The position numbers were made by a program, and so were the translations under genes. A stretch of DNA of 64,000 bases. Source: an uncultured delta proteobacterium (lineage in GTDB: Bacteria; Desulfobacterota; Binatia; UBA9968). The stretch spans positions 43,425 to 107,424 of the forward strand of contig CAVWLW010000045.1 in assembly GCA_963755715.1 (NCBI GenBank), written 5' to 3'. Each line of letters begins with the position of its first letter. Within the stretch, counting starts at the first letter, position 1. Below, one piece after another: positions 1 through 64,000 of the stretch. Below the pieces are notes generated by a model that saw nothing but the letters and a program-made list of their open reading frames with translations, ran no database searches and was not told where the DNA came from.

Positions 1-1
1 C

Positions 2-394
2 ACCCAGCTGGTCGCGGAAACCGAAAACATGTGGATTCATACCAAGATCAACTACGAGGGCGGCGAAAACGAGATTCACTGTCATCTCGATGAAGACCAT
101 TCATTCATCGTGCTCGAAGGGCAGATGAGCGTCTTCGATGAAAACGGCAACGAGATCAAGGTCGAAAAACATCAGGGCGTCATGATCCCCAAGGGCGCCT
201 ATTACCGTTATCACAACACCGGCAAGGAAAACTTGGTCGTGATTCGCGTCGGCGCGGGAGTCAAAGGTCAGAAGCAGGGCGGCGAAGAAATGCGTGTTCG
301 CCCGGACGGCAAGCCGTTACCGGCTTACTCGGCGGAGAACAAAACAGTGGAGCCGATCGAGGACACGAGATTTTTTGCGGACTCGGCCGGATAG
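2..394 (+). CDS. Cupin domain protein (5' end outside window)
   Basis: Frame open from base 2; cupin motifs ENEIHCHLDEDHSFIVLEG and GVMIPKGAYYRYHN. Confidence 0.8.
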   Translation, partial: TQLVAETENMWIHTKINYEGGENEIHCHLDEDHSFIVLEGQMSVFDENGNEIKVEKHQGVMIPKGAYYRYHNTGKENLVVIRVGAGVKGQKQGGEEMRVRPDGKPLPAYSAENKTVEPIEDTRFFADSAG

Positions 395-471
395 TGTCGA
401 AACCGTTTTGAACAGAGTTCATATCACCGGCCACTGACCGTTCAGTGGCCGGTGTCGTTTTGGGAGGCGGT

Positions 472-1035
472 ATGACCCAAGCTATTCGGCCCATGCCGGA
501 AGAAATGCCGGTCGAGTTATGGCGCGGCTTCAAACCTAATAACGCGATGTGGCGGGGAAGTGTCGTCGAAATTTTCGTCGCGCCGGAATCGGCGGCGGAG
601 ATGGTGGCCGTTCCGGAAGTGCGCGCGCTTGCCGACCGTGGTCTTGAAGGCGATCGGTTCTTCCGTGAGTCGTGGAATGCCGTCAATCGGTCGGATAAGG
701 CGGTGAGTCTCATCGAAGACGAAGTTCTGCAACTCGCCGCTCAGGAACTCGGCGTCGCATCGATTGCCCAGAAAACCCGGCGCAATATTGTCACTCGCGG
801 CGTGCCGCTAATCGAATTGCTCCATCGTGAGTTTACTGTCGGCGGCGTGCTCATGCGCGGCATTCGTTTGTTCGAGCCCTGCGGCCATTTGGTCAAAGTT
901 TCCAAGATGCCGGGCATTTTCAAGGCGCTAGACCATCGTAGCGGCCTGAAGGCGGCGATCCTCACCGACGGCGAGATCCATGTCGGCGATGCGTTGACGC
1001 TCGTTGAACCTCAAGCAGCGGTCGTCTCGGCCTAA
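472..1035 (+). CDS. MOSC domain protein (YiiM-like)
   Basis: GGAGG RBS before ATG 472; motifs GLEGDRF, RRNIVTRG, EPCxHL, SGLKAAILTDGEIHVGD. Confidence 0.85.
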   Translation: MTQAIRPMPEEMPVELWRGFKPNNAMWRGSVVEIFVAPESAAEMVAVPEVRALADRGLEGDRFFRESWNAVNRSDKAVSLIEDEVLQLAAQELGVASIAQKTRRNIVTRGVPLIELLHREFTVGGVLMRGIRLFEPCGHLVKVSKMPGIFKALDHRSGLKAAILTDGEIHVGDALTLVEPQAAVVSA

Positions 1036-1130
1036 CGCTCGGGAGTTGCTTGCCTGTCAATCTCACCTGAGTTAGTTTCCAGCGTGGCCGTACCCGCGGC
1101 CATCGGGTCCAACAAATTTACGGAGACTCT

Positions 1131-2071
1131 ATGGAATTCGGACTCCATTTGCCCGCGTCCACGGCGGGGATTAAATCGGAGGATCTCATCCGCTTCGCCC
1201 AGCAGGCCGAGACGCTGGGATTTTACTGCATCACCGTCGCGGACCACGTCATCGTTCCGCGCGACATCTCTGTGCCGTATCCGTATACGACCGACGGCAA
1301 ATATCCTGGCACGGGTTATCACTTGGAAACTCTGATGACCATGGGGTTTCTCGCCGGCGCGACCAATCGCATTCGCTTTGTCACCAGTGTCATGATCCTG
1401 CCGTATCGCAATCCCATCGTTACGGCGAAGATGCTCGCGAGTCTCGACGTTTTGTCCGGCGGGCGCGTGATCGTCGGCGCTGGGCGTCGGCTGGATGAAG
1501 GAAGAATTCGAAACCTTGCGCACCGAGCCGTTCGAGGAGCGCGGCAAAGTCACCGACGAATATATCGCCGCGTTTCGAGAGTTGTGGACGAGCGACAATC
1601 CGAGCTTCAGCGGCAAATATTGCAACTTTTCCAACATCGTCTTTCTCCCCAAGCCCGTGCAGAAGCCGACGATCCCGATCTGGATCGGCGGCCACAGCAA
1701 ACAAGCGATCCGCCGTGCCGCGCGCCTCGGCGACGGCTGGCACCCCATCGGCGGCGTGCCGACGATTCCGTTGGAGCCAGAGGATGTCGCCGCAGATATG
1801 TTGATGTTACGCGAATATGCGGAAAAAGCCGGGCGTGATCCAAAAACAATCCGCGTCGCCTTGAAAGGCTCGCTCTTCGACCGTGAAAAACAAATCACGC
1901 CGGGAAAGCGGCGGCGGTTTATTGGCAGCGCCGAAGAGGTCGCCTCAGACATCCGCGACTATCGCAGCGGTCGGCGTCGACACGATGATTTTCGACGTGC
2001 GCCGGCCGAGCATCGCCGAAACGTTGGAGCGGATGGAATGGATGGCGAAGGACGTGTTTCCAAAAGTGTAG
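1131..2071 (+). CDS. LLM-class (F420/flavin-dependent) oxidoreductase; two apparent frameshifts (~1485, ~1970)
   Basis: ADHV, TSVMILPYRNP, LASLDVLSGGR, then EEFETL and PKPVQKPTIPIWIGG spread over three consecutive ORFs. Confidence 0.85.
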
Positions 2072-2150
2072 GGCGGTGTTTCTAAACGTCGCTGAATATT
2101 TCATGATTTCCGATTTATGTATCCGCCGTTGCCAAGAAGCTGCGGGATAA

Positions 2151-2236
2151 TGTCATCCTGAGGCAACGCCGAAGGATCTCGCCTTTTACGGCTAATGCTT
2201 CGGTCGAGATTCTTCACTATTTTGTTTAGGATGACA
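2151..2236. repeat. REP-like palindromic element (TGTCA...TGACA family)
   Basis: TGTCATCCT...CGAAGGATCTC...GAGATTCTTC...AGGATGACA nested inverted repeats in an intergenic position. Confidence 0.7.
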
Positions 2237-2242
2237 CCGCAT

Positions 2243-3352
2243 ATGATTCTATTGCGGCAATTTTTGGTCTGGTCGATTCCGTTGTGGCTTACGGCGTTTG
2301 CAGTCGCGGCCTTTGCCGCCGATGCAAAGCCCGGTTGGCAGGGGGACTGGGAGCGAACGCTGGGCGCCGCAGAGAAGGAAGGCGAAGTTGCCGTCGCCAT
2401 CTACGATCAGGGGCCGGTGACCGCGGCGGTCGTCGACGCCTTCCAGAAAACCTTTCCGAAAATCAAAGCCAACTCGCTGCGCGCCCGTGGCAGCCAGATC
2501 GGGCCGAAAATCATCGCCGAGCGGCGCGCGGAAAAATATCTGATCGATTTATTCACCGGCGGCAAAGGCACGGCGCTCAGTACCTTGCACGCCGGCAAGG
2601 CGCTCGATCCGATCAAACCGTTATTGATCCTGCCCGAAGTCGTCGATTCGTCGAAATGGTGGCAGGGCAAAGTTCGTTACGTCGACCCCGAGGGAGCCTA
2701 CGTCCTCGCGTTTGTCGGCAACGGCGGCGGTGTCGAAGTCACTTTCAACACGAATTTGGTCAATCCAAAAGAACTAAAATCCTATTGGGATCTCGTCAAT
2801 CCGAAATGGAAAGGAAAAATCGTCGCTACCGATCCGCGTGTGGCCGGGCAAGACCGGCCGGTGCTGTATTTCTACCACAGCCCGGCGTTGGGACCGGATT
2901 TCATGCGCCGGCTCTACGGCGAAATGGATATCGCGATCAGCCGGGATTACCGCCAACCGATCGATTGGTTGTCAGTCGGCAAATACGCGCTCTGCATCCC
3001 GTGCAATTCCCGGGAAGTGGAAAAGGGGATGAAACAAGGACTGCCGATTGCACAAATCAACCAATTCAAGGAAGGCGTCACGCTCACTTCGTCCGGCGGT
3101 ACGCTCAGTTTCCTCAACCGCGCGCCCCATCCCAACGCCGCTAAAGTCTTCGTCAACTGGTTGTTGTCGCGCGATGCGCAGACGCTGATGCAGAAATCCG
3201 ACGGCTCCGATTCGCTGCGCGTCGATATCCCCAAGGATTCAGTCCTCGCGGAAAACCGCCGCCTAGCCGGGGCCGAATATCTCGACGGCGACGATCCGAA
3301 ATTCTCGGATCGCCGTCCCGCCGATAAACTACTCAATGAAATCTTGAAATAG
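2243..3352 (+). CDS. Extracellular solute-binding protein (Fe3+/polyamine/thiamine-type ABC family)
   Basis: Signal peptide; AEKEGEV, SYWDLVNPKWKGKI, APHPNAAKVFVNWLLS. Confidence 0.85.
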   Translation: MILLRQFLVWSIPLWLTAFAVAAFAADAKPGWQGDWERTLGAAEKEGEVAVAIYDQGPVTAAVVDAFQKTFPKIKANSLRARGSQIGPKIIAERRAEKYLIDLFTGGKGTALSTLHAGKALDPIKPLLILPEVVDSSKWWQGKVRYVDPEGAYVLAFVGNGGGVEVTFNTNLVNPKELKSYWDLVNPKWKGKIVATDPRVAGQDRPVLYFYHSPALGPDFMRRLYGEMDIAISRDYRQPIDWLSVGKYALCIPCNSREVEKGMKQGLPIAQINQFKEGVTLTSSGGTLSFLNRAPHPNAAKVFVNWLLSRDAQTLMQKSDGSDSLRVDIPKDSVLAENRRLAGAEYLDGDDPKFSDRRPADKLLNEILK

Positions 3353-3721
3353 GATACTCTCGAATTGGTTTTTCGCGGGCGACTTTTTTCGATGAGGTAA
3401 GGATCGGATCCTAGTTTCCCAAGGATGACTGCCGATGCCGAACGCCGAATTTGATTTTCCGGACTGGCCGCATTAATCCTCAATTGATGTACCATTCACG
3501 GCGCGCCATGCGAACACTATTGGGGTTCGTAATTATCGCGGCTCTCATCCTTGGCTAGGGCTACTATCACGCTGCCACTCACGGCTGGATGTACATCAGC
3601 TTAATCGATGCATCACCGACGGAGCGAATTGTTCCGCTGCGCTCCAACCGATTCAAAGTTTGACGGGTCAACGAAATAGTCGAGTCGTAGAGGTCTGGTG
3701 GGCCAAGCGGCGTCCCGCTGC

Positions 3722-3901
3722 TCAAGAATTAGTTTTTTCGCGTTGTCTTAGCGCCTCGATTTTTTTCATAATTTCCTCCCCGGCTCTGATACCGTTAAAA
3801 GACGATGGCGCATTCGGGGACTGAAATACGGCGCATCCGCACCCACACCCGTTAGGTAAGTGAGATTTTTGGCGGTGCTTACAGTTTTGACACTGTTCCA
3901 T
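3722..3901 (-). CDS. Small Cys/His-rich protein (59 aa), putative metal-binding
   Basis: Translated by hand: MEQCQNCKHRQKSHLPNGCGCGCAVF...; AAGGA upstream; just below the ORF-track length cutoff. Confidence 0.5.
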   Translation of the reverse strand: MEQCQNCKHRQKSHLPNGCGCGCAVFQSPNAPSSFNGIRAGEEIMKKIEALRQREKTNS

Positions 3902-4464
3902 CTGTCTTTTCCTTTTTAGTTATTTGCGGGCGTCTAGCGGACTTGCGGAGCACTTCTTCGCCTCGGTGTTTCGCAAAACCGGCCGTGGAAGATGCAACGT
4001 TCGCTGTTATAGATGGAAAAATTGCCTTTGATCACGTGACTCGCCGGGCAATGAAACTCATCGACCGGGAGCGCGCTGCTGTTGTTGCGCAACCGCTTGT
4101 GAGAATGCCGCTTGGCTGGACCAGTACTTGCCCAATCCCGCCGCAGCCACAAAAAAGATGAGACAAACCAAAAACCATTTCATCGGATTTCCGCCTTTCC
4201 CTGACGCTCGTCACTATCCCATTAGCGAAAGGCATGCCGCCCGCGATATTCCCTTTAATGCATCAAAGTGCCGTAGATTCCGTTTTGGAAGTGCGCACAA
4301 CTGTCATGGTCCGACAAAAGGTTGTGCGGTGACGGACAGGGCTCCGGTGCCGCGGTATAAAATCTGATGTGCCCCATAGTAGGCCAAAATCGCTCGGGAG
4401 CAGGCTGCCCAATCACAAACAGTTGCTGCGTCAATCCGTTCGCGCTGATTGCCAACTGAAGTTC

Positions 4465-4737
4465 TCATTCAAGTCGTTTCTTTGATAGAAGTTCGCGATA
4501 GGAGTATTGATGGGCGGCGTTGAGGCCCATCTCCATCGCCGCGTAGTTAATTGGAACAGGAAGAATTGTTGCGGCGATAAGCCCGTTTGTTAGCGTGGCA
4601 AACGCCGGCCGCACATGGATCAGGTTGTAGTCCTTGCCATATTCAAATCCACGGGAGCCTAAAACCGATCTCAAGGCGTCGATAAGCGAGTGTGGAATCG
4701 TGACCTTGGTCAACGTCGATGGAATCAAGACGATCAC
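4465..4737 (-). pseudogene. Possible remnant of an NMT1-type substrate-binding protein
   Basis: GFEYGKDYNLI...ATLTNGLIAATILPVP...AMEMGLN resembles the middle of the NMT1-type SBPs in this window; no N- or C-terminus. Confidence 0.35.
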
Positions 4738-5119
4738 CCGGCTCTACAATGAAATGAATCAGACGAAAGGGCCGTTAGCGAATCCCGCAAAGGATGTGTA
4801 CCCGAGTTATTTGAAAGGAGCGCTATGAGATGGGAAATCGTAAAGGAGCCGCCCATGACCAAGATCTAAGAGGTACGTTGGAATCATAATCCGCGAACCG
4901 GGACCAATCTGCCATTAGAAGGTGTGAAACGCGTACTATGTTTGCCGTTTTTATATTATGCATAGGTCGTAATTTTGCGGCAGGAAGTCAGCATCACTCG
5001 CTATCAAAACTCATCCTAGCTTAGCGCCAGGTGCGGAAGACAGCTCCTACTCATGAATGTTCTTGTTGTTTCTAGCCGCCGAGTGAATACAATAGCCACT
5101 GTTTGATCGGAGGTGTGCT

Positions 5120-5596
5120 ATGGTTGCTACAAGGCACTACGATGAAGATCTCAGAGCCATCGGCCAAGCTCTCGAAGCTAGAGACATTAGCAATTTTGAA
5201 CTAAAGCGTCTTACCGACACGTATATCATTAGCGGCATGCCTGAGCAGACTCGCTCGGTTCGTTCAAGGGTACGGCAGTGGCTGCTGCGATTGCGTAGCG
5301 GTACCCGAGATGAATCATTAACGTTTGGATTGGCGGACGTTGAGAAACTTTCCCAAGCGGGGCGAGCGCGGCGCTCTAAGCCGGGACAGCTTACGGATTT
5401 TCGGCGTGTTTCAAATAACTTACGTACAATAGGCGCCTATCTCGATTCCAAGGAGGTTGAACTGGTTGAGCTGCACAAAAGGCCAATTTCCATAACACTG
5501 TCGTATCGAAATAAGGCAGGAGAGGAACAAAGGGAAGACCGCACCATTTCATCATTCTATAATTTTTTTCTTCAGCTTTGCGGAAAGCGAAGCTAA
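5120..5596 (+). CDS. Hypothetical protein, duplicated LRxIG-motif family (copy 1)
   Basis: GGAGG RBS; LRAIGQALE and LRTIGAYLD; paralogs at 44.4 and 45.4 kb. Confidence 0.8.
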   Translation: MVATRHYDEDLRAIGQALEARDISNFELKRLTDTYIISGMPEQTRSVRSRVRQWLLRLRSGTRDESLTFGLADVEKLSQAGRARRSKPGQLTDFRRVSNNLRTIGAYLDSKEVELVELHKRPISITLSYRNKAGEEQREDRTISSFYNFFLQLCGKRS

Positions 5597-5914
5597 ACGA
5601 AAAAAATCACTGCTCCATTAAATCTTCCGAATGCTCGGCCGCTGCTCAAACCTGAGCGTATCCACCGATTGAAGGGCCGGTCCTCGGGGTGCGGCTGTCG
5701 CATCGCGTGCGTCATAATTTGAGGCGAACAATCGGCAAGGACTAACAAGTCCGGGCGTTGTGCGTTACCATGACAGGTGAAGAAAGTTCCTGATCGAAAC
5801 CCACCGTTGTGCGCCACTGCTTACGACGGTTGACTGTAGAACTAGGCCGGTGAAAGCAGCTTAGGTCGATGTTTTTTGACGTGAAAACGAAACAGTTCAA
5901 GTCGTCCGACGGAA

Positions 5915-6352
5915 TTGCCGCAGCCATTGCGATTGCTTGCGTCCTGTTTTTTTCGTTCGAAGTACTACCTCAACAGCAAGAGCTGGCTGTCTTACTATCC
6001 AGCGGTTTCAAGGCTACAAGGGACGCTCACTAAAGTCTTCAAATACGGTAAGCCGTCCTACGGCGCAGAGCCAGAAATGGATGAGAAAGTAGAAGTGCCC
6101 ATTCTGATTCTTCAAACGCCCGTGCGGGTCAAGGCCCGATCGACTAGCAGCGTCAACAACGAATCCGTCACCAATGTTTCATTTGTCCAACTCATCTTCC
6201 CACCCGAGATTGATGAAAATTATGCAAAACATCTCGACAAAAATATCGTCGTGGCGGGAACGCTCGTGAGGGGTTATAAAGGAGAGCACTTTACCGACGT
6301 GGTAATGACCGTGAAGGCAGTGAATCCGACCGGAAAACCCACGACCCGGTGA
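5915..6352 (+). CDS. DUF4431-like protein (start uncertain)
   Basis: LQGTL...YGKPSYGAEPEMDE...VQL...VAGTL...EHFTDVVMTV pattern. Confidence 0.6.
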   Translation: MPQPLRLLASCFFRSKYYLNSKSWLSYYPAVSRLQGTLTKVFKYGKPSYGAEPEMDEKVEVPILILQTPVRVKARSTSSVNNESVTNVSFVQLIFPPEIDENYAKHLDKNIVVAGTLVRGYKGEHFTDVVMTVKAVNPTGKPTTR

Positions 6353-6900
6353 TAGGCCGTAGTGAAGTTGCGTGCAAACACGCCGTATCGAGCGGCTATA
6401 TCGTAAAAAGTTTCGTACTCACTCGCTCAGGACGATTGACCTTTGAGGACAATGAACGAAACCAGCGCGACAAGGGCTCGCCACCACCCAAAGCGAGAAG
6501 TTCGATTCTTAATAGACCGTCTTTTTGGCTCAAACGGCTCATTTATGATTCGAGACATTGTTCAACCTCGTGAAACCAATGTTGTGGCGGAGCAAGACGG
6601 ATGCCAATTAAATATGGCGCTATGATTCGACAAACCGGTGGAAAATTGTTGAGAAAAGCGCTGCGGATTCTGTTTACCGGCAGGTTACCGAAGTTACCCA
6701 CCGTCAACCTTGTCTTGTCAAATTGACGCTTCGTCAAAACTGCCTGACTGAGAAGACCCAATTCTACCATTCTAACGGTCGGGTTACGAACCCGCCATGC
6801 GTAAGCGCTGGTTCAATAAGAGGCTGTAGGATCAAACTTTGACAAGAGTCAGCAAAACAGTCGACTCTCGGGATTGAAATCAATGTAAAGGAGATAAAAC

Positions 6901-7497
6901 ATGCGCGAGATCCTGACAGATATCTTCACTTGGCCGTGGTTTTCGGAACCGCACGGATACAATTTTAACGGGCACTTCATTCGGCACGCTGGTAGGAATC
7001 TATGCGTCGATCCCGTGGAGCCGAGTGAAGAGGATTTGGCCGAGCTGGCGCGTCAGGGGGTCGCGCGCATTCTCATTACCAATCGCAACCATTCGCGCGC
7101 GGCGAACAAGATTCGTGCACGCACCGGCGCACGGACGGCGATCCATCCAGCCGATGCGCCGCACGCTCGCAAAGAAGGTGCGGAGCTGGATGACGAATTG
7201 AATCCAGGGGACAAAGCTGGTCCGTTCGTGGTGATCGACTCGCCGGGGAAATCGCTGGGAGAAGTTGTCCTTCACTGGCCGGAGCGAAGAATCCTGCTCG
7301 TCGGGGATGCTGTGGTCGGCGATCCGCCTGGGAGGTGCAAGCTCTTACCGGACAAGGTGGTGGACGATCCACCGCGCCTACGCGACAGCGCGCGGGGATT
7401 GCTGGCGCTCGACTTCGATATTTTATTGGTGGGTGACGGCGTGCCGATTCTACAGTCGGCTAAGGAGCGGCTGCGGGAATTAGTTGATACATTTTAG
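6901..7497 (+). CDS. MBL-fold metallo-hydrolase (degenerate metal site)
   Basis: AAGGAG RBS; LCVDP, ILITNRNHSR, SPGKSLGE, LLVGDA, ILLVGDG. Confidence 0.75.
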   Translation: MREILTDIFTWPWFSEPHGYNFNGHFIRHAGRNLCVDPVEPSEEDLAELARQGVARILITNRNHSRAANKIRARTGARTAIHPADAPHARKEGAELDDELNPGDKAGPFVVIDSPGKSLGEVVLHWPERRILLVGDAVVGDPPGRCKLLPDKVVDDPPRLRDSARGLLALDFDILLVGDGVPILQSAKERLRELVDTF

Positions 7498-7688
7498 CAT
7501 CCAGACGGGTTCGAATCGTTCCAACGGTTCAAGAGCTCAAGTTTTGAACCGTTTAAGGGTTCAAATACAGCCAGCCAACACATCCGCTTATGGCGGACGT
7601 TTGTCGGATTATTTTGCGTAATAACCTGTCGAGAATCAGACCGCGCAGTGATTCACCTAGGATCGAGAGGCGGATTCGTTACGCGGCG

Positions 7689-7973
7689 CTATTTCTGCGG
7701 TTTTGTGGGCTTCGTCTGTTTTCGCGGATCTTCGTTTTCAGGCAAGCATAGATAAATCATTGAGCTGTTATTGTTAGTAAAGGTCACACTGTTGCCATCG
7801 AACTTGGCGTCTTTAAACTGGCGCCACATGTCCAGTTTTTCTTTTACACTTGCCTGGCACTTTTCCTGAGACCCCAAGCCGGGCGCGGGTAACCAGCTAT
7901 CCGAGGTCGCGGTTTGGGTTCGGGTCCAAAGCGTCCACAGCAAAAGCAGACTTATGGCACAGGTCTTTTTCAT
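7689..7973 (-). CDS. Small secreted hypothetical protein
   Basis: Hydrophobic N-terminus, Cys pair (EKCQ / YLCLP), purine-rich RBS. Confidence 0.65.
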   Translation of the reverse strand: MKKTCAISLLLLWTLWTRTQTATSDSWLPAPGLGSQEKCQASVKEKLDMWRQFKDAKFDGNSVTFTNNNSSMIYLCLPENEDPRKQTKPTKPQK

Positions 7974-8275
7974 AAAACCCTCTCGTCTCCTGGACGTATG
8001 TTAGACGATCCATTCGGAAAAATCTTGTATTTAAATGTGCGGTAGCGGTTTGCCTAACCTAGCGGGACACGTAGGTCCGGCCCTACGACTGACGCTGCTG
8101 GTGTTGGCAATCGCCTGCGTAAGATTCCTGTGCGCGCCGTCCCGTTACCGGCATTGCCCGCTCTTTCTCAATCCGAGTTAATCCGGAGCTTCGTTTCAGC
8201 ACTGCGTACTCACTTGACACATGGCTTGTCCGGGGCGTACAGGGTGACAAGAAGCGGCGAAGGGAGAAATAAATT

Positions 8276-9298
8276 ATGACGACGAATTTCGAAGTCATCG
8301 ACGCCGACGGGCATATTACGGAAGAGGACAGCCAGCTCAAAAAATACATGGAAGCGAAATATCGCGACCGGGCGGCGACGCTCACGCCGCGCGATAGCTG
8401 GGACCGCTCTTTGAGCGGAAAATTGGGCACGCGCGCCAAAGACGCCAAAAGCTGGCTCGACGCCATGGACAAAGGACGTGTTTCGACGGCGGTGCTCTAT
8501 CCAACCAACGGCTTGAGCGTCGGCTGGATACGCGAGCCGGATGTGGCGGTGCAATATTGCCGGGCATGGAATGATTTCTGCTCGGAAGAGTTTCAAAAAG
8601 CCAGCCCGCGTCTTAAATGCGTCGCCTTGGTGCCGTTTCAAGATGTGACCGAAGCGGTCAAAGAGCTGCGCCGGGCGGTCACCGAATTGAAGCTCGTCGG
8701 CCTGATGCTCCCAGCGGTGGGTCTGCGGTTGCCGTTGGGCCATGAAAGTTTCTGGCCGATCTACGCCGAGGCGGAGAAGCTCGGCTGCATGGTCGGCTCC
8801 CACGCTACAGTGCGCGGGCCGCACTATTTTGCCGGCGATATGTTCGACCAGTTTATCGAAGTGCACACGCTGTCGCATTCGTTCGCGCAAATGTTGCAGG
8901 CGTGCAGTATGATGTTTCGCGGCGTGTTCGATCGTTTCCCGAATCTGCGCGTCGCTTTTATGGAAGCGGGGTGCAGTTGGGCGCCCTACTGGTTCGGGCG
9001 CATGAACGAGGAGTGGGAGAAGCGCGGCGAAGTGGAAGCGCCGATGTGCAAGAGAAAGCCGACGGAATATCTCAAAGACGGGCGAATCTATTTTCACGCC
9101 GAAGACTACGAGCCGATGATCGGCGCGACCACCGAGGTGTTGACGCACAAGGTCATTTACTACGCTTCCGACTATCCGCACTGGGACACGGAGTTTCCGG
9201 AAAATATCGAGCATCTCGGCCGACGCAAAGATTTGAACGACGAGGCTAAGAAATGGCTCTTCGCCGAGAGCGCGAAAAAACTCTACAACCTGCAGTGA
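8276..9298 (+). CDS. Amidohydrolase family protein (Amidohydro_2)
   Basis: IDADGH, AVLYPT, FMEAGCSW, YASDYPHWD. Confidence 0.9.
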   Translation: MTTNFEVIDADGHITEEDSQLKKYMEAKYRDRAATLTPRDSWDRSLSGKLGTRAKDAKSWLDAMDKGRVSTAVLYPTNGLSVGWIREPDVAVQYCRAWNDFCSEEFQKASPRLKCVALVPFQDVTEAVKELRRAVTELKLVGLMLPAVGLRLPLGHESFWPIYAEAEKLGCMVGSHATVRGPHYFAGDMFDQFIEVHTLSHSFAQMLQACSMMFRGVFDRFPNLRVAFMEAGCSWAPYWFGRMNEEWEKRGEVEAPMCKRKPTEYLKDGRIYFHAEDYEPMIGATTEVLTHKVIYYASDYPHWDTEFPENIEHLGRRKDLNDEAKKWLFAESAKKLYNLQ

Positions 9299-9305
9299 GG
9301 TATTG

Positions 9306-10331
9306 ATGGGAGCAAAACGAAAAGTGTGCCTTACGGGTCCCATGCGCATCAAGCTCGCCGAAGAAATGCTGCGCGCCGCCGGTTGCGAGCTGGTGTCGGG
9401 CAAACCTCAGGATGATTTTCGGACCTTTCGTTACGAGCGCAAGGAACTGGTCAATCTGATCGGCGACTGCCCGATCGTCTATCCCTCGGGCCGGGACGTG
9501 ATCACCGGTGAGATTTTGGATTCCTGCCCGGATCTCCAAGCCGTGGTGAAGTCGAGCATCGGCATCGAAACCGTCGACGTCGATGCAGCGACGGACTTAG
9601 GAATCCTTTGTTGCAACAGCCCGACGGTGGAAAATTATATGGGCGTTGCCGAAGCGACCATGGGGCTGATCGTGGCGCTATTCAAACGGCTGAAGCTCAA
9701 TGAGGCCTACCTACGCAACAACGGTTGGAAAGAGCTAGAGAACCGCGGCACGCTGATGCTCGGAAAAACCGTCGGCATTATCGGTGTCGGACGCATCGGT
9801 CAAAACGTCGCCAAACGGCTCGGCGCCTGGGGCATGAAAGTGATCGGCTATGACCCGTATGTAAAGCCGGAGACTGTCGCTTCGCTCGGGGTCAGAATGG
9901 TTTCACTCGAAGAGCTGCTGCAGCAGTCGGATCTGGTGACGCTGCACGTCGTGCTGACCCGGGAAACCCGCGGCATGCTCGGCATGCGTGAATTTAAAAT
10001 GATGAAACCGACGGCGTTCATCGTCAACACTTCGCGCGGCCAGGCAATCAAGGAGGCGGAGCTGGTGCAGGCGTTGAATGAAAAAATCATCACCGCCGCG
10101 GCACTGGATGTTTTTGAGCAAGAACCGCTGCCGATGGACAATCCTTTGCGCCAGGTGGACCCGCTGCGCTTGATCTTGACGCCGCACAACATCGGCGCCA
10201 ACCCCGGTTCTGCGGAAGCGGGGCAGAAAATGGCCGCTGAGAGCATGTTGGCAATCCTCGACGGCAAAATTCCCGACACGGTCGTCAATCCATTAGCGAT
10301 CCCGCGTTGGAAGGAGCGCTTCTGGTCGTAG
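9306..10331 (+). CDS. D-isomer-specific 2-hydroxyacid dehydrogenase (SerA-like)
   Basis: GIIGVGRIG, VNTSRG, AALDVFEQEP, LTPHNIG. Confidence 0.9.
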   Translation: MGAKRKVCLTGPMRIKLAEEMLRAAGCELVSGKPQDDFRTFRYERKELVNLIGDCPIVYPSGRDVITGEILDSCPDLQAVVKSSIGIETVDVDAATDLGILCCNSPTVENYMGVAEATMGLIVALFKRLKLNEAYLRNNGWKELENRGTLMLGKTVGIIGVGRIGQNVAKRLGAWGMKVIGYDPYVKPETVASLGVRMVSLEELLQQSDLVTLHVVLTRETRGMLGMREFKMMKPTAFIVNTSRGQAIKEAELVQALNEKIITAAALDVFEQEPLPMDNPLRQVDPLRLILTPHNIGANPGSAEAGQKMAAESMLAILDGKIPDTVVNPLAIPRWKERFWS

Positions 10332-10356
10332 GACTCCCGCGACATGTCGCGCGTCC

Positions 10357-11367
10357 GTGATGATTCTAAACTACAGCCGCAACTTATCCGCGCCCTTCTT
10401 CGTGTTCGTCATCGTGTTCATCGGTGGCTTCACGAGCAGTGTCTCATTTGCCGCTAACTCGACGGTGCGCGTAGGCTACCCGCAGCCGAGCGGCGCGATG
10501 CTGCCGCTTTGGCTGGTTAGCGACGCCAAGCTCGATCTGAAGTACGGCGTACCGGTGCAGAATATTTTTATTTCCGGCGCCGCCCGGATGAATCAATCGA
10601 TGGTCGCCGGCGATATCGATCTCGCCAGCATCGGCGGCGCAGTGGTGAATACCGTCTTGGCCGGAGGTGACTTAGTCGCCATCGCGGTGGGCGTGCCGAC
10701 TTACGGTTTTTCTCTTTACGCGAAACCGGAAGTCAAAGACATCGCCAGCCTGCACGGCAAAGTCGTCGGTATCATGAGCAAAGGCGCGTCCTCGGAGCAC
10801 GCCGTCATCGCGCTGCTGCAGCGCAACAACCTGCAACCCGGCAAGGATGTGAAGTTTATCTATCTCGGTGGCGTGCGCGAAGTGCTGGCGGCCATCGATC
10901 GGGGCATCGTTTCCGCCGGCGTGTTGTCGTCACCGACCACTTTAGCGGCGCGCCGCTTGGGTCAAAAGGAGCTAGTCAATATCGCGTCGCTAAACTTGCC
11001 TTACATTCACAGCGGCGTGGCGACCCGGCGCATCTTTACGCGGCAACAGCCGGAAGCCGTGAAAGCGTATCTGCGGGCGTATATTGCGGCGATCAAGATC
11101 GCCAATGAAGACGCCGAAACCAGCAAGCGCGCGCTGTCCCGTTATCTCGTGACCAGCGACAGCGCGATTCTCGAGGAAGCTTATCAAGCCTTCCGGGGAA
11201 TTTTTCCGCGCGTGCCTTACGTGACCGAGGATTACATCAAATCGGTCATCGCCGTGTCGGACAATCCGAAGGCGGCCGGCGCCAATCCAAAAGATTTTTT
11301 CGACAACCGATTTTTGAAAGAGATCGAAGACAGCGGCTTCGTTCAGGAGCTTTATGGCCGGCGCTAG
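10357..11367 (+). CDS. ABC substrate-binding protein, NMT1/SsuA/THI5 type
   Basis: Signal peptide; LHGKVVG, GASSE, DFFDNRFLKEIEDSGF C-terminal signature. Confidence 0.85.
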   Translation: MMILNYSRNLSAPFFVFVIVFIGGFTSSVSFAANSTVRVGYPQPSGAMLPLWLVSDAKLDLKYGVPVQNIFISGAARMNQSMVAGDIDLASIGGAVVNTVLAGGDLVAIAVGVPTYGFSLYAKPEVKDIASLHGKVVGIMSKGASSEHAVIALLQRNNLQPGKDVKFIYLGGVREVLAAIDRGIVSAGVLSSPTTLAARRLGQKELVNIASLNLPYIHSGVATRRIFTRQQPEAVKAYLRAYIAAIKIANEDAETSKRALSRYLVTSDSAILEEAYQAFRGIFPRVPYVTEDYIKSVIAVSDNPKAAGANPKDFFDNRFLKEIEDSGFVQELYGRR

Positions 11368-12381
11368 TCTGTCCAGACGCTCGGCGAGATCGGCGTCGTG
11401 GTTGTTTGTTGTCGGTTGGTTGATCATTGCGGCGTTGTTGCCTCAGAAAATTCTCGCGGCGGCTGTGCCCAGCTACGATCCGCATCGGCTATCCGCAGCC
11501 GAGCGGCGCCATGTTGCCGCTGTGGGTGATTAGCGAGGCGAGGCTCGATCAGAAATATGGTTTCAACTCTCCAGAATATTTATATTTCCGGGGGTGCACG
11601 GCTGACTCAGACCGTGGTATCCGCCGATATCGATATGGCCGCCACGGGCGGCGCAGTGATCAACGCCGTGTTGAGCGGCGCCGAGCTGGTTTACATCGCG
11701 TCCGGCGTGCCCACCTATGGGTTTTCTTTGTATGCCCGTGCCGATGTGAAAGATGTGCCGTCGCTCAAAGGCAAAGTGGTCGGTCTGATGACCAAGGGCG
11801 CTTCTACCGATCACGGCATGACGGCGCTGTTACGCCAATACAATCTTCGTTCTGGTCAGGATGTCAAAATTTTATATCTCGGTGGTGTGCGCGAGGGGTT
11901 GGCTGCTCTGGACCGCGGCATCGTCGCGGCGACGACGATTTCGGCGCCGACGACACTGATGGCACGCCGGCTGGGCTATAAGGAGTTGGTGAACTTCGCC
12001 ACGCTCAAAATTCCCTACGTGCAGCTGGGCATGGTGTCGCGCCGGTCGTTATTGCGCCAACAGCCGGAGCGGATCAAAGCTTTTCTCAGAGCCTATGTTG
12101 CGGCGATCAAAGTGGTCAACGAGGATGCGGATGTGAGCAGACGCGCGCTGGCGAAGTATCTGGCGACTTCGGATGGTCCGATCATCGAGGAGGCCTACCA
12201 GGCTTATCGCGGCATCTTTCCCAAAGTCCCCTACATGACCGAGGAGCAGATCGTTTCGATCCTGGCGGTCGCGGATCATCCCAAGGCGGCCGGCGCCGAC
12301 CCCAAGGAGTTCTTTGACAACCGCTTCATTAAGGAGTTAGAAGATAGTGGATTTGTAAAGGAACTCTATGGTCAGAAGTAA
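11354..12381 (+). CDS. ABC substrate-binding protein, NMT1 type; tandem paralog of the previous gene; apparent frameshifts (~11465, ~11562)
   Basis: Shares GYPQPSGAMLPLW, GVPTYGFSLYA, YLGGVRE and FFDNRF with the upstream gene; split over three frames. Confidence 0.8.
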
Positions 12382-13378
12382 CACAGCAGAGGCCGGAAAA
12401 ATTGCCATTGCGGCATTGATCCTGTTTGTTCTGATTGCTCGGGCATCACAGGCGGCGGACCCTATGGTCGGCATCCATTCGGCCCGTGTCATGTCGCAAT
12501 CGATGCCGTGGATGGCGCAAGAGGCCGGGCTATTCAAGAAATACAATCTCGACTTCAACCTGGTCTTCATTTCATCGTCGAGTATCGTGACCGCGGCGCT
12601 TTTGGGTGGCGACGCCGAGATGACCATCACCGGCGGGATCGGCAACGTGGCGGCCTATGCGCGCGGCTCGACCGATGTCGTATTTATTGGCGGCGTCAAA
12701 AACACCATGACCCAGACCCTGGTCGCCGGCGGCAACATCAAGCGACCGGAAGATCTCAAGGGGAAAAAAATCGGCGTCAGTCGAATCGGCGGCAACTCGC
12801 ACTACTTCACCATACAGGCACTGCGCCGTTTGGGCATGGACGCAAGCTAAGGACGTTCAGTTCATTCAGACGGGCGGCGACCCGAGACCTTGGCAGCGTT
12901 CATTAGCGGCTCGATCGACGTCGCCAATCTGACGCCGCCCACTGACGCGCAGGCGATCGCCAAGGGCTATCACTACGTGATTTACGGCCCCGATCTTAAA
13001 ATTCCCTACGCCGCTACGGCCTTTGTTACCAAGCGTTCTGTGATCGCCAAACGGCCGCAGGTCATCGGCAACTTCATGCGCGCAATGGCTGAAACCGCGA
13101 AGCTCATGCACACCGATCGAGAATTCGTTTACAAGGTGCTTGGCAAATATCTCCGCATCGCCGATCGCAAAGTCCTTGACTCGGCTTACAATGCAGAAAT
13201 TAAAGTGCTGGAGCCGCGCCTGGTGATCAAACTGGACTCGCTGCAAGCGATCATCGATGAGCTGGCGCAAACCGATGCGGGAGCGAAGAAAGTCAAACCG
13301 CAGGAGTTGATAGATAACCGTTACCTCGATGAGATGGAAAAGAGTGGATTTTTCGATCAACTTTGGGCTAAGAAGTAA
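12368..13378 (+). CDS. ABC substrate-binding protein, NMT1 type; apparent frameshifts (~12848-12885)
   Basis: AQEAGLFKKYNL, EDLKGKKIGVSRIGG, then IDNRYLDEMEKSGF in the following ORF. Confidence 0.8.
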
Positions 13379-13398
13379 GATAACCAAAAGGAGGAGCC

Positions 13399-14538
13399 AT
13401 GGAACAATCAATTATCTCGTCGGATTCTCACGTAATCGAGGTGCCGGATCTATGGGAAAAGGGAATGCCCGCTTCATTCAGAGAGCGCGCGCCGAAGGCA
13501 TTCTTTGACGAAAAGCGCGACGCCTGGATGTTCGGCTCGCCGGAAGTGCAAATCCAAGCCGTCGGTGGGTTGTTCATGGCCGGCCAACAACCGGAGAACC
13601 TGGAAAAGTTTCGCAGAGCGGGCTTCGCGGTAGCACGCCCGGGCGGCTGGGATCCGATCGTACGGCAAGATGACATGGTCACCGATGGCGTGGCGGCCGA
13701 AGTTCTTTATCCCAGCCTTGGGCTCGGGTTGTACTGTGTAAAAGACGCGGCTTTACAGGAAAGCCTTTTCAGAACTTACAACGATTGGATCATCGACTAC
13801 TGCAGTAAAGTGCCGGATCGGCTGTTCGGCATCGCGCTGATTTCCATGTATGACGTCGATCACGCGATTGCTGAGATGGAACGTTGCAAGAAAGCGGGCG
13901 GCATCGTCGGCACGATGATCTGGCAGGTGCCAGACCCGAGGTTTCCTTTTACCTCCGACCATTATGAGCGCTTCTGGGCGGCATCGCAGGATCTCGATCT
14001 GCCGGTTCATCTGCACATCCTGACCGGCTTCGGCGACAGCATGAACCGTCAGACCAGCCACGGCATCAACCGCTACCGCATCGGCGTGCAGCAGACCAAA
14101 GAAATCGAAGACGCGCTGTTCGACATGATTTTTTCCGGCGTGCTGGAACGTTATTCCAAATTAAAAGTCGTCTCGGTGGAAAACGAGATCGGCTGGATGC
14201 CGTTCTGGCTGGAGAAATGCGACAAAGCCTACAAACGGCACCGTCATTCGGAAAAAGTTCCCATGACCAAGTTGCCGAGCGAGTATTTCGCCGAGCAGAT
14301 TTACGCGACCTTTTTTAACGACCGCGTCGGCGGGCAGCTCTTCTCTTGGTGGGGCGTGGACAACTGCATGTGGTCGAACGATTATCCGCACCAGAATTCC
14401 ACCTGGCCGAACTCGCGGGCCGTCATCGAGCGCGACATGGCGCATCTTTCGGCAGCGGACCGCGACAAATTGTTAAACACGAACGTGCGCAAGTTATACA
14501 AACTGAATACGCCGGCTTCGCTGCCCAAGGCGGCGTAA
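13399..14538 (+). CDS. Amidohydrolase family protein (Amidohydro_2)
   Basis: GGAGG RBS; ISSDSHVIE, AEVLYPS, WSNDYPH. Confidence 0.9.
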   Translation: MEQSIISSDSHVIEVPDLWEKGMPASFRERAPKAFFDEKRDAWMFGSPEVQIQAVGGLFMAGQQPENLEKFRRAGFAVARPGGWDPIVRQDDMVTDGVAAEVLYPSLGLGLYCVKDAALQESLFRTYNDWIIDYCSKVPDRLFGIALISMYDVDHAIAEMERCKKAGGIVGTMIWQVPDPRFPFTSDHYERFWAASQDLDLPVHLHILTGFGDSMNRQTSHGINRYRIGVQQTKEIEDALFDMIFSGVLERYSKLKVVSVENEIGWMPFWLEKCDKAYKRHRHSEKVPMTKLPSEYFAEQIYATFFNDRVGGQLFSWWGVDNCMWSNDYPHQNSTWPNSRAVIERDMAHLSAADRDKLLNTNVRKLYKLNTPASLPKAA

Positions 14539-14579
14539 GGTTGCGCGCTGGCCAATCACAAGACCTCGGAGGTAAAGTT

Positions 14580-15599
14580 ATGGAACTACGGGACGCCATA
14601 AAAGTTTTGGATTCCGACGCGCACGCGCGCGATTTCGACGCCGAGATCAGGCCTTATCTGCCGGAGCCGTATCGCAATCAAAAGGCCTCTTTGATTCCCA
14701 GCGAACATTATGACCGTAACCTCGGCGGTACTTTGGGTCACGGGGGCGCGAAAGTCGAGGAGCGGCTGGCCGCCATGGACACCCAACAAATCGACACCGC
14801 CGTGATGTTTCCCACCAGCGGTCTGGGGCTTGGTCGGGTGCGCGATCCCCAGTTCCAAACCGCGCTGTGCCGAGCGTACAACGATTTTATCTCCGATTAC
14901 TGTAAAGCATCACCGCGCTTAAAAGCTGTCGCCAATTTGCCGGTCAACAATCCGGCGGAATGCGCTAAGGAGCTCAACCGCGCCGTTACGAAGCTCGATC
15001 TGTGCGGCGGCATGTTGGTCGCGCAGGCGCACCGCAAGAACTTGGGGAGTCCCGAGTTCTATCCGCTCTATGAAGAAGCGCAACGCTTGAACACGCCAAT
15101 CACGATCCACGCTTTCGGTGGCGACGAGCCGGGCAGCGAGATTTTCGATCAATTCATCTGTCTGCACACGACGGGGCATCCCTTTCCAGTGCTGCGCCAA
15201 TTGACCGCGATGGTGTTCGGTGGCATTCCGGAAATGTTTCCGAAGCTGCGAATCGGCTATCTCGAAGTCGGCTGCGGCTGGCTGCCCTACTGGGCGGAAC
15301 GGATGGACGAAGAGTGGGAAAAACGCGGTAAAGTGGAGGCGCCGCTGTGCAAGAAAAAGCCGAGCGAATATCTCTACAGTGAAAACAGCTACTATGGCTG
15401 CGAGCCCGAAGAAAAAATGATCAGCTTCGTGGTCAATGAGGTCGGCTCCAAGACGCTGATGTACGCGTCGGACTACCCGCACTGGGATATGAGCTGGCCC
15501 GAATCGGCGACGATCCTGTGGAACCGCGAAGACCTTTCGTTCGACACTAAAAAGGATTTGCTGCTCAACAATGCGAAACGATTTTACAACCTAAGTTGA
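14580..15599 (+). CDS. Amidohydrolase family protein (Amidohydro_2)
   Basis: GGAGGT RBS; LDSDAH, YLEVGCGW, YASDYPHWD; close paralog of 8276 and 42694. Confidence 0.9.
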   Translation: MELRDAIKVLDSDAHARDFDAEIRPYLPEPYRNQKASLIPSEHYDRNLGGTLGHGGAKVEERLAAMDTQQIDTAVMFPTSGLGLGRVRDPQFQTALCRAYNDFISDYCKASPRLKAVANLPVNNPAECAKELNRAVTKLDLCGGMLVAQAHRKNLGSPEFYPLYEEAQRLNTPITIHAFGGDEPGSEIFDQFICLHTTGHPFPVLRQLTAMVFGGIPEMFPKLRIGYLEVGCGWLPYWAERMDEEWEKRGKVEAPLCKKKPSEYLYSENSYYGCEPEEKMISFVVNEVGSKTLMYASDYPHWDMSWPESATILWNREDLSFDTKKDLLLNNAKRFYNLS

Positions 15600-15663
15600 T
15601 CTGCCAAGCCATAATCGCGAGGCTACGAAATAAGACAAGAGAAACCCAGAAGAGGAGAATTGC

Positions 15664-17400
15664 ATGATCCAAACCAAAGGACTGACTGGCGCCCAAACGA
15701 TGTTGCGTGTACTCGCAAAGATGGGCGTGGAGAAAATCTTCGCGTCGCCCGGCTCGGAGTGGTCGCCGGTGTGGGAAGCCCTAGCGGAACCGGGCGTGGA
15801 AGGCATGCCGCAATACTTGAGCACGCGCCACGAGGAAGTCGCTGTCGGCATGGCCAGCGGTTACGCCAAGTCGACGGGCAAACTGCCGGCCGTGATGATT
15901 CACACCACCGTCGGCTCGTTGCATGCGACCATGGGCATGCGCGGCGCGATTCGCGAGCAAGTGCCGATGGTGGTCTTCAGCGGCGAATCGATCGGCTATG
16001 GCGAAGACGAAGGGCCCGATCCAGGAGCTCAGTGGTTGGGCCATCTCTCCAATATCGGCGGTCCCGCAAAGCTGGTCGAGCAAACCGTTAAATGGAGTTT
16101 CGGCGTCAACAACAAAGCGATTTTGCCGGCGACCATCCAGCGCGCCTGTCAGCTCGCCATGGCGGCGCCCAAGGGCCCGACCTTCGTGTCGCTGTCGATG
16201 GAGCATCTGTTCGACAAGATGATCAAGGATGTTCCGGGGGATCTCGGATTCGCGCCGGGCGCGACCGCCGATGCGAAAGGCATCGAAGAGCTCGCGAATC
16301 TGTTGGCCGGCGCGAAGAATCCGGTGATCGTCACCGAAGATTCGGGCCGCACGGAGAAATCGGTGCATTGCCTGGTCGAGATCGCCGAGCTACTGGGCTG
16401 CGCGGTCGTCGAGACTCGCAGCACGGGTGCGCTCAACTTTCCGCGCAACCACCCGTTGCACAGCGGCTACGATCCGCGCAAGGCTTTAGCGGGCGCGGAT
16501 GCGATTCTTCTGCTTGCGGTGATCGCGCCGTGGCATCCGGCTTCGGCTACGCCTTCGCCGGGCGCAACGGTGGCGATTCTCGATGAGAATCCGCTGCGCC
16601 ACGATATGCCGTACTACGGCTATCAGGCGGATCTCTGCTTGACAGGCGAGATCGAAAGCTCGCTCGAGCACCTGCTCGCGGCGTTAAAGAAGAAGATCTC
16701 GGCGGGAGACTCGTCGCGCAAGCAGCGCGCGGAAGAAATCGGCAAGAAAAACAACGCGCAGAGAAAAGCGTGGCGCGATGAGGCGATGGCGCTCGCAAGC
16801 CAAAAGCCGATGGACACGCGCTGGGTGGCGCACGAGCTGAGCCAGGTTCTACCGGCCGACGCGATGGTGGTCGAAGAAACTATCACCCATCGCCTGGCGG
16901 TGCACCGCTACCTCGACGGCGTGAAGCCGGGATCCTATTTTGCCGGCTGCGTCGGCGGTTTGGGCACCGGCCTTTCGACCGCGTTGGGAGTGAAATCGGC
17001 CAATCCGAAACGGCCGGTGGTCTGCCTGATCGGCGACGGCTCGTTTAACTACGATCCGGTCCCCGCCGTGTACGGCGCGGCCCAGGAGCATAACCTGCCG
17101 TTCCTGACGGTCATGTTTAACAACCAGGGTTATCTGTCTCAGAAGTCGGGTATTCCCAGATATTACCCGGAGGGTTGGGCGGTCAAGTCCAAGAATTTTT
17201 CCGGGCTACATATCGCGCCGTGCCCTGAGTACGCTCAGATCATTAAAGCGTTCGACGGCTACGGCGAGAAAGTCGAAGAACCGGGCGAAGTGCGCAAGGC
17301 GATCGAGCGCGGTCTGCGCGCTGTGGCCGGCGGCCAGTCGGCATTGCTCGATATCCGGCTGAAACCGGTCGAAGATATCGTCGAGCGGGGAGAAGGGTAG
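15664..17400 (+). CDS. Thiamine diphosphate-binding enzyme (decarboxylase/acetolactate synthase-like)
   Basis: RHEEVAVGMASGY; ThDP motif GDGSF...NN. Confidence 0.9.
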   Translation: MIQTKGLTGAQTMLRVLAKMGVEKIFASPGSEWSPVWEALAEPGVEGMPQYLSTRHEEVAVGMASGYAKSTGKLPAVMIHTTVGSLHATMGMRGAIREQVPMVVFSGESIGYGEDEGPDPGAQWLGHLSNIGGPAKLVEQTVKWSFGVNNKAILPATIQRACQLAMAAPKGPTFVSLSMEHLFDKMIKDVPGDLGFAPGATADAKGIEELANLLAGAKNPVIVTEDSGRTEKSVHCLVEIAELLGCAVVETRSTGALNFPRNHPLHSGYDPRKALAGADAILLLAVIAPWHPASATPSPGATVAILDENPLRHDMPYYGYQADLCLTGEIESSLEHLLAALKKKISAGDSSRKQRAEEIGKKNNAQRKAWRDEAMALASQKPMDTRWVAHELSQVLPADAMVVEETITHRLAVHRYLDGVKPGSYFAGCVGGLGTGLSTALGVKSANPKRPVVCLIGDGSFNYDPVPAVYGAAQEHNLPFLTVMFNNQGYLSQKSGIPRYYPEGWAVKSKNFSGLHIAPCPEYAQIIKAFDGYGEKVEEPGEVRKAIERGLRAVAGGQSALLDIRLKPVEDIVERGEG

Positions 17401-17581
17401 TTGGTCAAGAAAATTTGATTCGTAAGGCGACCGTGTTGGGGCGATGTTCGATGTCAGAGTCGGACATCGCCCTTGTTGTTTCAAGTTAGGAATCGATATC
17501 GCTATGCAAAATTTATCCTTCTTTGGCAACAACCTTATCGTCAGTTCGATAAGTCATAGTGCGGAAGCTTAAGAGCAACCC

Positions 17582-18292
17582 ATGAACGAGACGTTTCATG
17601 ATCAGCTGATCGCGGCGCGCGACAAAAATCACAGCAAAGACCATCCCTTTTTCGATCTGTGGGCGGCCGGTAAGCTCACCAAGGAGCAGACGGCCTTTTA
17701 TTGCACGCAGCACTTTCACTATGTCGGCGACTATCTCAATTGGCTCGCTTATGAAGCGTCGCAGATTCCTCGGCGGGACGTCAAGGCGTTCCTATTCGAA
17801 AATCTCGGCGATGAGGAGAATCCCGACGACCGCCACTTGGATATGTTGAAAGACTACGTCGCGGCGAGCGGTGTCGAACGCGATAGCGTCGAAACGTCGA
17901 TCGTTTTGCCGGGCACGGACCAGTTGCAGAATTGGGGATGGCGGATGGTCTATCACCGACCCTGGCAAGCCGCGCTAGCGGGCATGTTCATCGGCTTGGA
18001 GTCCCAGTTCCTCGATATTTGTAAAAAGATCGTGCCGGCGTTGCACAAACACTACGGTTACAAAGCGCGCGCCCGCGAGATCCGTTTCTTCGAAGAACAC
18101 GTCTATGCCGATGAAATTCACGGCGCCAAGGGATTCGCGATCGTCGAGAAATACTGCGATACGGCGGAGCTGCAGGCGCTTGCCATAAAGCAGATCGAAG
18201 AAGCGACGGTGCGGCGCTGGCGTTACATGAACAGCATTTACTGGTATGTCTTGCACGGCAAAGTCGATGACACGCCGGTGTTACCGACCTAG
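17582..18292 (+). CDS. Heme-oxygenase-like iron redox enzyme (TenA/PqqC/CADD superfamily)
   Basis: HPFF, NLGDEE...H, GLESQ, FFEEHVYADEIHG di-iron ligand pattern. Confidence 0.8.
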   Translation: MNETFHDQLIAARDKNHSKDHPFFDLWAAGKLTKEQTAFYCTQHFHYVGDYLNWLAYEASQIPRRDVKAFLFENLGDEENPDDRHLDMLKDYVAASGVERDSVETSIVLPGTDQLQNWGWRMVYHRPWQAALAGMFIGLESQFLDICKKIVPALHKHYGYKARAREIRFFEEHVYADEIHGAKGFAIVEKYCDTAELQALAIKQIEEATVRRWRYMNSIYWYVLHGKVDDTPVLPT

Positions 18293-18363
18293 CTTTTGGC
18301 ACGATTGAATATTTTCACCCTCTCCAATTGGGAGACGACGTAAGAAAATCAAAAAAGGACATC

Positions 18364-19813
18364 ATGAGTATTCGCATTGACGGCGGAGTAGTGGTGGGCT
18401 GGTCCGGGACCCGTCATGAGATCGTGCCGAATGGCTCGGTTCTCATCGACGGCAATACCGTTAAATCAGTAAGCACGGACAAGTCACAAAGCGCAGACCG
18501 GGTGATCGATGCGGCCGGAAAAATCGTTTGTCCCGGCTTCGTCAATCTGCACGTTCATTCCCAGCTCAATATCGGCGACTATCTGCTCACCGACGTGACG
18601 AAGAAAGATTATCTCGCCGCCAATTGGTTTGTCTTCGGCGCGCCGCTCAAAGAGAAGATCGAACCGCCCGCGCCACCGGCCGTCGCGATGGGGCGGAAAG
18701 TATGCGCTTTATAGCGCGCTCAGAAATGGCGCGACAACCGTCTTGGATCCTGGAGGCGGACCGGGCGCTTTGGATGATTACGTTGCTATCGTCGGACAAA
18801 CCGGCGGTCGGGTGTTTTTCAGCCCGCCGTTCCGGAGCCATGATATTTTCACCGACGCCGAGGGTCGTCACTACTATGAAGAGAGAGCGGACAGGGGACG
18901 CCCGGGTTTGAAAGTCGCGGTGGACTTCATCAAAAAGTTTCATGGCGCGCACAACGGACGCTTGCAAGGTATTCTAAATCCGGCGCAAGCCGAGACCTGC
19001 GAGCCGTCGCTGCTCAAAGAAAGCGTCGCCGCTGCGAAAGAATTGGATGTGCCGATCCATATTCACGCCGGCGGCAACTTTCGTGAGTTTCTCGAAATCC
19101 TAAATAAGTATCGCAAGCCCGTAGCCGAGTATCTCGCCGACGTGGGCATCCTCGGACCGCGCACGACCCTCGGCCACATGGCGATCACCGGCGGCCACTC
19201 GCGGGTCGATTATCCGCGCGGCGACGAGCTGAAGATTCTCGCCGAGACCGGCGCGACCATCGGACACTGTCCGCACAAGTGCGCCAAGATGGCCTTCGCC
19301 ATGGAATCCTTCGACCAGTATCTGGAAGCGGGCGTGCGAATTGGCTTGGGGACGGATACTTATCCCCTCGATATCGTCTCCGAGATGCGTTACGCGTCGC
19401 TGATATCGCGCCTCATCGACAGAAAGGCTTCCGGCGCGAGAGCGGCGGACGTGTTCAACGCTGCGACCATCGGCGGCGCCAATGCGCTCGGCCGCACCGA
19501 TTTGGGCCGGCTCGCCGCCGGAGCGAAGGCCGATGTCGTAATTCTCAATCTGCGCACCACCCGTTACGGTCCCGTGCGCGATCCGATCAACGCGCTGGTC
19601 GAATACGGCAGCGGCGCCGACGTCGAGACAGTAATCGTCGACGGCGAAGTGGTTGTCGAGAACGGCCGTTCCACGCGCATCGATGACGACGAGTTATTTG
19701 CGCAAGCGCAAACCGGCGCCAATCGCGCATGGGATAATTGGGCGGCGCGCGATTGGAACGGCAGAACCGTCGAGCAAATCATTCCGCCGGCTTTTCCGAC
19801 GCGAAAAATTTAA
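18364..19813 (+). CDS. Amidohydrolase/deaminase (chlorohydrolase/SsnA-like); apparent frameshift ~18700
   Basis: PGFVNLHVH, IHIHA, GLGTD, GRLAAGAKADVV. Confidence 0.85.
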
Positions 19814-19925
19814 GAGTAAAACTCTAGGTACACTCTTAAGGAAAGTCCCAGATTCGTGAATTCTCTTTCCGGAGAGAGCATGCTGGCAAGTTCGCATTCG
19901 CAGCTGTGGCACTGACTCTGATGGC

Positions 19926-20012
19926 TGTCATGTCGAGCGCTAGCGAGAGATCTTTCCGAATCGCATCCCCCGCGGCTCGAAGAAAGATTTCTCACATTCG
20001 TTCGAAATGACA
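19926..20012. repeat. REP-like palindromic element (TGTCA...TGACA family)
   Basis: TGTCATGTCGAGCG...GAGAGATCTTTC...GAAAGATTTCTC...TTCGAAATGACA. Confidence 0.7.
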
Positions 20013-20181
20013 TTCGCAGACGTTGAACGGGGCAAACTATCCGTTGCGTTTTTCACTTTCACCTAAAAAGGGGAAACGTGAATTATTCGCTCAATTCAAT
20101 TGACCCGCCGTCATTTTTCCTGCTATCTGAATTCACACTTTCAATTTAGATAGTTAAGTTTCCTGACTAGAAAGGTATGTA

Positions 20182-21726
20182 ATGCGCTACGGTTTCGTCA
20201 TCGACCAGAACCGTTGCATCGGCTGTCATGCGTGCACGGTGGCCTGCAAAGAAGAACACAACATCGCGCTCGGCGTAAATCGCACCTGGGTCAAATACAT
20301 CGAGAAAGGCCGCTATCCCGACACTCGGCGTCACTTCGCGGTGCTGCGCTGCAATCACTGCGACGATGCGCCGTGTATCGAAATTTGTCCGACGGTCTCG
20401 CTGTTTCGCCGACCCGACGGCATCGTCGACTTCGATAATGAGCGCTGCATCGGCTGCAAATCGTGCATGCAAGCCTGCCCCTACGACGCGCTTTACATCG
20501 ATCCTGAACGCAACACCGCGGCTAAGTGTAATTTCGATGCGTCGCGCGTTGAAATGGGTTACAAGCCGGCCTGCGAAGTGGTCTGTCCGACACAGGCGAT
20601 TCTCTCGGGCGATCTCGACGACCCCAATAGTTTGATCAGCAAGCGTGTCGCGTTGGAGAAAGTCAGCGTGCGCAAGCCGGAGAAGGGGACGATGCCAAAA
20701 TTATTTTACGTCGGCGTCGACGGCGATCTGTTGAATCCGACGATGATGGAACCGCAAGCGACGCACTTCTGGGCCGAAAAAGATCCCGGCGAAGATCTCT
20801 ACGCCTTAAAGAGCGCGAACCTGAATCGTCCAATTCCCGGCGCGGCGCGTGAAGTCTACGACGTGCCGCACGCGACGCCTTGGGGGAAAATGATCGCGTC
20901 CTATCTGTGGACGAAGTCGGTCTCCGCCGGCGTACTGCTTTTGGCCGCTTTGTTTCTAAACATGGGATTCGAGCAGGACGCCGTGCTGCTCAACGTGATC
21001 AGCCCGGCGCTGTCGCTGCTGTTTCTCGCCGCGACGATGGTGCTCTTGGTTTTGGATCTAAAAAAGCCCACGCGGTTTTTTTTCTTGCTGACCAAGCCGA
21101 ATCTGAATTCTTGGTTGGTATTGGGCGGCTATGTCCTGATGATTTTTGGTCTCTTGTTGACGTTCTGGCTATTCCAGATCCACACGCAGGGTAGAGTGTC
21201 GCCGTGGGTTATTTGGCCCGCGGCACTCTTCGCGATTGCGTCCGCCGGCTATTCCGCGTTTCTCTTCGCGCAGGCGCGCGGGCGGGATTTTTGGCAGAGC
21301 CCGCTGTTGTTTTGGCACTTGCTCGTCAAGGCCGTGCTCGCCGGCGCGGCGATGTTGATTTTGATCGGCTCGTTGGAGCTTGTGACGCCTTATCGTTTCA
21401 TGAGCCCGCTGATGTTCGCCTGGCTGATCAACATATTAGTAGTTTCGTTGTTTGTCAGCTTGGCGATAATTTTCAGCGAGCTATTCATGAAACACGGCGC
21501 GGAAGATGCCGTGCGCGCCGGTGAGCTCTTACTGCGCGGGCCATTGTGCAAATCCTTTTGGCTTTGTGTCGTCGGTCTGGGTGCCGTCGTGCCGGTCGGA
21601 CTTATTTTCGTGCCGGTCGGATCGCTGATTCCCTTGTATGTCCTCGCTCCCATTTTGGCGCTGTTCGGACTCTGGATGTACGACCATCTCTGGATCAAAG
21701 CAGGCCAAGCGTTACCTCTGAGTTGA
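20182..21726 (+). CDS. Fused 4Fe-4S ferredoxin (PsrB/NrfC-like) and NrfD/PsrC membrane subunit
   Basis: CIGCHACTVAC, CNHCDDAPCIEIC, CIGCKSCMQACP, then PWG and a multi-TM domain with DLKKP...SWL. Confidence 0.9.
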   Translation: MRYGFVIDQNRCIGCHACTVACKEEHNIALGVNRTWVKYIEKGRYPDTRRHFAVLRCNHCDDAPCIEICPTVSLFRRPDGIVDFDNERCIGCKSCMQACPYDALYIDPERNTAAKCNFDASRVEMGYKPACEVVCPTQAILSGDLDDPNSLISKRVALEKVSVRKPEKGTMPKLFYVGVDGDLLNPTMMEPQATHFWAEKDPGEDLYALKSANLNRPIPGAAREVYDVPHATPWGKMIASYLWTKSVSAGVLLLAALFLNMGFEQDAVLLNVISPALSLLFLAATMVLLVLDLKKPTRFFFLLTKPNLNSWLVLGGYVLMIFGLLLTFWLFQIHTQGRVSPWVIWPAALFAIASAGYSAFLFAQARGRDFWQSPLLFWHLLVKAVLAGAAMLILIGSLELVTPYRFMSPLMFAWLINILVVSLFVSLAIIFSELFMKHGAEDAVRAGELLLRGPLCKSFWLCVVGLGAVVPVGLIFVPVGSLIPLYVLAPILALFGLWMYDHLWIKAGQALPLS

Positions 21727-21739
21727 TAAGGAATGAAAC

Positions 21740-24570
21740 ATGAGTGACAGGCAACCTCTCAATCCCGATGCGTTGCGCTTGGAAGCCGCGAGCGGTGGTT
21801 TGGCAAGTTATCCGCCGGTGGAAAAATGGGACGACTGGGTCGAGTACGATACCGCGCAGTGGCCGCGCAAAGTCGAGAAGCATTGCCAGATCATTCCGAC
21901 GATCTGTTTCAATTGCGAAGCGGCGTGCGGCCTGTTGGGTTTTGTCGAGAAGGACACGCATCGCATTCGGCGCTTCGAAGGCAATCCGGAACATCCCGGC
22001 AGCCGAGGTAGAAATTGCGCCAAAGGACCGGCGACCCTCAATCAAGTTAGCCGATCCCGAGAGAATTCGCTATCCGCTGAAACGCGTCGGCAAGCGCGGC
22101 GAAGGAAAATGGGAACGCGCGACTTGGGACGAAGTACTCGACGACATCGCCGCGCGCGTGCGCAAAGCGCTTCAAGAAGAGCGGCGCAACGAGATCATGT
22201 ACCACGTCGGCCGGCCCGGGCATGAGTTGCTTTATCATCAGCGGATTCTTCATTCCTGGGGCATCGACGGCCACAACAGCCACACCAACGTCTGTTCCGC
22301 CGGCGCGCGCGCCGGATATGCGTTTTGGTCTGGCATCGACCGGCCGTCGCCTGATCATGCCAACGCGCGCTTTATTTTGCTCCTCAGCTCACATCTCGAA
22401 GCCGGCCATTACTTCAATCCGCATGCGCAGCGGATCATCGAAGCGAAGAACGCCGGCACCAAGATCTGCGTGATCGATACGCGGCTCTCAAATACCGCAT
22501 CGAAAGCCGATTATTGGATTTCCTCTTGGCCGGGCAGCGAAGGCGCGATTCTCTTAGCGATGTGTAATATCATTCTGCAGGAAGATCTATTCGATCGCCA
22601 GTTCGTGCGCCAGTGGGTCAACTGGGAGGATTATCTGCGCGAGGAGCACGCCGACAAACCACTAACGTTCCAAACTTTCATCGCCGTTCTAAAAGAGCTC
22701 TACGCCCAATACACCCCGGAGTTCGCTGCCAAAGAAGCCGGCATCGATGCTAAAGTGATTGTCGAAGTGGCTCATGAAATCGCCAAGGCCGGTTCGGCTT
22801 TTTCTTCCCACGTTTGGCGCAACACGGCGGCGGGAAACTTGGGCGGCTGGCAAGTGGCGCGCGCGCTGCAATTTCTCGTCGTCCTCGTCGGCGCCGTCGG
22901 CACGCCCGGCGGCACCGCGCCAAACGCCGCCAATAAATTCGTTCCAATGCCGCCGCTGATGCCGCCGCCGGCAAAAGTTTGGAATGAGTTGCTGATCCCG
23001 CCGGAATATCCGCTGGCGTTTTTCGAAATGAGTTTCTTGCTGCCGCATTTCATCAAAGAAGGCCGTGGCAAGCTGGCGATGTATTTCACGCGGGTTTACA
23101 ATCCCGTGTGGACCAATCCCGACGGCATGAGCTGGATCGAAATGCTGTCCGACGAAAGCAAAGTCGAGCGCCACGCTTGTCTCACGCCGACGTGGAGCGA
23201 GACAGCGTGGTTCGCCGATTATGTCCTGCCGATGGGTCACGCGTCGGAACGCCACGATCTGATGAGCCAGGAGACTCAGGCGGCGCGCTGGATCGGTTTT
23301 CGCCAGCCGATTTTGCGCGTCGCGTTGGAAAAGGAAGGCAAGAAATTCAACACGACCTACGAGGCGCACGAAGCGGCCGGTATCGGACAGGTGTGGGAGG
23401 AAGACGAATTTTGGATCGAGCTCTCGTGGCGGGTCGACCCGGACGGCTCGCTGGGTATTCGCAAACATTTCGAGTCGCCCTACGAGCCGGGCAAGAAAAT
23501 GACGGTCGACGATTATTATCGGTGGATATTCGAGAACAGCGTGCCCGGACTGCCGGAAGCTGCGGCGAAGGAGGGTTTGAAGCCGCTCGATTACATGCGC
23601 AAGTACGGCGCGTTCTTGATCGAAGACAACGTTTACAAAGTCCATGAGACCGGCATCAAGTCCAGCGAGTTGCATCGATACGGCGACCGATCCGAGCAGC
23701 AATTTGATTTTGAAAAATGGCAATGCGATCGGCGTCGAGGTCGACGGCAAAGCCTGCGTCGGCTTTCCCACGCCGTCGCGCAAGCTGGAATTTTTTTCCA
23801 AGACGCTGAAAGATTGGAAATGGCCGGAGCACGCCATTCCGGGCTACATCAAGAGCCACGTCCATCCGGACAGTATCGATCTCAATGCCGGCGAAATGCT
23901 GTTGCTTCCCACATTTCGCTTGCCGACCTTGATTCATACGCGGTCGGGGAACGCCAAGTGGCTGTACGAAATATCCAATCGCAACCCGCTCTGGATCAAT
24001 TCGAAAGACGCCGAGAATCTCGAGGTCAAGACCGGCGATCTGCTAAAGGTCCACACGGAGATCGGCTACTTCATCGACAAAGTTTGGGTGACCGAAGGAA
24101 TCAAACCGGGAGTCGTTGCCTGCTCCCACCATATTGGCCGTTGGCGCTTGGCCGAAGATCAGGGCGGCGAGCGCTGGTCGACGGCGCTGGTCGATTTGAA
24201 ACAGATGGGCGCGGGCAAGTGGATGATGCGACATGTTCACGGTATCAAGCCGTTCAAAAGCGACGATCCCGACTCGGAGAGAATTTTTTGGGAAGACGGT
24301 GGCGTCCATCAGAATCTGACGTTCCCGGTACAGCCCGACTACATAAGCGGCCAACATTGCTGGCATCAGAAAGTGCGGATAACCAAGCCGGGGCCGGAGG
24401 ACAAATACGGCGACATCTTTGTCGACACCAACAAGTCGCACGAAGTGTACAAAAAATGGCTATTGAAAACCCGCCCGGCGCCTGGCCCGGATAATCTGCG
24501 CCGGCCGTTGTGGCTGCCGAGGTCGTACAAACCGGCGGCGGAAGCGTATTATTTGAAGGATAAAGGATGA
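21740..24570 (+). CDS. Molybdopterin (bis-PGD) oxidoreductase catalytic subunit; apparent frameshifts (~22045, ~23670)
   Basis: CFNCEAAC...CAKG FS0 motif, RIRYPLKR, HTNVCS, SETAWFADYVLP, FPTPSRKLEF, IHTRSGN. Confidence 0.88.
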
Positions 24571-24616
24571 AGGCGGAACAAAAGTATCTAACGACAAAGA
24601 ACACATAGACCAGAAA

Positions 24617-24769
24617 GTAGGGGCGCGATCTATCTCGCCCGCAGCTGGAAGAAACGGAAATTAAATTATTTAACCGCAAAGAACGCAAAGTGCGCAAGAC
24701 AAATCGGATTTGTACGGGCCAGTTTCAAACTCGCCCTCTTCGCTTCGTGACCTTCGTGCCTCCACGGTG
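24617..24769. repeat. Cluster of GTAG-type REP hairpins and 9-bp-period repeats
   Basis: GTAGGGGCGCGATCTATCTCGCCC; (CGCAAAG)-like triplet; degenerate GTACGGGCCAGTTTCAAACTCGCCC; (CTTCGTG)-like triplet. Confidence 0.55.
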
Positions 24770-24906
24770 AACGAAAACTGTATTGCGCGATGTAGATTGA
24801 CGGAGCCCATCTCAAATCAATTCGCTTGACAAGAATTCTTTAACTGCGGGATAGTCCCGCGGTAGTTCTCATTCTTCGATAATTCGGAGTCTACTGGGAG
24901 GCCAAT

Positions 24907-25887
24907 ATGAAATTTGCTCTCTCGCAGCCAATCGCGTGCATGCTTTTTGTGTTTGCTGCTTGCTCACTGGATGCGCCGACGCAACCGACTCGAAGCACGT
25001 CATCTCAAGGCAGCTGGTCGAAAAAGGCGTCGATGCCGATCCAAATTGGCGAAGTTACAGTGGCCACGGCGAACGGAAAGATCTACGCTATCGGCGGCAG
25101 CACCGCTGACATCGTCGATCAGCGTCTTAACCAAGAATACGACATCGCCACCGATCGCTGGCGCGAACGCGCGCCACTGCCTCGGGGAATGACCCACGCA
25201 GCGGCAACATCATTGAATGGAAAGATCTATGTCGTTGGAGCCTTTACGGCATCGGGCCACGGCAACGCCGTCAATCTGGTGTATGAGTATGACCCGGCAA
25301 CCGACACGTGGCGTACTCTCGCGCCGCTCAAAAGTCCGCGCGGTTCGGTCGGCGTGACGGTGTTAAACGGCAAGATCCATGCGATCGGCGGGCGCGGCGT
25401 CGACAAAGTCACGGTGACAACGCATGAAGCTTACGATCCGGCAAGCGGTAAATGGACCGAGCTGGCGCCGCTACCCAGGGCGCGCGATCATTTGGCGGTC
25501 GTGGCCGGTGGTGGACGGATTCACGCTGTCGGTGGGCGCCTTGATGCTTCTTCACAGAACACGGATTTTAACGACATCTACAATCCGTCGACCAATACTT
25601 GGCAGGTCGGTCCACCGCTACCAACGGCGCGCAGCGGCATCGCCGGTGTGCTCTATCAAGACAAAATTTTTATTGCCGGCGGGGAATGTCGTGACAAGAA
25701 AACTTATCCGGAATTTGAAGCGTACGACCTAAAAAGCGGCCGCTGGTCCACATTTGCGCCTATGCCTGCCGGGCGACATGGTTTTGGAGGAGTGGTGGTT
25801 GGCAACTCAGTTTACTACGCTGGCGGGGCGGTGGAATGCGGTGGTGGGGGAAGGACCAACGAGCTGTTGGTGTTTAGTTTGGGGTGA
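24907..25887 (+). CDS. Kelch-repeat beta-propeller protein (probable lipoprotein)
   Basis: Six GKIYxxGG...YDP...W repeats; lipobox-like FAAC. Confidence 0.9.
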   Translation: MKFALSQPIACMLFVFAACSLDAPTQPTRSTSSQGSWSKKASMPIQIGEVTVATANGKIYAIGGSTADIVDQRLNQEYDIATDRWRERAPLPRGMTHAAATSLNGKIYVVGAFTASGHGNAVNLVYEYDPATDTWRTLAPLKSPRGSVGVTVLNGKIHAIGGRGVDKVTVTTHEAYDPASGKWTELAPLPRARDHLAVVAGGGRIHAVGGRLDASSQNTDFNDIYNPSTNTWQVGPPLPTARSGIAGVLYQDKIFIAGGECRDKKTYPEFEAYDLKSGRWSTFAPMPAGRHGFGGVVVGNSVYYAGGAVECGGGGRTNELLVFSLG

Positions 25888-25908
25888 GGAGGTCTAGAGT
25901 CCCCCGAC

Positions 25909-27762
25909 TTACACATCCAGCGGCAAGCGATTTTCACGGCAATAAGTCTCGATGATTTCTAGAAAGCGCTCTCCGAGGTCGGCGAGCTTGCGCTCGCCGA
26001 CGCCGCGGATGCCGAGAAGCGCGTTGGGCGAGCCCGGTCGGACTCGCGCCATGTCGCGCAACGTGGCATCACTGAAAAGGACGTACGCCGGCACGCGGCG
26101 TTCGTCGGCGAGTTGGCGGCGCAAATTGCGCAGGGTTTCGAACAAACCAGCGTCGACGCTTTCCCAAGATTTTTCGTCGAAGCGAGTTTTTTTCACTTTG
26201 GTTTTCGGCTGGAGCAGTTGCACACTACGGTTGCCGCGCAGGACTTCGCGCGAGGCATCGGTTAGGCGCAGGACTGGACGTTCGTCGGTTGTGCGTTCCA
26301 GCAACCCGTCGTCGATGAGCTGGTAAAGCATGTTGGTGAGAGCCGGGCGAGCGGTGCCTTTCATCAAGCCGTAAGTGCTCAGCTCCTCGTGGTGCCAGCG
26401 CCGAATCCGGTCGGTACTTGCGCCTAAAAGAACGTCGACGATGTGCTCCGCGCCGAAGTGCTCGCCGGCGCGGGCGACGCAGGAGAGAATCTTTTGCGCC
26501 GTGACCGTAGCATCGGCCAGACCTTCAACTTCGTTCAAACAAACGTCACACGCTTCGCAGGTCGGCTTCAAATATTCCTGGCCAAAGTATTCCGACAGTT
26601 TGCGGTGGCGACAATGGACGCCGCTGCACAGCCGGCGCACATGATCGAGTAGTTGGCGCGATGCGGCGATGATTTCGGGGGCCGCCTCGGCATCGCCAGC
26701 GCTTTTTTCAATCAACGATTCCCAGCGCAGCACGTCGGCGGCGGAATAGAGCAGTACGCACTCGGCTTCCAACCCGTCGCGACCGGCGCGGCCGGTTTCC
26801 TGTTGGTAATGCTCGATGGATTTCGGCATGGCGGCATGAATGACGCAGCGCACGTCGCTGCGGTCAATACCCATGCCGAAGGCGACGGTCGCGGCAACGA
26901 CATCGAGATCTTCCGCGGCAAACTCGTCTTGGGTGCGGCGGCGTTCGTCGGCTTCCATGCCGGCGTGATAAAAAGCGGCGCGCAACCGGTTTGCCTGGAG
27001 AAACGAGGCCATCGATTCGGTGTCCTTGCGGCTGATGCAGTAGACGATGGCGGCCTGACGGCGATGGCGTTGCAGAACTTCCAATACTTGTGCGCGTGCA
27101 TCGACGCGCGGCACGATGCGATAGACGAGGTTCGGACGATCGAACGTGCCGACCAGGATCGCCGGATCGCGCAGGCGCAACTGTGCGGCGATATCCGCGC
27201 GCACGCGCTCGGTGGCGGTGGCGGTGTAAGCGTGCACGCTCGCCTGCGGAAAACGTTTCTTGAGACTTGCGAATTGACGATATTCCGGGCGAAAGTCGTG
27301 GCCCCAGTGGCTGATGCAATGGGCTTCGTCGATAGCGAAGGCGCGTATTTCGAGACGCTCGACGAGTTGCAGAAAACGTGGCGTCAGCAATCGCTCCGGC
27401 GCGACGAAGACGAGACGAAAGCGCCCTTCGAGCATCTGCTCTTCGGTTCGGCGCAGTTCTTCTGGAGTCATGCCACTATAAAGTGCCGCCGCTGGATAAC
27501 CGCATTCGCGCAACCCATCGACTTGATCCTTCATCAACGAGATAAGCGGCGACACGACGATGTCGGTTCGTTGCGCCAATTCCGGTGGCACTTGGTAGCA
27601 AAGCGATTTGCCGCCGCCCGTCGGCATGACGACCAGCGAGTCGCGTTGCTCCAGTCCGGCTTTAATCGCTTGCTCTTGGAGCGGACGCAACTCTGAATAC
27701 CCCCAGTAACGGCGAACTGTGGCGAGGATGTCGCTTATCGTGAAGTTGTTCGGTGCGGTCAT
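25909..27762 (-). CDS. recQ: ATP-dependent DNA helicase RecQ
   Basis: MPTGGGKSLCYQ, DEAHCISHWGHDFRPEY, ATVAFGMGID, QETGRAGRDG; RQC and HRDC domains. Confidence 0.97.
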   Translation of the reverse strand: MTAPNNFTISDILATVRRYWGYSELRPLQEQAIKAGLEQRDSLVVMPTGGGKSLCYQVPPELAQRTDIVVSPLISLMKDQVDGLRECGYPAAALYSGMTPEELRRTEEQMLEGRFRLVFVAPERLLTPRFLQLVERLEIRAFAIDEAHCISHWGHDFRPEYRQFASLKKRFPQASVHAYTATATERVRADIAAQLRLRDPAILVGTFDRPNLVYRIVPRVDARAQVLEVLQRHRRQAAIVYCISRKDTESMASFLQANRLRAAFYHAGMEADERRRTQDEFAAEDLDVVAATVAFGMGIDRSDVRCVIHAAMPKSIEHYQQETGRAGRDGLEAECVLLYSAADVLRWESLIEKSAGDAEAAPEIIAASRQLLDHVRRLCSGVHCRHRKLSEYFGQEYLKPTCEACDVCLNEVEGLADATVTAQKILSCVARAGEHFGAEHIVDVLLGASTDRIRRWHHEELSTYGLMKGTARPALTNMLYQLIDDGLLERTTDERPVLRLTDASREVLRGNRSVQLLQPKTKVKKTRFDEKSWESVDAGLFETLRNLRRQLADERRVPAYVLFSDATLRDMARVRPGSPNALLGIRGVGERKLADLGERFLEIIETYCRENRLPLDV

Positions 27763-27918
27763 TTGCAAGTAGGCAATAGGCAGCAGGCAATTGGCATTAG
27801 TAGGAGAGGGAGTGTGCCGGCCAGACTCTCGTCGGCGTCGAAGGAAGATTCACGACTTAGTACATCCCTTCGACTCAGCCGAGGAACAACTATAGTCACA
27901 TCCTGAACTGGTGACTGT

Positions 27919-28632
27919 TTAAATTCCCTCTCCCATACCTCGCTGTGTGCCTTGGATCGGCGTGCGGTTCCATTCGAGGGCTTCCTGGATTTTGCGAGGT
28001 AGGGGAGGTTTGCGCGAGGTCATGAAGTGGACGAATTCTTCTTTGCTCGAGATCAGCATGCGCGGATTATTTTGTTTCTCGTCGCCCAGGTTTGATACAG
28101 CTTCTCGGTAGTCATGACCCGGATATACACGGATTTGGTCGCCGAGCGTTTTGAGTTTTGCCAGGCTCTCGTATTGCGCTTCGGCATTGCCGCCCGGCAG
28201 ATCCGTCCTGCCGCAGCCGCCGATCAAGAGCGTATCACCGGTAAAAATTCGATCTTTGAAGAGCAGACACATAGCGTCCTGGGTATGGCCCGGGGTGTAG
28301 ATGACCTTGAGCGTTTGCTGGCCAAATTGGATTTCGTCGCCGTCGTCGACGCGCAGATCGATATACGGCGCGTCCGTGGCGCGGTGCATGATGACGTTTA
28401 TGCCATAGCGCTCGCGCATGATTTTGCACGCGGAGTTATGGTCCGCGTGGGTGTGCGTGTCGATGGCGTAAAGCAGTTTTGCTTTGAAGAATTCCGCCAA
28501 TCCGACATAAGCGTCGGCTTTGTCGATCTCGGGGTCGATGACAACGCAGATTTTCTCCTTGGCGCATCCCAAGAGATACGACAAGCAACCTGCGGAACGA
28601 ATCTGCTCGAAGAAAATTTCCTCACCAGCCAT
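27919..28632 (-). CDS. MBL-fold hydrolase, persulfide dioxygenase (ETHE1/PDO)-like
   Basis: DTHTHADH, TPGHT, FTGDTLLIGGCGRTDL, PGHDY, EKQNNPR. Confidence 0.85.
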   Translation of the reverse strand: MAGEEIFFEQIRSAGCLSYLLGCAKEKICVVIDPEIDKADAYVGLAEFFKAKLLYAIDTHTHADHNSACKIMRERYGINVIMHRATDAPYIDLRVDDGDEIQFGQQTLKVIYTPGHTQDAMCLLFKDRIFTGDTLLIGGCGRTDLPGGNAEAQYESLAKLKTLGDQIRVYPGHDYREAVSNLGDEKQNNPRMLISSKEEFVHFMTSRKPPLPRKIQEALEWNRTPIQGTQRGMGEGI

Positions 28633-28657
28633 TAGGGTGCTTTTCGATTCGCTGGCT

Positions 28658-29212
28658 TTAGACTTTCACCACTGTTCCCTTTTCAGGGTTGTAGCGGTAG
28701 CGGTCAATCTTTTCCAGGTCATAGCTCAGGAAGCGAAACACAACTCCGGGTCCTTCGACCGCGTCGGTCGAATGAATATCGCCGGGCAGATAAGGCATCA
28801 CCACGCCGGGTGTTAGGCGGTCGAGTCTTTCTTTTTCCAACGTCGCGACGCCCGGCTGCGCGCCGTCGTCGGTGCGTTTATATTTGGTGATTTCGGTTAC
28901 GCCTTGGAAAGATCCGTAGACAACCCAACAGGGGCCGTGATCATGGGGCTTGTTGCCGTGGCCTTGTTTATGAATGTGACCCATCTGAATGAAATCGAAA
29001 TCTGGATCGCGGTAGAGCTCGCGCGACGGTTTGCCGTCCCGAATCAGCTCGGCCATCCAAGGATCATCCGGGCGCGTCGACGCGAAAAGTTTTTGCATCA
29101 GCGCCGCCACTTTGAACGGCAGTTGTGGGTCTTTGCCGTCGCCCCACGCGGCGCGAACTTCGGCGATATAACGCTCTAACGAATTTTCTCCTCTTCGTTC
29201 TTGCACGGCCAT
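28658..29212 (-). CDS. Cysteine-dioxygenase-like cupin
   Basis: PHDHGPCWVVYG and GDIH give a 3-His site; AAGGGAGG RBS. Confidence 0.7.
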   Translation of the reverse strand: MAVQERRGENSLERYIAEVRAAWGDGKDPQLPFKVAALMQKLFASTRPDDPWMAELIRDGKPSRELYRDPDFDFIQMGHIHKQGHGNKPHDHGPCWVVYGSFQGVTEITKYKRTDDGAQPGVATLEKERLDRLTPGVVMPYLPGDIHSTDAVEGPGVVFRFLSYDLEKIDRYRYNPEKGTVVKV

Positions 29213-29352
29213 TGGAATCCTCCCTTTGAGAAAACATTTTTACCATTTTCCCCGAGCACTCGTCCAGCGCGAGGTGTCGATGCAGCGTTATTGACAGGGT
29301 CAGGCGGCCTCTGTTACCAAGGGAAAAAGTTTCACACAGATTGAGAGAAAGT

Positions 29353-29829
29353 ATGGCAATGGATCCGCAAGAGCTGCGCCGCGTGATGGGTCACTTCGCG
29401 ACCGGTGTAACCGTGATCACCACGGTTGATAAGGCCGGCACGCCGAATGGGTTGACCGCTAACGCTTTCATGTCGCTTTCACTCGATCCGCCCCTGATCC
29501 TGATCAGCGTCGATAAAGGGGCGACCTGCTACGCGTGCTTCGAATTGCAAAACGGCTTTACGGTGAATTTTCTGAGCGAAGGGCAAGAAGAGATCTCGCG
29601 CCGCTTCGCCACCAAAGGAGCCGACAAGTTCGCCGGGCTGCAGTGGCGCGCCGGCAGCAACGGCGCGGCGATCATCGACGGTGTCTTGGGCTACGTCGAG
29701 TGTAAGATTGCTCAATGTCATGATGGCGGCGATCACACCATCGTTGTGGGTGAAATTGTCAATGTGAACGCTATAGGTGAACGGCCGTTGCTTTTCTTCA
29801 AGGGTAAGTATCAGCGCCTACCGAATTAA
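29353..29829 (+). CDS. Flavin reductase (HpaC/RutF-like)
   Basis: RRVMGHFATGVTVIT, SLSLDPP, GGDHTIVVG, PLLFFKG. Confidence 0.92.
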   Translation: MAMDPQELRRVMGHFATGVTVITTVDKAGTPNGLTANAFMSLSLDPPLILISVDKGATCYACFELQNGFTVNFLSEGQEEISRRFATKGADKFAGLQWRAGSNGAAIIDGVLGYVECKIAQCHDGGDHTIVVGEIVNVNAIGERPLLFFKGKYQRLPN

Positions 29830-29832
29830 GAA

Positions 29833-29883
29833 GTCCGGGGTCCAGCGTTTGGAATTCAAACTCAAAACACCGGACCCTGGGAC
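29833..29883. terminator. Imperfect hairpin between convergent genes
   Basis: GTCCGGGGTCCAGCGTTT...AAACACCGGACCCTGGGAC. Confidence 0.4.
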
Positions 29884-29896
29884 CTAAATCTTTTAA

Positions 29897-30868
29897 CTAC
29901 GCTCCCAACGCCATCGCGGTAATACAGGGCAGGCCGCTGACGATCGTGCGCGTATCGCCGGACGGATTGAGAGCGATCACTTCGCCGTCGGCGGTGGCGA
30001 TCAACACGCCGTCGCCGTCCGTTGCTGGAGTGATATCGGTAACGCCGCCGGACATTTTTTCCGTAAGCAATTGCCAATTGGCACCGTCGGTGGATTTAAA
30101 AACTGCGCTGTGCGCCCGGCCGGCGCGCGTCCACGTGCGTGGGCGATCTTGAGTGATTCCTAAATAGAGCGTTCCCTGATTGTCTTCCGCGAGGGCGTTG
30201 CCGTAGGTGCGATTACCCGTCGGCGTGACTTTTTCCCAGTGATTGCCACGGTCGTTGCTGCGTGAAACGCCTTCGCCGCAAGCGGTCACGACCAAACCGG
30301 GGATTCTCTTCGACGGTAAAATCTGATGGATATCAGGATCGGTCAAGCCATCGTTCGCAGTCTGCCAGGTCTGACCCTCATCATCGCTCACCAGAATTCC
30401 CGCAACTTCGATGCCGGCAAAGAGACGGCCACCCTTGGCGTTCTCTTTGGTGAGCACTCGAGTGCGCGCGGGCAAATCCGGGTTGGGCGGGAACGTGCCG
30501 CCCGCGGCTCCCTGTCGCACGCCTTTCAATTCCTGCCAGCCGCCTCCCTCGGCCGTGAAATACAGCGCCGCCGGCATAGTTCCGACGAGGAGCTTGCCCG
30601 ATAGGGCGAGCATCGACGACATCGTCAAGCACGGCACGTTGGGATTGGCCCGTGTCCAGTCTTTGCCGCCGTCGTCGGTCACAAACATGCCTGAATGCTC
30701 GGTGCCGATATAAACGCGCCTGGAATTATCCGGATCGACTTGGATACAACTCATCTGCCAATAGGTGAGAGCGCGATCCGCCTGCTCCCAGTTTTCACCA
30801 CGCCGCTCAAAGCGATACCAGCCCGAATGAGTCGCTAAATGCAGAGCGTTTTTTTCTTGAGCTTCCAT
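29897..30868 (-). CDS. BNR/Asp-box beta-propeller protein (Ycf48/sialidase-like)
   Basis: Repeated SxDxGxxW (TDDGGKDW, SDDEGQTW, SNDRGNHW, STDGANW). Confidence 0.8.
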   Translation of the reverse strand: MEAQEKNALHLATHSGWYRFERRGENWEQADRALTYWQMSCIQVDPDNSRRVYIGTEHSGMFVTDDGGKDWTRANPNVPCLTMSSMLALSGKLLVGTMPAALYFTAEGGGWQELKGVRQGAAGGTFPPNPDLPARTRVLTKENAKGGRLFAGIEVAGILVSDDEGQTWQTANDGLTDPDIHQILPSKRIPGLVVTACGEGVSRSNDRGNHWEKVTPTGNRTYGNALAEDNQGTLYLGITQDRPRTWTRAGRAHSAVFKSTDGANWQLLTEKMSGGVTDITPATDGDGVLIATADGEVIALNPSGDTRTIVSGLPCITAMALGA

Positions 30869-30950
30869 GCCAGCCTCCGAGTGAAATAAGCATGTCGTCG
30901 AATTAATCAGAGCATACGTCGGGTGAGAAACCTAGGTCAAGGGAGAAGAG

Positions 30951-30977
30951 AGGGCAGACACGAAGGTCTGCCCCTAC
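30951..30977. repeat. GTAG-type REP hairpin
   Basis: Reverse strand reads GTAGGGGCAGACCTTCGTGTCTGCCCT. Confidence 0.65.
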
Positions 30978-31023
30978 GAATACGTTAAACCTACACTGAA
31001 TCACCACCCGAGAAAGCTTTTAG

Positions 31024-31052
31024 TTGCACCGATTAAAGCGATGCTTTATAAA
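31024..31052 (+). promoter_or_regulatory. Putative sigma70 promoter of the alaC operon
   Basis: TTGCAC-N17-TATAAA about 45 bp before the GTG start. Confidence 0.45.
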
Positions 31053-31095
31053 ATGACATTATCGTGTTTTTTTAGAAAGGACTCGGTGACGACGC

Positions 31096-32274
31096 GTGGA
31101 ATTTCAGCGGATTAAGCGGCTTCCGCCCTACGTTTTCAGCATCATCGATGGCATGAAGATGGAGGCGCGGCATCGGGGCGAAGACATCGTCGACTTCGGC
31201 ATGGGCAACCCGGATTTGCCCACACCGCCACACGTGGTGGCGAAGCTGATCGAGGCCGCTAGCAAGCCGGCGAATCACCGCTACTCGGTGTCGCGCGGCA
31301 TCTACAAACTACGCGTCGCGATCACCGATTGGTACAGGCGCCGGTACCAGGTCGATCTCGACCCCGACAGCGAAGCGATCGTCACGATCGGCGCGAAGGA
31401 GGGACTATCTCACCTCGCTTGGGCAACCATCGATCCGGGCGATGTCGTTCTCTGTCCCAGCCCGACTTATCCGATTCACCAATACGCCGTGGTGCTTGCC
31501 GGCGGCGATCTACGCTGCATCCCGTTGACCACCAGCGAAGCTTTTTTCGGCCACCTGGAAGAGGCGATTCGCCAGACCTGGCCCAAACCGAAAATGCTGA
31601 TCATCAGCTTTCCGCACAACCCGACGACGCAGGTTGTCGAGCGCGATTTTTTTGAGCGGGTCGTCAGGACCGCTCAGGAGCATGGCTTCCTCGTCGTGCA
31701 CGATCTTGCCTATGCCGATCTGACCTTCGACGGTTACGAAGCGCCGAGTTTTCTCCAAGTGCCGGGCGCCAAAGAGGTCGGCGTGGAATTTTTCTCCTTG
31801 TCGAAAAGCTACAACATGCCCGGCTGGCGCGTCGGTTTTTGCGTCGGCAATAGGGAAATCATTCACGCCCTGGCGCGCATCAAGAGCTACCTCGATTACG
31901 GCATTTTTCAGCCGATCCAGATCGCCGCGATCCAAGCTCTGAACGGCCCGCAAGATTGCGTCGAGGATATTCGCTTGATGTATCAGAAGCGGCGCGATTC
32001 CTTGATCGAAGGCCTGGACCGAGGCGGTTGGCACATTCCCAAGCCGAAGGGCACGATGTTTGTTTGGGCCGAGATTCCCGAGCCGGCGAAAAAAATGGGC
32101 TCAGTCGAGTTTTCCAAATATTTGCTTCAGGAAGCCCAAGTGGCCGTGTCGCCGGGCATCGGCTTCGGCCAGTACGGCGACGAGCACGTCCGTTTCGCGC
32201 TGATCGAAAACGAACATCGCACCAAGCAGGCCGTGCGCAAAATCAAACGGGCGCTCGGAAAACTGCTCGATTAG
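31096..32274 (+). CDS. alaC: PLP-dependent class I aminotransferase (AlaC/YfdZ)
   Basis: [51 protein letters not shown]. Confidence 0.9.
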
Positions 32275-32312
32275 GCTTCGAATAATCTCTCGGTCATTTC
32301 AGACCCATTGTC

Positions 32313-33710
32313 ATGGCATCAGCGAATAAACCGCGTACAGTCGGCATCGGCCTGCTTGGCTCAGGCGTGGTTGGCGAAGCCATCCAGGATATTCTTTTTC
32401 ACGACCTCAAGGGCCAGACCGGCCAAGCCGCCAATGGTGTCGAGCTCGAGATCCGCAAAGTTTACACGCGCAATCCCAAAGGCAAAAAATGGTTCGGCAA
32501 AAATAAGGCGCTGTTCACCAGCCGGGCCGAAGAGGTGCTCGATCATCCCGGCGTCGATATCGTGATCGAAGCATTGGGTTTTCAGTCAGCGGCGCAGTTG
32601 GCGCTGTTTCGCGATTATATCCTGCGCGCCTTCCGGAACGGTAAATCGGTCGTCACTTCCGATAAAGCCGTGCTCGCCCGCTACGGCAAAGAGATCTGGG
32701 CAGCGGCAAAGCGAACCGGCCAGCAGCTTCGCTTCGAGGCTTGCGTCGGCGGCGGCATTCCGGTGATTCGTTCGCTCAGCGAAAGCTTCGCCATCGAAGA
32801 ACCCGAAGCGATTTTCGGCATCGTCAACGGCACCTGCAACTATATTCTGTCGCAGATGGAAAAAAGCGGTAAACCTTACGCCGAGGCGCTCAAAGAAGCG
32901 CAACAGAAAGGCTACGCGGAAACCAATCCGGCGTCCGACGTGAACGGCAGTGACGCCGAGGCCAAGTTGCTTTTACTCAGTTTGGTCGGCTTCGGCTTGC
33001 AGCTCCAACCCGGCCAAATCTGGCGCAAGGGAATCGAAGATATTCAAGCGGTCGATTTTCGCTACGCCGGCCGTATCGGCAACAGCACCATCAAGCAGCT
33101 CGCGGTGGCGCGGCGAAGAGGGCCGGCGGTGCAGGTTTTCGTTTCGCCCGCCTTGGTACCGGGAGAGAATTTTCTGGCGAGCATCGACGGCGCAACCAAC
33201 GCCGTCTGTTTCGCCGGCAAAAGCAGCAGCGCCGGGCGCGGCGAACGGGACTGCGATTATGTTTTAGTCGGCCCGGGGGCCGGCGGTGGTCCGACCGCGG
33301 TGGCAGTTCTCGGGGATGTTTGCGAGCTGGCGCGGGGCGAGCGCAAATTCAGCGGGGCGCCCAGTCTGATTCGGCCGGGGCTGCTGAAGCTGCAAGCGGA
33401 AAATGACATCAACGTGCCGTTTTATGTGCGCTTCGTGGTCCAAGACCGTGCCGGCATCGTCGGCGACATCGGCCGGGTCTTCGGCCGCATTGGCGTGAAC
33501 ATTTCAGAAATTTGGCAGCTTCGGCATGTCGAAGAAGAGATCGAGAGCTTGAAGCAAAGTTATCGGCTCAAGCAAAAACACCACGAGATTTTGCCTTTCG
33601 TCATGACTTTGGAGCGCACCTCCTTGCGTCAAATGCGCAGGGCTCTGGATTCGATTCGCAATCGAGATTATATCTTGATGGAGCCGGTGTGGTTTCCCAT
33701 CTGGCAGTGA
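32313..33710 (+). CDS. hom: Homoserine dehydrogenase with C-terminal ACT domain
   Basis: GLLGSGVVG, FEACVGGGIP, NGTCNYIL, GYAETNP, GPGAGGGPTA, DRAGIV. Confidence 0.93.
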   Translation: MASANKPRTVGIGLLGSGVVGEAIQDILFHDLKGQTGQAANGVELEIRKVYTRNPKGKKWFGKNKALFTSRAEEVLDHPGVDIVIEALGFQSAAQLALFRDYILRAFRNGKSVVTSDKAVLARYGKEIWAAAKRTGQQLRFEACVGGGIPVIRSLSESFAIEEPEAIFGIVNGTCNYILSQMEKSGKPYAEALKEAQQKGYAETNPASDVNGSDAEAKLLLLSLVGFGLQLQPGQIWRKGIEDIQAVDFRYAGRIGNSTIKQLAVARRRGPAVQVFVSPALVPGENFLASIDGATNAVCFAGKSSSAGRGERDCDYVLVGPGAGGGPTAVAVLGDVCELARGERKFSGAPSLIRPGLLKLQAENDINVPFYVRFVVQDRAGIVGDIGRVFGRIGVNISEIWQLRHVEEEIESLKQSYRLKQKHHEILPFVMTLERTSLRQMRRALDSIRNRDYILMEPVWFPIWQ

Positions 33711-33740
33711 GGCACAAGCCATCAAGGCGGAATTGCTCAA

Positions 33741-34961
33741 GTGAAATATATCATTCTTCAAGGCGATGGGATGGCGGATTATCCGCTCGACGTACTCGGC
33801 GGCAAGACGCCATTGGAAGCGGCGCGTACGCCCAACATGGATTGGCTTGCGCAGCACGGCGTCTACGGCATCGCGCATGTGATCCCCGCCGGTTTTCCTC
33901 CGGGCAGCGACGTCGGCAACATGAGCATCATGGGCTACGACCCAGCGCTCTATCATACCGGCCGCTCGCCGCTCGAAGCCGCTAGTATGGGGGTAGCGCT
34001 CGGGCCGAAGGACATCGCGTTTCGCTGTAATCTTGTGACGCTCGGCGGCGCCGGCGATGAAACTTTCATGGAGGATTTCACCACCGGCCATATTTCGACC
34101 GAAGAAGCCGCGGCGATTATCGGTGACCTCGGACGCGAGCTCGGTGGTGACGGCATCGAGTTTTTTGCCGGAGTAAGTTACCGCCATTTGATGGTCTGGC
34201 GTGACGGTAAAGAGAAAATGACCACCACGCCGCCGCACGATATCACCGATCAGAAAATTGCCCCGTATATGCCTAAGGGCGACGGCGCGGCGCGCTTGCT
34301 GGAGCTCATGCAAGCTTCCCAGCCGATATTGGCAAACCACCCCGTAAACAAAAAACGCCATGCTGAAGGACACCGCCAAGCGACGACGATCTGGCTCTGG
34401 GGACAGGGGAGAGCCCCGCAACTGCCGCCGTTGACCGAACGATTCGGCATCAAAGGCGGGGTGATTTCCGCGGTCGATATCATCCATGGTCTGGGTGTCT
34501 ACGCCGGACTGGAGCGCATCGACGTGCCGGGCATCACCGGGTTTCTCGATACCAATTACGTCGGTAAGGGTGAGTACGGCGTGCGCTCGCTGGAAAAAAA
34601 CGACTTGGTCTTTATTCACGTCGAAGCCACGGACGAAGCCGGGCACATGGGCGACGTGGAAAAGAAGATTCAAGCGCTCGAAGACTTCGACGAAAAAGTT
34701 GTCGGCACCGTATTGAAAGGCATGGCGGCGCGCAAGGATTATCGGATTCTTTTGATGCCGGACCATCCGACCGCGATCATCCTCAAGACGCACGTCGCCG
34801 ATCCAGTGCCGTTCGTTTTGTATTCGGCCGAAGCGCCGCAAAATAACGGCAACGTCGGCTACAACGAGAAAGACGCGCTGAAAACCGGTATTGTGGCAAA
34901 GAAGGCTCATCGACTGATGGAAGCGCTGATCGAAGGGAGGCCCACGTGGACCGAAATCTAG
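33741..34961 (+). CDS. apgM: Cofactor-independent phosphoglycerate mutase (ApgM type)
   Basis: GDGMAD, KTPLEAARTPNMD, PGSDVGN, GRSPLEAAS, HVEATDEAGH, PDHPT. Confidence 0.9.
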   Translation: MKYIILQGDGMADYPLDVLGGKTPLEAARTPNMDWLAQHGVYGIAHVIPAGFPPGSDVGNMSIMGYDPALYHTGRSPLEAASMGVALGPKDIAFRCNLVTLGGAGDETFMEDFTTGHISTEEAAAIIGDLGRELGGDGIEFFAGVSYRHLMVWRDGKEKMTTTPPHDITDQKIAPYMPKGDGAARLLELMQASQPILANHPVNKKRHAEGHRQATTIWLWGQGRAPQLPPLTERFGIKGGVISAVDIIHGLGVYAGLERIDVPGITGFLDTNYVGKGEYGVRSLEKNDLVFIHVEATDEAGHMGDVEKKIQALEDFDEKVVGTVLKGMAARKDYRILLMPDHPTAIILKTHVADPVPFVLYSAEAPQNNGNVGYNEKDALKTGIVAKKAHRLMEALIEGRPTWTEI

Positions 34962-35896
34962 CTCTGGAAGCTGTCCGAGTAACCGAGGCCGCGGCGCTCA
35001 ACTGCGCGCACTGGACCGGTCGCGGCGATGAGAAGGCCGCCGATCAGGCGGCGGTCGACGCTATGCGTAAGGCTTTCGACGCCCTCCCGATCGACGGCAC
35101 CGTGGTGATCGGCGAAGGCGAGCGCGACGAAGCGCCGATGCTCTATATCGGCGAAAAAGTCGGCTCAGGCGGGCCGAAAGTCGACATTGCCCTCGATCCG
35201 CTCGAGGGCACGACGATCTGTGCCACCGGAGCGCCTAACGCGCTCGCCGTGATCGCCATGGCCGACGGCGGCAATCTGCTTCATTGCCCGGATACCTACA
35301 TGTCCAAGATCGCCGCCGGTCCGGTCGGTAACGGGGTGATCGACCTCGATAAATCGCCGACTGAAAATCTCCATGCCCTGGCGGAAGCGAAGCGTTGCAA
35401 GGTCGAGGATCTAACAGTGATCATCTTATCGCGCCCACGTCATGAAGCGCTCATCGCGGAAGTACGCAAAGCCGGCGCGCGTATTCGGTTGATCGGCGAC
35501 GGCGACGTTTCGGCCGCGATTGCCACGACCAAACCCGAAACGGGCATCGATTTGCTTATGGGCATCGGCGGCGCGCCGGAAGGCGTATTGGCCGCGGCGG
35601 CGCTGCGCTGCATCGGCGGCGCGTTTCAAGGGCGTCTGGCGCCGCGCAACGATGAAGAAATCGAGCGGGCGAAAAAGATGGGCGTTGCGGACATTAAGAA
35701 AAAATTTCGGATCGACGAGCTTGCCGCCGGCGACGTCATGTTTGCCGCCACCGGCGTCACGGACGGCGACTATCTGCGCGGCGTGCACTTTTTCACCGGC
35801 GGCGCGACCACCCAATCGGTGGTGATGCGCTCCAAGACTAAAACGGTTCGGGTCATCAATGCGACCCATTATTTCGAGCATAAGCCCAATTACTAA
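34946..35896 (+). CDS. glpX: Class II fructose-1,6-bisphosphatase
   Basis: RVTEAAA, VIGEGERDEAPMLYIGE, DPLEGT, GIGGAPEGV, FAATGVT. Confidence 0.96.
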   Translation: MDRNLALEAVRVTEAAALNCAHWTGRGDEKAADQAAVDAMRKAFDALPIDGTVVIGEGERDEAPMLYIGEKVGSGGPKVDIALDPLEGTTICATGAPNALAVIAMADGGNLLHCPDTYMSKIAAGPVGNGVIDLDKSPTENLHALAEAKRCKVEDLTVIILSRPRHEALIAEVRKAGARIRLIGDGDVSAAIATTKPETGIDLLMGIGGAPEGVLAAAALRCIGGAFQGRLAPRNDEEIERAKKMGVADIKKKFRIDELAAGDVMFAATGVTDGDYLRGVHFFTGGATTQSVVMRSKTKTVRVINATHYFEHKPNY

Positions 35897-35926
35897 AATC
35901 CCAGCTTCGGCCGATCAGCGCTAAAA

Positions 35927-36199
35927 GTGGCGACCCGAAAGCGCAAGAAGCGTAGCCGGCTGAGGACGCTGCTCTTCTATATTCTGTTTCCGCTGGTCGT
36001 CTGGTTTGTCGCCTTTCTTTTATGGTTTTACTGGCGCGACGTCAGCGCTTGGTTCAGCAAGGGCGACGCGCCGGTAAATCCTCCCGTCAGGGTCCAGCCG
36101 CGCGAGCGCAGCGACACAGCGCCGACAAAGCGTGCGCCGGAAAAAATCCTCGAAGAAGACCGTAGAAAATTAGATGAAATACTTAAACGCCGCGGCTGA
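35927..36199 (+). CDS. Small membrane-anchored hypothetical protein
   Basis: Basic N-terminus, one TM helix, charged C-terminus; lies within the operon. Confidence 0.7.
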   Translation: MATRKRKKRSRLRTLLFYILFPLVVWFVAFLLWFYWRDVSAWFSKGDAPVNPPVRVQPRERSDTAPTKRAPEKILEEDRRKLDEILKRRG

Positions 36200-36254
36200 C
36201 GATCTTGGCAAGCTCAAGCGTATGGGCTTGCAATTCGAGGTGGTGGTTCAGTTT

Positions 36255-36357
36255 GAGAAAGATCTCTCACGGAGTCTACCCTGAGTCTCTCCGAAGGGTT
36301 CGAGATGACAAATACTTATTTAGTTGTCATTTCGAGCGGGAGCGAGAAATCTTTCTC
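36255..36357. repeat. REP-like palindromic element (TGTCA family, halves in tail-to-tail order)
   Basis: GAGAAAGATCTCTC...TTCGAGATGACA / TGTCATTTCGAGCG...GAGAAATCTTTCTC. Confidence 0.7.
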
Positions 36358-36454
36358 GATGTTAAGACTCACGGCAGATCTAAAATAAACCACTACCCCA
36401 TTGGGGCATGTTTGAGGCCGGCTTGCGGCGATGTTATCTTACTCAGCGACTGAT

Positions 36455-37630
36455 ATGAATTTCTGGCGTAACATAGCTAAACCGATCATCGGACTCGCGC
36501 CGATGGACGGCGTCACCGACGCGTCGTTTCGCTACATCACGGCCAAACATGGCGCGCCCGACGTGACGCTGACCGAGTTCGTCAATATCCAGTCGGCATT
36601 TCATTCGCCGCACACGCTGATCAAAGATTTCATCTATTCTGAAATAGAGCGTCCCGTGGTCGCGCAGATTTACGGCAAGACACCAGAGCTCTTTTACAAG
36701 GTCGCTCATATCGTCTGCGAGCTCGGCTTTGACGGTCTGGACATCAATATGGGTTGTCCGGCGAAAAAAGTCGCGGCCAGCGGTTGCGGCGCGGCGCTCA
36801 TACGCACGCCCGAGTTGGCGCGCGAAATCATCCGCGCGGCGCGGCGCGGGATCCAAGATTGGCGCGATGGCCAAACGCTGGCAGATCTGGCTTTGCCTGC
36901 CGAAGTGATCGAGCAGATCGAAGCGGCGAATCGCCGGCGGAGCGGCTGGACAAGGCCGATCGAGCGGCGCGCAATTCCAGTATCGGTAAAGACCCGTCTT
37001 GGCTACGACCGGGTGGTGATCGAAGATTGGTTGAGCACGCTGTTGGAAGAAGATATTGCGGTCGTCTCACTGCATGGGCGCACCCTGGCCCAAGGCTACA
37101 AAGGCGGCGCCGATTGGGACGCCATCGCACGCGCCGTCAAGATCGCTGAGAACTCGGGCACTTTGATTCTAGGTAACGGCGACGTGCAAGACATGCGTGA
37201 TGTCTGCCGGCGCGTGCGCGAGACCGGCGTCGATGGCGTGTTGATCGGACGAAGCGCTCAGGGCGCGCCGTGGCTGTTCCGAAACAAGCAGGCCGTCAAG
37301 CAAGCGCTCAGCTCCGGCGGTGACTTTTTATTGGAAGAGACGCCGGTTTCCCTTGATGAAAGATTTCAAATCATCGTCGAGCACAGCGAGCATTTTGAAC
37401 GGCTCTGCGAGTCCTCACGCTTTGTGGCTATGCGCAAACACCTTACTTGGTACTGCCGCAATTTTCGCGGCGCTGCCGAGATGCGCGCGCAGATGACTCG
37501 GGCCAGCAACGCCGCCGAGGTGCGCCGCACTCTGGCGGATTTTCTAACGCGTGGCGAGGAAGTTCACGCGGGCTCGCCCGCAGTTCACATGTACCCAGCC
37601 CAGCCGGCAATGCTTTCCGTTTCAGCTTGA
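36455..37630 (+). CDS. dus: tRNA-dihydrouridine synthase
   Basis: LAPMDGVTD, DINMGCP, SVKTRLG, LHGRT, GNGDV, MRKH. Confidence 0.93.
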   Translation: MNFWRNIAKPIIGLAPMDGVTDASFRYITAKHGAPDVTLTEFVNIQSAFHSPHTLIKDFIYSEIERPVVAQIYGKTPELFYKVAHIVCELGFDGLDINMGCPAKKVAASGCGAALIRTPELAREIIRAARRGIQDWRDGQTLADLALPAEVIEQIEAANRRRSGWTRPIERRAIPVSVKTRLGYDRVVIEDWLSTLLEEDIAVVSLHGRTLAQGYKGGADWDAIARAVKIAENSGTLILGNGDVQDMRDVCRRVRETGVDGVLIGRSAQGAPWLFRNKQAVKQALSSGGDFLLEETPVSLDERFQIIVEHSEHFERLCESSRFVAMRKHLTWYCRNFRGAAEMRAQMTRASNAAEVRRTLADFLTRGEEVHAGSPAVHMYPAQPAMLSVSA

Positions 37631-37642
37631 TCCGATTCCTTC

Positions 37643-38269
37643 ATGGGTTTGATCCTTGCTTCGACTTCGCCGCGGCGCCGAGAGATTTTGGCGCTGCTCG
37701 GCGCGCCTTTTGAAGTTATCGCGCCGGAATTCGATGAAACGCTCAGCGCTGATTTATCGATCGAAGACGAAGTGCTCCAATTCGCCGCCGGCAAGGCGCG
37801 TTCGGTGGCCCGCGGCAGGGCGCAAAGCGTCGTCATCGGTAGCGACACGATGATCGGTCTCGACGGCGGAAAAATCGGCAAGCCCGCGGACCTCGCCGAT
37901 GCCGCGCGGATTTTACGTTCGCTTGCCGGCAAAACCCACATCATTTACACCGCCGTCGCGATTGTCGACGATAATGGACCGGGCCTTACAACGCTCGAAA
38001 AAGTCTCGGTCGAAATGCGCGCCTACACGGAGCGAGAGATCGAACAATATCTTTCTTGCGGCGAATCCCTTGACAAGGCGGGCGCCTATTCGATTCAAGG
38101 GGACGGGAGCCGGCTGATCAAATCGATCCGCGGCGATTATCTCGCCGCCGTCGGCATGCCTTTAAAGCCTATCGCCGCGTATTTGAAAAGCCGGGGCATA
38201 TCATTTCATCGGGATGTGGAAAAACTCTATCGTGAAAAATCCTTCATGAACTGGTCGTGGTTCGCTTGA
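37643..38269 (+). CDS. maf: Maf family nucleoside triphosphate pyrophosphatase
   Basis: LILASTSPRRREIL, IGSDT, GKP, DKAGAYSIQG. Confidence 0.93.
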   Translation: MGLILASTSPRRREILALLGAPFEVIAPEFDETLSADLSIEDEVLQFAAGKARSVARGRAQSVVIGSDTMIGLDGGKIGKPADLADAARILRSLAGKTHIIYTAVAIVDDNGPGLTTLEKVSVEMRAYTEREIEQYLSCGESLDKAGAYSIQGDGSRLIKSIRGDYLAAVGMPLKPIAAYLKSRGISFHRDVEKLYREKSFMNWSWFA

Positions 38270-38314
38270 ACTTCGCTGTTGTGGTGTGAGCGCGGACAAA
38301 TCTGCGCACCGGAC

Positions 38315-38946
38315 TCATCGTCCTTCGGTGCGCACCGTAATTTGAGTTGCCGCCACTGCACCGTCTGGACTTTGGGCTCCTTGCAACGACACCTCGACGC
38401 CATTTTTGAGCGCGCTTCGATCGCTGCGGACCCGTTTAACGAGTGGAATGTTCGGCGGCACCAAGACTTTGACTGCGCCGTCTTTGTATTTGAGGCTGAC
38501 AGCCTGCCTTTGATGTCTTTAATCTCGACGTCCTCGACGTGTTCGACGTTGGCGTTGGTCATCGTCGCGCCGCTCTGGGGCGCCGAGCCCAGGGGGCGAT
38601 GCCCCTCCCCCGTACCGCGCTGATCCTCAGAGAAAACATGAACCTCCGAGGCTAGAAAAGTCCCGTCGGCCTGCTTGGTCGCGGTAGTGCCCAGGTACAT
38701 TCCCGAACTGATCTCCGAGAGCTGGATCGGCGCTTCGGCGCGAATCACGGTCTTATCGGTCAATATCGTCTTCACATCGCCATTGGCACTGCTCACGATC
38801 AGCTCTTGGCCTGTCAGGGAAGCGATTTTGCCTCTAACAGCTATTGTCGCCGGTTGAGCAAAGCTGGATGCCGGGGACGTGAGAAACACCCCCATCAAAG
38901 CCACTAGCAATGGTATTTTGCCGTGGTGAACCGTCGTTCGTTTCAT
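38315..38946 (-). CDS. Secreted DUF5666-like protein; apparent frameshift ~38500
   Basis: Signal peptide; ASEVHVF...GTGEGHRP...ATMTNANV; shifted frame ends AVAATQITVRTEGR*. Confidence 0.6.
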
Positions 38947-39194
38947 CGTGCTTCCTCCTCGAGTCGCTATACTTCACCACGGCAATCGCCGCAAGGAGGC
39001 TGAGAGCTGTTTTTCTTGGGCGATTAGAAAATGGCTTGGCCGTTACGAGGAATAACTGCCGACGGATGGGCGATTTCTGGCCTGATGCGACAAATTTTGT
39101 TCAGCTCTATGAGCCTATTTACGTTTATTTTGGCGTTTCTTTCATCACTGACGACTGGTATGAAGCTTGCTCTATCGATCTCGGTAAGATTGCC

Positions 39195-39389
39195 ATGAAG
39201 CCACTAAATAACTATTCAAGCCCCGATCAGAACTGGCAATGGCCCGAGAAAACCTGGTTCCGTGAGCGCCTTAATGCGATCAAAGCTCGCGAACATGAGC
39301 AGCGTCGCAAACCGGCGGTTGGGAACCAGACAACCCAGGGGGCCAGCGAACCAGCCAATCCCGAAAAGGGTCCATTGAAAGCTGATTGA
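39195..39389 (+). CDS. Small hypothetical protein
   Basis: ATG 39195; WQWPEKTWFRERLNAIKARE looks protein-like; no family recognised. Confidence 0.4.
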   Translation: MKPLNNYSSPDQNWQWPEKTWFRERLNAIKAREHEQRRKPAVGNQTTQGASEPANPEKGPLKAD

Positions 39390-39691
39390 GCGATCAAATC
39401 GCTCTCCAGTTTTCTTTCAGTTCCTTTCTCCTAACTTGTCCGTCCACTGCCGGAACCCGTGCCGGTATTTCCCAAAGCCGCCCGCAAGCCGGCAATAAAT
39501 TTTGTCGCGAGCCATCGTCCCAATCCTAGGGATTTGTTGCGGAAGATCGACGCCCTCCTTGCGCCATGCTCTGGCAAGCGGAAACCCGCTGTCTATCGAA
39601 CGGGCTGAATGTCTATTATTTCACTTGTATTTTTGCGCCTGGGAATGTAAGCGATGCTAAATTTACCGATACCGGAGCGGAGGTATTAGCG

Positions 39692-41428
39692 ATGGCACAA
39701 TCAGCAACAAACGGTCAGACCTGGGATTTGGCGGCCGACGTCGTGGTCATCGGATCGGGGGCGGCGGGGTTGCCTGCGGCGATTAAGGCCGCAGACGGCG
39801 GCGCCTCTGTGATTGTTGTCGAGACGAATTACGACATCGGCGGGCACGCGATCATCAGCGGCGGCAATGTGCCGCTTGGCGGCGGCACCAGCGCGCAAAA
39901 AAAGTACGGCATTCAGGACTCACCGGATACGGTCTTTTCAGACCTGACCGACTGGACCATCGTGCAAGCTAACGGCTGGCCGGATTTCCGTTATAACGAC
40001 CGCGAAGTGATGCGCGCGTTCGCGGATCATTGCGCGTTGACCTATGAATTTCTCCTGGAAAGCGGGGTGAAGTTCAAAGAAGTCCCGCCGGACAACCAGG
40101 GTGGACACAATTTGGGAAACTCGGCGCCGCGCGAAAACCATGCGTTTTGGACCAAGGGCGCTGGCTATGAAAGTCCCAACAACCGAGCGGGAACCGGCGT
40201 AATCCGGCCGCTGGAAAATAGCGCCCGAGCCAAAGGCGTTAAATTTTTGTTGAACTATAAAATGACGAGCTTCCAGCGCGAACGACAGAACGCGGGGCGC
40301 GTGATCGGCATCACGGCCGAGTACACGCCGCGCATCATGCCCGGGCAATCGACGCCGCTAAAAAGTTTCCGCTCCGACGGCAACATCGACAGCACGAAAC
40401 CGAAGATGACGATCCTTGCGAAAAAGGCAGTGATCGTCGCGACGGGCGGCATGACGAGCAACTTGAATTTCCGCCGCATGTTCGACCCGAGATTGACAGC
40501 TGTGCTGACGGTCGCCGGCGAGCCTTACAGTTACCAGGACGCCAGCGGCGAGCTGGCCGCCATGGCGATCGGCGCATCGCTCTGGGGACTGGTGAATCAG
40601 ACCTTGGAAAACGGCGACAATATTCGCACCCAACGGGTACTGGCGACGAAATGGAATTACATGACTTGGGAGCTGGAAAGTCCGATTTTTCCCCTGGTGC
40701 GATCGACCGGTTTGAGCGTCAAGGATTGGCACGATCTCATCTTGGTCAACCAAGTCGGCAAGCGCTTCTACGACGAGACCAAGGGCGATTATCCGCACGG
40801 CAACGTTTACAAGGACATCGATCCGTATACTCCCAACGACTATCGCAACAACGAGAAGATCGACTACCATCCCAGCAAATATAATTTTTTTAATGCCGCG
40901 GTAGCGATGAATGAGTATTCCCAAGCGCCCGATTATTCCGCCGGACCGATATGGGCGATCTTCGACGCCGACGCCGTCAAGCGCGAAGGTTGGAAAACCA
41001 CGCCGCCTTACGTCGATCCTGACGGATATTTTTTCAGCGCGAATACGCTTCCGGAGCTGGCCGCCGCGATTAAGAACGAGTATCAGGCCAAGCCGATGAA
41101 CGGGGAGATTTTGCAGGCCGCCGTGGAGCGCTACAATTCTTTCGTCGAAGCGGGCGAAGACGTGGATTTCGGCAAGCCAAAGCCGAAGCACAAAATCCAG
41201 ACGCCGCCGTTCTATGCCGCTTGGGCGACGCCGAACGTGCACGACACGCGCTCGGGCTTACGCATTAATGCCAAATGCCAAGTGATGGACATGAACGGTC
41301 AAGTTATTCCCGGTCTTTATTGCGCCGGCGAGTCGGCCGGCGGCTTCAATCAGCATGGGTTGGGTCGCTGCACCACTCAGGGATTTATCGCCGGCACCAA
41401 CGCCGCGCGGGAAGCTGCACACGATTGA
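39692..41428 (+). CDS. FAD-dependent oxidoreductase (FAD_binding_2; flavocytochrome c / 3-ketosteroid dehydrogenase-like)
   Basis: GGAGGT RBS; DVVVIGSGAAG, VIVATGG, ILVNQVGKRFYDE, IPGLYCAGE. Confidence 0.88.
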   Translation: MAQSATNGQTWDLAADVVVIGSGAAGLPAAIKAADGGASVIVVETNYDIGGHAIISGGNVPLGGGTSAQKKYGIQDSPDTVFSDLTDWTIVQANGWPDFRYNDREVMRAFADHCALTYEFLLESGVKFKEVPPDNQGGHNLGNSAPRENHAFWTKGAGYESPNNRAGTGVIRPLENSARAKGVKFLLNYKMTSFQRERQNAGRVIGITAEYTPRIMPGQSTPLKSFRSDGNIDSTKPKMTILAKKAVIVATGGMTSNLNFRRMFDPRLTAVLTVAGEPYSYQDASGELAAMAIGASLWGLVNQTLENGDNIRTQRVLATKWNYMTWELESPIFPLVRSTGLSVKDWHDLILVNQVGKRFYDETKGDYPHGNVYKDIDPYTPNDYRNNEKIDYHPSKYNFFNAAVAMNEYSQAPDYSAGPIWAIFDADAVKREGWKTTPPYVDPDGYFFSANTLPELAAAIKNEYQAKPMNGEILQAAVERYNSFVEAGEDVDFGKPKPKHKIQTPPFYAAWATPNVHDTRSGLRINAKCQVMDMNGQVIPGLYCAGESAGGFNQHGLGRCTTQGFIAGTNAAREAAHD

Positions 41429-41451
41429 ATTGGAGGAACATAAAATGATGG

Positions 41452-41476
41452 ATAGGGGCGCAATTCATCGCGCCCC
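41452..41476. repeat. GTAG-like REP hairpin / possible bidirectional terminator
   Basis: ATAGGGGCGCAATTCATCGCGCCCC between convergent stop codons. Confidence 0.5.
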
Positions 41477-41481
41477 ATTTC

Positions 41482-42486
41482 TTAGCGATACAGCGACTCG
41501 ATAAAATCTCCCGCCTGCAACTGGCGCACGAAGCGATCGTCGAAAAATTTATTGGGATCTAAATCTTTTGCCTTCGGATTGCGCTCGGCGAGCTCATCTA
41601 AGACCGACCTGACCGCGTCGGCGGTCGTGAGCGGTGTTTTCATCATGTACTTGGCGATCTGAACATCGTAGGACTCCGCAAGTAAATCCATGTCGGTGGT
41701 GCGCAGGTATTTGGACAATACTTTCAGCGTGAATGCGCGGTCTTTCTTCATTAAGGCGATCGCTTCGATCTCCGCCGAAAGGTAACGGCGTACTAGATCG
41801 GGGTCGTCGCGGATGATGTCGCCGCGCGTGGAAACCCCGGTTGAGGCGTAGGGAATATTGAGCGACGGCAGATGCAGCATCACGCGGTTGCCAAGTTTCA
41901 CTGCTCGGCTGGTCGCCGGATAACCGAACACGCCGGCTTGCACGCGATTGCCTTGCAGCGCGCCGACGATCCAATCGCCGGCGCCGATCTCGACGATGTG
42001 AACGTCTTTGCCCGGCTCGAGACCGAAGTGCTTGGCGGCGAGACGCGCGCCGGTGTGGAGAGAGGTGCCGTAGCGGCTGATGCCGATGCTCTTGCCGCGC
42101 AATTGTTCGGGTTTCTCGATCTCCGGCCGCACAACTAAATTCAATACCAGCGTCCCCACCATCGTCGCGACAATCTTCAAGTCGGCGCCGCCGACCACCG
42201 CCCCGGTCGTGGTACCGCCGGCGATCTGAACAAACGACACTTCGCCGGCGATGAGCGCATTGGTGCCTTGCACGCCGCTCGGTGTCGCGATTACTTCAAC
42301 TTGTAAGCCGTATTTTTTAAAGATACCGGCTTCATGGGCGGCCCACGGTGGCACCATGGAGCCGGAGAGCGATGTGATGGCGGCGCGAATTTTGCGCGGG
42401 TTGGAAATTTCACCGGCGTTGACGGAGCGACAATAGCTGAAACAGCCTAGGACACCCAAGACGAGAAGGGATCGCCTAATCAACAT
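41482..42486 (-). CDS. ABC substrate-binding protein, NMT1/SsuA type
   Basis: AHEAGIFKKYGL, LRGKSIGISRYG, FFDDRFVRQL. Confidence 0.85.
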   Translation of the reverse strand: MLIRRSLLVLGVLGCFSYCRSVNAGEISNPRKIRAAITSLSGSMVPPWAAHEAGIFKKYGLQVEVIATPSGVQGTNALIAGEVSFVQIAGGTTTGAVVGGADLKIVATMVGTLVLNLVVRPEIEKPEQLRGKSIGISRYGTSLHTGARLAAKHFGLEPGKDVHIVEIGAGDWIVGALQGNRVQAGVFGYPATSRAVKLGNRVMLHLPSLNIPYASTGVSTRGDIIRDDPDLVRRYLSAEIEAIALMKKDRAFTLKVLSKYLRTTDMDLLAESYDVQIAKYMMKTPLTTADAVRSVLDELAERNPKAKDLDPNKFFDDRFVRQLQAGDFIESLYR

Positions 42487-42693
42487 TGCCCACCTCCGGA
42501 AAATTTGCCCAAACGTGTTGCAACAGATAGCTGATCGCATTGCCCGGCGTCAACTTCGGAAGTGGACGAAGATCGGGTAAAACAATTGACCCTATCAAGC
42601 GCGCTGTGATAATCCGTGACCAGTTAAAATTGAACTACTCGGCGCGTGTTGCGCGACACGCAGACGCAAGCAAAATCGGCGAAAGGAATGAAT

Positions 42694-43701
42694 ATGGAAA
42701 ACGCGAAAGTCATTGATGCCGATGGTCATGTCCAGGATCGCGACGCGGAGATTCGCAAGTTCATGGCGGAGCCGTACTGCCGGAGACGCGGACCGCTCGT
42801 CGCCAAGGACAAATGGGACAGCAGCATGTACGGCAAGCTCAACCGTGACATTCACGACGTGCCGACCCGGCTCGGCGATATGGATCGAGAAGGGATCGAT
42901 ATTTCGGTGCTGTTTCCCACCAGCGCCTTCGGCATCACGCAAAGCCCGGAGAAAGATTACGCCGCTGCCTTTTGCCGCGGTTACAACGACTGGATCGCCA
43001 ATCTTTGTAAAGAGAGCCCGCGCTTGAAAGGCATCGGCCTGGTGCCGTTCCAGGACGTTCCTGCCGCGGTGACCGAAGTAAATCGCGCCGTCACGCAGCT
43101 GAAGCTTGCGGGTATCGCGATCGCGTCCTTCGGTCTGAAGGACCATCTCGGCACGGCGTCTTTTTGGCCGATTTATGAAGAGCTGCAAAGACTCAATACG
43201 CCGCTTTTGGTTCACAATTCCCGCCAGGGCCCCGCGGGAGAAATCCGTTTCGACACTTTTCTTTTCGCGCACACCGTCGCGCGCCCGTTCGAGACTTTGA
43301 TCGATTGCGCCGCGCTTATCTATGGCGGCGTGCCGGAGAGATTTCCAAAATTGAGGATCGCCTTTCTCGAATGCGGCTGCGGCTGGGTGCCTTACTGGAT
43401 GGATCGGATGGATGAAGAGTGGGAAAAACGCCAGTCCGAAGCGCCGGCGCTCAAGGCAAAACCGAGCGAGTACATCACCCGGGGAAATTGGTTCTTTGCC
43501 GCCGAACCGGAAGAAAGCACCTTACCCTATGTGATGGATCGGATCGGCGACGATAAGCTGATATTCGCATCCGATTATCCGCACTGGGACGGCATGTTTC
43601 CCTATGTCGTCTCGACAATTCGCGAACGCAAGGATATCTCGGATGGGGCGAGACAAAAACTCCTCGGCGAAAACGCCAAACGGCTTTACGGTTGGGATTG
43701 A
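42694..43701 (+). CDS. Amidohydrolase family protein (Amidohydro_2)
   Basis: IDADGH, VLFPT, FLECGCGW, FASDYPHWD. Confidence 0.9.
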   Translation: MENAKVIDADGHVQDRDAEIRKFMAEPYCRRRGPLVAKDKWDSSMYGKLNRDIHDVPTRLGDMDREGIDISVLFPTSAFGITQSPEKDYAAAFCRGYNDWIANLCKESPRLKGIGLVPFQDVPAAVTEVNRAVTQLKLAGIAIASFGLKDHLGTASFWPIYEELQRLNTPLLVHNSRQGPAGEIRFDTFLFAHTVARPFETLIDCAALIYGGVPERFPKLRIAFLECGCGWVPYWMDRMDEEWEKRQSEAPALKAKPSEYITRGNWFFAAEPEESTLPYVMDRIGDDKLIFASDYPHWDGMFPYVVSTIRERKDISDGARQKLLGENAKRLYGWD

Positions 43702-43845
43702 TTCTACACACGTTCCTTCAGCGAACGTTCCCGCGCGCGCGGCTCCGTCTGGCATTGGCTCGGTAAAGAATTTAAGATTAGTTCGCAGGCATCGGTTGGA
43801 TCCGATTGCTCGCGCAATTTTTTGTCCCTTTGATCCGGAGAAACC

Positions 43846-44328
43846 GTGATGGCAAGCTCGAGCGAGCCGAACGAAACGAACGGTTACCTTGCCGCGCACG
43901 TGAATCGACTTATTGCGAGCCTGCGCCATTGGACCGGCAGAAATCTTCTCGACGTCGATTCGCCTGCTGTGGAGCAGGCGCGCCAGCTGTTTCATGCGCC
44001 GTTTGTCGTCTTATCGCACAACCAGACGTCTGATCCGATCTTGAACTATGCGAACCTGGTGGGCTTGCGTCTTTTCGAGCTTAGCTGGGACGAACTGATA
44101 TGCTTGCCCTCGCGCCGGACTGCCGAGCCGGTCCATCAAGATGAAAGAGCGCGTTTGTTGGAGACGGTGACGCGCCAGGGATATATCGACAACTATCGGG
44201 GCATTCGGGTGTCGAAAACCGGGCGGCGCTTTTTAATCGAGCAGGCGACGGTATGGAATTTGTTCGATGAGAGCGGCATGACTTGCGGACAGGCAGCGAC
44301 CTTTAGCGAATGGCGTTATTTAGATTGA
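43846..44328 (+). CDS. Stand-alone MEKHLA (PAS-like) domain protein
   Basis: APFVVLSH...DPILNYAN...LPSRRTAE...YRGIRVSKTGRRF...VWNL...GQAATF. Confidence 0.9.
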   Translation: MMASSSEPNETNGYLAAHVNRLIASLRHWTGRNLLDVDSPAVEQARQLFHAPFVVLSHNQTSDPILNYANLVGLRLFELSWDELICLPSRRTAEPVHQDERARLLETVTRQGYIDNYRGIRVSKTGRRFLIEQATVWNLFDESGMTCGQAATFSEWRYLD

Positions 44329-44437
44329 AAATGAAAAGATGCTCGGTAGACACCCCAGAAATTTCATTATTGAGATATCACCGCCGAAAAGCGAAGGAGA
44401 GAGCTTGAATTCGAGATTGGCCCTTACCGGTTTATCT

Positions 44438-44905
44438 CTAAGTATTGCTGTCCAGCCGTCGCGAGCGTTCTTTATACATGCGCAACGCCTGATCGCCGAT
44501 GGCGCCGGTAAGAAACTCTTCCGCGTGACGCTGGCCGTCGCGGGTTTGGTATTCGATCTTTATTGAGTCAAACGGAATGACCGGGTCGGAATTGCTGACG
44601 CGCAGCAGACGGGCGTGGCTCTCGTCGATGCGTCGTCCGAGCGTGCGCAAAATTTCCGGCAGTCCTTCGAAGTTTACTAGCTTAAACGATTCTCGCCGGT
44701 TGGCTTTGGCCTCGACATCGAGAGCTCTGATCTCAGTCACCGAGTAGCGCCTCTCAACGAGGTTTAAATGCGGCGGCAGGGGATCGCCGCACTGAAGATA
44801 AAATTCGTCGCCAAAGCATTTCAATTCGAAAAGATCGATGTGCTGTTTCTCGAGCATCTGACCGATCACTCGAAGCGCTGTTGAAAATGCATCCTGTTGA
44901 GCCAT
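44438..44905 (-). CDS. Hypothetical protein, duplicated LRxIG-motif family (copy 2)
   Basis: LRVIGQMLE and LRTLGRRID. Confidence 0.8.
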   Translation of the reverse strand: MAQQDAFSTALRVIGQMLEKQHIDLFELKCFGDEFYLQCGDPLPPHLNLVERRYSVTEIRALDVEAKANRRESFKLVNFEGLPEILRTLGRRIDESHARLLRVSNSDPVIPFDSIKIEYQTRDGQRHAEEFLTGAIGDQALRMYKERSRRLDSNT

Positions 44906-45400
44906 AGGTCCGACTGTGTAGCGCAAAAAATATCCGGTGGCAAACGCACAGAACGGATCATTGCCGCCTGGCCTGAGTCGAGCACGCGCCCAAACATCCG
45001 GATCGAGGGTTGGCTGCCTTTAAAATGCCAAATTGCACTAACAATTCATTAAAGTCGCTCCCCCTATAAATCGGCAGTATTACAACCGCGCTCTTGAATC
45101 ATCGAATTGCCAGTATGCAGTTGCCGCTGCGGCGCAACGTCCACGATATTGCTCGTCTGGATGCTTCAGGCTATTCTGCTCATGGAATAAAGAGGTCAGC
45201 GTCAGAAGTCCTGACGAAGCGCATCGGCTAGAGTGAATGACTCGCGCATGAATTCATGTTGGTCCAAAGCTATCATCGAATAATCCTCAGACGGCGAAGA
45301 GCCTTCGCGGTCGCGCGCTTGGGTTGTGCCAAATCCTTTACCGGAATAAAAATAGTGAAAAGTTCACCACCTATCCGCCGGGTTCCGCGCGGCTTTTAGC

Positions 45401-45910
45401 ATGCCCCACGCAAAATCACTAAGAGCGATCGGTCAGTCACTGGAGTCGCTCGGCATCGTCGCATTCGTTATGGAGAAAAATGGGCGAAGCTACATCGTGC
45501 GCAGCGACCAGCTGCCGGAGATCGAGAAAGCGAAGATTAAAGTAACTGCAGAACAGGTTTTGGAAACCTCGAGCCCGTCGAGTATGCGCGTTCACTCCCT
45601 GCAGGACGACGGTTCGATCCTCTATGATCCCAATTATATTTCGTGGCTCGATGCCCAAGGGCGAAGGAAGCGGCGCAAGCGTTTGTCGGCTCAGACAACC
45701 GGAACCTCGCGCGTATCACAATTGCTGCGTACCTTGGGCAAGCATTTAGACCAAGTAGAGCCACGCGAATTTAACATCTCGTGGACAAAAGATGCGGTCT
45801 GCCTCGATTATCAGTCGGCGGATGGCCAACAAGTCCGCGAAGTTTTTACTGTCGCCAAGGTGCTTGAGCTCACGGTCCGGTCACGTCTCCGTCGGGCGCC
45901 GCGCCGCTAA
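45401..45910 (+). CDS. Hypothetical protein, duplicated LRxIG-motif family (copy 3)
   Basis: LRAIGQSLE and LRTLGKHLD. Confidence 0.8.
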   Translation: MPHAKSLRAIGQSLESLGIVAFVMEKNGRSYIVRSDQLPEIEKAKIKVTAEQVLETSSPSSMRVHSLQDDGSILYDPNYISWLDAQGRRKRRKRLSAQTTGTSRVSQLLRTLGKHLDQVEPREFNISWTKDAVCLDYQSADGQQVREVFTVAKVLELTVRSRLRRAPRR

Positions 45911-45945
45911 TCAATCTCTGAAATATTGTATCCCTCGCCTCGGAC

Positions 45946-46507
45946 TGATGGCCGCTATCTTGAAACAATTTCATGGACTCTTGGCAGCGACCCGCGCACC
46001 GTACCCAAGTATGGACGGCGTTTTGAAGGCGATCCGTTTGGCGCGTGAGCAGAACTGGCCAAATTTCGCCATGTGAAGCGGCTTTCAATATACTCTGTTA
46101 GAGTATGCTCGAAATGTTATGGGGATTGCCGATGCCGCATACGAAGAGATCACTCCTGGTGCGTCGCATTTGGTGAGCAGCAAGATGGCCTGTTCTCTCG
46201 CCGGCATTTGCGAATCGATTACGTTCGACCCGGAACACGGATCTATCATGCGTATGGTCGGATACAGTCTGTGGAAGAATTCCGCAGCAGCTACGGATTG
46301 GCGCCAAACTATCGACAGAAACTCACGGCCGGTCCGCTTGAAGTGACGGCGGTTGGGCCGGACGGCGAGGAGCGAGCAATTGAGCTGCGCGATCATCCGT
46401 TCTTCGTCGCGACATTGTTTCTGCTGCAGCTTTCATCAAGCGGTGGGCGGCCCCATCCACTGATCGGCGCATTCTTGCGTGGCGCTGCGGAAGTGACAAA
46501 ACTATAA
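45946..46507 (+). pseudogene. Degraded CTP-synthase-type glutamine amidotransferase (stand-alone PyrG C-terminal-like)
   Basis: PYPSMDGVLKAIRLARE, EYARNVMGIADA, ELRDHPFFVATLF and PHPLI across three frames, with lesions at conserved residues. Confidence 0.7.
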
Positions 46508-46584
46508 CTGTTGCTACGCCGGCAGCGTTGACCGGATGTATTTGGCTTAAGAAATAATTCATGTAATGAAAACGGAGACACCTC

Positions 46585-47082
46585 ATGGATTTTCCCAAAG
46601 ATAGAAAAAACGATCCGGAGAGCGACGATGGAGCTAAGGTCCGGTTACTTTATCAAACATTGCTGGAAGCATGGAATGATAAAGACGCGCACGAGATGGC
46701 CGAGCTGTTTTCTGAGAACGGCAACGTTATCGGATTCGATGGCAGTCAAATGGATGGACGAAAGCAAATCGAGTCTGTGCTTGGACAAATCTTCGCTGAT
46801 CATCCGACACCTGTCTATGTCGCCGCCGTGCGAGAAGTGCGTTTTCTCGCTCCCGGCGTCGCGCTACTTCGCGCGGTCGCCGGGATGGTGCCGCGCGGCC
46901 ACTCCGACATCAATCCTGCGCTCAACGCGGTTCAGTCGTTAATCGCGACTAAGGAGCAAGACCGATGGCGCATAGCGCTGTTTCAAAACACTCCCGCGGC
47001 GCTTCACGGCCGGGCGGAACTGAGTGAGCAACTGACGGCGGAGCTGCGCCAAGCGCTACGTGCTTCGTCGTCCGGCAGCTAA
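46585..47082 (+). CDS. SgcJ/EcaC-family (NTF2/SnoaL-like) protein
   Basis: AWN..DA, IGFDGSQMDG, IFADHPT, WRIALFQNTPA. Confidence 0.85.
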   Translation: MDFPKDRKNDPESDDGAKVRLLYQTLLEAWNDKDAHEMAELFSENGNVIGFDGSQMDGRKQIESVLGQIFADHPTPVYVAAVREVRFLAPGVALLRAVAGMVPRGHSDINPALNAVQSLIATKEQDRWRIALFQNTPAALHGRAELSEQLTAELRQALRASSSGS

Positions 47083-47407
47083 ATCGGGGTGTGTTGGAAT
47101 TAATCCGATACGTCGGATGAGGTGAATCTAGCGAGCGATGCTGAGTCGGGGTGAAACGGGCGCTCATCCAGTGTGCGCAATTGGCCAGAGCTGATTGTGG
47201 CGACGGTTCATTTGGAATCCGCGCTGAATTTCAATAGTAAGAAAAATTTTTCGCGCCGCTCCGAATGACACTTCATCGCGAAATCTTCGACTAAGGTCAG
47301 GATAAACTTCAGGGGGGATCCCGATCCAGCTGAACACTCGCTATTGACGGATTCATTTCGGCTTTCGTATATAGGCGCTAGGTTTGCGACCTGCAAAGGG
47401 CTTGGGA

Positions 47408-48463
47408 ATGAAACGTCGAGATGTCGGTGTGGCAGCCATCGTGTTTTTAATCGTCGCGCTTTCGATTAACCCCGGGATCGCGATCGCCAATCCCTACCTT
47501 GCCAAACCTGGCGAGCCGACCGTGCGAGCGCGCATCGGCGCATGCGCAGTCACCGGCGGTTTTATCCATCTCTACAGCGCGCTGGATAATCGGCTTTTCG
47601 AAAAGTACGGCATTAACCCAGAGAGCATCGTCGTGCGCGGCGGCGGCGTGGCGCTGGCGGCTTTGGCATCCGATGAGATCAATTTTCTTTACTGCAATGC
47701 GGACGCGAATATCGTGCGCATCGGCACGGGAGCAGATGGAAAATTGCTCGCTTCGCCGCTTATCGGATTACCCTACGTGGTGCTGGCAAGAAAGGACATC
47801 AAGCGCGCCGCGGATCTCAAAGGCAAGAGTATTGGCGTGACCCGGCCGGGAGACTTTCCCTACCGGCTCGCCAAAGAGTTTCTCAAAAAGCACAATCTTA
47901 GTGAAAAAGACGTGACGCTCGCCACGGTGGGCGGCACGCCCACCGAGCGCTATGCCGCGCTCTTGCAGGATGTTTTTCAGGCGACGTTGATTCAGCCGCC
48001 GCTCGACGCGCGCGGCAAAAAGGACGGCTTCAACGTTATCTACAATCTCAACGATCTTGGCTTGCCGTTTATCTACAGTTCCTTATTCACCAACTCCAGG
48101 ACCCTAAAAGAAAGTCCGGCGCTAGCGCAGAAAGTCGTGGCGGTGCTCGCCGAAGCGGTTTACTTCGTCGAAAAGAATCCGGAGCAGGCGATGGCTTCGG
48201 TGGGCAAAACTCTGCGGATCAAAGACGCGGATACGCTTCGCTCGGCCTATGACGCCTACGCGAAAAATCTCATCAACCGGCGCATGATCGTGCCGGCAAA
48301 ACTGGTCGCCGAAACGCTTGAGCTTGCGCGGCAAGACGGTACGGTCATCAGAAAGAAAGCCGGCGAGATTTACGATAATGTTTTTGTCGAGAATTTGGAG
48401 AAAAGCGGCTTCATGAGAGAGCTTTGGGGCGGTGCGGTGCCGGGAGACGGACAGAAGCCGTGA
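47408..48463 (+). CDS. ABC substrate-binding protein, NMT1/SsuA type
   Basis: Signal peptide; LFEKYGI, DLKGKSIGVTRPG, YDNVFVENLEKSGF. Confidence 0.85.
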   Translation: MKRRDVGVAAIVFLIVALSINPGIAIANPYLAKPGEPTVRARIGACAVTGGFIHLYSALDNRLFEKYGINPESIVVRGGGVALAALASDEINFLYCNADANIVRIGTGADGKLLASPLIGLPYVVLARKDIKRAADLKGKSIGVTRPGDFPYRLAKEFLKKHNLSEKDVTLATVGGTPTERYAALLQDVFQATLIQPPLDARGKKDGFNVIYNLNDLGLPFIYSSLFTNSRTLKESPALAQKVVAVLAEAVYFVEKNPEQAMASVGKTLRIKDADTLRSAYDAYAKNLINRRMIVPAKLVAETLELARQDGTVIRKKAGEIYDNVFVENLEKSGFMRELWGGAVPGDGQKP

Positions 48464-48561
48464 TGCCTCGACCGCAGATAGGTGACGTTCTCCCGTTCAA
48501 GCGAAGCGAGGATTCCCTGATTTCGGCGGCGACGATTTGAACCAAAAAGAAGGAGGCTATT

Positions 48562-49647
48562 ATGATGCGTTGGTTGTGCTTTGCAATTGTCCTGTTGGCG
48601 GCGCCGGTGTGCGCCCAGTCCGTGCCCGTGATTCCATATGAGTCGGTGCCCAATGCCGTGCGCCTGCCGCCGAATATGTATTTGGGTGAAGTCGCCGGCG
48701 TGGCGGTGAACTCGAAAAAACACGTTTTTGTCTATTCGCGCGGCAACACGAGCGGTCCGGCTTTTGGCGCATCGGCCTCGCAGCTTTTGGAGTTCGCGCC
48801 CGATGGCCGGTATCTCCGTGAGATCGGTCGAAATCTTTATGCCTGGGCATTTGCGCACACGGTCAGGATCGATAAGCAAGACAACATCTGGGCCACCGAT
48901 AAAGGTTCCGACATGGTGGTGAAGTTCACGCCGGATGGGCGGGTCGACATGGTCTTCGGCCGCAAGCAGGAAGCTTCCGATGAAGCCGCGCCGCACAAAC
49001 GTTCGGGCCCGCCGCCGAAACATGAAGACGGCCGTTTCCGCCAGCCGACGGACGTTACGTGGGACCCGGCGGGGAATACTTTCATCAGCGACGGTTATGT
49101 CAACGCGCGGGTCGCTAAAGTCGATAAGAACGGCAACTGGCTAAAGTCCTGGGGCGAGCGCGGCGACAAGCCGGGAGAGTTCAACACGCCGCACTCCATC
49201 GCCGCCGATGCGCAAGGAAATATCTACGTCGGCGATCGCGGCAACGGCAGGATTCAAGTTTTCGACGGCGATGGGAAATTTTTGCGCGAGATCAAGATCG
49301 ATGTGCCCTTCGATCGAAATGCCGCGCGTGCCGCCATCGGCAACAAGCCGCCCGAGGATGTTAAAGGCACACAGGCGCCGGGTGCGCCTTGGGCGATCTG
49401 TATCACGCCGGGACCGAGGCAGATTCTCTACAGCGCGGATGCTTATCCCGGGCGCATCTACAAGTTGACTCTGGAAGGCACGCTGCTTGGCGTGCTCGGC
49501 GAAGCCGGCAAACAGCTCAAACAGTTCGGCTGGATTCACGAGATGGCCTGCCCGTCGGAAAACGAGCTCTACGTCGCCGAAGTGTTAAATTGGCGCGTGC
49601 AGAAATTGATTCTTCGCCCCGGCCAGGAAACCGCCATGGTGCGCTAA
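48562..49647 (+). CDS. NHL-repeat protein (peptidyl-alpha-hydroxyglycine amidating lyase-like)
   Basis: AHTVRID, FRQPTDV, SDGYVNAR, FNTPHSIA, DRGNGRIQVFD. Confidence 0.88.
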   Translation: MMRWLCFAIVLLAAPVCAQSVPVIPYESVPNAVRLPPNMYLGEVAGVAVNSKKHVFVYSRGNTSGPAFGASASQLLEFAPDGRYLREIGRNLYAWAFAHTVRIDKQDNIWATDKGSDMVVKFTPDGRVDMVFGRKQEASDEAAPHKRSGPPPKHEDGRFRQPTDVTWDPAGNTFISDGYVNARVAKVDKNGNWLKSWGERGDKPGEFNTPHSIAADAQGNIYVGDRGNGRIQVFDGDGKFLREIKIDVPFDRNAARAAIGNKPPEDVKGTQAPGAPWAICITPGPRQILYSADAYPGRIYKLTLEGTLLGVLGEAGKQLKQFGWIHEMACPSENELYVAEVLNWRVQKLILRPGQETAMVR

Positions 49648-49819
49648 GGCGTGGTTCCATCGGTGACTTTGTAGTCGGTCGAGCCAAAATATTTCGCCGC
49701 GATCTCAACGCATTGAGCGTCGAGGCCCAGCATCTCGACGTGACGACCTTGGTTTCGGCGAGCTTTCGGAGTGTGCCGTGGCATAAGCACTGGCGCGGAA
49801 TGGAACCTAACCTTTACCC

Positions 49820-51001
49820 ATGAGAATTTTTCTTAGCTATCCGTGGCAGGACCGCGAGCAGGCGAAATCGATTTACTTGGCCCTCGCCGATCAGGGACAT
49901 CGGGTTTTCTTCGACCGCACCGATCTGCCGGCCGGCGATGAGTATCATAATCGCATCCGCGCGGCGATCGAGAATTCTCATCTAGTCATCTTTTTAATCA
50001 GCCCGGATGCGATCGATGCCGAGAGCTACACGCTGACCGAAGTGGAGATCGCCGTAAAGGCGCGCGTGAAATTGCTGCCGGTGATGCTCCGCGATACCGA
50101 TATCGCGAAGCTACCGGCAGCGGTGCAAGCGGTGACGATTTACCGCCCCGACGGCAATGTTGCGGCAAGCGTCGCCGCGGAGGTCCACCGCATCGCCGGC
50201 GCGTTCAAGCGCCAACGGCTCAAACGATTCAGCGCCGCGCTGTTGGCGGTGGCCCTGATCGTCGCTGGGTTCGTTTACGTGCTCAATGCCCGCAACAGGC
50301 AGGGACTCATCGGCAAGGATGGCGCGCCGGCGATTTTGATTCCGGCCGGCAGCTTTATCATGGGCGACGACGAGAGCTCGCCGCGGCGCGAGCTCTTTGT
50401 CGATGCTTTCTATATGGACAAGTTTGAAATCACGGTGGCACGTTACGCGAAGTTTCTGCAAGCGACGGGCAACGTCAAAACACCCGAGGAATGGGATACG
50501 GTCAATGTTCAGAACGACGGGGAATTTCCCGTGGTCGGCGTCGACTGGCAGGATGCCGACAGCTATTGCCGGTGGGCGGGAAAGCGTTTACCCACCGAGG
50601 CAGAGTGGGAAAAGGCCGCGCGCGGAGCCGATGAGCGAAAGTATCCGTGGGGCAACGATCCACCTTCTGCGGAGCGGGCGCGATTCGCCAAGCCCTACCA
50701 GAACCCGGTCTACAAGGATGGCATCGCGCCGGTCGGTTCCTATGCCAAAGGCGCGAGCTCGTTTGGTGTTTTTGATTTGGCGGGCAACGCATCCGAATGG
50801 GTCGCCGACTGGTATTCCGAAAGTTTTCAGCGCGCCGAGGCGCGCAACCCCAAAGGGCCGGAAGGCGGCACAGGGAAGGTGCTCCGCGGTGGCGGTTGGT
50901 ATGACCCCGCGGAGCGGATCACGGCGACTCGACGCATGTATGCGAGTCCGGCCAATCGCGCCGACGACATCGGATTTCGCTGTGCCCGGGACTTAAAGTA
51001 G
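49820..51001 (+). CDS. TIR domain + TM helix + FGE-sulfatase (SUMF1) domain protein
   Basis: IFLSY...VFFD...SYTLTE; hydrophobic segment; RLPTEAEWEKAARG, DLAGNASEW, GFRCA. Confidence 0.88.
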   Translation: MRIFLSYPWQDREQAKSIYLALADQGHRVFFDRTDLPAGDEYHNRIRAAIENSHLVIFLISPDAIDAESYTLTEVEIAVKARVKLLPVMLRDTDIAKLPAAVQAVTIYRPDGNVAASVAAEVHRIAGAFKRQRLKRFSAALLAVALIVAGFVYVLNARNRQGLIGKDGAPAILIPAGSFIMGDDESSPRRELFVDAFYMDKFEITVARYAKFLQATGNVKTPEEWDTVNVQNDGEFPVVGVDWQDADSYCRWAGKRLPTEAEWEKAARGADERKYPWGNDPPSAERARFAKPYQNPVYKDGIAPVGSYAKGASSFGVFDLAGNASEWVADWYSESFQRAEARNPKGPEGGTGKVLRGGGWYDPAERITATRRMYASPANRADDIGFRCARDLK

Positions 51002-51014
51002 CGGGAGCGAAAAT

Positions 51015-51443
51015 ATGGCGGACTTTACGATTCATCCCCAGTTGCTTGCCGACTGCCACTACATCGGTAAGCTCCGCCTCTGTCATGTTTTACTGCACTC
51101 AAATGCGGTCTTGCCTTGGTTTATTCTCGTGCCCGAGACTGAAGTTTCAGATTTGCTGGATTTGTCAGACGATCTGCGCCGCATGGCTGTCGATGAGGCG
51201 GCGGTGCTGGCCCGTTTCATAAAAACCACGCTCGGCTATCACAAAATAAATTTTGCCAGCATCGGCAATGTCGTGCCGCAGCTTCATCTACACGTTGTCG
51301 GTCGGAGCAACGGCGATCCGTGTTGGCCGGCGCCGGTGTGGGGAAATCTGCATGCTACGCGAGAATATTCCAGCGCCGAGCTTGACCGCCTAACGGAATT
51401 GCTGGCGCGCGAGTGTTCGCTTCATGCGCTGGAGCGGAGATAA
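51015..51443 (+). CDS. HIT family protein
   Basis: PWFILVP, IGNVVPQLHLHVVGR, WPAPVWG. Confidence 0.9.
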   Translation: MADFTIHPQLLADCHYIGKLRLCHVLLHSNAVLPWFILVPETEVSDLLDLSDDLRRMAVDEAAVLARFIKTTLGYHKINFASIGNVVPQLHLHVVGRSNGDPCWPAPVWGNLHATREYSSAELDRLTELLARECSLHALERR

Positions 51444-51500
51444 AATCTGTGCGGAACCAGTTCGATTGAGCGTGAACAAACGAAATGGCGGAAGGCAAAA

Positions 51501-52089
51501 CTAGCGCGGCGCGACAAGCGCCGCGGTGACAAAAGCTTCGACGAGGGCCGCGACGAATAACAAAGGCAGAATCACGCTGCAGAAGTAGCGCAGGCCAGAG
51601 GCCAGCTCCGCGCCGATTTTTCTATCGGTTTTACCGGTGAGGCGCTTCAGCGCTTGAATTCCGATCGCCAAGCCGATGCTGGTGCCGAGAAGGACCGCGG
51701 GAAGCTCGAGAACGCCGTGCGGTAGGAGGCTCAAGAGCGAAAGCCACGGTCCCCGCGCGCTAACGGAGAGCGACCAGGCGACGCCGAGACCGATGCCGTT
51801 CGCCAGCAGAAAAAACGCGGGAATGATACCGAACAACACTCCGAGTAAAATCGCCAGCAGGGTTTTGAGCGTGTTGTTGACAAAAATCGCCGCGGCGAGC
51901 TTCAGCCGCGGCATGCCAGCGAAGGTTTTTACAAACGCCGCGATGGCGTCCTCGAAATGATCCGCGAGGCCGGGAAAATAAGACTACGACCATCAAACCG
52001 ATCGCGATGCCGGCGCCAAACAAGATCAAACTCGTGATCATGTAAGGCCGGAGCCGACTTAGGTAAGCGCGCCGTTCTTGACGTGGCAT
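51501..52089 (-). CDS. SpoIIM-family membrane protein; apparent frameshift ~51975
   Basis: IFVNN, LLANG, LPHGVLELPA, AALVEAFVT. Confidence 0.82.
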
Positions 52090-52199
52090 GATGATCATCG
52101 TGGTCCTCTGTTTGAGGGTAACAGATGATTCTTCCGACGGATATGGCGCTTGAGACAAACTATGATATTGAATCTCAGGGTCGTTAACGTGGAGGGTTG

Positions 52200-53291
52200 A
52201 TGAAGATTAAACTGATTCGTTCTCAAGTCGTGCGCGTGCCGCTCGAAGAACCGCTTGCCGGCGGGCCGGCGTATTTTCGCTCGCACAATCAGTTTGTCAT
52301 ACTTCGGGTCGAGACGGACGACGGCATCGAAGGGATCGGCGTAAGCTTTTTCGGCGGTGCGCTCAGCGCGACGCTAAAAAAGGCCATTGATCAGCTCGGC
52401 GAATTGATGGTTGGCGAAGATCCGCTGCGCATCGACGCGCTCACACACAAGCTGCGCACGGCGGCGGCAAGCGCGGGTCCGGGCGGGATCCTCACGCTGG
52501 CGATCTCGGCCATCGACATGGCGCTGTGGGACATCAAGGGCAAATACTTCGGCCAATCGCTTGGCGCCATGCTCGGTGGGCTGCGCGAGCGCGTGCCGAC
52601 TTATGCGAGCGGCGCTCTGGTGCGCGCCTATGCACCCGACCATTTAGTGAAAGCCGCGCAGCGGCTCGTCGAAACCGGCTTTAGACAAATGAAAACGCAG
52701 TTGGCGCTTCCCGGCGACACGTCGCCGGAAAAGGAAGTCGAGCGGGCGCGTCTCATGCGCGCGGCGGTCGGGCCGGAGATCGATTTGATGTGCGATATCA
52801 ATCAACGCTGGTCGACGCATCAGGCGATGGATATCGGCAAGCGGGTGGAGGACGTTCATTTTTTCTGGCTCGAAGACGTGACCACGCACGACGACTACAG
52901 CGGCCTAGCCCGGGTTGCCGACGCCTTGGCGACGCCGCTGGCCGGCGGCGAATGTTTGTATGGCATCACGCCGTTTCGTCATATGATCGAAGCTCATTCG
53001 GTGGATATCATCATGATCGATTTGAACCGCGTCGGCGGCATTTCCAACTGGATGAAGGTCGCCGCGCTAGCCGAGGCATTCAATCTGCCGGTGGTGAGCC
53101 ATCTGTTGCCGGAAATTCATGTCCATTTGATATCGGCGATCCCCAACGGATTGACGGTGGAATACATGCCTTGGTCATTCAGGCTTTTCGACGAAGTGCC
53201 GGTTCCGGCGAAGGGCGAGCTGATCGTGCCGACGAAGCCTGGGCTCGGCCTTCAGTTCAGTCGCGACATCGATCGCTATGTAGTCGGGTGA
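52200..53291 (+). CDS. Mandelate racemase/muconate lactonizing enzyme family
   Basis: AIDMALWDIKGK, MCDINQ, WLED, GE, VVSH, PGLGL. Confidence 0.9.
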   Translation: MKIKLIRSQVVRVPLEEPLAGGPAYFRSHNQFVILRVETDDGIEGIGVSFFGGALSATLKKAIDQLGELMVGEDPLRIDALTHKLRTAAASAGPGGILTLAISAIDMALWDIKGKYFGQSLGAMLGGLRERVPTYASGALVRAYAPDHLVKAAQRLVETGFRQMKTQLALPGDTSPEKEVERARLMRAAVGPEIDLMCDINQRWSTHQAMDIGKRVEDVHFFWLEDVTTHDDYSGLARVADALATPLAGGECLYGITPFRHMIEAHSVDIIMIDLNRVGGISNWMKVAALAEAFNLPVVSHLLPEIHVHLISAIPNGLTVEYMPWSFRLFDEVPVPAKGELIVPTKPGLGLQFSRDIDRYVVG

Positions 53292-53323
53292 GAAGAAAAG
53301 CATTAATAACGGGAGGTGTTTTC

Positions 53324-53783
53324 ATGAATCACGATTGGCGCGACCATGGCGTAAAAATTATTCCCAGCACGGGACTCGACCTCAATACGCCGCAGACTCC
53401 CGGCATGACGCGGGCGGCGGCGATCAACCGAGCGATGGCCGGGGCCAACAAACTTTGGGCTGGCGCCGTGAGCATTCATCCCAATGCCAAGACGGCGCCG
53501 CATCATCACGGCGAACTGGAAAGCATCATCTACGTTGTCAGCGGCAAAGCGCGCATGCGCTGGGGCGAGCGACTTGAGTTTTGCGCCGAAGCCGGCCCGG
53601 GAGATTTTATCTTTGTCCCGCCCTTCGTGCCGCATCAGGAGATCAACGCCAATCCCGACGAGCCGCTGATGTGCGTGGTCGTGCGCAGCGACCAGGAGCC
53701 GATCGTCGTCAATCTGGACATAGCAGCGGCTCGAGTCGGCGGAGGAAGTTCCGTGGGTGGACCCGCTCCACAGGAAATCTTGA
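53324..53783 (+). CDS. Cupin domain protein; apparent frameshift ~53735
   Basis: GGAGGT RBS; PHHHGELE, PGDFIFVPPFVPHQEIN; shifted frame ends EEVPWVDPLHRKS*. Confidence 0.85.
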
Positions 53784-53815
53784 ACGCCACCGAGCTAAAA
53801 AATCACCAGGGCACA

Positions 53816-54799
53816 ATGCCTTCAGAGTCTTCGCAAGATGGATCGCGCTGATATGTTTTCTCATTTTAGCGCTTGGCTTTACGTCGACTCACGGCAGCCG
53901 CCGCAGAATCGACCCTGGTTCAAGTCGGTTATGGCGGCATCGCCGGCTATCAGCTTCCTTTATGGGTCAACAAGGACCACGGCATCAGCAAAAAATACGG
54001 CATCGAGCTCGAGCCGCTCTTGATCAGCGGCGGCGCGCTCAACATGCAGGCATTGCTCGCTGGCAGCATTCAAATGAGTCAGAACTCGGCGTCATCGGCG
54101 CTCCAGGCGGCACTGCGCGGCGCACCCGTGGCGCTGATCGCGGTGCTCGAAAATCGCATGCCGCTGCAGATCATCGCCCGCCCGGAAATCAAAACGCCGC
54201 AGCAACTGATCGGCAAGAAGATCGGCATTTTGCGCTTCGGCGGTTCCAACGACACCGGGGTTCAGTGGGCGTTGCGGGCGTGGAAGATCGATCCGCGCCA
54301 GGTTACGATGCTCCAGTCCGGCGCGACCAACGCGCGCATGACCGCCCTGACTTTGGGCCAGATCGACGCGACGATCCTGTCCTATCCCGAAATTTATATT
54401 GCCCGCAAGCGCGGCATGAACGTGCTCGCCGATATCGGCGACTTTAGCGCCTATCCCAACACATCGCTGCTGCTCACCCGATCTTTCATAGAGAAACAAA
54501 GAACTTTGGCGAAAAATTTGCTCCGCTCTCAGATCGAAGCGATTCATTATGTCCGCACCGACCGGGAAGGGAGCATTAAGACTCTCAAAAAATATCTGCG
54601 CGTCGATGACCTCGAGTCCATCGAAGCGACCTACGATTTCTTCTCACGGCGGACCGAAGCGCTGCCGCGGCCGAACTTTGAAGGACTCAAGAACATTTTA
54701 AAGGAGCTGGGCGCGCCGCAGCGAAACCCCAATGACTTTGTCGACATGAGCCTGCTCGATGAAATTGAAAAAGAAGGATTCTTGCAAAAACTTCGCTAG
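53816..54799 (+). CDS. ABC substrate-binding protein, NMT1/SsuA type (5' end frameshifted, start approximate)
   Basis: KKYGIE, LIGKKIGILRFGG, FVDMSLLDEIEKEGF; signal peptide in another frame. Confidence 0.8.
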
Positions 54800-54862
54800 C
54801 CGCCGGGGGCCACTTTGTCGGCGACCTGGTTGATGGAAGCGGGACGACGGCAGCTATTCGGT

Positions 54863-55255
54863 ATGAGACTGCGAAGCGGCATTAAGTTGTTGGACGAACG
54901 GGAAGGGTCAGGAGAGCCCGCTAAGACGGGTGACAGAATCATTTACAATCTTAAGATTTATCTAAACAAAGGCGAGGAAGTTCCAATCAACGAACGCCAG
55001 GCGGAACACTTGCCGGAAAAAATGATCAGGGTTGGGGAAGATGGCCATCGTTGGGTGGATCACTCGATAACTCTTGGCCAGCGGCAAGCGATGGCCGGCG
55101 TCGAGTACTCCTTAGTCGGAATGAAACAAGGCGGTTATCGCAAAGTGCGCGTGAGCCCTCATCTTGCTTATCGCGCGACGGGAATTGACGGTCTCATTCC
55201 GCCCGATGCGGTGCTGATCATCGAGTTGTGGCTGCGTGAATTGATCCGCACCTAA
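54863..55255 (+). CDS. FKBP-type peptidyl-prolyl isomerase
   Basis: GSGEPAKTGD, GVEYSLVGMKQGGYRKVRVSPHLAY, IPPDAVL. Confidence 0.85.
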   Translation: MRLRSGIKLLDEREGSGEPAKTGDRIIYNLKIYLNKGEEVPINERQAEHLPEKMIRVGEDGHRWVDHSITLGQRQAMAGVEYSLVGMKQGGYRKVRVSPHLAYRATGIDGLIPPDAVLIIELWLRELIRT

Positions 55256-55331
55256 TTTTGCTTTGCCCATCGCGCAGACTGGCCTGGAGGCCGGGAATTG
55301 TAATAAAATACGCGCGTTGGGTCCGGCTACT

Positions 55332-56216
55332 ATGTCAATCATGAACCAAATTTTTATAAGTTATGCTTCGAAGGATCGAGAACGGGCGCGGATGATAGCG
55401 GCAGCGTTGGGCGGGCACGGCTGGGACGTTTGGTGGGATCGCGAAATACCGCTCGGAAAAGCCTTCGATGAAGTCATCGAAAAAGCGATCGCTGAAGCGA
55501 AGTGCGTGATTGTGCTGTGGTGGCGGCTTCCGTGGCGTCCGAATGGGTGCGCAACGAAGCTGCAGAAGGCAAGCGTCGCGGTATCCTCGTTCCGGTATTT
55601 ATCGAACAGATCGATGCGCCGTTGGCGTTTAGATCCCTCAATGGCGCCGACTTAAGCGCTTGGAGCGGCCATGGAGGCGACGCCGAGTTCGTAAGGCTCG
55701 TTGAGCGAGTGAGTGAATTGCTCGGGCAAGCAGGCAACGAATCGTTCGCCGGCGGCGCGCAACCGTCGCGGTACAGCAGGCGCCGACCGGCAAAGAGACT
55801 CAGACGAAGTGGGCCGTTCCGACAAAGAGCAACCGGGAGTCGACACCATAAGCATCCATGACTTGGTGGGCACGCTCGGCGGCGCGATCCCGGCGACTTC
55901 TCTCGCAAAAGGATTTCATGTGCCCGATCTTGGCATGCGCATCGCTTTCCTGACACCGGAGCAGAGCGCCTCCACGCTCGGCGCGATGCCGGCCGGGGCC
56001 GTGGTGATGGAAGTCGAAAGCGGACGGCCCATGGCGAAGGCGGGCATCCACGTCGGCGATGTTGTCGTATCGATCGGCGGTAAAAAGATCGGCAGCGAAG
56101 ACGATCTGCGCCAGGCGATTTTTAAAATCGGTCCAGGCAAGACTCAATATTCTTACCGGCGCGGCGGCGATACCAAAACCGTGGCGGTCGACTGCGCAAA
56201 CTGCAAAGTTGAATGA
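55332..56216 (+). CDS. TIR domain + PDZ domain protein; apparent frameshifts (~55520, ~55770)
   Basis: IFISYASKD...VWWDREIP, SVASEWVRNEA, then LGMRI...AKAGIHVGDVVVSIGG. Confidence 0.7.
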
Positions 56217-56244
56217 CGCGGGTTCATTCATTGACAAATCACCG

Positions 56245-56664
56245 ATGAAAAGCGGCAAACAGCGGCGGCTGGAAATCGTCGCAAGGCGAAAAAAACTCGC
56301 GGTCAAGCGCAAGGCGGTGGCCACGGCGGTTGCATTGAAGAATACGCCGTACCGAATGGTGCCGGTCAACGAGGAATTGCTCGCGCCGAACAATAGCTAC
56401 GGCGCTCCCGCTTTCGTCAGACGGGGCTACTACGTCGATATTCCGTTTCGCTGCGCCGATTGCGGCAAGGAAGAAGTGTGGACGGGGAGCCAGCAGAAGT
56501 GGTGGTATGAGATCGCCAAAGGTTTCGTTTATTCCAGCGCAGTCCGTTGCCGGGCGTGCCGTCGAAAAGAACAGGCCCGGCGAGATGAGGCAAAACGAGT
56601 TCATCTGGAAGGTATCGCTCAGAAAAAATCAAGCGCGGATGGCGAAGAGAGCGGAGAGATCATC
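56245..56664 (+). CDS. Zinc-ribbon domain protein (reads in frame into the EamA gene)
   Basis: YYVD..FRCADCG...WT..QQKWWYE...RCRACR. Confidence 0.75.
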
Positions 56665-57099
56665 ATGACTTCGAGCTATGTGTGGTTTCACTGGGCGCTG
56701 CTCTCGGCGGTCTTTGCTTCTTTAACGGCGATCTTTGCAAAGATCGGTCTTGAAGGCGTTGATTCAGACTTCGCTACTTTGATCCGCACGATCATTATTT
56801 TATGCGCCATTGTCTGGTTCGTGTATTACACCGGGAAATGGAGCGATCCATTGGCGCTGCGGCCGAAGACTTGGTTGTTTCTCACCTTATCGGGATTAGC
56901 GACCGGCGCATCGTGGCTCTGCTATTTTCGCGCGTTGAAAATCGGCGACGCGGCCAAAGTGGCTCCGGTGGATAAGCTGAGCGTTGTGCTGGTCGCGCTC
57001 TTTGCCGTGATCTTTCTCGGCGAACGGCCGGCGTTGAAAGATTGGCTGGGCATTTTCTTGGTGGCCAGCGGAGTTGTTTTGCTCGCGCTCAAGAGATAA
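56665..57099 (+). CDS. EamA family transporter (single repeat)
   Basis: WALLSAVFASLTAIFAKIG, SGLATGASWLCYFRAL, VAPVDKLS; GGAGA before ATG. Confidence 0.9.
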   Translation: MTSSYVWFHWALLSAVFASLTAIFAKIGLEGVDSDFATLIRTIIILCAIVWFVYYTGKWSDPLALRPKTWLFLTLSGLATGASWLCYFRALKIGDAAKVAPVDKLSVVLVALFAVIFLGERPALKDWLGIFLVASGVVLLALKR

Positions 57100-57134
57100 T
57101 CCATGCGCCGATACCCGTTGTTATTGGAGGAAGA

Positions 57135-57554
57135 ATGAAGGTGCGATCATTGCCGATACTTCTAGTTTGGTTCGGTCTGACTATTTCGCCCGTGCTTGCC
57201 GCCGACACAGCGGAGAAAGCAGCGGCCGGAGCCGCGCAAGCATGGCTCGGCCAGATCGATGCGGGAAACTATGGCAAGAGCTGGAAGGATGCTGCGAGTT
57301 ATTTTCAAGGGGCAATCACCGAGAAAGGTTGGAACGACGCGCTGACCGGCACGCGCAAGCCTTTGGGGCCATTAGTGTCGAGGAAACTCAGCAACGAGCG
57401 AAACACCAGATCCCTTCCCGGTGCTCCGGACGGCAATTACGTGGTCATGCAGTTCGATACAAGTTTCAGTAATAAGAAGAGCGCCGTCGAAACCGTCACC
57501 TTCGTGCAGGAAAAAGACGGCAAGTGGAAAGCCGCGGGGTATTACATCAAGTAA
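57135..57554 (+). CDS. DUF4019 domain protein
   Basis: GGAGG RBS; WLGQIDAGNY, RKPLG, LPGAPDGNYV, ETVT...WKAAGY. Confidence 0.85.
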   Translation: MKVRSLPILLVWFGLTISPVLAADTAEKAAAGAAQAWLGQIDAGNYGKSWKDAASYFQGAITEKGWNDALTGTRKPLGPLVSRKLSNERNTRSLPGAPDGNYVVMQFDTSFSNKKSAVETVTFVQEKDGKWKAAGYYIK

Positions 57555-57653
57555 CTCGTCCTGATCTCGCCGAAAAGTAAACGTCGAGTTTGCGCCGGCG
57601 CTCGCTCGTGCGCTATGATCCGACCGTGATTGTAAACGAAAGGAGGAATTCTT

Positions 57654-58130
57654 ATGGGACTCTTAGATGGCATCCTCGGCAATGTGGTTGGTTCGATGCT
57701 GGGCGGCAAGCAACAAGCGCAGGACCCGCTCGGCTCAATCCTGAGCGGCCTTGCCGGCGGCAACGCCGGCGCTCGAGGCAGCAATCCGCTGTTGCAAATC
57801 GTCCTGTCCTTACTTCAGCAGAACGGCGGCTTGGAAGAGGTGCTCGGGAAATTTCGCCAAGGCGGTCTCGGGGCGCAGGCGGATTCCTGGGTGAGCACCG
57901 GTCCCAACATGGGGATTTCGCCGACACAGCTCGAGCAGATTTTCGGCTCTTCTACTCTGGACGGGATCGCTTCTCAACTCGGCGTGTCGCAGGAGCAGGC
58001 CGGCTCGACAATGTCGCAGGTCTTGCCGGAATTGATCAATCAACTGACGCCGCAGGGCCAAGTCACTCCTGAAAGCAATGACTCCATCGCCGAAGGTTTG
58101 GAAGCGCTGAGCAGGAGCCTTGGGCGCTAA
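57654..58130 (+). CDS. YidB/DUF937 family protein
   Basis: MGLLD, GGL..F..GGLG..DSWVSTGPN, LPELINQLTPQG. Confidence 0.88.
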   Translation: MGLLDGILGNVVGSMLGGKQQAQDPLGSILSGLAGGNAGARGSNPLLQIVLSLLQQNGGLEEVLGKFRQGGLGAQADSWVSTGPNMGISPTQLEQIFGSSTLDGIASQLGVSQEQAGSTMSQVLPELINQLTPQGQVTPESNDSIAEGLEALSRSLGR

Positions 58131-58565
58131 GGAAGCTGAAAGTTCGGCCGAAATAACCGCGTTCCGGCAAGCGCGGTACCAGTGAATATCCGGCGCGCGG
58201 CTTGCGTCGACTTATCGCACGGTTCTGTCCGGCAAGTCTTATCACCTGCACGACGCACTATCTGCCGGACATCTTTGTGTCTGCTTTCTAATCCGCGTTT
58301 CGACCTTCGTGAGTTTTTATCGTCGGAACGGCTCCCGCAAGTATCCTCGGTGAGCGAATGTTCTCTGTCGTGCTTATGGGAGTTCCACCGAGCACCGAGA
58401 GAGTCGGCCTCACGTCGTCGAGAGATTCTAATGCCGAGTCGAACTCGAGAGAGCCTTCTTCATGTTAGAAACCTGCTGTGCTAAATATGCCTGCAGTGTA
58501 GGGCAAGGACGCAAACAAAAACAGCGAAACGTTGGCCGGTTTCGCTGTGTCAATCGATGATCGTC

Positions 58566-59198
58566 ATGAAACATGTCGGAAATTCCAACCGCTGTCCTTG
58601 GGTTGATCTAAGCAAGCCGGATTACGTCGAGTACCATGACAAAGAGTGGGGCGTGCCCGTCCATGACGACAAGCTGATCTTCGAGTTTCTAACATTGGAA
58701 GGAGCCCAAGCGGGTCTAAGTTGGTACACCGTATTACGTAAACGCGAAGCCTATCGTAAAGCATTCGCTGATTTTGATCCCAAAAAAATTGCGCGCTACG
58801 GCAAGCGACAAATCGAGGCTCTGCTCAAGAACGAGGGGATCATTCGCAACCGCGCAAAGATCCTGGCGACAATAAACAACGCCGGGAAATTTCTCGACGT
58901 GCAGAAAGAGTTCGGCAGTTTTGACGCTTATATCTGGCGCTTCGTCGACGGCCGCCCGATCGTGCACCTTCTGCGAAAGTTGAAAGACTTTGTGGCCACC
59001 AGCCCCGAGTCGGATGCCATGAGCAAGGATCTAAAACAGCGCGGGTTTAAGTTCGTCGGCTCGACCATCTGCTATGCGCATATGCAGGCGACGGGCATGG
59101 TGAACGATCACGTGATCCACTGCTTTCGTCGCCAACCGTTGATCGACGCGCATCGCGGCGCAAATCTAACAGGTCGAGCTACGAAAGGCAGTCGATGA
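58566..59198 (+). CDS. tag: DNA-3-methyladenine glycosylase I
   Basis: RCPW, YHDKEWG, LEGAQAGLSW, IIRNRAKI, GFKFVGSTICY, NDH..CF. Confidence 0.95.
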   Translation: MKHVGNSNRCPWVDLSKPDYVEYHDKEWGVPVHDDKLIFEFLTLEGAQAGLSWYTVLRKREAYRKAFADFDPKKIARYGKRQIEALLKNEGIIRNRAKILATINNAGKFLDVQKEFGSFDAYIWRFVDGRPIVHLLRKLKDFVATSPESDAMSKDLKQRGFKFVGSTICYAHMQATGMVNDHVIHCFRRQPLIDAHRGANLTGRATKGSR

Positions 59199-59199
59199 T

Positions 59200-59787
59200 A
59201 TGAAATTCTTGCCGAACCTTTTTGAAAACAACCGTGCCTGGGCGGAAAAAATCAAGCTCGAAGACCCGCAGTATTTCCAGCGTCTGAGCCAGACGCAAAC
59301 GCCGGAATATCTTTGGATCGGCTGCGCCGATAGCCGCGTGCCGGCCAACGAGATTGTCGGCCTTGGACCGGGAGAGCTCTTCGTGCATCGCAACATCGCC
59401 AATCTTGTGCCGCCGTTCGACGCCAACGTTCACTCCGTGTTGCAGTACGCGGTAGAGGCTTTGAAGGTCAAGCATGTCATCGTTTGCGGTCATTACGGCT
59501 GCGGCGGCGTGCTGGCCGCGCTGCGCGACTGGTCCGGCCTGCCCTTGGAGAATTGGCTGGCCCACGTGCGCGCGGTGTATCGTGCTCACAAAGACGAGTT
59601 GGACGCCGCGCCGAGCGAAGAAGCGCGCTGGCGCCGGCTCTGCGAGCTCAACGTAATGGCGCAAGTCCACGCGGTGCGCGAAGCCGATATCGTCAGAGAA
59701 GCGTGGCGCAAAGACCAGCCGGTGATGGTGCACGGCTGGATCTATGACCTGAAAGAAGGGCTGTTGCGCGACCTCGATTTGAATTGA
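59200..59787 (+). CDS. can: Beta-class carbonic anhydrase
   Basis: WIGCADSRVP, FVHRNIAN, VCGHYGCGGV. Confidence 0.95.
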   Translation: MKFLPNLFENNRAWAEKIKLEDPQYFQRLSQTQTPEYLWIGCADSRVPANEIVGLGPGELFVHRNIANLVPPFDANVHSVLQYAVEALKVKHVIVCGHYGCGGVLAALRDWSGLPLENWLAHVRAVYRAHKDELDAAPSEEARWRRLCELNVMAQVHAVREADIVREAWRKDQPVMVHGWIYDLKEGLLRDLDLN

Positions 59788-59832
59788 ATCTCTCCGGGTG
59801 CGAGGATCAGGAATCAATTTTCTCCTCGCTCC

Positions 59833-59862
59833 GTCATTCCCACATGCTTTAGCGGGAATCCA
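59833..59862. repeat. REP-like hairpin (GTCATTCCC...GCGGGAATCCA type)
   Basis: GTCATTCCCACATGCTTTAGCGGGAATCCA downstream of can. Confidence 0.55.
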
Positions 59863-60325
59863 TCTTCGATTTGTTCATTCTCGCACGGTCCCTCGGTGCC
59901 AGCTTTGCGCGCGCGCCTGAAGGACTGTCATTCGTCTTCTGCTGGCCCAATGATACGCCGGTCTTGAATACTGAAAATATTTTCAGTATATCGATTTTAG
60001 CTAACCAGCCCGGGAGTTCGCCTCGTCGGACGTTGGTGGGCTGCTTAGGAATTTTAATCGCTGAGCTGGTTCGAACGATTTGAACGGCTTGAACGTTTTG
60101 GAGCGCTTCAATGCAGTGTGAGCGGAAGCCTATCGATGATTTTTGTGACCTTCCTTCTCCTCAGCGCAAAGTTTTTCTCACATCATTTCGCCAATGCCGT
60201 GATCGTTCGCAGAAGTCGGACGACACTAATGAAGATTTCCGGCTCGAAGGCGTCAGTGCCCTGCCAGCATTCATAGATTCGCGGAGGAAGGAATGCGACG
60301 ACAACCGCACCACAAGGAGAATGTT

Positions 60326-61299
60326 ATGAATTACGTCAACACGCACAAGCCTACCAATCGTACGTTTGCTGTAATCGACGGCGGATTGAATCTCAAAGCT
60401 AGCGTCGAGCCGCTTATAACAACTCAGAAACCGAGATTGCTCGACCAAGTCAGGCAGGCGATTCGCACGCGGCACTATAGCTACAGGACCGAGAAAGCCT
60501 ATGTGCATTGGATCAAGCGATACATATTTTTCCATGACAAACGCCATCCGGCTGAAATGGCCGAATTTGAAATTGGGCGATTTCTTTCAAGTCTTGCGAC
60601 GGAGGGGCACGTCAGTGCCTCCACGCAAAATCAAGCATTCAATGCGCTTTTGTTTCTGTACCATGAAGTCTTGGACAAGAAGATCGGGCTCATCGACGGT
60701 GTCGTGCGCGCGAAGAGGCCTGAGCGACTGCCAGTCGTGCTCACGAAAGACGAAGTCAAGAAAGTGATCGATCACATAACCGGCGTCCCGCGTTTGATGG
60801 CGATTCTGCTCTATGGTGCCGGCTTACGATTGATGGAATGTTGCCGGCTTCGAGTCAAGGACATCGATTTTTCTCGCAACGAGATTGTTGTTCGATCGGG
60901 AAAAGGGAACAAAGATCGCTACACGATGCTACCCAGCGCGGTTCGAGATTCGTTGGTCCAACATCTTCGAGACGTTCGTGCACAACACGAAGCGGATCTA
61001 AAACGGGGCTTGGCCGGGTTTCATTGCCGGATGCTCTGGACCGAAAATATTCCAGCGCCGGTAAAGAATGGGGCTGGCAATGGGTTTTTCCGGCCACCAG
61101 TCATTTCACCGATCGGGTCACGGGCGAACAGCGCCGGCATCATCTCCACGAATCCGTGTTGCAACGCGCATTTAAAGAAGCGCGGCTCAAAACCGGAGTT
61201 TTCAAACCGGCAGGGTGCCATACATTGCGTCATTCATTTGCGACGCACTTGCTGGAGGACGGTTACGATATTCGAACCGTCCAAGAATTGTTGGGGCAT
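60326..61299 (+). CDS. intI: Integron integrase, 5' segment (ends at LLGH; also a 1-nt apparent frameshift ~61005)
   Basis: AAGGAG RBS; LLDQVR...[29 protein letters not shown], IntI-specific patch ALDRKY...WQWVFPA...[27 protein letters not shown]. Confidence 0.95.
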
Positions 61300-61582
61300 T
61301 CACCCCGTGAGATAGGTTTATGCAACAACACTACTATGTCTATGTCTTAAGATCTTTCAAGGACAAACAGTTCTATGTTGGATTCACCAAGAATCTGCCA
61401 GCAAGAGTTGAGGCTCACAACAAGGGCTTGGTTCCGTCCACGAGAAACCGATTGCCCTTGCAACTTGTCTACTGGGAGGGCTGCCTCAACCAGACAGACG
61501 CAACGCATCGAGAAAAATACTTGAAGACCGCTTGGGGAAAGCGATACGTGAAAACGAGGCTCAGAAATTATCTCACGGGGTA
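61300..61582. mobile_element. 283-bp inverted-repeat-bounded insertion carrying a GIY-YIG gene, inside intI (boundaries may slide by up to 3 nt)
   Basis: ACCCCGTGAGATA (61302-61314) and TATCTCACGGGGT (61569-61581) form a perfect 13-bp IR; removal rejoins LLGH to xDVSTTMIYTH. Confidence 0.9.
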
Positions 61583-61583
61583 A
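61320..61583 (+). CDS. Stand-alone GIY-YIG nuclease (87 aa)
   Basis: YYVYVL...FYVGFT...RVEAHN...ST..R.P..LVY.E...A..RE.YLK. Confidence 0.92.
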
Positions 61584-61687
61584 ACGACGTAAGCACGACA
61601 ATGATTTACACGCATGTATTAAATCGAGGCGGCAAGGGCGTTCACAGTCCGGCGGATAGGTTAGGGTTTGATTCCGCGCGACCGTAA
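61583..61687 (+). CDS. intI: Integron integrase, 3' segment containing the catalytic Tyr
   Basis: Translated by hand: [34 protein letters not shown]; Tyr codon TAC at 61607-61609. Confidence 0.93.
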   Translation, partial: NDVSTTMIYTHVLNRGGKGVHSPADRLGFDSARP

Positions 61688-61784
61688 CCGACAAAGGCTG
61701 ACATATGCGCAGTGTTCGCCGGAATACTTTTTCGTTGTTAAGCGTTGAAAACAATTATAGGATTGCTCAAATTCATGAATTTGT

Positions 61785-61823
61785 CGGTCGGAAAAGACTG
61801 ACCGATTCACTTAATAGTTAGGC
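61785..61823 (+). other. Putative attI (core GTTAGGC at 61817-61823)
   Basis: GTTRRRY just before the first cassette gene, complementary to the GCCTAAC of attC1; not preceded by an attC. Confidence 0.7.
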
Positions 61824-61836
61824 GCACAAAACGAAA

Positions 61837-62330
61837 ATGCGTGCCTCAGCGAAACTGATCTTCTTGTGTGGAAAAATGGCGGCAGGCAAATCGACTCTCG
61901 CGAGAGATTTGGCAGAGCGGGGAAATGCCGTCCTTCTGGTGCAGGACGAACTGATAGATAGGTTGTTCCCTGGGAGATCACTGACATACCAGGATTCGTC
62001 AAGTACTCATCCCGACTCAAGGATGCGCTTGCGCCTCATATTTGCTCTCTACTGTCGAAAGGCATCTCTGTTGTGCTCGACTTTCCCGGCAACACGAAAA
62101 CGCAGCGCGCGTGGTTTCGCCAGTTATTTGAAAACGCAAATGCTGAACATGAACTGCATTTTGTAGACGCGCCGGATGCCTTGTGCAAACGTCAACTCAA
62201 GGATCGAAGCAAAGATCTTCCTCCTGGCAGCGCCTGGACAACGGATGCAGATTTCGAAGCGATCACCGTATATTTCCAGCCTCCTTCAGAGGAAGAAGGG
62301 TTTAATGTCGTCCATCACAAGCGCGCCTAA
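61837..62330 (+). CDS. Cassette 1: AAA_33-type P-loop kinase/ATP-binding protein; apparent frameshift ~61975
   Basis: CGKMAAGKST Walker A; VLDFPGNT...R; YFQPPSEEEGF. Confidence 0.85.
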
Positions 62331-62414
62331 CAACACGCTGGTTCCGACGGCCAAATCGCTGCGCGCTTTGGTTCCCTCCCGTTGGTCGGCCGCGGCACAG
62401 CGTGCGCGTTAGGC
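62325..62414 (+). other. attC site 1 (90 bp)
   Basis: R'' GCCTAAC, L'' GCTGGTTC, L' GCACAGC, R' GTTAGGC; overlaps the cassette 1 stop codon. Confidence 0.9.
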
Positions 62415-62443
62415 TGCCCCACGATTATCGGTACTCTTACGTA

Positions 62444-62994
<551 letters not shown>

Positions 62995-63025
62995 AGAAAG
63001 GCCTCGTGGCGACGAAGCTGGGGCC

Positions 63026-63101
63026 GCCTAACATGCGCGTGCAGCGGACTCGCTCATCGCCTTCGGCTCTTCGCTCGCCGCTGACGCGCTACCCGTTAGA
63101 C
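63026..63101 (+). other. attC site 2 (76 bp)
   Basis: R'' GCCTAAC...CGCGTGCAGCGG...CCGCTGACGCG...R' GTTAGAC. Confidence 0.9.
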
Positions 63102-63113
63102 GGTCACATAGAA

Positions 63114-63680
63114 ATGGTTCGCACGATAGAAGTCACAGAATACGACATTGCCTGGACAAGGGTGTTCGACGAAGAAGCGATGGCCCTCAAAGTCATCTTT
63201 GGAGACTCGCTTGTGACCATCCATCATATCGGTAGTACGGCAATTCCGGGACTCCTTGCGAAACCGATCATTGATGTTCTAGTCGTTATCAAGGAAACAA
63301 AGACAATCGAGCGGTTCGGCAGCGCGATGGAACAATTAGGGTATCGAGTCCGAGGTGAGTGTTTGGGACGCCGAAGTCCCTGGAACTCGTGGGCGCTTCT
63401 ATTTCAGCAAAGACACCGACGGCGTGCGCAGCCACCAAGTTCACGTCTGCGCTGTTGGTCATCCGGAAGTGGCCGACAAGCTGGCGTTTCGCGACTACTT
63501 GCGAGCGCATCCGGATCGCGCTGGTCGCCTACGGAAGTCTCAAACAGCGTCTCGCAGTCCTCAACCGTCACGATATTATCGGGTATATGCGCGGAAAAAG
63601 CTACCGAGTCCGTAAAGGCCGTTTTGATTGAAGCGCGCAGATGGGCGGCGGCGACGCTTGCGCGCGACCGTGACGTCTAA
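63114..63680 (+). CDS. Cassette 3: GrpB (UPF0157) family protein; several apparent frameshifts
   Basis: YDIAW...F..E, HHIGSTAIPGLLAKPIID, LGY, FRDYLRAHP, Y..LK, Y..GK. Confidence 0.85.
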   Translation: MVRTIEVTEYDIAWTRVFDEEAMALKVIFGDSLVTIHHIGSTAIPGLLAKPIIDVLVVIKETKTIERFGSAMEQLGYRVRGECLGRRSPWNSWALLFQQRHRRRAQPPSSRLRCWSSGSGRQAGVSRLLASASGSRWSPTEVSNSVSQSSTVTILSGICAEKATESVKAVLIEARRWAAATLARDRDV

Positions 63681-63737
63681 CACGCCGCTGCAGCCGACCG
63701 CTGAAGAGCGTGACGGCTGAGCGGCAAACCGTTATGC
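63675..63737 (+). other. attC site 3 (63 bp)
   Basis: R'' GTCTAAC...GCCGCTGCAGCCG...CGGCTGAGCGGC...R' GTTATGC. Confidence 0.9.
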
Positions 63738-63755
63738 CGCTAGGCCCCAATCCGA

Positions 63756-64000
63756 ATGAATGATTCTGAGAAAATAGTTTTTGAGCATCTTAAGGCTCGG
63801 GGCTTTAGTAGGATCATATACGAACCTGATGGCAATGTTCCGCCTGACTTTGTAATCGACGGCCGAATTGCGGTTGAAGCGCGTCGATTGAACGAGAACG
63901 AAAAAACCGCAACCGGACATCGCGGTCTTGAGGAAATGTCAAAGCCCCTGACTGCCCTAATCAAGAAGGCCCTCGCTGCAATAGGCCCTCCAAAGTATGG
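63756..64000 (+). CDS. Cassette 4 gene (partial): possible PD-(D/E)xK nuclease-like protein
   Basis: Translated by hand: MNDSEKIVFEHLKARGFSRIIYEPDGNVPPDFVIDGRIAVEARRL...; open to the window end; absent from the ORF track. Confidence 0.7.
   Translation, partial: MNDSEKIVFEHLKARGFSRIIYEPDGNVPPDFVIDGRIAVEARRLNENEKTATGHRGLEEMSKPLTALIKKALAAIGPPKY

Follow-up and report, generated by a model that had tools for sequence, protein, structure and literature searches.

An integron integrase gene in three pieces

The window, the whole 64,000-nt stretch of DNA that was analysed, harbors an integron integrase gene (intI) on the + strand at 60326–61687 that is divided into three pieces and followed on the same strand by the start of a cassette array. 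Piece 1 (60326–61009, + strand) specifies a SAM-like N-terminal domain together with the opening half of the catalytic domain (PF13495, E 6.6e-31; PF00589, E 8.5e-14) and covers positions 1–190 of profile TIGR02249 with 248.7 bits. Piece 2 (61009–61299, + strand) is shifted by −1, covers profile positions 193–288 with 148.6 bits, carries the IntI-specific segment and has ELLGH at its 3′ end, with the His codon CAT at 61297–61299. Piece 3 (61583–61687, + strand), which reads (N)DVSTTMIYTHVLNRGGKGVHSPAD..., covers positions 290–315 (E 5.6e-09, 35.8 bits) and contains the catalytic Tyr codon TAC at 61607–61609 and the stop codon at 61685–61687. Each piece scores below the TIGR02249 cut-off of 265 bits, and the three matches lie in order along the profile with a sum that would exceed it. 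The IntI-specific extra segment of the catalytic domain (LP.AL..KY.....W.WQ.VFP) and the tyrosine-recombinase residues up to TTMIYTH are encoded, spread over these frames and pieces. These profile matches agree with the first-pass annotation, made from the letters alone, in its coordinates, its reading frames and its claim that IntI is split ahead of the catalytic Tyr.

The boundary between pieces 1 and 2 is a frameshift. The site CGGGGC (61004–61009, + strand) is one base short relative to homologues (DLKRG / LGRVSLP), with the missing base inside the G-run at 61005–61008, the two frames sharing the single base 61009, and the HMM match switching frame between 60997 and 61015. Three database homologues (P0122, P0124 and P0129) read straight through this point, one version being DLKRGLGQVSLP. 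One of them, P0122, with 96% identity, has this insert but not the 61005–61008 deletion, which makes the deletion either younger than the insertion or a sequencing error. A programmed −1 frameshift was considered and rejected, as no slippery heptamer is visible by eye and close homologues read straight through.

The boundary between pieces 2 and 3 is an insertion. As had been proposed, the frame leaving LLGH terminates at TAA 61348–61350, short of the Tyr codon, and the detached 3′ segment is open, with 34 codons free of stops up to its own stop codon. In silico deletion of 283 nt starting at 61300, 61301, 61302 or 61303 likewise yields the predicted H-N/Y/S/S-DVSTTMIYTH. Among the 120 nearest IntI proteins listed, 78 lack an interruption and have exactly one residue between H and D, which is N in 37, R in 31 and S in 2; this spacing, with H-N-D in the nearest intact homologues, favors the register 61300–61582. 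The same read-through across the insert junction occurs in five other database IntI proteins (75–96% identical) and at a further locus, L001, so the intI/insert junction is not a product of chance. The further claim that one exact excision would restore the gene fails here: the 1-nt deletion at 61005–61008 also disrupts the frame, and one excision alone would therefore leave the gene broken in the given sequence.

The cassette array starts at 61825–63101 on the + strand, as delineated by a core-site consensus scan, ssDNA folding and Pfam. It comprises GTTAGGC at 61825–61831 and attC-like palindromes at 62325–62414 and 63026–63101 with small unrelated ORFs between them. The cassettes encode AAA_33 (frameshifted), RibD_C and GrpB (frameshifted, to about 63680), and the cassette frameshifts lie at about 61970 and 63350. 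Both AAA_33 and GrpB are split across frames, vs 0 split domains in the 58 other long ORFs of the window. A single-copy hairpin resembling the NTS repeats discussed below lies at 59831–59862, separate from the insert.

A GIY-YIG nuclease gene within its own terminal hairpin

The inserted element spans 61300–61582 on the + strand (283 nt in the likeliest register; repeat-to-repeat unit 61299–61584) and separates the LLGH His codon from the stretch that encodes DVSTTMIYTH. A repeat search identified a terminal inverted repeat with a 16-nt left arm, TTCACCCCGTGAGATA (61299–61314, + strand), that is 94% complementary to the right arm, TATCTCACGGGGTAAA (61569–61584, + strand). Between the arms begins an intact 87-codon gene for a single-domain GIY-YIG nuclease (61320–61583, + strand; PF01541, E 3.7e-13, 50 bits vs a cut-off of 22.6) whose stop codon falls inside the right arm, which encodes the invariant C-terminus YLTG-stop. 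The first-pass annotation delimited the insert correctly and overlooked both this intact gene and the 16-nt inverted repeat that brackets it. The hairpin arms are the ends of the element, TTYA-CCCCGTGAGATA ... TATCTCACGGGG-TRAA, and the nuclease gene occupies the loop.

The repeat stem closes both the RNA fold (z −3.45) and the ssDNA fold (z −2.68) of the element. Across 50 aligned copies only the 13-bp terminal stem is conserved, and the repeat shows compensatory changes between copies, with five pairs that carry double compensatory changes (20 cells, vs 7 broken cells). Conservation of the nuclease gene by codon position is 0.77/0.86/0.50, such that third positions vary freely. We found no promoter-like site on the + strand in or just upstream of the element, no second copy within the window by repeat pattern or family profile (702 stop-to-stop frames), and no target-site duplication, the outer 4-mers TTYA and TRAA being inverted and not direct; 2–6 of these 8 outer bases belong to the host reading frame. 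A classical TIR transposon or MITE was rejected, since the terminal repeats are present but direct target-site duplication is absent. Insertion as a cassette by IntI was likewise rejected, as, judged by eye, the right junction lacks G/TT and the arms are unlike the attC core consensus.

The encoded protein is predicted with a pLDDT of 90 to adopt a beta-beta-alpha-beta-alpha-alpha fold. The best fold matches of the model are to SLX1 (TM 0.64–0.67, rmsd 2.5 Å) and also UPF0213, and I-TevI and UvrC reach only 0.45; sequence relatives with solved structures are SLX1 and, nearest, the UPF0213 proteins 1zg2 and 1ywl. Residues Y8, Y19, G21, R29, H33, N34 and E53 are invariant among 25 aligned family members and, judged from the GIY-YIG family, are probably catalytic. 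Plasmid and phage records contain no close relative of the nuclease (best matches 35–38% identical), and searches against known defense and phage families gave one weak match in PADLOC (UzuA, E 0.0025) and none in PHROGs.

A widespread family and the fate of its host genes

The nuclease belongs to a large family, with 2,705 related proteins at E≤1e-3, mostly 86–90 aa long, and 2,241 clusters (50% identity) at E≤1e-10. Candidate genome stretches were confirmed in 245 of 250 cases, and the best 80, those closest to the window's element, were retrieved. Counted by a strict pattern for both repeat arms, 57 of these 80 best loci contain 59 further copies from many phyla, giving 60 with the window's own. 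The element occurs in many soil and water bacteria and is common in several phyla, including uncultured Acidobacteriota, Verrucomicrobiota, Bacteroidota and Ignavibacteriota. There are also mini hairpins that lack an ORF and hairpins arrayed in tandem with a 4-nt spacer, some of them outside genes, and free hairpins and arrays are found at seven loci (L006, L024, L039, L041, L045, L054 and L076).

Insertion of the element is recurrent, precise and oriented. Tyrosine-recombinase genes, most of them of the IntI type, contain 37 of the 60 copies in sense orientation and one in antisense (L076); because the 80 loci are those nearest to the window's element, the true share of intI may be lower across the family as a whole. 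Within recombinase genes there are at least 12 insertion positions, which recur and fall in conserved motifs, including LLGH/ (11 copies), DVx/TTM (6), G/KG (4), QNQA/ (3) and LRx/KD (3). The base at position −1 of the insertion is a purine in 51 of 60 copies, and no extended target motif was found among the 60. The preference for intI is strong. Target mimicry was rejected, as host flanks match the repeat arms at 2.1 and 2.3 of 8 positions vs 1.95 in controls.

Comparison of elements with their hosts suggests that the element moves. Element similarity exceeds host similarity (0.90 vs 0.66 between the window and L001; 0.93 vs 0.66 between L022 and L028), IntI proteins of just 75–96% identity end in one and the same 16-aa read-through tail, and close sister elements occupy different positions. 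The insert is a complete copy of a widespread and seemingly undescribed element, probably a selfish one. By analogy with Ssn/NTS and SLX1, the nuclease would recognise its own stem in single-stranded DNA and cut at the stem base, and the unit would travel as, or via, single-stranded DNA and be joined to its new site by a host ligase. At the joints there would be 0–4 nt of overlap with a short T/RAA-like target, and nuclease expression would probably depend on read-through out of the host gene.

The window integron looks like a decaying relic. Besides the lesions described above, locus L013, with 96–97% identical nucleotides, lacks the equivalent of window positions 60154–61274 (1.1 kb of intI) and keeps the element, an independent frameshift disrupts intI of P0151, and additional lesions affect 9 of the 37 recombinase genes that contain the element. 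If the frameshifts at 61005 and in the cassettes were local assembly errors, the argument for decay would depend on L013, on P0151 and on the remaining loci. Apart from the element, some three quarters of these recombinase genes are undamaged, which fits recent insertion and equally fits genes that still work through removal of the element. We consider it rather likely, with a probability of about 0.7, that two lesions, a 1-nt deletion and the 283-bp insertion of a promoterless nuclease-in-hairpin element, have made the window intI a pseudogene, and that it represents a knock-out in a decaying integron. IntI here lacks its Tyr nucleophile and is out of frame, so the integron cannot shuffle cassettes by itself; with no working integrase of its own and with erosion under way, the cassettes of the window are locked in place unless an IntI from another source works in trans. 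Of the two outcomes that the first-pass annotation had offered, the knock-out that leaves an array without its own integrase is the best reading, and the reversible switch by excision or splicing gained no positive support.

A reversible switch at the DNA level, in which the nuclease and a host ligase excise the unit precisely from single-stranded DNA and restore IntI, for example under SOS, is unlikely. Pairing of the two ends into a stem brings both host joints together, empty alleles occur in close relatives, most host genes are intact save for the element, and the sense orientation would couple nuclease expression to intI transcription; IS200/IS605 provides a precedent for precise ssDNA excision (PMC5027513). 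However, the frame-restoring register varies. In a join-free HMM bookkeeping of 33 copies, the number of outer repeat bases that would have to stay (k) ranges from 2 to 6, at 4 in 16 copies, 3 in 8, 5 in 2, 6 in 2, 2 in 2 and odd in 3, and a fixed cut would therefore restore at most 16 of 33. The frameshift in the window intI would survive excision, the secondary lesions (9 of 37 hosts, P0151 and L013) and the decay of the cassettes argue in the same direction, and GIY-YIG enzymes are hydrolytic nucleases that conserve no bond energy for rejoining.

Removal at the RNA level is very unlikely. An intron-like insert whose terminal helix aligns the exons for cutting, whether by its own nuclease or by one from the host, and for subsequent ligation, so that IntI is still produced, would account for the sense orientation seen in all but one of the 38 recombinase hosts and for insertions in conserved motifs, since a 37:1 sense bias together with a location in catalytic motifs is how introns and inteins behave, and the repeat stem does close the RNA fold. 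Against this reading, Rfam gave no intron match to the insert (0 matches at gathering score across the whole window; three chance-level matches, all E>1 under a limit of E≤10, within 61150–61750), the consensus fold of the 50 copies is the terminal stem with no other helix, the freely varying third codon positions and the variable frame-restoring register do not fit, and the same hairpins are found ORF-less, in tandem arrays and outside genes. A self-splicing group I or II intron was rejected on the same absence of conserved internal structure and freedom of third positions. SsnA is also inactive on RNA (PMC11893778).

We regard as still more improbable a gene that works in pieces, with the large N-terminal fragment and a separately translated, Tyr-bearing 3′ peptide forming an active integrase. 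The frame of piece 3 is open back to TTG 61532, and a phage ribonucleotide reductase whose gene is split by an endonuclease gene retains its function. However, the frame of piece 3 relative to the element is inconsistent between copies, leaving no conserved start or coupling, the upstream fragment in the window is frameshifted, and copies elsewhere cut the protein inside core domains. Least probable of all is an assembly artefact that created the insert or the frameshift as a chimera or consensus error, for although at least three frameshifts cluster in 3.7 kb of integron and mixed-strain cassette arrays are hard to assemble, the same host–element junction appears in five independent database proteins, L001 and L013, the 59 further copies share its ends, and such an error could apply to the single-base frameshifts only.

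The insertional knock-out, in preference to a poised switch, remains the best reading of the locus, and the family behind it is a compact and probably mobile unit of ~285 bp in which a small nuclease gene lies inside its own recognition hairpin and prefers the catalytic motifs of IntI. If confirmed, such units would show Ssn-type nucleases at work in nature, driving a selfish element, supply a frequent and specific cause of intI pseudogenes that integron surveys would miscount as truncated integrases, and explain many metagenomic pairs of a 'truncated integrase' and a 'GIY-YIG nuclease' gene. Tools for ssDNA could also draw on them, as a nuclease and its site that form a very small and self-contained pair. 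A bolder proposal, to which we give little credence, is that hairpin-plus-GIY-YIG units are a new class of nuclease-only ssDNA transposons without transposase or recombinase, which specialise on intI, are expressed with it in the SOS response and leave precisely; were the ssDNA-transposon reading true, a parasite of intI would turn integrons off and on in whole populations of bacteria from soil and water.

Relation to known systems

Literature on GIY-YIG nucleases in connection with integrons, tyrosine recombinases or mobile elements yielded no description of such an element, and the closest comparisons are with systems that share one or another of its parts. Ordinary intI pseudogenes in chromosomal integrons were reportedly described by Nemergut et al. 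in 2008 (PMC2426708); as in these, a frameshift and an insertion inactivate intI while the cassette array remains, but the insert here is a specific, recurrent parasite of intI and not a generic IS. Homing endonuclease genes, whether in introns, in inteins or free-standing, similarly reoccupy the same site in a conserved gene, within catalytic motifs, with an element that is more conserved than its host gene, and include nucleases of the GIY-YIG class. Unlike these, the element has neither ribozyme nor intein, its length is not a multiple of three, its single 87-aa domain lacks a DNA-binding module (I-TevI is 245 aa long), no extended target motif accompanies it, its fold is closer to SLX1 than to I-TevI, and sister elements lie at different sites. 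The structure-specific SLX1/UPF0213 nucleases are the best sequence and fold matches of the element protein, and enzymes of this type cleave branched or flapped DNA where single-stranded and double-stranded parts meet. In contrast to the element nuclease, SLX1 needs SLX4, has a RING domain and is not known to be associated with repeats or mobility.

IS200/IS605 elements and their REP/RAYT relatives, the 'peel and paste' systems of ssDNA, share with the element a very small unit, hairpin-forming ends, the lack of a target-site duplication, a short target beside the end, non-autonomous hairpin derivatives and a strong strand or orientation bias. Compared to IS200/IS605, the element lacks the HUH/Y1 transposase TnpA and encodes a GIY-YIG nuclease as its sole ORF, forms one long-range stem from both ends in place of one subterminal hairpin per end, and has a variable junction register.

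Ssn/NTS, whose proteins make up the family of site-specific ssDNA nucleases CDD cd10448, offers the closest parallel to the combination of nuclease and hairpin. According to Chenal et al. 2025 (PMC11893778), the Neisseria meningitidis protein SsnA and its homologues are single-domain GIY-YIG proteins flanked by hairpin repeats that cut ssDNA adjoining the hairpin, and SsnA cut with the two stem halves on separate oligonucleotides, from which stem recognition should tolerate halves that lie far apart. On that account both systems pair a single-domain GIY-YIG protein of about 90 aa (87 aa and one Pfam domain in the element) with inverted, hairpin-forming repeats that bracket the gene (60 copies here), and both have free-standing hairpin copies nearby. 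Whereas Ssn genes are flanked by such repeats, the element is one hairpin that spans its gene, with the arms as the ends of the unit and the gene in the loop. Nor does the element repeat match the NTS/SRM motif: CCCCGTGAGATA / TATCTCACGGGG shows no relation to the NTS consensus that PMC11893778 quotes, and neither arm turned up in the 12 supplement files of that paper that were searched. For the element, mobility is supported by comparative evidence and nuclease activity is predicted by analogy; the Ssn authors themselves note that their architecture resembles an insertion sequence.

Anatomy of the split integrase gene and its insert

The integron integrase of the window is encoded in three pieces on the + strand (60326–61687). 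Piece 1 (60326–61009, +) matches TIGR02249 profile positions 1–190, piece 2 (61009–61299, +, shifted by −1 and ending ELLGH) positions 193–288, and piece 3 (61583–61684, +), which holds DVSTTMIYTH with the catalytic tyrosine, positions 290–315. One base is missing at the frameshift site CGGGGC (61004–61009), and the HMM match switches frame between 60997 and 61015. Translation confirmed the first-pass annotation that the LLGH frame ends at a stop codon (61348–61350) before the Tyr codon (61607–61609), and in-silico deletion of 283 nt in the four proposed registers (start 61300, 61301, 61302 or 61303) yielded H-N/Y/S/S-DV as predicted. Of the 120 nearest IntI proteins listed, 78 have no interruption and place a single residue between H and D (N in 37, R in 31, S in 2). 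Comparison with these sequences makes 61300–61582 the most likely span of the insert.

At the insert, 16-nt inverted repeat arms (61299–61314 and 61569–61584, 94% complementary) bracket an intact single-domain GIY-YIG nuclease gene of 87 codons (61320–61583, +; PF01541, E 3.7e-13), whose invariant C-terminus YLTG and stop codon are encoded by the right arm. The terminal repeat stem closes the fold of the element in both RNA and ssDNA predictions, and a 13-bp terminal stem is the only consensus helix across 50 aligned copies, with double compensatory changes at 5 stem pairs (20 cells) and 7 broken cells. Conservation of the ORF per codon position is 0.77/0.86/0.50, and constraint inside the ORF is therefore on the protein only. 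No promoter-like site was found on the + strand within the element or just upstream.

Host genes, junctions and mobility of the element family

Searches for the nuclease recovered 2705 relatives among 90%-identity protein clusters at E≤1e-3 and 2241 clusters at E≤1e-10 (1.84 billion representatives read); the best 120 of the 2705 are 63–100% identical and mostly 86–90 aa long. Of 250 candidate stretches from a genome scan, 245 were confirmed, and we fetched the 80 best, those closest to the window's element; their sources are MAGs of Acidobacteriota, Verrucomicrobiota, Bacteroidota, Ignavibacteriota, Chlorobi-type bacteria, Planctomycetota, CPR and others. The strict two-arm repeat pattern occurs as 59 copies in 57 of these 80 loci, and a looser search shows the repeat around the nuclease gene in most of the rest.

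Counting the window's copy, 37 of 60 repeat-bounded copies lie in the same orientation inside tyrosine-recombinase genes (30 identified from upstream-flank Pfam matches, 5 from downstream-flank matches, locus L028 by HMM, and the window). Most of these hosts contain the IntI-specific segment, and those of L019, L029, L052 and L065 are without it. Insertion positions coincide with conserved motifs of the recombinase family and recur at LLGH| (11 copies), DVx|TTMIYTH (6), G|KG.K.R (4), TQNQA| (3) and LRx|KD.D (3); adding two N-terminal sites and several that are occupied once gives at least 12. Copies also occur in SLFN_AlbA_2/HATPase_c_4 genes (5), in IS200-like or RAYT-like genes and in one gene with a Bro-N domain, as well as at the ends of SRP54-type (FtsY-like) and MGMT protein genes and between genes. 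The sense bias and intI preference would fit a scheme in which a promoterless nuclease gene is expressed along with its host gene and the element inserts into the non-template strand exposed while a gene is being transcribed. The sole antisense case, with nested copies, is L076:2011–2736: an opposite-strand recombinase gene ends with its LLGH codons abutting the element, which is flanked at its other end by part of a further repeat arm. Two database IntI proteins, P0220 and P0226, depart from the family sequence after TTM(I/V)Y, continuing with another read-through (YAQ...), and may carry another kind of insert right at the catalytic Tyr codon.

For 33 copies we translated the flanks apart, with no joined sequence, read off HMM coordinates and counted the outer repeat bases (of TTYA + TRAA) needed to keep host frame and length. 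Four bases are needed in 16 copies, three in 8 including the window, five in 2, six in 2 and two in 2; the other 3 copies are ambiguous. The retained bases encode expected residues (Lys in GKG, V/I-K-D and H-K-D; F/L-N in QA.NAL), which argues that pre-insertion host sites resembled T|RAA and that the joints overlap the element ends by 0–4 nt. We found no extended target motif around the copies and no mimicry of repeat arms in their flanks.

In some same-site pairs the elements are far more alike than their hosts (element versus host gene: window–L001, 0.90 vs 0.66; L022–L028, 0.93 vs 0.66; L004–L053, 0.83 vs 0.61). On the element tree insertion-site labels cluster (28 changes vs 41.6 in shuffles), and close sister elements occupy different positions in L021/L024, L033/L025, L009/L058 and L067/L080. 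Two separate elements sit at different positions of one integrase gene in L012:2412–3265 and L067:2986–3822. ORF-less mini hairpins and tandem arrays adjoin full copies (L024:3266–3325; L006:1198–1233; L045:3255–3480; L054:1850–3283; L076:1726–2749); these mini elements consist of left arm, 6–80 nt and right arm, and are found alone, as tandem partners of a full copy within intI, or in arrays of up to five units with a 4-nt TTYA spacer, the tandem junction being GGGG-TTYA-CCCC in 5 of 6 loci. At L011:342–653 the copy has the LLGH site on its left, sharing 12 nt with the window, but unrelated sequence on its right, which suggests a two-copy rearrangement or a chimeric contig.

State of the integron and competing readings

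The split IntI is real and is caused by a mobile hairpin-nuclease element preying on intI genes. An identical 16-residue element read-through ends five database IntI proteins that are 75–96% identical to the window's, a further sign of mobility, and an artefact is unlikely. In P0122 (96% identical), which has the same insert, the frame is open through the 61005 site, so the deletion there is either younger than the insertion or an error. P0151 has the same insert and an independent frameshift elsewhere, and 9 of the 37 element-bearing recombinase genes contain further frameshifts, stops or truncations. A Terriglobales MAG contig (L013, 1–657) is 96–97% identical to window 59885–60153 and 61275–61656 and is without 60154–61274; it has thus lost most of intI and kept the 3′ piece, the final 25 nt of piece 2 and the element, with one base changed in the right repeat arm. 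A functional split protein is an unlikely account of such genes.

A cassette array (61825–64000) lies downstream of intI in the same orientation, not divergent from it, with GTTAGGC at 61825 and two attC-like sites (62325–62414 and 63026–63101). Its cassettes are AAA_33 kinase-like, RibD_C, GrpB and an unnamed ORF that continues past the window's edge; both AAA_33 and GrpB are spread over two frames. No split domain was found in the genes next to the integron, for Tag glycosylase and carbonic anhydrase, or in 58 other long window ORFs, and lesions in the window are concentrated in the integron. Elsewhere, an ORF fusing TIR_2 and FGE-sulfatase domains and a second ORF matching TIR_2 only in part (49811–50998 and 55245–55652) may be defence-related, and five NMT1/THI5-like periplasmic binding-protein paralogues adjoin amidohydrolase genes (10297–12378, 41485–42549, 47375–48460 and 53870–54796).

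The first-pass annotation had left a choice between a knockout and a reversible switch. A doubly broken, decaying integrase gene is the best reading, with a probability of about 0.7. Reversible excision of the element at the DNA level is possible but improbable: a 283-nt deletion rejoins the window's LLGH and DV, but the switch is unsupported and the second lesion at 61004–61009 counts against it. Judged from the junction sequences, no single cut register would restore the host frames of all copies. Rfam returned nothing for the element, and RNA splicing of the insert is likewise unlikely.

Relation to known GIY-YIG systems

The solved proteins nearest to the nuclease in sequence are the UPF0213 proteins 1zg2 and 1ywl, then SLX1. 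On superposition, a structural model (pLDDT 90) fits the SLX1 nuclease domain best (TM 0.64–0.67, rmsd 2.5 Å) and I-TevI and UvrC more poorly (TM 0.45). Our literature search turned up no account of an intI-borne element of this kind. Upstream of intI, in the gap that separates it from the carbonic anhydrase gene, one CGTC-tagged hairpin (CGTCATTCCC...GCGGGAATCC; 59831–59862) closely resembles the Neisseria NTS/SRM consensus quoted in PMC11893778; the window holds no second copy of it and no second small GIY-YIG gene. The closest described system to the element is Ssn/NTS, in which, according to PMC11893778, hairpin repeats flank the genes of single-domain GIY-YIG proteins. The element's own repeat is unrelated to NTS, and a search of 12 of that article's 14 supplement files found no occurrence of it. 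As described there, Ssn nucleases cut ssDNA alone, beside the hairpin and even with the stem halves on separate strands, and the authors liken NTS-ssnA-NTS to an insertion sequence (PMC11893778).

Follow-up and report, generated by a model that had tools for sequence, protein, structure and literature searches.

The closest known system to the locus described here, as judged from its published description, is Ssn/NTS. SsnA is a single-domain GIY-YIG enzyme of 94 amino acids whose gene is flanked by a hairpin repeat (Chenal et al., Nat Commun 2025, PMC11893778). According to the passages of that paper that deal with the enzyme, SsnA cuts single-stranded DNA only, beside the hairpin repeat, and its homologs cut at positions 1 nt apart (PMC11893778). 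The NTS-ssnA-NTS arrangement was likened to an insertion sequence by its authors, with no movement shown in those passages (PMC11893778).

In the 64-kb stretch of DNA that we analyzed, referred to as the window, the gene for an integron integrase (intI) is interrupted by an element that resembles this system as far as the published passages describe it. Both have single-domain GIY-YIG proteins of ~90 amino acids, and both genes lie between hairpin-forming repeats, many further copies of which occur without an open reading frame (ORF). The activity described for the Ssn enzymes, cleavage of single-stranded DNA beside a hairpin, is moreover the activity that the mechanism proposed below would need. 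The same description points to differences. The gene of the element is straddled by the two arms of one hairpin, whereas Ssn genes have a complete hairpin on each side, and, unlike in the Ssn arrangement as described, the right arm is part of the coding sequence and the target provides the end of the stop codon. The SRM search motif given in the paper matched neither strand of the 64-kb window (0 hits) and none of 81 mini hairpins (0/81), and the passages on Ssn mention neither gene disruption nor a link to integrases (PMC11893778).

The inserted element spans 283 bp (61300-61582, + strand) and consists of TCA, a 278-nt core that runs from CCCC to GGGG, and TA. The left arm of its inverted repeat, TTCACCCCGTGAGATA (61299-61314, +), begins with a T at 61299 that is the last base of a His codon of intI, and the right arm, TATCTCACGGGGTAAA (61569-61584, +), encodes YLTG and the stop. 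The arms are 16 nt long, 94% complementary and 254 nt apart, with target-derived bases at 61299 on the left and 61583-61584 on the right; the stem contains one C.A mismatch and no bulged bases, and a DNA fold of the element retains it as the closing stem (z -2.96). The ORF (61320-61583, +) encodes 87 amino acids followed by the stop TAA at 61581-61583, the last A of which also opens the intI Asn codon. The ATG follows the left arm after only 5 nt, and the entire loop is coding. In Pfam, the protein matched GIY-YIG (PF01541, E 3.7e-13, 50 bits, residues 5-73) and, more weakly and in an overlapping position, T5orf172 (PF10544, 19.8 bits against a cut-off of 20), with no further domain, and it therefore belongs to the class of single-domain GIY-YIG proteins of ~90-100 amino acids. 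NCBIfam assigned no family to it, and its sole solved relatives are the UPF0213 proteins 1zg2 (E 1.7e-6) and 1ywl (4.4e-6). The nuclease is the only gene of the element, and the terminal inverted repeat is its only cis site. A promoter scan gave no site on the + strand within or upstream of the element, and full copies would therefore depend on a co-directional host gene. These results agree with an initial annotation of the sequence, which had described a perfect 13-bp repeat (15 of 16 when extended), an 87-amino acid GIY-YIG ORF with YLTG and the start of its stop codon in the right repeat, and the lack of a transposase. That annotation had also placed a 283-bp insert directly after the His codon of LLGH, as confirmed here, with an end at 61583; we correct the end to 61582, because 61583, the last base of the stop codon, belongs to the target.

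The sequences on either side of the element match the integron integrase profile TIGR02249 at profile positions 1-191 (249 bits) and 187-288 (151 bits). The 5' part of intI (60326-61299, +) ends at the His codon of LLGH (61297-61299), and the 3' part with the catalytic Tyr region (61583-61687, +) is separated from it by the element. Deletion of exactly 61300-61582 gives back the protein sequence of intact relatives (P0124, P0129, P0127). Given that the insertion takes away the catalytic-tyrosine part of IntI, the integrase of the window is inactive. The downstream sequence contains, where the first cassette begins, an attI-side core site, GTTAGGC (61817-61823, +), and further on the attC of that cassette (GCCTAAC ... 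GTTAGGC; 62325-62414, +), at the end of which, 62414, the contig matches of three runs stop. This attC shows that the interrupted intI stands at the head of a genuine integron. Its cassettes point the same way as intI, and contigs from other samples diverge ahead of 61817. The GC skew of the + strand is positive throughout the window, which agrees with the idea of a lagging-strand template taken up below, as a single case in which skew is confounded with gene direction.

The filled allele was found in 14 DNA runs from seven studies. A contig of 1201 nt from run X3 spans 60627-61653 with the element ungapped, and both junctions are bridged without gaps by contigs from the independent soil runs X1, X3 and X4, which rules out an assembly chimera. 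Run X1 also contains an insert-free allele, for which the coordinates of the alignment tool give a difference of 284 nt from the filled allele, compared with 283 for the element; its differences are concentrated in 12 nt at the junction, and it is without T|AA. Comparison with uninterrupted alleles places the boundaries at 61300-61582 and shows no target duplication. In RNA run X15, one contig spans the ORF and the right junction in unspliced form, which is not proof of transcription. No excision product, circle or same-strain empty donor site was seen in the assembled contigs, in which rare forms stay hidden.

The ORF has 2705 protein relatives, the best 120 of which show 70-100% identity, are mostly 87 amino acids long and come from several phyla. 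YLTG and the catalytic-type residues are invariant among relatives, and the ORF is under purifying selection (dN/dS 0.07-0.29 for pairs covering the full ORF). Relatives sit in the same kind of gene in many soil and water bacteria, and 320 were detected on genome contigs; 80 of these loci were retrieved and hold 82 elements. Relatives ending in LTG* had been expected to be flanked by CCCCGT..ACGGGG and to interrupt genes. Both proved to be the case, the same arms flanking the ORF relatives in 79 of the 80 loci, with the remaining locus cut by a contig end. Across the family, pairing holds in 92.8% of the cells of the stem, versus 25-52% when the partner column is slid as a control, and six of the 16 stem pairs show changes on both sides (25 cells), a level reached by none of 500 shuffles. 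The repeat thus co-varies and is retained across phyla; its core is conserved over 12 bp, and 16 bp are reached by way of bases that are partly owned by the target. Mini or tandem copies number 18 within the 80 genome loci, and ORF-less mini hairpins with the same arms occur on at least 119 metagenome stretches. The junctions between tandem copies read GGGG-TTCA-CCCC, as expected if a copy were to insert after the GGGGT of a resident copy. Viral contigs contained 0 relatives, and plasmids gave two matches only, at 35-37% identity. The genome of the window holds three paralogs at 34-35% identity, for which no convincing repeats were found, along with a single copy of the element and no mini copies, and hence shows no sign of activity of the element in this host.

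Matches to IntI-like genes were present on both sides of 43 of the 82 elements and on one side of 12 more, and at least 10 distinct positions within such genes are occupied. The association of the elements with integron integrase and Xer-like recombinase genes is strong, and the sites with several members are the most conserved integrase motifs. At the base level, elements are flanked by T|RAA, which lengthens the stem and contributes two bases to the end of the stop codon. Given that clustering into site classes was crude and merged some unrelated sites, we used base counts in place of a class count: of 91 boundaries, 83 have T at position -1, 87 have A at +2 and 83 have A at +3, with no conservation further out. 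The number of bases inserted beyond the core is four at most sites, five in the window and at most LLGH sites, and three in L020 and L027; a single fixed boundary rule for all insertions consequently fails. Target duplication was absent from the window junctions and from every other junction read, and this reading also ruled out 1-nt and 2-nt duplications and additions resembling P nucleotides. All IntI matches lie on the strand of the ORF (104/104). At each of 10 non-integrase loci scanned, the chosen flanking frame was likewise on the strand of the element: the Pfam match opens at a gene start directly after the element in L034, L044, L054, L065 and L090 and closes at a gene end directly before it in L028 and L068, and the flanks of the other 3/10 were without a family match.

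Comparison of synonymous differences suggested that the elements have a history of their own. For the pair L037/L043, pS was 0.158 for the element versus 0.737 for intI, and for the window and L013 the values were 0.342 and 0.778, respectively. A clade of seven rows (support 99/94) contains elements at sites 105, 178 and 326, and closely related elements are also found in intergenic DNA. On this comparative evidence, the elements are of far more recent origin than their host genes, and the reading of the family as horizontally moving mobile DNA is well supported. We therefore consider it probable that the insert represents an undescribed, insertion sequence-like family of autonomous DNA elements that move horizontally, and that its single-stranded hairpin would be cut by its own nuclease. 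The initial annotation had proposed a tiny selfish element outside the insertion sequence, intron and intein classes, a view that the survey of homologs supports, and had offered a DNA hairpin as one of two possibilities, in favor of which the ORF-less mini hairpins, tandem copies, young elements and insert-free allele now speak.

Parallels are also seen with IS200/IS605 and REP/RAYT, the single-strand 'peel and paste' elements: they too are very small, have hairpins as cis sites, make no target duplication, insert beside a short sequence with a strong orientation bias, and give rise to miniature hairpin derivatives. As in IS200/IS605, the flanks of the element are free of duplication, conform to a short motif (T|RAA) and are found in one orientation. 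Its only ORF, however, encodes a GIY-YIG hydrolase, which would act without a covalent intermediate, whereas IS200/IS605 elements have TnpA, an HUH (Y1) tyrosine transposase. The element further differs from IS200/IS605 in that it has a single long-range terminal repeat of 16 bp instead of separate subterminal imperfect hairpins, has no evident guide sequence, and has cut positions that vary by 1 nt. Classical DDE insertion sequences and MITEs share terminal repeats with the element, whereas the direct target duplication is absent from the junctions read, as the initial annotation had stated for the window. Neither does the element have the ribozyme core of a group I or group II intron, for which that annotation had seen no room: Rfam gave 0 matches at E<=1 in 61100-61800, and the interior is one ORF.

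The chemistry of movement and the cause of the preference for intI are what we infer from these features. In DNA exposed as a single strand, for instance the template of the lagging strand, the arms would pair and the ORF would form the loop. By analogy with the related Ssn enzymes, the nuclease may bind this hairpin and nick the strand on either side of the stem base: the 5' cut would precede TCA, the 3' cut would follow GGGGT or GGGGTA, and the two would be offset by 1-2 nt. The short 5' overhang of the freed hairpin could then base-pair with RA in a target that had been opened at T|RAA, and the new junctions would be nicks inside the stem of the element itself that host ligase could seal. 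GIY-YIG enzymes hydrolyze DNA and retain no covalent link to it, and rejoining would therefore fall to host enzymes. The motif T|RAA is too short to account for the presence of 43-55 of the 82 full copies in integrase-type genes. Among 81 mini copies, none had integrase matches on both sides (0/81) and two had one nearby (2/81); because mini copies thus stay outside integrase genes, target recognition is probably not the reason why full copies are overrepresented in them. The proposed cause is a set of factors: full copies would need a host gene read in their own direction, intI may be a dispensable gene, its conserved motifs may repeatedly offer T|RAA, and integrons may carry the element as they move between hosts.

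The distribution within integrase genes might instead suggest an intron- and intein-free homing endonuclease gene, which would cut double-stranded empty integrase alleles and be copied into them by recombinational repair, with the repeat serving expression or stability. The element has the same catalytic fold as homing endonucleases of the I-TevI type and the free-standing Seg type of phages, and it resembles them in its selfish spread to conserved positions of a conserved gene and in the re-invasion of the same site in diverged alleles. LLGH|K/N is occupied in integrase genes with saturated synonymous sites by elements that are 82-93% identical, and the coincidence of the multi-member sites with the most conserved motifs, together with the concentration of differences at the T|AA-less junction of the insert-free allele, would also fit. 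Flank identity peaks in the 30 nt at the junction (for example, 83% and 93% for L037/L043) and is 50-67% further out, but such a peak is equally expected from motif conservation alone, which confounds the use of flank identity against distance as a test for co-conversion. We nevertheless consider homing unlikely. Enzymes of the I-TevI type read their long targets through a DNA-binding domain, whereas the element encodes a catalytic domain only, and a protein of 87 amino acids without such a domain would be unable to recognize 10 or more long targets. Genes of homing endonucleases lie in an intron or intein or between genes and leave the host gene whole, with one cognate site per lineage, whereas the element comes without an intron or intein and breaks the integrase reading frame, and closely related elements occupy sites 105, 178 and 326 as well as intergenic DNA. 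Homing also leaves the ORF-less copies that consist of arms only and the tandem copies unexplained, and it needs no co-varying terminal repeat.

A second alternative holds that the element is a reversible switch, with precise DNA excision under stress keeping the interrupted integrase as a gene that can be reactivated. In a manual count from the matches, ~29 interrupted integrase genes were otherwise unbroken and ~9 were broken, and at nearly every site an in-frame gene with its conserved residues is recovered once the insert is taken out. The 5' part of intI in the window bears a 1-nt frameshift near 61004, but contigs of three other runs have an extra G after 61004, so that this allele is free of the frameshift in other samples. 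The youth of the elements relative to their host genes, however, suffices to explain intact flanks. Removal by a fixed rule would leave a frameshift at L016, L075, L020 and L027, some integrase genes contain two elements or decayed elements (L024, L086), and no excised form was seen, although contigs cannot reveal one. We judge a role as a switch to be improbable.

Integron integrases recombine folded single-stranded hairpins, and the link of the element to integron integrase and Xer-like recombinase genes could thus mean that it is a mimic of attC that carries the GIY-YIG gene as a passenger and is moved by the integron integrase or by a tyrosine recombinase related to it. Integron cassettes do resemble the element in being linked to integrons and in having a folded single-stranded hairpin as the likely active form. 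The arms, however, read (G)TTCAC...GTGAA(C), the 5' arm having GTT and the 3' arm AAC, which is the reverse of the order of R'' (RYYYAAC) and R' (GTTRRRY) in attC; there are no R and L boxes and no extrahelical bases, just the one C.A mismatch, in keeping with the absence of attC noted in the initial annotation. Unlike in a cassette, the hairpin encloses the ORF instead of lying 3' of it, and insertions are in coding sequence, including that of the integrase, and in neither attI nor attC. The crossover would be G|TR instead of G|TT, the mini copies are not associated with integrase genes, and genome G005 contains elements yet nothing above the integron integrase cut-off. Given also that the element destroys the very enzyme it would need, this explanation is very improbable. 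Removal from RNA, in which the closing stem would be cut and the integrase message rejoined, is the other possibility that had been raised at the outset, and the stem does juxtapose two halves of a mostly intact host gene, but it is scarcely credible in view of the lack of an Rfam match, the 5-nt spacing and coding loop, the varying position of the frame-restoring bases relative to the stem (3+1, 3+2 or 2+1), the many intergenic or ORF-less copies, and the sole RNA contig (X15), which retains the right junction unspliced.

To our knowledge, no bacterial transposable element with a GIY-YIG nuclease as its sole enzyme has been characterized, and we found no description of such an element in the openly accessible literature. 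The idea of a former insertion sequence was raised in the Ssn paper, to whose published passages the present family adds gene disruptions, an insert-free allele, mini hairpins, tandem copies and transfer across phyla. In addition to the mobile element that we favor, we tentatively suggest that the family may represent a new class of prokaryotic transposon, in which GIY-YIG would be the sole enzyme, movement would take place as a single-stranded hairpin with the stem as a ligation splint into T|RAA, and the lineage would have become specialized as a parasite or reversible off-switch of integron integrase genes. With 283 bp and one protein of 87 amino acids, the element offers a compact system for how a plain hydrolase could move DNA, and pairs of nuclease and hairpin may enlarge the set of site-specific cutters of single-stranded DNA. 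Such insertions frequently account for the natural loss of integrases among environmental integrons, a point that surveys of intI presence or absence and annotation tools would need to consider, and the transposon class suggested here, if real, would bear on how integrons are silenced in nature.

The insert at 61300-61582 (283 bp, + strand) splits the integron integrase gene intI, and its removal gives the reading of intact relatives. In a profile search, the two halves of intI matched TIGR02249 at profile positions 1-191 and 187-288, and the part 3' of the insert aligned with the C-terminus of intact relatives, which read across without a break; the truncated integrase lacks the catalytic-tyrosine region. 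The insert is enclosed by a 16-nt inverted repeat (61299-61314 and 61569-61584) that is complementary at 15 of 16 positions. Its single open reading frame (61320-61583, + strand) encodes 87 amino acids and matches the GIY-YIG catalytic domain of Pfam (E 3.7e-13); one further match, to T5orf172, was weaker, overlapped GIY-YIG, and fell slightly below the cut-off, and no others were found. Only 5 nt separate the left arm of the repeat from the ATG, the last four residues (YLTG) are encoded in the right arm, and the stop codon overlaps an integrase Asn codon by one base, the last of the former and the first of the latter. The insertion in the window has no target duplication, the element region gave no Rfam match at E<=1, and a promoter scan detected no promoter-like site on the + strand. 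The left arm (61303-61319; columns 9-24 of alignment A3) contains stop codons in two of its three frames (TGA, and TAA or TAG) directly before the ATG, so that the host frame at sites 105, 178, and 329 (numbered on the related integrase P0124) terminates in or just past the arm, with only a few bases left to the ATG, an arrangement suggesting that the ORF is translationally coupled to the host gene.

The insert described in the initial annotation is real rather than an assembly chimera, given that contigs from three sequencing runs, X1, X3, and X4, bridge its junctions. Region 60900-62000 was present at approximately 0.7 of sampled words in 14 DNA runs from seven soil or rhizosphere studies. 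Among the three DNA runs compared, a 1201-nt X3 contig spans 60627-61653, covering integrase and both junctions with the element ungapped, and X1 and X4 contigs span 61294-61653. Relative to the window, all three runs have an extra G after 61004, which restores the integrase frame, and an extra A after 61973, which makes the first cassette ORF (61837-62330) continuous. The frameshifts of the window in these two genes are therefore assembly errors or strain-specific changes. The related integrase P0122 (96% identical), which has the same insertion and no frameshift, agrees with the run contigs. One X1 contig links 61295 to 61592 via 12 different letters, corresponding to His-Arg-Asp-Val in one frame, and represents an element-free integrase allele of a relative with approximately 96% identity. 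On alignment coordinates this allele is shorter by 284 nt, not 283, and it reads C/AGA at the insertion place (slashes mark insertion points), so that the target motif is absent from it. A core site (GTTAGGC, 61817-61823) at the start of the first cassette and an attC site (GCCTAAC...GTTAGGC, 62325-62414) indicate that the integron is real. The cassette direction is the same as that of intI, an inverted integrase orientation, and positions 61817 and 62414 are the precise breakpoints of contigs from other samples, which would follow if the cassette also sits in other arrays.

A protein search yielded 2705 relatives of the ORF at E<=1e-3; the best 120 of these were 70-100% identical and mostly exactly 87 amino acids long, with source names including Acidobacteriota, Bacteroidota, Chthoniobacterales, and Entotheonellia. 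A genome scan with one genome per species gave 320 relatives, and the best 80 of these 320 loci were fetched. The inverted repeat had been proposed to bound the element, and this was borne out in that the same arms enclosed the ORF at 79 of the 80 loci, the 80th being ended by a contig edge. Across 78 aligned elements, the 16-bp stem showed standard pairs in 92.8% of 1247 cells, compared with only 25-52% in slid controls, and both-sided changes affected 6 of the 16 stem pairs (25 cells), which none of 500 shuffles reached. A C.A mismatch at the third position from the outside was found in 53 of the 78 elements, so that the hairpins of the two strands differ. When the window element was folded as single-stranded DNA, the closing stem appeared in both the MFE and centroid structures (z -2.96). 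Purifying selection acts on the ORF: pairs comparing its full length gave dN/dS values of 0.07-0.29. Two more distant small GIY-YIG paralogs each lie inside their own inverted repeat of other sequence (L111, G004:C68, 15/16 nt; L113, G003:C243, 12/13 nt), and the hairpin-enclosed layout may be general to several subfamilies.

The mobility of this family, as DNA, is well supported. The 80 loci (best 80 of 320) contained 18 copies that were ORF-less or internally deleted, hereafter mini copies, with cores of 30-102 nt; several followed a full copy in head-to-tail order, the two meeting at GGGG-TTCA-CCCC. A scan for both arm cores 4-34 nt apart found mini hairpins in at least 119 metagenome stretches. 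Elements at the same site were far closer to each other than were their host integrase genes: pS was 0.158 for the element and 0.737 for intI in L037/L043 (element core identity 93%), 0.342 and 0.778 for the window and L013 (89%), and 0.342 and 0.768 in L016/L075 (82%). In the protein tree, elements clustered chiefly by host phylum; one clade (support 99/94) spanned integrase sites 105, 178, and 326, and a second joined sites 66, 105, and 178 with intergenic copies. The window element formed a pair (support 100/90) with a 92% identical element of a Bacteroidota genome, even though the integrases of the two showed 22% difference at non-synonymous sites. No relative of the ORF was found in viral contigs.

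In a Pirellulales genome (L062, 1765-1968), a full copy is followed by a direct tandem run of at least four mini hairpins, which form a small hairpin array. The interrupted integrase gene of L086 also contains a second element (1940-2319), decayed and situated near residue 252, with a compensatory arm change (CCAC paired with GTGG) and an ORF split by approximately 100 nt of other DNA. At L053 (1084-1180), a 96-nt mini copy occupies the place of missing integrase residues ~100-247, a gap that could have arisen by deletion between two element copies. Five metagenomic loci (L149, L155, L179, L146, and L163) share one 58-nt mini family with similar CAGTAAGCAG-type 10-nt words on both sides; this family may lie inside a larger repeat or reflect a different insertion mode.

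At most sites, four bases were inserted beyond the conserved core (CCCC...GGGG), and at sites 178 and 193 and most site-329 loci these were a left-hand TCA and a right-hand T; there were five (TCA and TA) in the window and most LLGH sites, and three in L020 and L027. Among 91 boundaries, the flanks had T at -1 in 83, R at +1 in 89, A at +2 in 87, and A at +3 in 83, with no conservation further out than T/RAA. The target bases pair with the outer bases of the element, which brings the completed stem to 16 bp (TTCA...TRAA) in every case, and T plus RA always completes an ORF stop codon. For mini copies with differing outer bases, the four outer positions were paired in 44-60 of 80 cases, versus approximately 30 by chance.

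Our analysis favors a hairpin-nick-and-ligate model as the most likely mode of movement. The arms would pair on single-stranded DNA, and the nuclease would bind the hairpin and nick the stem foot on both sides with a stagger of 1-2 nt. Once released, the hairpin would pair through its short 5' overhang with RA of a target cut at T/RAA, leaving both junctions as nicks inside a stem that host ligase could seal. Such a model would explain the composite stem, the absence of duplication, the 1-nt play, and the single orientation, as well as the tandems (by insertion after GGGGT of a resident copy) and the arms-only mini copies. Rejoining is the weak step of the model: GIY-YIG enzymes keep no covalent link to DNA, and no excised form was seen among the run contigs. 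The nuclease step is borrowed from the tested activity of SsnA, a 94-amino acid GIY-YIG enzyme that cuts only single-stranded DNA beside its hairpin, with homologs differing in cut position by 1 nt (PMC11893778). GC skew is positive along the whole + strand of the window, which in this one case fits an active strand on the lagging-strand template.

The nearest published system, Ssn/NTS, shares with the element its protein type and its tie to hairpin repeats but differs in arrangement and repeat sequence. The Ssn repeat search motif, SRM, had no match in the 64-kb window or in 81 mini hairpins, and the consulted parts of the Ssn paper (PMC11893778) demonstrate neither movement nor gene disruption. 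We file the element as a variant of the Ssn-type nuclease-plus-hairpin kind; that it represents a new class of transposon is possible, if somewhat short of probable. In a full-text literature search, neither integrase-borne GIY-YIG elements nor a bacterial transposon with GIY-YIG as its only enzyme proved to have been described. The element would work like IS200/IS605 yet fails the defining features of that family, and it is not a conventional homing endonuclease gene, a cassette, or an intron.

Among 82 full elements in 79 loci, integrase-like matches were present on both sides of 43, on one side of 12, and on neither side of 27, and all 104 integrase matches lay on the strand of the GIY-YIG ORF. 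Insertions fell at about positions 66, 105, 139, 178, 193, 239, 252, 309, 317, 326, 329, and 334 of P0124, the multi-member sites being the most conserved motifs (QAL/N, RLRV/K, RDG/KG, LLGH/K, and DV/KTT). Even as fragments, five of nine scanned host gene parts exceeded the curated cut-off for integron integrases; the nine also included one short fragment at 182 bits and three Xer-like relatives under the cut-off. We inspected five whole genomes for integron integrase genes and close element copies. One had three close copies and three such genes, of which two were interrupted; another had both close copies inside its single integrase gene; and a third had its one close copy in integrase. A fourth had three integrase genes, none interrupted by an element and two with one stop inside the match, and a close copy elsewhere, and the fifth had an element and no match over the cut-off. 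For ten copies outside integrase genes, the longest abutting open frame, picked by hand, was on the strand of the element in every case. At five loci a gene starts just 3' of the element (metF at L034, sulfotransferase at L044 and L065, ORF6N at L054, and phosphorylase at L090), at two (L028 and L068) the element comes directly after the end of an ftsY-type gene, and for three of the ten no family match was found on the abutting frame. None of 81 mini copies in 80 metagenome loci had integrase on both sides, and two had a nearby match, one of these being the tandem partner of a full copy.

Partial true homing, by recombination at conserved integrase motifs, may contribute to the preference for integrase genes. 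The shortness of the target motif, together with the avoidance of such genes by mini copies, makes it unlikely that the element recognizes integrase DNA. Active integrases carry a fitness cost, and intI is under SOS control. On the reading proposed here, full copies would be retained only at places where the ORF is driven by a codirectional host gene whose disruption does no harm or is of use; conserved integrase motifs would repeatedly supply T/RAA, and integrons would ferry the elements between hosts.
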